From contig CAWAIF010000001.1 of the NCBI GenBank assembly GCA_963782055.1, positions 1 through 24,047 on the forward strand: a stretch of DNA of 24,047 nucleotides. Reading direction: 5' to 3'. This DNA comes from an uncultured delta proteobacterium. GTDB lineage: Bacteria > Myxococcota_A > Polyangia > Polyangiales > Polyangiaceae. The notes beneath the pieces are model-generated. The model searched no databases. It was not told the origin of the DNA and worked only from the letters and a program-made list of their open reading frames with translations. Of this stretch, positions 1 to 24,047 are shown piece by piece; position 1 is the stretch's first letter; each line of letters starts with the position of its first letter. The translations under genes and the position numbers were made by a program.

Positions 1-590
1 TGCAGCGCCAGGCGCATCGTGGAGCCGACGACCGCGAGCACCGAGGCGAGCACCACCAGCGCGAGCAGGGCCGACGCGGCGACGCCGCCGCGAAGCAGCC
101 GCGCGAGGCGGTCGGTCCAGGCCTGGTACGTCTCCACGTCGTCGACCGCCGGCAGCTTGCCCAGCTTGGCCACCATGTCGTCGAGCTGCGCGTTGGTGGT
201 GTCGGGCTTCACCTCCACCTCGATGGACGCGGGGAACGCGTCGACGGGCAACGCCGCCAGCTCGCCGTTCGGGTCATCCTTCTGCCCGAACTCAGCCTGC
301 GCCTGTCCGCTCGAGACGTACCGCACGCTCTTGACCACCGGCACCTTCGCGAGCGCGTCCTTGAGCTGCGCGACGTCGGCCGGCTGCGCCTCGTCCTTCA
401 GGTAGATGCTCGCGCGCCCCGCGTGCTCCCAGCGCTGCTCGACGGCGTGCAGGTTCGTCACCACCAGCAACGCCGAGGCGAGGCACACGAAGGCGACGGA
501 CAGCGAGAACACCGAGAGGGCGTGCAGCCGCCACTCGCGGAGCATCCCCCGCTTGGCGCGGCGGGTCGTGGCGCTTGACAGGTCAATCAT
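1..590 (-). CDS. ftsX: Cell division permease FtsX (5' part; runs off the window edge)
   Basis: Not in the ORF track because it is open at the edge. Read manually from ATG at 590 with GAGGA RBS: MIDLSSATTRRAKRGMLREWRLHALSVFSLSVAFVCLASALLVVTNL... It has an N-terminal TM helix, the FtsX-like extracellular motif AFPASIEV, and lies directly downstream of ftsE. Confidence 0.9.
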   Translation of the reverse strand, partial: MIDLSSATTRRAKRGMLREWRLHALSVFSLSVAFVCLASALLVVTNLHAVEQRWEHAGRASIYLKDEAQPADVAQLKDALAKVPVVKSVRYVSSGQAQAEFGQKDDPNGELAALPVDAFPASIEVEVKPDTTNAQLDDMVAKLGKLPAVDDVETYQAWTDRLARLLRGGVAASALLALVVLASVLAVVGSTMRLAL

Positions 591-602
591 CTCGGTCCTC
601 CG

Positions 603-1430
603 TCAGAGGGGCAGCTCGTTGTCGAAGTCGCCGGCGGCGCGCGGCGTGGAGACCCCCGCCCGCACGTCCATCGCCTTGCCGTCGTCCAGCACCACCACGC
701 GGCGAGGCCGCACCTCCAGCAGGGAGCGGTCGTGCGTGGCGAACAGCACCGTCGTCCCCGCCTCGTGGATCTCCTCGAACAGGCCGAGGATGTCGATGGC
801 GAGCTGCGGGTCCAGGTTGCCCGTCGGCTCGTCGGCCAGCAGCAGCGCGGGCTCGCCGACGATGGCGCGCGCCACCGCGACGCGCTGCTGCTCGCCGCCG
901 GAGAGCACCCCCGCCGGGTCGCTCCCCCGCCCCGTCAGGCCCACGCGCTCCAGCGCCTCCCCCACCCGCGTCCGCACCAGGCGCTGCGGCAGCCCCAGCA
1001 CCTCCAGCGTCACCGCGACGTTCTCGTAGACGCTCCAGCTCGTGACCAGCTTGAAGTCCTGGAAGACCACCCCCAGGTTGCGCCGCAGGAAGGGCACCGA
1101 CGTGGGGGTGAGCCGTGCGATGTCGCGCCCCATGAAGAGGATGCGCCCCTGGTCCACCATCTCCGACCGGTAGAGCAGCCGCAGGAGCGTCGACTTCCCC
1201 GCGCCGCTGGGGCCGGTGAAGAAGACGAACTCCCCGCGCTCGATCACCAGGTTCATCCCCCGCAGGACGGGCACGCCCGCCCGGTAGGACTTGTAGACGT
1301 CCTCGAACATCAGGATGGGCCGCTGCGCCGCCTCGCGCCCGAACCGCGCGCCGGGGCGCAGCAGCGGGCGGAAGCCCCGTACCGACTCCGAGTCGTCCCG
1401 CCCGTCGGGGGGATCGTCGACCATGGTCAT
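603..1430 (-). CDS. ftsE: Cell division ATP-binding protein FtsE
   Basis: Walker A GPSGAGKS, VVFQDFKL, signature LSGGEQQRVAVARA, Walker B/D-loop LLADEPTGNLD, ATHD; adjacent to ftsX. Start uncertain (ATG 1430, 1424 or 1310). Confidence 0.93.
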   Translation of the reverse strand: MTMVDDPPDGRDDSESVRGFRPLLRPGARFGREAAQRPILMFEDVYKSYRAGVPVLRGMNLVIERGEFVFFTGPSGAGKSTLLRLLYRSEMVDQGRILFMGRDIARLTPTSVPFLRRNLGVVFQDFKLVTSWSVYENVAVTLEVLGLPQRLVRTRVGEALERVGLTGRGSDPAGVLSGGEQQRVAVARAIVGEPALLLADEPTGNLDPQLAIDILGLFEEIHEAGTTVLFATHDRSLLEVRPRRVVVLDDGKAMDVRAGVSTPRAAGDFDNELPL

Positions 1431-1512
1431 GCTTGCTCGGCTATCAAACCCCCGCGGAATGGGCCAACTTTCCGCGCCCGGGGGCCTCCCGCCCTCCCCC
1501 TCCCACCCCTCC

Positions 1513-1611
1513 CAACACCCCAATCGTTAGCGTGCACATGGGGCAGCCCTTCCCCGAGCACCCCGCCACCTGGCCCGCCCGCAACGCCCAGATCATTAGC
1601 AAGCACACGGG
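1513..1611. repeat. Two degenerate 30-bp direct repeats (1513-1542, 1582-1611) upstream of ftsE
   Basis: CAACACCCCAATCGTTAGCGTGCACATGGG vs CAACGCCCAGATCATTAGCAAGCACACGGG; 23/30 identical, 69-bp period. Confidence 0.6.
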
Positions 1612-1626
1612 AAGGCGGTTCCGGGG

Positions 1627-1645
1627 GAGCGGGGGCGCCCCGCTC
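1627..1645 (-). terminator. GC-rich hairpin overlapping the oxidoreductase stop codon; possible terminator
   Basis: GAGCGGGG-GCG-CCCCGCTC, 8-bp stem; no U-tract. Confidence 0.35.
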
Positions 1646-2537
1646 AACCCGTCGCGGCCGGCATCCCCTGCTCCGCGGCGGCCGCCACCTCCACGGCGGC
1701 CGCCCCCTCCCGCCCGGTCGCCGCGCGCGGCGCCCCGCCTCCCAGCACGCAGCGGATGACGTCCGCGGCCTGCAACGCCAGCGGCTCCCCCTCCTCCCCG
1801 TCCAGCGCGACGGCCTCCCCGTCCCTTCGCAAGCTCGGCACCAGCAGATCCCCCTCGTACTGGTGACCCGCCGCCGTGGCGCGCACCATCCGCTCCCGCG
1901 CCGCCCCCGCGCGCCCCACCGCGATGTGCGCCCGCCGCCCGTCCGCGGCGGTGACGACGATGGACGCGTCGTCCGCGGACACCCGCGTCAGCTCCGGCAC
2001 GACGGACACCGGCGCGCGAAAGAGGAACGCCGCCAGGTCGATATCGTGCACGGCCAGGTTGAGCAGCAGGCTGCCCGCCGACAGCGCCCGGCGAGGCGGC
2101 GACACGCGGCGAAAGGCCAGCGACCGCGGCGGCGCGCCTGCGGTGTACGTCGCCAGCGCGCGGATCGCGCCGTTGAAGCGCTCGGAGTGCCCGACGAAGA
2201 GCCCGACCCCCCGCGCCTCCGCCAGCGCGGCCAGCGCGGACGCGTCCGGCGAGGTCCCGGCGATGGGCTTTTCCACCAGCACGTGCCTGGACGCTGTCAG
2301 CGCCTGCCGCGTGATGGACGCGTGCGAGGCGATGGGCGTGGCGATCACGCAGAGGTCCGCCGCGGCGATGGCGTGCTCCAGCGTGCCGAACGCGGGGACG
2401 CCGCTCTCGTTGGACAGGCGCCGACCCGTCGCCTCGTCCAGGTCGTAGACGCCCGCGAGGCGCGCGCCCGCGGCGGCGGCGAAGACCCGCGCGTGATGGC
2501 GCCCCATCGCGCCGGCCCCGATGACGACGACGCGCAT
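1644..2537 (-). CDS. Gfo/Idh/MocA family NAD(P)-dependent oxidoreductase
   Basis: C-terminal 297 aa of the 1644..4844 ORF: MRVVVIGAGAMGRHH (Rossmann GxGxxG), HVLVEKP, VGHSERFN, LAVHDID. The ATG lies 2 nt after the peptidase stop. Confidence 0.9.
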   Translation of the reverse strand: MRVVVIGAGAMGRHHARVFAAAAGARLAGVYDLDEATGRRLSNESGVPAFGTLEHAIAAADLCVIATPIASHASITRQALTASRHVLVEKPIAGTSPDASALAALAEARGVGLFVGHSERFNGAIRALATYTAGAPPRSLAFRRVSPPRRALSAGSLLLNLAVHDIDLAAFLFRAPVSVVPELTRVSADDASIVVTAADGRRAHIAVGRAGAARERMVRATAAGHQYEGDLLVPSLRRDGEAVALDGEEGEPLALQAADVIRCVLGGGAPRAATGREGAAAVEVAAAAEQGMPAATG

Positions 2538-2539
2538 GG

Positions 2540-4882
2540 TCAAAGGTAGTGGGGGTACTGCGCCGACGAGCCGGGCGCCGCGAGGTGCTCGCGCAGGAAG
2601 GTGGTGATGTCCCGCCACACCGCCGCGGTGAGGCTCGGGTCGCGGACGATGTGCGTCTGCCCGAGCAGCGGCACGAAGTCGAAGGGCTGCCCTGCGCGCT
2701 CGAGGGCGTCCGCCAACTTCAGGCTGTTGTCGAAGTAGACGTTGTCGTCGGCGGTGCCGTGGAAGAGGAGCAGCGGCCGCCGCGACCCCCTGTCCGCCTG
2801 CGCCATCGTGAGCAGCGACGCCGCGTCGTAGGCGGCGGCCTCGTGCTCCGGGAGGCCCATGTAGCGCTCGGTGTACGCCGTGTCGTAGTCGCGCCAGTCG
2901 GCGGGGGGCGCCCCGGCCACGCCTGCCTTGTACAGCTCCGGGTGCGTGAGGAGGGCGTCGGCGGTGAAGTAGCCGCCGAAGGACCAGCCGAACACCCCGA
3001 CGCGTGTCAGGTCGGCCTCCGGCACCACGGAGGGGAGCCCTCGGAGCGCCTCGACGTGGCCGGCCACCGGCACCTCGCCCAGCTTGCCGCGAAGGACGCG
3101 CTCCCAGGCGCGGTCGCGCCCGGGCGTACCGCGCGCGTCGATGCTCACCACGATGGCCCCCGTCGCGTCCGCCAGGTACTGCTCGCGGATGAAGCGCGTC
3201 GCGTCCGCCTGGACGATCTGCACGCCCGGCCCGCCGTACGCCGCGTCGATGACGGGCCGCTTCACGCCGGGGCGCGCGCCGCGCGGCCGCACCACCGCCA
3301 CGCGATACTCCGGCTTGCCCACGCGGTAGATCTCCACGTGAGGCGTCCACTTCGGCATCTGCGCCTCGCTCGGCACCGCCACGCTCCGGGGGCTGGAGAC
3401 GCCACGGACCACGTAGCGCGCGTACGCGCCCGCCGAGGCCTCGCGCGCGACGAACACGTCGTGGCTCTTGCCGCCGAAGTACGCCGTCGTCATGCCCGGA
3501 CGGTTGTCCACCACCGTGGGCGCGCCGCCGTCGAGCGGGACGGAGACCACCAGCTGCTGCGTCGGCTCGGTGCTGGCCTCCACGATGACGCGCTTGTGGT
3601 CCGGGTCGAGATCGACGACGCGTCGGTAGCCCTTGCCCGGGCCGAGGAGCGAGCGCGGGGTGCTGCCCGCGCCGGACACCTCGCGCAGCTCGAGCTCCCA
3701 GGCGCCGTGTCGCTCCGTCGACCAGAGGAAGGACTTCCCGTCGGGCATCCAGCGCGGGACGCTGGTGTCCAGGTTGAGCCACGCGTCGTCGTGCTCGGCG
3801 ACGAGCACCCGCGTCTTGCCGGACCTCGTGTCGACGGCGAGCAGCTCGCCGTTCTGCTGCAGGCGGTCCATCACGTACAGGCAGAGCGGCGCGCCCTCTT
3901 CCCACGTCACCTTCGCGACGTAGGGGAACGCCTTGTTGTTCCACTGTACCCAGACGGGCGCCCCGCCCCCCACGCCGGCGATGCCGAAGCGCACCACCGC
4001 GTTCGGCCGGCCCGCGCGCGGATAGAACGCGTTGTCCGGCGCGCGGCCGGGGTGGGCCAGGTCCGGGATGTGCAGCACGTCCACGCCCGACTGGTCCGCC
4101 TCCTCGAAGGCGACGAGCTTGCTGTCGGGCGAGAGGAAGTACCCGCTCCGCCTGTCGAACTCCTCCTGCGCGACGAACTCCGCCATCCCGTGCGGCTTCT
4201 TCGCGGTGCCGCCGCGGGTGACGGCGCGCTCGCCGCCCTTGCCATCCAGGCGCATGGTGAACACGTCGTTGTCGCGCACGTACGCCACGCGCGAGCCATC
4301 GGGCAGCAGCTTGGCGTCGAAGGCGCCCTTCACGGGTAGCTCGTGCGCCTGGCCGGTCATGCGATCGAAGACGAAGAGGTGGCCCGCGAGCGGGAGCAGG
4401 ATGGCCAGATCGTTCTTCGACACCTCGAAGGACGAGAGGCCGGTGGTCGTCTGCCGCAGCCGCTCGCGCAGCGCGCGCTCGGCGGGGCTGAGGCTCGCCG
4501 GTGTGGCCAGGAGCTTGTCCGGGGCGACCAGCAGGTGAGTCTTGCCCGTGTGAAGGTCCAGCTTGTAGAGCGACTGCGAGGGATCGCGCGGGCCGGAGCG
4601 AAGGAAGAGGACGGACGCGCCGTCGGGGGCGACCTTGATCGCGTGCGGCGTGCCCAGGCTGAAGTGGTGCGTCTCGGCGAGCGCCTTCAGGAACTCGCTC
4701 TCCTCCTGCGCGTCCAGGCGCGGGGGCGGTGCTGCCTGCGCAGGCGGCGCGGCGGAGGCGCTGCTCGCCGCGGTCTTGCCCGCCAGGTGTTGCAGCAGGC
4801 CTCCGTGGCCGACGGCGGTCTCCGGCGGAGGCGGCGCCGCGCACGCGGCAGAGAGAAGCAAGAGGGCGATCCCGGCACGCAT
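2540..4882 (-). CDS. S9B family dipeptidyl peptidase IV-like serine peptidase, probable lipoprotein
   Basis: DPP-IV N-terminal propeller motifs (AEFVAQEEFDRRSGY, YPRAGRPN), nucleophile GWSFGG, YDTAYTERYMG, HGTADDNV, GQTH; lipobox LSAAC after the ATG at 4882. Confidence 0.93.
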   Translation of the reverse strand: MRAGIALLLLSAACAAPPPPETAVGHGGLLQHLAGKTAASSASAAPPAQAAPPPRLDAQEESEFLKALAETHHFSLGTPHAIKVAPDGASVLFLRSGPRDPSQSLYKLDLHTGKTHLLVAPDKLLATPASLSPAERALRERLRQTTTGLSSFEVSKNDLAILLPLAGHLFVFDRMTGQAHELPVKGAFDAKLLPDGSRVAYVRDNDVFTMRLDGKGGERAVTRGGTAKKPHGMAEFVAQEEFDRRSGYFLSPDSKLVAFEEADQSGVDVLHIPDLAHPGRAPDNAFYPRAGRPNAVVRFGIAGVGGGAPVWVQWNNKAFPYVAKVTWEEGAPLCLYVMDRLQQNGELLAVDTRSGKTRVLVAEHDDAWLNLDTSVPRWMPDGKSFLWSTERHGAWELELREVSGAGSTPRSLLGPGKGYRRVVDLDPDHKRVIVEASTEPTQQLVVSVPLDGGAPTVVDNRPGMTTAYFGGKSHDVFVAREASAGAYARYVVRGVSSPRSVAVPSEAQMPKWTPHVEIYRVGKPEYRVAVVRPRGARPGVKRPVIDAAYGGPGVQIVQADATRFIREQYLADATGAIVVSIDARGTPGRDRAWERVLRGKLGEVPVAGHVEALRGLPSVVPEADLTRVGVFGWSFGGYFTADALLTHPELYKAGVAGAPPADWRDYDTAYTERYMGLPEHEAAAYDAASLLTMAQADRGSRRPLLLFHGTADDNVYFDNSLKLADALERAGQPFDFVPLLGQTHIVRDPSLTAAVWRDITTFLREHLAAPGSSAQYPHYL

Positions 4883-4889
4883 GGCGCGG

Positions 4890-4918
4890 ACGTTAGCGCG
4901 CACGGGCGGGCATCTCAA
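4890..4918 (-). promoter_or_regulatory. Sigma70-type promoter of the S9 peptidase (probably leaderless mRNA)
   Basis: Minus strand TTGAGA-17 nt-TAACGT-7 nt-ATG; no RBS. Confidence 0.6.
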
Positions 4919-4956
4919 TCACCAGGCCGGGGCCTCGATCGCCCCGCGCCGACGGG

Positions 4957-5535
4957 TCAGCATGCCGGCGCGGGGCTTCCGGCCGGCCACGCTCCTCGCG
5001 CCGACCGCCGTCGCGCGCGGCGCGCTCGGTCCAGATCGCGCTGCCACCAGAAGCTGCCGACGCGGTCGAGGTCGGCCTCGTCGCCGAAGCCGTTGCGGAT
5101 GCGCAAGCAGAGCACCTCCAGGTGCCGGCGGGCTCGAGCGCACGCGCGCACGTCAGGCCAGCGACGCTCGCCGGGCGCGAGGGCGCCGTCCAGCGCCATG
5201 CCCACGTGGCCGACGAGGACCAGCCCGAAGAAGGCGCGCCGCACGCGACGCCGGCCTTCCGGCGTCAACTCCACGAGCACGTCGCGCCCGTCCCGCCGCC
5301 GCTCGACCAGCCCCAGCCGCTCGAGGGACCGCATCATGACGCTGATGGTGGACCGAGCCACGCCGAGAGCGCGCCGGAGGTGGCTCTGCAGGTGGACGCA
5401 GCGCGTCCCGAGCCGATACAGCGCGTCCAGAAGCTCGAACCGCGCTGCGGTGAGCCCCATCGCTGCCAGCGCCCGCCGCGTCAGCTTGAGTGTGGCGTAG
5501 TAAGCCCGCTTGATCGTGAAGAACACAGGGTGCAT
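4957..5535 (-). CDS. MarR-family winged-helix transcriptional regulator
   Basis: GLTAARFELLDAL, LRRALGVARSTISVMMRSLERLGLVERR, DGRDVLVELTPEGRR (wHTH and wing). Start ATG 5535 (or 5559); the C-terminal ~35 aa are of doubtful quality. Confidence 0.85.
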   Translation of the reverse strand: MHPVFFTIKRAYYATLKLTRRALAAMGLTAARFELLDALYRLGTRCVHLQSHLRRALGVARSTISVMMRSLERLGLVERRRDGRDVLVELTPEGRRRVRRAFFGLVLVGHVGMALDGALAPGERRWPDVRACARARRHLEVLCLRIRNGFGDEADLDRVGSFWWQRDLDRARRARRRSARGAWPAGSPAPAC

Positions 5536-5590
5536 GCGCCCTGCTGGAGCACACCCCATGCCACCCCTCCCCCCCGCGAGATTCGAGGGG

Positions 5591-5628
5591 AAACGTCGAA
5601 GTGCAGGGATGCTTGCAATGCGACGTTT
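5591..5628. promoter_or_regulatory. 38-bp imperfect palindrome upstream of the MarR gene; candidate operator
   Basis: AAACGTCGAAGTGCAGG-GATG-CTTGCAATGCGACGTTT; arms match 14/17, outer 8 bp perfect. Confidence 0.5.
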
Positions 5629-5635
5629 GGTGTCC

Positions 5636-5786
5636 GGGGACAGGAAAGGGGACAGGGGGGACAGGTCGCGCAGGCTGGCGAGGCGCGCTCGCTCGACAGG
5701 GCGCGTGGACGCGGGAAGGGCGTGCAGGCGCGTGGACGCGGGAAGGGCGCGCCCGCGCGGGACAGGCGGCGCAGGCGGGACAGGCG
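5636..5786. repeat. Patchwork of short G-rich direct repeats between gltG-like and marR
   Basis: GGGGACAGG x3 (5636, 5648, 5657); GGCGCGTGGACGCGGGAAGGGCG x2 (5700-5722, 5727-5749); GCGGGACAGGCG x2 (5757, 5775). Confidence 0.8.
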
Positions 5787-5803
5787 CGCGAGTCGCGGGA
5801 GCT

Positions 5804-7210
5804 TCAGCCGCCGATGCCGAACTTGAACGGGTAGGCGTTGACGTCGCTCGGCGACTCGGCGGTGGGGAAGTGCCACGACTTCACCTGCCGCAGGATGCAG
5901 CCTTCCACGCGGGGGTTGTGGATCGTCGAGCCGGCGACGGACGCCGTGTTGACCAATCCGCTCGGGGCGATCTTCCACGCCATGGTCACGCCGCCCCGCA
6001 GGCCTGGGTTGCGCGCGAGCTCGATGTCGTAGCAGGCGCGGAGCGCGCCCTGGTGCGCCATGACGACGCGGCGAATCTGCTCGGCGCTCAGGCCGCCGTG
6101 CGCGGTGGGGGTGCCGGCGCGCACGCCGACGCGCGCCTCGCCCGTGCCGTGGCCGGTGCCGGTGCCACCACCCGAGCCGCCCCGCCCGTTGCCGCCGTGA
6201 CCGCGTCCGCCCGGCCCGCCCCGGCCCCCGCCGTAGCCCCCGCCCTTGCCCGCGCCCCAGCCCGTGTCCATCGTGCCGGACCCGAAGATCACCCCCGCGC
6301 CGGTGCCGCCGCCGCCCGAACCCACGCCCTTGAGCGAGGTGCCCGGCCCCGAGCCGACGGTGAGCTGCTCCGAGTTCATCGCGAGGGCGTCGGAGACGCT
6401 GTTGATGGTGTTGAGCGTCTGCCGGATCTGCTCGCCCGTCTCCGACTGCAGGACCTCGCTGATGCCGCCGTAGTTGCGCGCCGGCTTGATGTCGCCGGGG
6501 ATCTCCGTCTTGTCCTTGTCGCCGTGGAGGCCGAGCTTGCCCTCGTCCCCCGCCACCTTGCGACCGCCGCCCTGCTTCTTCTTGTCCTTCGCGCCCGGGT
6601 CCTTCACACCCGAGCCGCCCGCCTTCGGGCCGGCCTGCACAGGCTCAGGCTCCTCGAGCACCGCCCGGCGCAGACCGAAGCGCGCCGCGTACTCGTCCGG
6701 ATCGGTGAGCTCGAGCGGCTTGTCGATGGGCGGGGGCGTCATGAGCGCGCGCATCAGGCCCAGCACGCCCACGTGGAGCACTCCGCTGGAGAAGAGGGCG
6801 AGCGCGACGAGCAGCTCCGGCCCCCACGCGTTCGCCATGGGCTGCGCTGCGGTGGCGTACTGGAAGAAGATGCCGAACTGGCCGTACTGCAGCAGCCCGA
6901 AGTCGCCCGGCACCACCGGGATCGGCGCCGCCGACCGCGCGAAGGAGGCCACGTCCTCGTCGCGGCCACGCAGCTTGAGCACCCCCGCCACCGCGCCGCG
7001 CGCGTCCACCTCCCACGCGCCATGCGCGCCGCGCACCGGCGCCGGCGACATGTCGATGCCATCGGGAATGGGGAGGACGGCCCCCGCGCCGTCACCGAGC
7101 TCGAAGGACTCGCCCGCACGCAGCGTACGCAGGGCGAGGACGGTGGTCCCCCAGACCGCGGCGACGCGCAGGACGTGCTGGTTGGGAGCGGTGGGCGCGG
7201 CAGCGGTCAT
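5804..7210 (-). CDS. GltG/NfsG-like protein (TM helix, Gly-rich linker, TonB-C-like AgmX/PglI C-terminal domain), no FHA domain
   Basis: ATG 7210 with GGAGG RBS; N-terminal LRVAAVWGTTVL; TM with SxxxH (LFSSGVLHVG); C-terminal LSAEQIRRVV...LRACYDIELARNPGLRGGV...VEGCILRQVKSWHFP...VNAYPFKF. Confidence 0.85.
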   Translation of the reverse strand: MTAAAPTAPNQHVLRVAAVWGTTVLALRTLRAGESFELGDGAGAVLPIPDGIDMSPAPVRGAHGAWEVDARGAVAGVLKLRGRDEDVASFARSAAPIPVVPGDFGLLQYGQFGIFFQYATAAQPMANAWGPELLVALALFSSGVLHVGVLGLMRALMTPPPIDKPLELTDPDEYAARFGLRRAVLEEPEPVQAGPKAGGSGVKDPGAKDKKKQGGGRKVAGDEGKLGLHGDKDKTEIPGDIKPARNYGGISEVLQSETGEQIRQTLNTINSVSDALAMNSEQLTVGSGPGTSLKGVGSGGGGTGAGVIFGSGTMDTGWGAGKGGGYGGGRGGPGGRGHGGNGRGGSGGGTGTGHGTGEARVGVRAGTPTAHGGLSAEQIRRVVMAHQGALRACYDIELARNPGLRGGVTMAWKIAPSGLVNTASVAGSTIHNPRVEGCILRQVKSWHFPTAESPSDVNAYPFKFGIGG

Positions 7211-7227
7211 CAAAACCTCCAGCGTCG

Positions 7228-7259
7228 AGGATAGCGCAACGAGGGAGGGACAGCGCAAC
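7228..7259 (-). promoter_or_regulatory. Candidate internal promoter of gltG-like with a tandem 12-bp direct repeat
   Basis: Minus strand GTTGCGCTGTCC-N7-GTTGCGCTATCC; the second copy overlaps a -10-like TATCCT. Confidence 0.45.
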
Positions 7260-7389
7260 CCGGGGCAGAGTTCCGGGCCGCCCGCGTCCATCGTTGGCAG
7301 GCGAACGATCGCCTCCGAGGGGGGGCGGGCGTGGAGGGAAAGGGGCGCGGGGGTGGGATGTGTCGCGACGCCGACCCCCGCCAGTCCCG

Positions 7390-7845
7390 CTAGAAAGCCG
7401 GCCCCTTGCGCGTCTCCTTCAGCTCCCCCATGAAGGACCGGTGCCCCAGGTCCCCCGCGGCGAACTCCGCGCGGACGCGGCGCAGGAAGTAGACGAGCTG
7501 CGGGCTGCGCAGGCGCCCCTCGATCTCCATCTCACCGAAGCGGAAGACCCGCGTGCCTCCGTCCAGCGTCTTGGACTCCAGCACGCCGGCATCCCCCTTG
7601 GCCTTGCCGACCGCCGCCGCCGCTATGTGAGGGCCCGCGTCCCTGTCCTTCTCCGCCGCCGCGCCCGCGTCCTTGTGGTGCGCGGGCGCCCTGGGGTGGT
7701 GGCGCGCCGGCGGGTGGTGCACCGGCTTCCGCTTCTTCGCCGGCCCCTTCGCGAAGGCGATGGCGCACGCGAACAGCACGGTGAGCACCACGAACGCGAC
7801 CACGCGACGCGGCCCCCGGACGACGCTCCTGCTTCGCCTGCTCAC
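7390..7845 (-). CDS. GltF/NfsF-like small secreted protein
   Basis: C-terminal 151 aa of the 7390..9219 ORF; GTG overlaps the upstream TGA (GTGA); signal peptide ending AIAFA; C-terminal FRFGEMEIEGRLRSPQLVYF...RSFMGEL resembles the GltF motif; position between gltE- and gltG-like genes. Confidence 0.75.
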   Translation of the reverse strand: MSRRSRSVVRGPRRVVAFVVLTVLFACAIAFAKGPAKKRKPVHHPPARHHPRAPAHHKDAGAAAEKDRDAGPHIAAAAVGKAKGDAGVLESKTLDGGTRVFRFGEMEIEGRLRSPQLVYFLRRVRAEFAAGDLGHRSFMGELKETRKGPAF

Positions 7846-8978
7846 TTGGCCCCCTTCGCGACCGACAGGTACTTCTCCACCTCCGCGCGCGCCGGGTGAT
7901 CCCCCGGGGCGTCGGAGAGGAAGCGCTTGAAGAGCGGCGTCGCCTGGTCCGGCTTCTTGAGGAAATCCTCGTAGAGCACGCCCAGGTTGAACAGCGCGGC
8001 GATGTTGTGCGGATCCTTCTTCAGCACCTTGGTGAGGATCCCGCGCGCCTCCTCCAGCTTCTGCGGCGTCTTCGCGTCCGCCTCGCCGCGCAGCGCCGCC
8101 GCCAGGCCGAGCTGCGCGTCGGTGTCGTCCGGCGAGACCTGCAGGATGGCGCGGTACTCCTCCTCCGCCTTGTTGTACACGCCGGCGCGCAGCAGCACGC
8201 CGCCCATGTTCAGGCGCGCGGTGGTGTCGCGCGGATCCTCCTGCGACGCCTTGGCGAAGGACTGGAAGGCCAGGGCGTCGTCGCCGGAGGCGAGCTGGAT
8301 GAGCCCCATCGCGCGGTAGGCGATGGCGCTGTGGGCGTTGGAGTCGAGCGCCTGCTTGGCGAGAAGCTGCGCCGTCTCGCGCTGGCCGCGGGCGAGGTGG
8401 CAGAGCGCCAGCTCGGCGAGCGCGTCGGCGTCGCCCGGCTTGCGCACGAGCACCTCCCGCGCCTGCGCGATGGCCTTCTCCAGCTGCCCGGAGTTGCGGA
8501 GCGCGGCCACCAGCAGCGTGCGAGCGTCCGTCGCGTTGGGGTGCGCCGACACGAAGTCTCCCAGCAGCCCCGCGGCCGCCTTGTACTCCCCGCGCCGGCG
8601 CTCCACCTCGGCGAGCGCGACGACCGCGTCCTGCGCGCCGGGCTGGATCTTCACCGCCGCGCGGAGCTGCTCCTCGGCGCCGGCGAGGTCCCCGACGCTG
8701 GCCAGCGTGACGCCCAGGTCGAAGCGAGCCTCCCACAGGTTCGGGTCGATGCTGATCGCCTCGCGGAACAGCGCCTCCGCGCGCTCCTTCTGTCCGTCCT
8801 TGGCGGCGCCCACGCCCTTGACCATCTTCCCGACGGCGACGGGGTTGGCCGGGGGGAGCGCCTTCGGCCCCGCCTGCACGCCGAGCGCCCCGTGCCCGCC
8901 GCCACAGCCGATCGCGCCGAGCGCCAGCGCCGCCGCCGCGACCGGGGCGAGGAAACGTGTAAGGTACACGCACCTCAT
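7842..8978 (-). CDS. TPR lipoprotein, GltE/AglT/NfsE-like
   Basis: Lipobox LGAIGC; consecutive TPR repeats (ARFDLGV, ARLNMGGV, ALFNLGVLY); ATGA overlap with the upstream gene; synteny. Confidence 0.82.
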   Translation of the reverse strand: MRCVYLTRFLAPVAAAALALGAIGCGGGHGALGVQAGPKALPPANPVAVGKMVKGVGAAKDGQKERAEALFREAISIDPNLWEARFDLGVTLASVGDLAGAEEQLRAAVKIQPGAQDAVVALAEVERRRGEYKAAAGLLGDFVSAHPNATDARTLLVAALRNSGQLEKAIAQAREVLVRKPGDADALAELALCHLARGQRETAQLLAKQALDSNAHSAIAYRAMGLIQLASGDDALAFQSFAKASQEDPRDTTARLNMGGVLLRAGVYNKAEEEYRAILQVSPDDTDAQLGLAAALRGEADAKTPQKLEEARGILTKVLKKDPHNIAALFNLGVLYEDFLKKPDQATPLFKRFLSDAPGDHPARAEVEKYLSVAKGAK

Positions 8979-11900
8979 TTCTTCCCCTTCTTCTTCTTCT
9001 TCTTGGCCTCACCCGGCGGGGGCTTGATGACCACCTTCGGCGCCTGGTCCTGCTCCTGCGCGGCCGCGCCACGCCGCGGCGCCTCGATGAGGCCGGGCAT
9101 CGGCAGCGGGCCCTCCGAGCGGATCTCGAAGCCGATCTCCTTGAAGGGCGGGTACAGCTCGGCGTTGAGCCGGCCGAGCGCCGCGCGCATCTTGGCCGTC
9201 CACTGGTTGAAGATGCCAAGCTCGAGGGCCTTCTTCCAGCCGTTCTCGTAGGCGTCCAGGCTCCGCTCCTCGATCGGCACGGCGAACGTCTCGATCTGCG
9301 ACTGGAAGTCTTCCTTCTCCTGCTCGGTCTTGGCGTCCGGCGGGACCGGCGACTCGCGCAGCGACTTGGCGAAGGTCTCGTAGGTGTAGCCGACCTGGTA
9401 AAGCGCGGCCGTCGTCCACTCGGCCACGCCGAAGGAGACGACGTCCAGAAACACCTTCGCCGCTTCCTTCAGCAGGTCCGCCTTCTGCTTCAGGCGCCGC
9501 CCGAGCTGCTTCACGTCCCCCTCGATCTTGATCTCCTCGAACCTGGCGAGCACGCGCTCGCCCTGCATGTAGCGCGCTTGCGCCGCGGCGTACTTGCCGT
9601 CCGGCCCGAGCGAGCGCTTGAGCTGCTTGCCGAGGCGCGTCGCGGACTGGAGCGACTGCGCCGCGCCGCGCTCGTCGCCGTTCTTCACCTGCGCCTTGGC
9701 GAGCAGCACGTAGCCCTGCACGCGGTGGTCCTGGTTCTTGCCGCCGCGCGTGAGGTAGCGCTTGTAGACCTCGATGGCGTCCTTGGTCTTGCCGGCGTCC
9801 TGGTTGGCGCGGCCCATCTGGAAGACGACCTCGTCCGCCTCCGGGGAGGTGCCGTACATGGCGAGGAAGTGGTTGCCGTCGGCGATGGCCTTGTCGTGCT
9901 CGCCGCCGGCGACGCGCAGGATGACCGCGTTGAAGGCGGCGTCCTTGGCGTGCTCGAAGTGGCGGTAGTTGGAGTGCTGCGGCGCGAGGGTGATGAACGC
10001 CTCGTCGTACTCCGCGGCGTCGGAGAAGAGCCCCATCGCCTGCAGCGTCGTCGCCGCGGTCCACGCGCCCTGGGGCGACTCCGGCCTGTCGCGGTAATCC
10101 TTCCCGGTGATGAGGGTGGCGGCCGCCTTCAGCGTCGTCACGTCCGCGGCCGCCTTGGCCTCCACCTCCGCGTTCACGCACGCCTGCGCCGCGCGCGAGT
10201 CCTTCGGGAACTCCCGCGCCGCCCGCAAGAACGCCGTCGCGGCGGCCGCGTGCTCCCCCGCGAGCGCCTTCTGCTCACCCTGCTTGAACACCGCCTGCAC
10301 GATGAGGTTGTCCAGCTTCGCCTGGAGCTTGGGCTCCTGGAAGCTCGGCGCCACCTTCAGCCGGCGCGCCCAGGTCTCGATGTTCTCGTAGTTCTTCGAC
10401 TTGTTGAAGCTGTCCAGGATGAGCTCGCCCGCGCCCTGCGCGTACTGGCTCTTGGGGAACTTCTCCAGCAGCGCGCCCCACAGCTTCACCGCCGGATCGT
10501 AGACGCCGTAGTCGTAGTAGAGCTTGCCCTGGCGGAAGAAGAGCTCGGGCAGCGCCGGGTCCGTCGGGTAGAGCTGCGCGTAGAGGTTGAGCGCCTCGGA
10601 GAACTTCTTGTCGGTCTCCGTCTCCTTCAGCGCGTCCGGCTTGCCCTTGCGCGCCTCCAGCTCGCTCTCCCGCACCACCTCCAGCGAGGCGATCGCGTTG
10701 TAGATGGCGTCGTGGCGCTTGAGCGGGTCGCCGGGGACGTCCTTGTCGATCTCCGGCATCGCGCGGGCGGCGTTCATGTAGTGCGTGGCCGCGTCGGTGG
10801 CCTTGTCCAGCCGGCGGAAGTCGATCTCGGCGAGGTAGAACTCGATCTCGTACGCCTTCGGCTCCTTGGAGAACTTGCCGAGGTACGCCTCGTAGAGCGT
10901 GGCGGCGGCCTCGAACTCGGCGCGGCTGGTGTTGTCGCGCTGCGCCTTGCCGTGCAGGTTGATGGCGTCCTGCCGGAGCTGCGCCTCGATCTTCTTCGTC
11001 GTGTCGGCGACGTTCTTCGCGTCCGCCTGCGTGCGCGACCACGGCCCGCCGGTGGTGTAGCCATCCAGCGCGCGCTTGTAGGTGGCCTCCAGGTGCGGGT
11101 AGTCCTCCAGCCAGCTCCAGCCCTGCGCGATGTCCAGCACCCACAGGCCCGCGTCGCGGCTCGTCGGCTCCAGCTTGAGCAGGAGCTCGTAGGCCTCGAT
11201 GCCGCGCTCGTAGTGGGCCTGGTCGTAGAACGTCTCGGCGAGCTTGCGGACGATCTTCCCGGCGAAGCGATCCCCACCGATCTTGGTGAGGAAGTTGTAC
11301 ATGTCCTGGGCGGTGTTCTTGTCGTCCTCGGTGAAGACCTCGACCAGGTACTTGAGGGCCTCGCCCTGCAGCTCGTCGAGCGCCTTCTGCTTCTCGACGT
11401 TGACCGCCTTGCCGGTGGTGTCGGTCACCTCGAAGACGCGGACGAAGCGCTTGGCGGCCTCGTCGCTGTTGCCCAGGCGCCAGTAGCACCACGCGCTCTT
11501 GAAGAGCGCCAGGCCGACGAGATCGCTCTTGGGGAACTTGAGGACCTCCTCGTACTCGTTGAGGGCGCCCTGGTAGTCCGGCTTGTTGAACATGGCCTCG
11601 GCGAGGGCCATGTGTGCGTCGGGGACGAAGCGCGAGCTCGGGTAGTCCTTCAGGATGCGGGTGAAGCGGGAGAGCGCCTCCTCCGTCTTGCCCGACTCGG
11701 TGGCGAGGAAGCCATCGACGTAGAGCGCCAGGTCGTACTGCGGGAACCAGGGGTAGTCGTTCAGCACCCGCGCGAAGAGGGCGCGCGAGGGGCCGTAGTT
11801 GAGCTGCGGCGCAGGGCCGCGCTGGTCCACCGGCTTCTTGTCCCAGATCTTGAAGTTCTCGACGAGGCTCTCGCGCTCGCCCTCCCAGAGGAGCTCGCCG

Positions 11901-12316
11901 AGACGCATGAGCGCCTCCGGCATGTCGGCCGAGTCGCGCGGGGCCTCCTTGATGAAGGTCTGCAGGAGCTTGATGGCCTCCACGCGGAGCTGCTTGATCT
12001 GCACCAGGTCGCGATCGATGCGCGCGTCGAGCTGCTTCTTCAGGGTGGCGCGCAGGGCCGGCGGGAGCTTCGGCCCGCGGACGGCCGGCGTCATGCCGTT
12101 CTCGCCCGTCTGCTTCTGCGCCTTCGGTCGCGGCTTCGCGCGCGGGCCGGCGGTGATCGACCGCTCGCTCACCGCCTTCACCTGCGAGGTCTCCGCCGCG
12201 GCCGCGGGGGTCGTGTCGCCGGGCTTGTCCTTGCCCTTCGACGGCGCGGCCTGCGCCACGCCGCCGGCGAGCACGACGGCCGCGGAGAGGGAGAGCAGCA
12301 GGCGCGCCGGCCTCAC
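8975..12316 (-). CDS. Large secreted TPR protein, GltD/AgmU/NfsD-like (~1113 aa)
   Basis: GTG 12316 overlapping the upstream stop; signal peptide ending VAQA; many TPRs; GltD-type C-terminus WTTAALYQVG...SPVPP...AVPIEERSLDAY...KALELGIFNQW...YPP. Confidence 0.85.
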   Translation of the reverse strand: MRPARLLLSLSAAVVLAGGVAQAAPSKGKDKPGDTTPAAAAETSQVKAVSERSITAGPRAKPRPKAQKQTGENGMTPAVRGPKLPPALRATLKKQLDARIDRDLVQIKQLRVEAIKLLQTFIKEAPRDSADMPEALMRLGELLWEGERESLVENFKIWDKKPVDQRGPAPQLNYGPSRALFARVLNDYPWFPQYDLALYVDGFLATESGKTEEALSRFTRILKDYPSSRFVPDAHMALAEAMFNKPDYQGALNEYEEVLKFPKSDLVGLALFKSAWCYWRLGNSDEAAKRFVRVFEVTDTTGKAVNVEKQKALDELQGEALKYLVEVFTEDDKNTAQDMYNFLTKIGGDRFAGKIVRKLAETFYDQAHYERGIEAYELLLKLEPTSRDAGLWVLDIAQGWSWLEDYPHLEATYKRALDGYTTGGPWSRTQADAKNVADTTKKIEAQLRQDAINLHGKAQRDNTSRAEFEAAATLYEAYLGKFSKEPKAYEIEFYLAEIDFRRLDKATDAATHYMNAARAMPEIDKDVPGDPLKRHDAIYNAIASLEVVRESELEARKGKPDALKETETDKKFSEALNLYAQLYPTDPALPELFFRQGKLYYDYGVYDPAVKLWGALLEKFPKSQYAQGAGELILDSFNKSKNYENIETWARRLKVAPSFQEPKLQAKLDNLIVQAVFKQGEQKALAGEHAAAATAFLRAAREFPKDSRAAQACVNAEVEAKAAADVTTLKAAATLITGKDYRDRPESPQGAWTAATTLQAMGLFSDAAEYDEAFITLAPQHSNYRHFEHAKDAAFNAVILRVAGGEHDKAIADGNHFLAMYGTSPEADEVVFQMGRANQDAGKTKDAIEVYKRYLTRGGKNQDHRVQGYVLLAKAQVKNGDERGAAQSLQSATRLGKQLKRSLGPDGKYAAAQARYMQGERVLARFEEIKIEGDVKQLGRRLKQKADLLKEAAKVFLDVVSFGVAEWTTAALYQVGYTYETFAKSLRESPVPPDAKTEQEKEDFQSQIETFAVPIEERSLDAYENGWKKALELGIFNQWTAKMRAALGRLNAELYPPFKEIGFEIRSEGPLPMPGLIEAPRRGAAAQEQDQAPKVVIKPPPGEAKKKKKKGKK

Positions 12317-14352
12317 TTCAGGCCCTCCCCGCCCACGAACTCGTCGGGCCAGTCGTCGCCCTCGAAGGGCCAGTACTCCTCGTTGTCCTGCAGGTAGCGG
12401 GCGGCGTCGAGCGAGTCGAGCGCGTCCTGCGGCAGGTAGCCGTTGTTGATCGCCTCGATCTCCACCTCGAGCGCGCGCTTGCGGCCGAGCACCGACTCGA
12501 TGCGGCCCATGTGCGCGCGGCGCAGCAGGCGCGAGAGGCGAAGGTCCAGCCGGCGCAGCGCGTCCTTCGCCAGGGTGATCTCCGCCTTGTCCAGCTCGCG
12601 CTCGGCGGCGGCGATGGGCTGCCCGAAGGCGACGGCGGCGGTCGAGTCGGAGCGGAGCAGGTCGGGCAGATCCTTCCCGCCGCCCGCCGCCTCGCCCGGA
12701 CCCTGCGCGCCCGCGCCGGCGGCGTCCTTCGCCTCGCGCACGCGGACGTCGAGCGCGTCCAGGTCCTTCTCCAGCGGGGCGATCCGCGCGGCGGGGGCGC
12801 CGCCGGAGCGCAGGTCGCCGATGAGGCGGCGCACGCCGTCGAGCGCGTTCTGCGCCTCCGCCAGCCGCGCGGCGGCGTCCGGCTTGTCCTCGATCGCGGG
12901 GCGCACGCCGCCCCCGACGGAGAGCTGGCGCTGCAGGTCTGCGAGCGAGCCCTCCGTCAGACGGAGGCCGCTCGCCTCGTGCTCGAGCACCGCGCGACGA
13001 CGGGCGATCGCGCCGTACGCCGGGTCCACGCGCAGCAGCGCGGCGATCGTGCGCATCGCCTCCGGGGAGCCGCCCTCCACGTCGGCGTTGCCCGCGTCGG
13101 AGCCCGCGCGCGCGGCGGTGACCACCGCCTGCATCGCGTGGTCGTCGCTCTGCAGGCGCCGTGCGGCGTCGCGCACCGGCTCGTAGAGCGCCACGAACTT
13201 GAGCAGCTTCTCGTCGGCGTCCTTGAACTTGCACTGCGCGAGATCGATGTACGCGTCCAGGATCCACGCCTCGTCCTCGTACGGGTGGTGGATCTGCAGG
13301 CCCTTGAGCTCGTCCAGAAGCTCGCGCGCGCCCTCGTAGTCCTTCTTCTCGTAGCGGCCGGTGGCCGCCTCGTAGAGCGCCTCGGCGAGGCGATCGGAGT
13401 CCTTGGGCACGAGGTAGTAGTAGTAGCGCGCGTCGTCAAAGCGGAACTGCTCGTGCGCCACGCGCCCCAGGGCGAGGCGCGCGAGATCGCGCACGGCGAA
13501 GAAGCGCTCGTCGGCGAAGACCGGCGTCGTCCGCGCCTCCCGCTTCGGGTCGGCGATCTTGCAGAAGAGGTCCTCCCCCTCCTTCATGTGGCCCTTCTCC
13601 ACCTGGATGAGGCCCTGCAGGTACGTCGCCTGCGCCCAGAAGCGCGAGCGCTGCGTCACCTTCGCGTACTCCGTCAGCGCGGCGTCGGGGTCGCCCTTGG
13701 CCTCGTCGGCGCGGCCGCGCAGGTAGGCCACCTCGCCCAGCGTCTCCTCCGGCGCGGTGCTCGGCACCGAGGCGAGGTCGGACACGGCGGCGTCGTACTT
13801 CTCGCTGGAGATGCCCATCTCCACCAGCCGGCGCACCGCGCGCCGCGCGTAGATGCCGCCGTTGTCCCACGCGCCGTGCGCGGTGAGCACGCGGCGCAGA
13901 TACGCGCGCGCCGGCTCGTTGACGCCGGCGGTGGCGTACGCGTTGCCGAGCAGGAACACCGCCGCGCGGCCCACGTCGTTCTCCGCGAAGGGGGCGAACT
14001 GCGGGCTCTCCACCATCTCGAGCAGGCGGGAGATGGCCTCGTCGACGCGACCGACGCGCAGCAGGTCCTCCGCCTCGGCGTCGCGGGCGCGCACGTCGTC
14101 CTGGGTCATCGCCGTCTGGCTGCCGAGCTTGCGCGCGGCGAGGGCGCCCTCCAGCGCCTGCATCGCCTCACCGTGGGACACCGGATCGGCCGCTGTCGCG
14201 GCGGGCGGCGGCGCCGCCGTCTCGGTGGGCGCCTCCGTCGCGCTCGCGCTCGCCGACGCCGCGGACCCGGCGCCTGCCGGCTGCTGGGCGACGGCCGCGC
14301 CGCCGAAGCCGGCCACGAGCACGAAGGCGATGGGGAAGATGCGGCGCCTCAA
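12313..14352 (-). CDS. Secreted TPR/coiled-coil protein, GltC/NfsC-like
   Basis: TTG start with GAGGT RBS; signal peptide ending AVAQ; TPRs (DLARLALGRVAHE, AEALYEAA); GltC-type C-terminal EYWPFEGDDWPDE. Confidence 0.82.
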   Translation of the reverse strand: MRRRIFPIAFVLVAGFGGAAVAQQPAGAGSAASASASATEAPTETAAPPPAATAADPVSHGEAMQALEGALAARKLGSQTAMTQDDVRARDAEAEDLLRVGRVDEAISRLLEMVESPQFAPFAENDVGRAAVFLLGNAYATAGVNEPARAYLRRVLTAHGAWDNGGIYARRAVRRLVEMGISSEKYDAAVSDLASVPSTAPEETLGEVAYLRGRADEAKGDPDAALTEYAKVTQRSRFWAQATYLQGLIQVEKGHMKEGEDLFCKIADPKREARTTPVFADERFFAVRDLARLALGRVAHEQFRFDDARYYYYLVPKDSDRLAEALYEAATGRYEKKDYEGARELLDELKGLQIHHPYEDEAWILDAYIDLAQCKFKDADEKLLKFVALYEPVRDAARRLQSDDHAMQAVVTAARAGSDAGNADVEGGSPEAMRTIAALLRVDPAYGAIARRRAVLEHEASGLRLTEGSLADLQRQLSVGGGVRPAIEDKPDAAARLAEAQNALDGVRRLIGDLRSGGAPAARIAPLEKDLDALDVRVREAKDAAGAGAQGPGEAAGGGKDLPDLLRSDSTAAVAFGQPIAAAERELDKAEITLAKDALRRLDLRLSRLLRRAHMGRIESVLGRKRALEVEIEAINNGYLPQDALDSLDAARYLQDNEEYWPFEGDDWPDEFVGGEGLK

Positions 14353-14362
14353 CGTGCAGACC

Positions 14363-15157
14363 TCATCGCTTCACTTTGTGAGCCTCGGCCTTCAGGCGGA
14401 CGCGAAGGTCGTAGCTGCCGCTCTTGTCGCTCGGAAAATCGCCGCCCATGTCGGAGTCGTCCCCCACGCGAAGCTCGACGGCCAGCGCCTGGTCCTGCGG
14501 CACCTCCACGATGAAGCGCGAGCGCTGCGTCGTCCGGAAGGCGTCGTTGCGGTCGTCGCGGCGCTCGATGTCCACCGTGATGGCGTGGCGGCCGGCGGAG
14601 AGGGCGTGCGCGTAGATCTGCGTCATGTCCTCGGCGTGGAAGGTCGGCGGCGCGGAGTAGACCGCGCCGTCGTCCAGCGAGACCACCAGGTGGGCGATGC
14701 GCGCGTGGTCGCCGTCGGTGCGCAGCGCGATGGTCAGCCGGGAGCGGAACAGCGTGTCGCCCACGGCGGCGGCGCGCGCGCGCAGCGCGGCGATGTCACC
14801 GATGAGCTTGTCGAAGTCCACCGCGCCCGCGTCGACGACGCCGGGCTGCGCGAACTCGCCCGGGGCGGGTGTGAGGGGGGAGGGCTTGACCCCGCCGTCC
14901 GCGCCGACGAGGCCGGGCGGCGGCGGCACCGGACCAGCGCCTCCGTCCGACGCGGCGGTGGGCGCCCCGGCGTCCCCCGCGGCGGCCCCCGCCTTGTCGT
15001 CGTACGGGTCGTCCCCGCCGCCCGCGTCCGCCGTCGCGGCGGGCTTCGGCCTGGGCTTCGGAGCCTTGCCGTGCCTGGGCGCGGCCAGCGCCAGCGTCAC
15101 GACCGTGACGCCGGCGAAGACCACGGTGGCGGCGGCGAGCCTTCCTCGAATGTGCAC
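14363..15157 (-). CDS. Uncharacterised secreted protein within the Glt-like cluster (low-complexity linker, short coiled coil, predicted beta-sandwich)
   Basis: GTG 15157 preceded by AAGGAG; signal peptide ending ALAA; Pro/Ala/Asp-Gly linker; amphipathic helix FDKLIGDIAALRARAAAVGDTLF; alternating beta-strand C-terminal domain. Confidence 0.75.
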   Translation of the reverse strand: MHIRGRLAAATVVFAGVTVVTLALAAPRHGKAPKPRPKPAATADAGGGDDPYDDKAGAAAGDAGAPTAASDGGAGPVPPPPGLVGADGGVKPSPLTPAPGEFAQPGVVDAGAVDFDKLIGDIAALRARAAAVGDTLFRSRLTIALRTDGDHARIAHLVVSLDDGAVYSAPPTFHAEDMTQIYAHALSAGRHAITVDIERRDDRNDAFRTTQRSRFIVEVPQDQALAVELRVGDDSDMGGDFPSDKSGSYDLRVRLKAEAHKVKR

Positions 15158-15257
15158 GTCGTGTCTCCTTGCTCGACCGGGGCCTCGGCGCGTCGTCACG
15201 GGCGGGTGCCCGACGGACTGTCATGGTGCCCGGAAAGCCCCGGCACGCCAAGGGTCT

Positions 15258-15947
15258 TCACCCCCCGAAGGGGATGAACATGCTGAAGCCGGCGGTGAAG
15301 AGCAGGTCGTTGACGATGTGCTCCTCACCGACGAGCTGCTGAGACAGAACGTGATCGCGCAGGTCCATGCGGATGGCGAACCACTTTCCGAAGAACCACT
15401 TGGTCCCGAGGCCCGCGCTGCCCGTCACGCCGACGGAGGTGGAGTCGTCGGTCACGCCCGCGCCGACGGCCAGGTTGAAGTCGAAGTGGGTGATGGCCCC
15501 ACCCATCCACCTCAGCTTGCCGTAGGCGAAGGACCAGACCAGGTGCCCGAAGTAGAGGAAGCCGTCCTTCTCGGTGGACTTCTCCAGCACGATCTGCGGA
15601 AAGCGGCGGTCGAAGGTCTCGGCGACGGCGCTGCGGAAGCGCGTGTACTGGAAGCTCGCCTCCAGGGCGAGGTCCTCCGAGAAGTGGAAGGTGTACGCGC
15701 CGCCCACCAGGTAGTTGGAGGAGTACAGGTCCGCGGCGTAGACCCCGCCCATCGCCGAGATCTCGTGGCGGAAGGCCTTGGTGAAGAGGCGCTCCTGGAC
15801 GCCGCGGTAGTGGCGGCCGCCCACCAGCTCCTGCTTGAGCTCCTCGTCCACGCACTGGGCGTGGGCCTTCGCCGGCCATAGCGCCACGACAGCGACCACG
15901 GCGGCGGCGCATCCCAACGCTTGCACGGTCCGCCTTTGGTCGCGCAT
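15258..15947 (-). CDS. Outer-membrane beta-barrel protein, GltA/GltB (NfsA/B)-like
   Basis: Signal peptide ending AKAHA; motifs VQERLFTKAFRHEI, YTFHFSEDLALE, WSFAYGKL, HFDFNLAVGAG; aromatic C-terminal strand FSMFIPF. Confidence 0.85.
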   Translation of the reverse strand: MRDQRRTVQALGCAAAVVAVVALWPAKAHAQCVDEELKQELVGGRHYRGVQERLFTKAFRHEISAMGGVYAADLYSSNYLVGGAYTFHFSEDLALEASFQYTRFRSAVAETFDRRFPQIVLEKSTEKDGFLYFGHLVWSFAYGKLRWMGGAITHFDFNLAVGAGVTDDSTSVGVTGSAGLGTKWFFGKWFAIRMDLRDHVLSQQLVGEEHIVNDLLFTAGFSMFIPFGG

Positions 15948-15958
15948 GTGCCCCCACG

Positions 15959-15988
15959 TGGGTAGCAGGGGCGCGTCTGCCGTGTCAA
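15959..15988 (-). promoter_or_regulatory. Candidate sigma70 promoter of the Glt-like operon
   Basis: Minus strand TTGACA (perfect -35), then 18 nt ending in TGc, then TACCCA (weak extended -10), 11 nt before the ATG. Confidence 0.45.
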
Positions 15989-16042
15989 CGCCACCTCGCC
16001 TGGGCGGGCGCGCGGCGGCGGGGTCCGCTACCATCTCCGACC

Positions 16043-16831
16043 ATGGGACTGGCGGTCATGATCACCGGCGCGTCGTCGGGCATCGGCGAGGCGCTCGCGC
16101 GCGAATACGCGGGGCGCGGGGCACGGGTCGCGCTGATGGCGCGACGCAAGGAGCGGATCGAGCGCATCGCACGGGAGCTCGCCGGAGCGCGGGCGATCCC
16201 GTGCGACGTCACCGACGACGCCTCCATGGAGGCGGCGGTGGCGGAGGCCGTCCGCGCCTTCGGCGGGCTGGACGTGGTCGTCGCCAACGCCGGCATCGGG
16301 GTGACCGGCCCCTTCGAGAGCCTCACCCTCGAGGACTACCGGCGGCAGTTCGAGACGAACGTCTTCGGCGTGCTGCGGACGCTGAAGGCGACGCTGGAGC
16401 CGCTGGTGCGCTCCAGCGGGCGCGTCGGGCTCATCGGCAGCGTCTCCGGGTTCCTCTCCCTGCCGGGCACCTCGCCCTACGCGATGAGCAAGTTCGCGGT
16501 GCGCGCGCTGGCGGACGCGCTGGGCGCCGAGCTGGCCACCCGCGGCATCTCGGTGACGCACGTGGCGCCCGGCTTCATCGAGAGCGAGATCCGCATGCTG
16601 GACAACACCGGGCAGCTGGACGCCTCGCGCGACTCCATCCCGCCGTGGCTGGTCATGCCGCGCGAGGCGGCCGCGCGGCGCATCGCCGACGCGCTGGAGG
16701 CGCGCAAGGCGGAGGTGGTGCTGACCAACCACGGGAAGGTGGCGGCCTTCCTGTCCACGCGCTTCCCCCGGACCCTGCAGTCGCTGGTGAGGCTGGGGGC
16801 CTCGCAGGTGATGGCGCGCACGCCCAAGTAG
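16043..16831 (+). CDS. Short-chain dehydrogenase/reductase (SDR)
   Basis: TGASSGIG, ANAGI, NVFG, catalytic S...YAMSK, PGFIES. Confidence 0.93.
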   Translation: MGLAVMITGASSGIGEALAREYAGRGARVALMARRKERIERIARELAGARAIPCDVTDDASMEAAVAEAVRAFGGLDVVVANAGIGVTGPFESLTLEDYRRQFETNVFGVLRTLKATLEPLVRSSGRVGLIGSVSGFLSLPGTSPYAMSKFAVRALADALGAELATRGISVTHVAPGFIESEIRMLDNTGQLDASRDSIPPWLVMPREAAARRIADALEARKAEVVLTNHGKVAAFLSTRFPRTLQSLVRLGASQVMARTPK

Positions 16832-16834
16832 GCC

Positions 16835-19588
16835 TCACTTCACCAGCACCTCGAAGCTCGCCCCCTCGCCGTTCGTCGCCGGCACGTCGAGCACCACCGC
16901 GCTCGCCCCGGGCGCGACGTCCACGTTCGCCCCGTTCAGCGTCGCCGCGACGACCGTCCCGCCCGCCGGCGCGCGCACCTCCACCGTGCGCGGCACCTCG
17001 CGCGTCGGGCGGTACGTGCCCTGGATGGACGCGCCGTTCACCCGCAGGTCGAGCAGCTCCGTCTGCAGCGCGAAGTCGCGGCCGGGGACGTGCGGCTGGA
17101 TCACCAGGCCCGTCGCCGAGGCGTCGACGCCCGCGACGCGCAGGGTGGCCAGCAGCGGCATGGCGTCCTGGTTGCCGTTCATCACCGGGAAGTCGGTCAT
17201 CGGCGTGGCGGCGCTGTACCAGGCCTGGCCGGGGCGATCGCCGGCGGCCGACTCCAGGCCGTCCGGGCCGCTCCAGATGCCGTACCAGACGTCGGGGAAG
17301 GCGAGCGCGTGCGCCGTCATCGTGTTGCGCGCCAGGTGCGCGTAGGCGCGCCCCTCGTCGGAGAGCGCGTAGCCCCAGGTGAGCAGGCCGCTGATCGCCG
17401 GCCAGACCTGCCCGCCGGGGCTGAGCATCGCCCCGGTGGGCGACGGATCGTCCAGATCCTTCGCCACGCGGGCGACGAGCACGTCGCGGTCGGCCGGGTC
17501 GGGGAAGCTGCCGCCGATGAGCGCCCACACCTGCGACTCGAGCTCCGGCGCGTCGGCGTGCGCCAGCTTCCCGTCACCGAAGTAGGCGCGCCCGAAGAAG
17601 GAGCCGGTCCACGTCTGCGCCAGCGCTTGCTTGTAAGATGCAACCTTCTGCCGGATCTCCTGCGCCAGCGCGGCGTCGCGCGGCTCGATCAGGTCTGCCA
17701 CGCGTGGCAGGACGGCCACCGCCATCTGCGTGTTGGGGACGCTCTCCCCCTTGTCGATCGCCAGGCTCCTGTCCGGCGCCTCGAAGACGATGCCGTCGTT
17801 CCAGTCGCCGTCGCCGATGCGCACCAGGCCGTGCTCGCCGGTGCCCACCACGTCGAAGAGGTGGCGCACCGCGTCTCGCACGTGGTCGTAGACGATCGCC
17901 CCCTGCACCGCGTCCTTCGGGTAGTAGGGCGCGACCTCCTCCAGGAACGGCAGGTCGCCCGTCGCGCCGACGTACTCGCTCACCGCGAAGAGGAAGTAGA
18001 TGTCCAGATCGCTCGGGTGCGCGTGGAGGCCGAGCGCGTCGTCCAGCACGCCGTGGCCCTGGAAGGCGTAGGAGAAGCGCTTGTCCGACGCGTACTGCAT
18101 GCCCGTCATCAGGGCGATCTCGTCGCGCGCGAGGGCGGGGTCGGTGTAGACGAGGGGCACCGCGAAGAGGGCGAGATCGCGCAGCGCGCCGTCCGCGCCG
18201 TGCAGGTAAAGGTACGCCGACCCCTGCGGCACCACGTGGTGCCCCCAGTAGTCGCGGTAGCCGACGGAGGCCTCGAGCTGCGAGGCGTGCCACGCCATCT
18301 CCCGCTGCAGCGCGCCGGAGCCGCGCTCGCGCGGGCCGTCCTCGGCGTTGGCGAAGTACAGCAGGTGGGTGGCGAGCTCCTCGCGCAGGGTCTTGCGCAT
18401 GTCGCAGTCCGGGTCGTGCCACTCGTGCTGGATGGGCAGCGAGTCGCCGTGGGCCACGTAGCCGTAGGCGTAGCGGAGCGACTGCGAGGCGTGCGGCGGC
18501 AAGGCGAGGTCGGCGCGCAGGACCAGCGCCCTGCCCTGCCCCGCGCCGGGGGTGGGGGCCGCGATGGTGTCGGTGTCCTGCCCGGGCGCGCCGGCGCGCA
18601 CGGCGTCGGGCGAGGCCACCCCGCCCGCGCCGAAGAAGGACCGCTGGTCGGTGTAGAAGGCGTCGGTCGGGCCGATGAGCGTCGCGAGGAACGGCTCGCC
18701 CGGGTAGTCGTCGGTCGCGCTCGCGGCCTCCGGCGGGGGCGCGGTCACGCCGGCGTGCAGGGTGCGGTGGATCTGGAGCACGCCCTGCGACGGATCCCAC
18801 GACGCCGACTCGTCGAACATGGCGTCCTCGGCGTCACGGGAGGCGTCCACCGCCCCCGGCACCGAGCTCAGCGGGTTGCCCGACACGATCCAGTTGGTGG
18901 TGAGCGGCCGCCGCCCGACGTCCCAGTACTCGTAGTGCTTGACGTGCGCGAGCACGCTCCCGAGGTTCGCCACCGTCACCTCGTCGACGAGCGAGGTCAC
19001 GTCGCCCGCCGGCGCGTAGATGACGTGCGTGACGCGGATGTCGTCGTAGGTGCTGCTCGTCTCGTAGTAGCCCATGCCGTAGCGGCGGGTGACCACCGCG
19101 CCGGGCGGGCGCCACTCGTAGGCGGTGTTCCAGGTGGTGCGGCCGTCGTCGACGTAGGAGAAACCGCCGGCGAAGTTCTGCTGCGCGGCGTCGAACTTGT
19201 TCAGGTACTCCGGCCCGCGGTCCTGGTCCGTCAGCTCCACGTAGCCGTCGTTGTAGGCGAGCGCGGTGACGCGATCGTTGCCGAAGGAGAACCAGTGATC
19301 GCGGCGGTCCTCGCCGCGGGTGTTGTAGAAGGAGGCGCGCGCGTCGGCGTTCTCGTCCAGGCCGTAGTCGTAGGCCGGGTAGCCGAAGGCATCGACCGTC
19401 CAGCGGCCGAAGATGCCGCTGCCGGTGGAGCACCCGGCGAAGGTGCGCGGCGCGTCTGCGCTCGCGGGCGCGCACGTCTCCGGCGGCGGATCGTAGGGAG
19501 GATCGCGCGCGAGGATCTCGGTGCCGCCCTCCGAGCACGCCACCGCGATCACGCCGAGGCCGACCAGAGCGGCGAGCGCGCGCGTCAT
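16835..19588 (-). CDS. GH94-like (alpha/alpha)6 glycoside phosphorylase/hydrolase family protein with lipoprotein signal
   Basis: Motifs ALRDLA, HPSDLDIY, EYVGATGDLPFLEE, GEHGLVRIGDGDWNDG, GES, WTGSFFGRAY, ESQVWALI; lipobox IAVAC after the ATG at 19588. Confidence 0.75.
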   Translation of the reverse strand: MTRALAALVGLGVIAVACSEGGTEILARDPPYDPPPETCAPASADAPRTFAGCSTGSGIFGRWTVDAFGYPAYDYGLDENADARASFYNTRGEDRRDHWFSFGNDRVTALAYNDGYVELTDQDRGPEYLNKFDAAQQNFAGGFSYVDDGRTTWNTAYEWRPPGAVVTRRYGMGYYETSSTYDDIRVTHVIYAPAGDVTSLVDEVTVANLGSVLAHVKHYEYWDVGRRPLTTNWIVSGNPLSSVPGAVDASRDAEDAMFDESASWDPSQGVLQIHRTLHAGVTAPPPEAASATDDYPGEPFLATLIGPTDAFYTDQRSFFGAGGVASPDAVRAGAPGQDTDTIAAPTPGAGQGRALVLRADLALPPHASQSLRYAYGYVAHGDSLPIQHEWHDPDCDMRKTLREELATHLLYFANAEDGPRERGSGALQREMAWHASQLEASVGYRDYWGHHVVPQGSAYLYLHGADGALRDLALFAVPLVYTDPALARDEIALMTGMQYASDKRFSYAFQGHGVLDDALGLHAHPSDLDIYFLFAVSEYVGATGDLPFLEEVAPYYPKDAVQGAIVYDHVRDAVRHLFDVVGTGEHGLVRIGDGDWNDGIVFEAPDRSLAIDKGESVPNTQMAVAVLPRVADLIEPRDAALAQEIRQKVASYKQALAQTWTGSFFGRAYFGDGKLAHADAPELESQVWALIGGSFPDPADRDVLVARVAKDLDDPSPTGAMLSPGGQVWPAISGLLTWGYALSDEGRAYAHLARNTMTAHALAFPDVWYGIWSGPDGLESAAGDRPGQAWYSAATPMTDFPVMNGNQDAMPLLATLRVAGVDASATGLVIQPHVPGRDFALQTELLDLRVNGASIQGTYRPTREVPRTVEVRAPAGGTVVAATLNGANVDVAPGASAVVLDVPATNGEGASFEVLVK

Positions 19589-19594
19589 GACGCA

Positions 19595-19623
19595 AGCGTT
19601 GCCGCCGGAGAGCGGGCCGTCAA
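19595..19623 (-). promoter_or_regulatory. Candidate sigma70 promoter of the GH94-like gene (leaderless geometry)
   Basis: Minus strand TTGACG-17 nt-AACGCT-6 nt-ATG. Confidence 0.45.
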
Positions 19624-19670
19624 GCACCCGCGGCGTTGCGTGGCTCGCGCTGTCGTGCTCCGATGCGACG

Positions 19671-20483
19671 GTGACCAGCGAAGGGATGACATGCGCCCTC
19701 GCGATCGGTGGGCTGGACCCCGGAGGCGGGGCAGGGTTGCTCGCCGATCTGCGCGCCTTTCACGCCGCGGGCGTCTTCGGCTGCGCGGTCGTCACCATCG
19801 TCACCGCGCAGTCCACGTCCGGCCTCGCCGCGGTCGAGCCGGTCCCCGCCAGGCAGGTGCTCGCCCAGGCGCGCGCGGTGCTGAAGAACCAGCGCGTCGG
19901 CGCCATCAAGGTGGGCGCGCTGGGCAGCGCGGCCAACGTCGGCGCGGTGATCGAGCTGCTCTCCGCGCACCGCGATCTGCCGGCGGTGGTCGATCCCGTC
20001 ATGCAGCCGACACGCGGGCGCGCGCGCCTCCTCGCCGAGCGCGCCCTCCGGGCGATGCGCACCGGGCTGGTGCCGCGCGCGACCATCGTCACCGCCAACG
20101 TGCCGGAGGCGGCGGCGCTCACCGGACGGCGCGTGACCACGCTGGCCGACGCGCGCGACGCCGCGCGCGCCATCGTGGCCATGGGCGCGCGCTCCGCGCT
20201 GGTGAAGGGCGGGCACCTGGTGGGTCCGGACTCGGTGGACGTCCTCGCCACGGCGGACGGTGTGCAGGACATCGGCGCCAGGCGGCTGCGCCTGCGCACG
20301 GCCGTCCACGGCGGCGGCTGCACCCTGGCGTCGCTGGTCGCCGGCCGCCTGGCGAGCCAGGGCGGCGACCTCTCCGACGACGACACCATCCTGGACGCGG
20401 TGCGCTGGGCGAAGAAGGCCCACCGCGCCCTCCTCTCCCGCGCGATCGACGTGGGCGGCGAGATGCGGGTGCTGGTCCCTTGA
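19671..20483 (+). CDS. thiD: Hydroxymethylpyrimidine/phosphomethylpyrimidine kinase
   Basis: ALAIGGLDPGGGAGLLADL, VTAQ, IKVGAL, VVDPVM, TANVPEA, LVKGGH, HGGGCTLAS; start GTG 19671 or ATG 19686. Confidence 0.9.
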   Translation: MTSEGMTCALAIGGLDPGGGAGLLADLRAFHAAGVFGCAVVTIVTAQSTSGLAAVEPVPARQVLAQARAVLKNQRVGAIKVGALGSAANVGAVIELLSAHRDLPAVVDPVMQPTRGRARLLAERALRAMRTGLVPRATIVTANVPEAAALTGRRVTTLADARDAARAIVAMGARSALVKGGHLVGPDSVDVLATADGVQDIGARRLRLRTAVHGGGCTLASLVAGRLASQGGDLSDDDTILDAVRWAKKAHRALLSRAIDVGGEMRVLVP

Positions 20484-20508
20484 GGGGCCGCGCGGCCGGG
20501 GGTTCTTG

Positions 20509-21696
20509 ATGCTTGGTCGATCCCTCCTCTTCGCTTGCGCGCTCCTCCTCGCGAGCTGCTCCACCACCTCCCCCGCGGGCCCCTCCGACGCCGGCGACGA
20601 CGACGCCCCCTACGATCCGCACCCCGTCACGCCCGCCTGGCTGACCGACGCCCACGTGCTCGTCTCCGGCCACGGCAAGGAGGACGAGTGGGACTGCCGC
20701 ACGCACATCTGCCGGCACAACGAGAACACCGACATGATCACGTGGAACGGGGCCATCTACCTCGTCCACCGCACCGCGCGCAGCCAGACCCTCGGCCCCA
20801 ACAGCAGCCTGCACGTCTACCGCTCCACCGACGCGGCGAAGACCTTCACCGATCTCGCCACCATCCAGGCGCCCACCGACCGCGATCTGCGCGATCCGCA
20901 CTTTTACGTCGTCGGCAACGAGCTGCACATCAAGGCGCTCACGCGCCTGGGCGTCATCGGCGACCGCGACTCCAACGTGGACACCATCGCGGTGGGCACG
21001 CACTCCGCCGACGGCCAGACGTGGAGCGCGCTGCAGAACATCGGCCCGGAGACGTGGAGCTACTGGCGCATCCAGAAGGAGGGCGACACCTACTACAGCG
21101 CCGCCTACGAGGACGGCGATCTCTCCGTCTACCTCTTCTCCTCGAAGGACGGGGTGACCTGGACGAAGGGCGCGCCCATCTACACCGTGAGCGCGGACAC
21201 GCCGCTGGAGACCGAGCTCACCTTCATGCCCTCCGGCCGCCTGCTCGCCCTCGTGCGCATGGACGGCACCGACGCCGAGCTGCTCGGCGTGAGCGGGCGG
21301 CTGCGCACCAAGATCTGCTGGTCGATGCCGCCGTACGACACCTTCACGTGCCCGGACGAGTTCGACGGCCAGCGCCTCGACGGCCCGCTCGCCTTCTTCT
21401 GGAACCAGCGCCTCTTCGTGGTGGCGCGCAAGCACCTCCAGGACGGCACCGGCCGCAAGCGCACCGCCCTCTTCGAGATCACCGGCACGCTGGAGGGCGG
21501 CCCGCTCTCCATCAAGGAGTGGGGCGAGCTCCCCAGCGCGGGCGACACCGCCTACGCCGGCATGACCATGCTCGACGCGGATCACGCGGTGGTCAGCTGG
21601 TACTCCGGCGATCTGGACAAGGACGGCCCCTGGGTGACCGAGATGTTCGACCTCACCGACATCTGGCTGGGGACGATCGACTTCACCAAGCTGTGA
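20509..21696 (+). CDS. Lipoprotein with Asp-box (BNR)/sialidase-like beta-propeller
   Basis: Lipobox LLASC; Asp-box-like YRSTDAAKTF, HSADGQTWS, SSKDGVTWT; DLRDP; GDTAYAG; VVSWYS. Confidence 0.72.
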   Translation: MLGRSLLFACALLLASCSTTSPAGPSDAGDDDAPYDPHPVTPAWLTDAHVLVSGHGKEDEWDCRTHICRHNENTDMITWNGAIYLVHRTARSQTLGPNSSLHVYRSTDAAKTFTDLATIQAPTDRDLRDPHFYVVGNELHIKALTRLGVIGDRDSNVDTIAVGTHSADGQTWSALQNIGPETWSYWRIQKEGDTYYSAAYEDGDLSVYLFSSKDGVTWTKGAPIYTVSADTPLETELTFMPSGRLLALVRMDGTDAELLGVSGRLRTKICWSMPPYDTFTCPDEFDGQRLDGPLAFFWNQRLFVVARKHLQDGTGRKRTALFEITGTLEGGPLSIKEWGELPSAGDTAYAGMTMLDADHAVVSWYSGDLDKDGPWVTEMFDLTDIWLGTIDFTKL

Positions 21697-21903
21697 CCTC
21701 ACCCCCCCGCCCCCTCTCCACAAGAGTGGAGAGGGGGAGATGGGCAGAGATGCCGCGTCTGGCTCGCCCTCCTCTGGCTCCCCCTCCTCTCTGGCTCCCC
21801 CTCCTCTTGCTCCCCCTCTCCACGAAGTGGAGAGGGGGCGGGGGGGGTGAGGCTGGAGAGGGGGCGGGGGGGGTGAGGCTGGAGAGGGGGCGGGGGGGTG
21901 AGG
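21697..21903. repeat. REP-like inverted doublet with tandem amplifications between convergent genes
   Basis: Unit CCTCACCCCCCCGCCCCCTCTCCAC-loop-GTGGAGAGGGGGAG at 21697-21739; inverted copy at 21810-21852; two extra CTGGAGAGGGGGCG(G)nTGAGG copies at 21853-21903; internal CTGGCTC(C/G)CCCTCCT x3 at 21759-21805. Confidence 0.85.
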
Positions 21904-22320
21904 CTATCGCTTGCGGAAGCCGAGGAACGCCAGGATGAGGCCGGGGAGGCCGAAGAAGGCGGAGATGGAGCCGAAGAGGACCATGCGGTGCATGGCCGCC
22001 CTCTTGACGATGTCCACCACCCACTCCGAGCCCTCGATGTCGGAGAAGTGATCCGACACCGTCGAGTACTGGTAGGCGTTGTACGCGAAGAGGAGGAAGG
22101 CGAGCGCGCCGATGGCGATCAGGATCAGGCCGCCGACCAGCATGCCGACGTTCCGCTTCGGGCCTGCCGGGCGCATGCCCTGCTGCGGGTAGCCCTGCTG
22201 CATCGGGTAGCCCTGCTGCGGGTAGCCCTGCTGCGGGTAGCCCTGCTGCTGCTGCGACTGAGGTTGCTGCGGGTACTGCGGCTGTCCCCCGTAGGGGCCG
22301 GGCGGTTGCATGGGTTGCAT
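21904..22320 (-). CDS. Hypothetical membrane protein with Q/P/G/Y-rich N-terminus and two TM helices
   Basis: GYPQQ repeats, then hydrophobic MLVGGLILIAIGALAFLLFAY and VLFGSISAFFGLPGLILAFLGF followed by RKR; GGGAGAGG upstream. Confidence 0.8.
   Translation of the reverse strand: MQPMQPPGPYGGQPQYPQQPQSQQQQGYPQQGYPQQGYPMQQGYPQQGMRPAGPKRNVGMLVGGLILIAIGALAFLLFAYNAYQYSTVSDHFSDIEGSEWVVDIVKRAAMHRMVLFGSISAFFGLPGLILAFLGFRKR
22178..22254. repeat. 15-nt coding tandem repeat (GYPQQ)
   Basis: CCCTGCTGCGGGTAG x3, one 18-nt variant and one partial copy. Confidence 0.85.
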
Positions 22321-22354
22321 GGTGGGCCCTCTCCCGCCGCCCGTCTACTGCGGC

Positions 22355-22960
22355 CTACACGAAGTCTTCGATCGGGCCGGCGCCCTCTCGCACCACGGTG
22401 GGCGGGTTGGTGGTGATGTCGACGACCGTGGTCGGCACCACGCCGCCGCCGCCCGCGTCGATCACCAGGCCCAGGCCGTGGAAGACGACGTCGATCTCGT
22501 GCGGATCGACCTCCGGGTTGCCCCCTGGGCGCTGCGCGGTGGTCGAGATGAGGGGCCGGCCGAGCTCGCGGGCGAGCGCGCGGGCCACCTCGTTGTCCGG
22601 GATGCGGATCCCCACCGTCTTGCGGCGCGACTGGATGAGCTTGGGCACCTCGCGGGTGGCCTGCAGGATGAAGCAGTAGGGCCCGGGCAGGTGACGCTTG
22701 AGGATGCGGTAGTGGTAGTTCTCCACGATCGCGTAGCGCGCGATGTCGCTCAGGTCGGGGCACACGAAGGCGAGCTGGTGGGAGCGCTCCATGCCCTTGA
22801 TGGCGTAGAGGCGGTCGACCGCCTTCTTGTTCGTCAGATCGCAGCCCAGCCCGTAGACGGTGTCGGTCGGGTAGGCGATGACCTCGCCCGACTCCAGGGC
22901 GTCCACGACCCGGCGGATCTTGCGCGGCTCCGGGTGGTCGGGGTTGACGGAGAGAAGCAT
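22355..22960 (-). CDS. yciO: Sua5/YciO/YrdC family protein, YciO-type
   Basis: GEVIAYPTDTVYGLGC, LPGPYCFIL, KTVGIRIPD, PTTVVD, VVREGAG; N-terminal VNPDHPEPRKI typical of the YciO subgroup. Confidence 0.85.
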   Translation of the reverse strand: MLLSVNPDHPEPRKIRRVVDALESGEVIAYPTDTVYGLGCDLTNKKAVDRLYAIKGMERSHQLAFVCPDLSDIARYAIVENYHYRILKRHLPGPYCFILQATREVPKLIQSRRKTVGIRIPDNEVARALARELGRPLISTTAQRPGGNPEVDPHEIDVVFHGLGLVIDAGGGGVVPTTVVDITTNPPTVVREGAGPIEDFV

Positions 22961-23044
22961 CGCGGGACCGGGGGCGCGTGACCTAGCGCCGCGGGCCGCC
23001 GATTGCCATCAGTTTGTAGCGGCCGCGCGCCCGTCGCCCGGGCT

Positions 23045-23053
23045 TGCTAGAGT
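23045..23053 (+). promoter_or_regulatory. Extended -10 promoter of pilD (leaderless geometry)
   Basis: TGcTAGAGT-6 nt-GTG; no RBS. Confidence 0.5.
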
Positions 23054-23059
23054 GCCGCC

Positions 23060-24010
23060 GTGCACCTCTCCGAGCTGCCGCTGGGCACGTTGCGCGTCTT
23101 CGCCGCGTTCTTCGGGCTGATCTGGGGCAGCTTCCTCAACGTCGTCATCTACCGCGTCCCGCAGGGGATGAGCGTGGTGCGGCCGGGATCGCACTGCCCG
23201 GCGTGCGGCAAGCCGATCCGCGGGTACGACAACATCCCGGTGCTCTCCTTCCTCATCCTGCGCGGCAAGGCGAGGTGCTGCGGGGCGAAGATGAGCTGGC
23301 GCTACCCGGTGGTGGAGCTGCTGGGGGGCGCGGCGTCGCTCGGGGTGCTGGAGGCGGTGGTGCTGCACCTGCCGCCGGAGACCTCGCTGCTCCGCGCGTC
23401 CTGCGTCTACCTGTCCGACTTCGCCATCGTGATGGCGCTCATCGCCGCGGCGTTCATCGACTTCGAGCACATGTTCCTGCCCGACTCGATCACGTTGCCC
23501 GGCACGGTGCTCGGCATCTTCACCGCGTCGCTGCGCGGGATGAGCATCGTCGGGGCGCTGGTGGGGGCGGCCTTCGGCTTCCTGGTCGTGGCGATCCCCT
23601 TCGTGTGGCTCTACCGCGCCTTCCGCGGGCGGCAGGGGATGGGGCTGGGGGACGCCAAGCTGCTCATGCTCGCGGGCGCGTGGATCGGGCTGTCGGGCGT
23701 GCTGTTCACCCTGTTCGGGGGGGCGGTGCAGGGCTCGGTGGGGGCGCTGGCGATCTACCTGATCCGGGGGAAGCTGGAGGAGCCGGAGTCGGTGAAGAAG
23801 GATCTGGAGGAGCTGCGGAAGGCGGCGGCGGAGGGGGACGAGGAGGCGAAGGAGGCGCTGGAGGATGATCCGCTGGCGCAGCCTCAGGGGGAGGGGGTTG
23901 GGCAGGCCCGGCTGGCGTTTGGGCCTTTCCTGATACTGGCGTTTGTGGAGTTTTTGCTGTTTGCGCCGGTGATCAGGGAGGTGGCGGCGGAGTATTTCAT
24001 TTTCTTTTAG
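23060..24010 (+). CDS. pilD: Type IV prepilin peptidase / N-methyltransferase (A24A)
   Basis: GSFLNVVIYRVP, SHCPAC, DNIPVLSF, LRGKARCC, RYPVVE, FIDFEHMFLPD, GMGLGDAKL, LAFGPFL. Confidence 0.95.
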   Translation: MHLSELPLGTLRVFAAFFGLIWGSFLNVVIYRVPQGMSVVRPGSHCPACGKPIRGYDNIPVLSFLILRGKARCCGAKMSWRYPVVELLGGAASLGVLEAVVLHLPPETSLLRASCVYLSDFAIVMALIAAAFIDFEHMFLPDSITLPGTVLGIFTASLRGMSIVGALVGAAFGFLVVAIPFVWLYRAFRGRQGMGLGDAKLLMLAGAWIGLSGVLFTLFGGAVQGSVGALAIYLIRGKLEEPESVKKDLEELRKAAAEGDEEAKEALEDDPLAQPQGEGVGQARLAFGPFLILAFVEFLLFAPVIREVAAEYFIFF

Positions 24011-24047
24011 GGGGGCCCCGCCCCGCTCATGCTCGGGCCCTTCGGGC

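Follow-up and report, generated by a model that had tools for sequence, protein, structure and literature searches.

The window, meaning the whole stretch of 24,047 nucleotides that was analysed, carries seven genes on its minus strand between positions 5804 and 15947, read from the open reading frames in the order of a barrel gene A followed by B, C, D, E, F and G. All seven are co-oriented, as the initial annotation had described, and the 4-nt stop/start overlaps that it saw linking C, D, E and F are present in the sequence (C/D GTGA, D/E ATGA, E/F GTGA), with intergenic gaps of 100 nt between A and B, 10 nt between B and C and 179 nt between F and G. The features are as follows.

15959..15988, minus strand: likely sigma70-type promoter (TTGACA at 15988-15983, 18 nt, TACCCA; start of A 12 nt further)
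15258-15947, minus strand: A, GltA/B-family outer-membrane beta-barrel, 229 aa (TIGR04565 109 bits, cut-off 60)
14363-15157, minus strand: B, secreted protein, 264 aa, GTG start; predicted GltC partner (model, fusions)
12313-14352, minus strand: C, GltC-like TPR scaffold, 679 aa, TTG start (GltC model 70 bits, cut-off 450)
8975-12316, minus strand: D, GltD-like large periplasmic TPR protein, 1113 aa (TPR families)
7842-8978, minus strand: E, GltE-like TPR lipoprotein, 378 aa, lipobox-like IGC (GltE model 105 bits, cut-off 225)
7390-7845, minus strand: F, GltF-like small secreted protein, 151 aa (profile and position, weak)
5804-7210, minus strand: G, GltG-like transducer, 468 aa (myxo_SS_tail 92.5 bits; GltG 80 bits, cut-off 650)

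A comparison of synteny, as proposed with the initial annotation, found the complete set of seven genes, identically ordered, at 19 of the 64 related loci, most of the others reaching a contig edge or having their far genes beyond the 10 kb flank; in one locus (L065) A is inverted. In 26 of the 31 Polyangiaceae-like loci TTGACA lies no more than 330 nt ahead of the barrel domain, as against 0.5 on shuffles, and the operon promoter is likely to be of the sigma70 type; no enrichment of a sigma54 motif was found upstream of A.

Profile searches recovered the proposed Glt homology for A, C, E and G (TIGR04565, GltC, GltE, GltG), the scores of the last three lying below the cut-offs of their models. 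For F, which has a conserved C-terminal region of ~60 aa, profile models gave no direct family match; its own profile picks up, at 24-31 bits, the genes that hold the F position in other Glt-like clusters, and one of these genes matches gliding_CglF. D is homologous to the D proteins of the other two clusters in this genome and gave no plasmid match, and a PDB sequence search with A yielded nothing useful. The window set has the elements of a Glt core, namely clustered GltC, GltD, GltE and GltG homologues, a GltA/B barrel and, weakly, GltF, with AglRQS present in the genome. G is built of a cytoplasmic FHA-type domain, one TM helix, a Gly-rich linker and a TonB-C-like tail. It had been called FHA-less; the model of its N-terminal domain (pLDDT 94) nevertheless finds FHA domains as best fold matches at middling scores (E 2.5e-3; Z 7.2), suggesting that the cytoplasmic domain, modelled as an FHA-type fold, is the retained membrane-proximal one and that just the first FHA is absent.

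Three Glt-like sets were counted in this genome, together with two AglRQS triads. Besides the window set there is a gliding-type set at C3:5.73-5.76 Mb, with two barrels and a 3854-aa TPR ORF, and a G4-type set at C3:3.84-3.86 Mb, with a barrel and an OPX exporter. The window set scores lower than the gliding-type set for GltC (70 vs 299 bits) and GltG (80 vs 176 bits), whereas the GltE scores run the opposite way (105 bits vs 68). In trees of C+D+E (FastTree, 50 rows; IQ-TREE, 30 rows) the window-type clusters form their own clade with support 100, sister to the G4-type and far from the gliding-type clade. Of the comparison with paralogues originally envisaged, these trees cover rows of the window, gliding and G4 types, on which the separate clade across the class is based. 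The GltC cut-off was passed by none of the 123 genomes of the searchable phylum set. As far as sequence can tell, the seven genes form the core of a relative of the gliding machine that is conserved but unnamed, has two uncharacterised subunits and exists alongside a distinct gliding set in the same genome, which agrees with the initial view of a distinct Glt-like system. Agl-Glt systems were reportedly classified in a 2015 review; a literature search for the G4 locus tags and the window clade found no paper naming the clade, and subscription papers may cover it.

Two traits at first taken as distinctive, a single barrel and the lack of GltH, look different across the class. All 16 loci from other families have two barrels, and the single barrel is a loss within the lineage. 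Since A groups apart from the upstream barrel of the two-barrel relatives, the barrel retained is probably, with weak support, the B-proximal one. A GltH-like barrel is encoded at C3:62958-63947 in this genome and is operonic in other families, as is L, a lipoprotein without a named family (no Pfam/NCBIfam match) that also lies outside the operon here. L comes after G in 17 of the 30 orthologous loci from outside the family, and the GltH-like barrel, H, does so in 15. In all five tested cases H matches gliding_CglE at 32-58 bits, with the cut-off at 70. These genes also co-occur: across the same 201 genomes, which include related and hence non-independent ones, B is found in 84, L in 86, H in 88, all three in 82 and none in 113. 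The ancestral content comprises two barrels, C-G, the GltH-like barrel and the lipoprotein.

B consists, by sequence and model, of a Pro/Ala linker, an SPLxPxxxEF motif, a helix at 115-133 and a beta-sandwich at 139-261. Neither the single sequence nor a 25-row alignment matched a Pfam/NCBIfam family, the ESM Atlas returned unnamed clusters only for B and L, and Foldseek with the B model gave no match at E<=0.001. The best VIA match of B is the transthyretin-like PepT2 domain (Z 8.3, with an rmsd of 3.5 across 100 residues); as this fold is a common sandwich and there is no clear fold match, a function was not adopted from the likeness. A profile search with B gave 1792 matches, of which the best 150 are listed; B may resemble a gene of gammaproteobacterial core clusters.

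A partnership with GltC is predicted for B. The B-C complex model reached 0.81, against 0.00 for the best of three controls; the mark applied was attained by 116 of 157 solved pairs and 2 of 215 mismatched pairs, and contacts agreed between runs to at least 82 %, with partner pLDDT of at least 72. C carries a coiled insert of ~110 aa, at about residues 476-583, which is gained and lost together with B, on the evidence of one gain and one observed co-loss. In two genomes (G452 and G457) the separate B gene is gone, while C has acquired by fusion the B motif and the helix of the predicted contact and has lost its own insert. In the models, the B helix is predicted to complete the helical bundle of GltC. 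In the protein P0140, B-type domains are fused to a GltC. A natural B-C fusion offers a ready comparison. B had been regarded as an extra subunit unique to this cluster, but a homologue also precedes gltC in all six G4-type loci, and we predict a GltC partner, overlooked until now, upstream of gltC in G4-type clusters too, a place that lends itself to tests in a tractable myxobacterium.

Among the named systems, M. xanthus G4 (MXAN_1923-1919; PMC3169522) shares with the window the order C-D-E-F-G, a long GltC and a short GltG (447 vs 468 aa), as judged by published order and sizes. In G4, C-D-E-F-G is followed by a barrel and an OPX exporter, whereas GltA/B barrel(s), L and a GltH-like barrel belong to the window type, which lacks a linked OPX exporter and falls outside the G4-type clade. 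Hoch_3957-3964 of Haliangium ochraceum (PMC3169522, Table S3), an entry without name or comment, comprises two barrels, one unlisted gene at the B position and then C-G, with sizes of 689, 1058, 395, 185 and 474 aa; its list lacks B, L and the GltH-like barrel, and the window has lost one barrel. Two-barrel window-type loci share this order and have similar sizes, an example being L123 with stop-to-stop sizes of 1075 for D, 397 for E, 168 for F and 472 for G, and a B orthologue (P0388) is named from Haliangium sp. Judged by order and size only, Hoch_3957-64 is probably of the window type, already present, unnamed, in the 2011 Luciano supplement.

NfsA-H (G3) with AglRQS resembles the window in its one-locus A/B-C-D-E-F-G(-H) layout, the lack of GltI/J/K and an unlinked shared motor; as the closest paralogue of Glt, it differs in a 682-aa FHA/TonB NfsG, a 512-aa NfsC and no gene at the B position (Table S3). 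The Agl-Glt gliding machine has homologues of GltA/B, C, D, E, F and G, an unlinked H and the membrane-proximal FHA-type domain in common with the window, which in contrast lacks the first FHA and linked GltI/J/K, adds B and L, and scores far below the equivalog cut-offs. An N-terminal FHA in GltG together with a linked GltI, as expected of gliding Glt, is not seen in the window: the single FHA-type domain of G sits immediately ahead of its TM helix, and no giant TPR gene follows G. G5, with the order F-G(FHA, 749 aa)-barrel-C-D, does not match barrel-B-C-D-E-F-G with a 468-aa G.

No motor genes are linked to the locus, as first noted, and this is ordinary, M. xanthus G1, G3, G4 and G5 being unlinked as well (PMC3169522). 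The AglRQS genes of this genome form two divergent triads at C3:1.066-1.071 Mb, for three Glt sets. Sharing of the motor has been shown for Glt and Nfs (PMC3858216), and PMC11761067 models GltG FHA2+TM as contacting AglR; by analogy with these systems the window set likely runs on an AglRQS motor encoded elsewhere, and would use the pmf through GltG-AglR binding (PMC3169522, PMC3858216, PMC11761067). A third, dedicated motor was considered as a requirement and is not needed, since just two AglR-like matches are present in 15 of the 49 genomes of the family that carry the system. At least three such matches occur in 34 of 49 genomes with the system and 25 of 59 others; with counts somewhat higher in carriers, some lineages may have a dedicated motor.

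Our main reading, to which we give a probability of about 0.45, is that the operon encodes the envelope-spanning core of a third Glt paralogue, one that occurs across Polyangia and which AglRQS would drive to move an outer-membrane platform and surface cargo. The motor, borrowed from an unlinked set, would move a platform of barrel A, the GltH-like barrel and lipoprotein L, carrying the cargo along. Following the Agl-Glt model, the FHA-type domain and TM helix of G may dock on AglR, its periplasmic arm wrapping D, while F would bridge G to C and C would grip the barrels. The place of GltK/CglB may be filled by L, acting as cap or adhesin. As the locus has neither a first FHA nor GltI/J, wiring to the polarity scaffold is not expected, so that the system would serve growing cells as a surface transporter of the Nfs kind and not as the gliding engine; our best guess is an AglRQS-driven transporter displaying L. 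A fuller version is offered tentatively, at odds that favour doubt: a Polyangia-specific, motor-sharing machine of 9-10 subunits, with L as cargo or adhesin, performing a third Agl job besides gliding and the spore coat, and with a GltC-completing B that defines a second Glt branch, including the G4 set by the biosurfactant exporter.

Sugar polymers are carried by Glt and Nfs alike (PMC3858216), the G4-type sister set of this genome adjoins a barrel and an OPX gene, and a few locus tags separate MXAN_1923-1919 from the BPS exporter MXAN_1916/1915 (PMC3169522 Table S3, PMC7310880, PMC9601211). The window set might likewise handle polysaccharide, pulling or spreading a polymer exported elsewhere with L as a sugar-binding helper; this is rather unlikely, as the flanks examined hold no recurrent exporter or glycosyltransferase, nor any other conserved cargo gene, and the genome already has a G4-type set. 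Less probable still is a TonB-like energiser that stays in place, without lateral movement, and uses the barrels to secrete, flip or import a substrate: it would suit the TonB-C-like tail of G, the missing directional parts (GltI/J, first FHA) and the secretion role proposed for the ancestral core in 10.1101/2020.07.22.216333, but the barrels, at about 200 aa, are small and have no plugged receptor linked, and Nfs moves without GltI/J/K (PMC3858216). A second gliding gearbox for particular surfaces or prey is improbable, despite an ancestral content mirroring the gliding outer-membrane platform and a conserved, housekeeping-type promoter, given the gliding-type set in the same genome, the absence of the first FHA, modelled to dock on GltI (PMC11761067), and the 113 of 201 genomes in which the system was not found, nearly all of which keep AglR.

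With the main reading of a third Glt paralogue, the analysis supplies a full parts list for one conserved non-gliding, non-Nfs member, adding B, L and the unlinked GltH-like barrel. The neighbours ThiD, TsaC, PilD, S9 peptidase and FtsEX look like ordinary synteny, and the genes inserted into the operon in relatives, considered as a hint to cargo, are unrelated between lineages. Among the loci from other families, 14 of 16 have an FHA-sigma54 activator divergent from the operon. A named cultured carrier of the system is Labilithrix luteola DSM 27648 (locus L007).

The window cluster is real and conserved, is neither the gliding set nor G4 itself, and its architecture can be stated with high confidence. 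The seven co-oriented genes of the initial annotation all lie on the minus strand, and the 4-nt stop/start overlaps claimed for C-D-E-F are present at C/D, D/E and E/F, with intergenic gaps of 100 nt (A-B), 10 nt (B-C) and 179 nt (F-G). Profile searches recovered the expected Glt homology for A, a TIGR04565 barrel, and for C, E and G, which match the GltC, GltE and GltG models at scores far below the cut-offs; the family search identified D as a large TPR protein, and neither B nor F matched any family of the Pfam/NCBIfam type. The full seven-gene order is kept in 19/64 related loci, nearly all from Polyangiaceae-like records, Labilithrix luteola DSM 27648 among them.

The window's genome (7.58 Mb, 97 % complete) carries three Glt-like sets, the window's one and the following two:

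C3:5.73-5.76 Mb, gliding-type set, with the best GltC (299 bits) and best GltG (176 bits) of the genome
C3:3.84-3.86 Mb, G4-type set, C-D-E-x-G, then a barrel and an OPX exporter

The former, which also includes a CglF-like gene (CglF being presumably GltF), a 3854-aa TPR ORF and two barrels, is by its sequence the gliding type of this genome. That the window cluster is distinct from gliding Glt agrees with its lower GltC and GltG scores and its own clade, although the GltE model ranks the other way (window E 105 vs gliding-type E 68). Trees built on concatenated C+D+E place the window cluster within a Polyangia cluster clade (support 100) whose sister (99) is the G4-type group, with the gliding type standing apart; these midpoint-rooted trees, from FastTree (50 rows, L060 left out) and IQ-TREE (LG+G4, quick, 30 of those rows), contain loci L001 and L003 as long branches. 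The GltC cut-off was reached in 0/123 genomes of the phylum set.

The G4-type set resembles M. xanthus G4, whose tags MXAN_1923-1919 are placed near MXAN_1916/1915 of the BPS exporter in PMC3169522 (Table S3), PMC7310880 and PMC9601211. In this set (L001:3814-9018, C3:3.842-3.847 Mb) an unannotated gene for a 231-aa membrane protein lies between E and G, and one for a 227-aa secreted helical protein follows G, ahead of the barrel and OPX gene. G4, G5 and Nfs were set against the window by gene order and size from Table S3 (PMC3169522), where Haliangium Hoch_3957-3964 appears as a barrel pair, one gene that is not listed, and C-G genes whose sizes match the window type. By order and size it is probably the same type, and the window type was therefore likely catalogued earlier yet left without a name. 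Literature searches found no paper naming the window clade, B or L (a lipoprotein gene, see below), and the synteny figure of 10.1101/2020.07.22.216333 may bear on novelty. Another Glt-like clade, barrel(s)-C-D-E-F, was seen in L086, L089, L091, L093, L095, L097 and L108, with a zinc-finger GltJ-like protein replacing GltG (tested in L086 and L095); at L076:11539-13528 a gltC-like gene is broken across two frames.

B is modelled as a signal peptide, disordered linker, helix and beta-sandwich. It is not unique to the window type, as its profile also matches the gene upstream of gltC in 6/6 G4-type loci (hhalign 95 %); no match was found in the 23 other L081-L108 loci or in the gliding set. An insert of ~110 residues in GltC occurs in 25/25 B-bearing and 0/23 B-less clusters, in a count leaving out L076, L104 and L030 (C split, poor or unpicked). 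In two related genomes, G452 and G457, the B motif and helix are joined to C, with both sandwich and insert missing, and protein P0140 has B-type domains fused to GltC (29 % over 434 aa against G4-type C). P0128, P0141, P0158, P0172 and P0206 consist of B-type sandwich domains in tandem, two to five per protein.

The C+B complex model scored 0.81 vs 0.00 for the best control, the mark being reached by 116/157 solved pairs and 2/215 mismatched pairs; contacts agreed between runs to at least 82 %, with partner pLDDT of at least 72. The B helix is predicted to pack against the N-terminus of C and two further stretches of it (residues about 455-477 and 566-608), and the contacting piece is the one retained in the G452/G457 fusion; the model has no contact of the sandwich with the tip of the C insert. 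The modelling supports binding of B to C, and B as a new subunit of the system is a well-supported prediction.

The first 120 residues of G (model pLDDT 94) have FHA domains as best fold matches, at middling scores (Foldseek E 2.5e-3; in a second comparison, Z 7.2 and rmsd 3.7 over 107 residues). M. xanthus GltG, unlike G with its one FHA-type fold in the N-terminal model, has two FHA domains, of which the first is modelled on GltI and the second on AglR together with the TM helix (PMC11761067). G may therefore have dropped the FHA domain that binds the scaffold and retained the one that faces the motor, so that "FHA-less" overstated what is probably one FHA fewer.

Two further parts of the system are encoded elsewhere in the genome:

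C2:471891-473015, L, lipoprotein gene
C3:62958-63947, H, GltH-like small barrel gene

The comparison covered 30 orthologous loci outside the window's family, 16 from other families of the class and 14 from the same order. L follows G in 17/30 and H in 15/30; an FHA-sigma54 activator gene is divergent from the operon in 14/16 loci from other families. H matches gliding_CglE at 32-58 bits (5/5 tested), and CglE corresponds to GltH. The window locus lacks GltH, as first noted, and a GltH-like barrel is encoded elsewhere in the genome. One barrel instead of two describes the window and 13/14 same-order loci (one cut by a contig end), while 16/16 loci from other families have two. Only three TIGR04565 barrels were found in the window's genome, so the second looks truly lost. 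A TPR/sigma54 activator gene precedes L (L129:7892-11654, C2:471891-475653), and at L060:3007-6267 and L025:3082-6342 these two genes sit immediately ahead of barrel A.

One sample of 201 genomes yielded window-type B (set at >=87 bits, next score 57) in 84 genomes, L in 86 and H in 88; the full trio was present in 82 genomes, and 113 had no member of it. The four genomes with L and H without B are G397 and G405, where D is in pieces over short contigs, and the B-C fusion genomes G452 and G457. The system is patchy (48/107 within one family) and patchy within genera too, and related genomes are not independent. The parts list is now fuller than the window alone shows, with B added as a predicted subunit.

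Motor counting found five MotA/TolQ/ExbB genes in the window's genome, two of them within divergent AglRQS-like triads. Motor sharing is plausible, since AglR-like matches number only two in 15/49 family genomes carrying the system, and Glt and Nfs are described as driven by one common motor (PMC3858216). By analogy with Agl-Glt, a shared AglR would be the docking site of G, and D, F and C (C being completed by B) would carry the force on to barrels A and H; L would act as a surface cap or adhesin. No conserved cargo genes were found in the flanks of related loci, and a surface-transport job is given slightly less than even odds (about 0.45).

TTGACA occurs upstream of A in 26/31 Polyangiaceae-like loci vs 0.5 on shuffles, which suggests a housekeeping-type promoter. 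At 14352-14366 (minus strand) a 5-codon ORF begins with an ATG that overlaps the B stop and ends in a stop codon overlapping the TTG start of C; it could couple the translation of B and C. Downstream of G lies a MarR-family regulator gene (4957-5559, minus strand; look-alikes at C3:55626 and C3:7001173), with short GC-rich repeats between the two at about 5650-5800. Upstream of the operon an SDR gene adjoins one for a 930-aa lipoprotein-like GH94-family glycoside phosphorylase/hydrolase (16835-19627, minus strand); L032 has both genes beside its operon, and L030 has the SDR alone.
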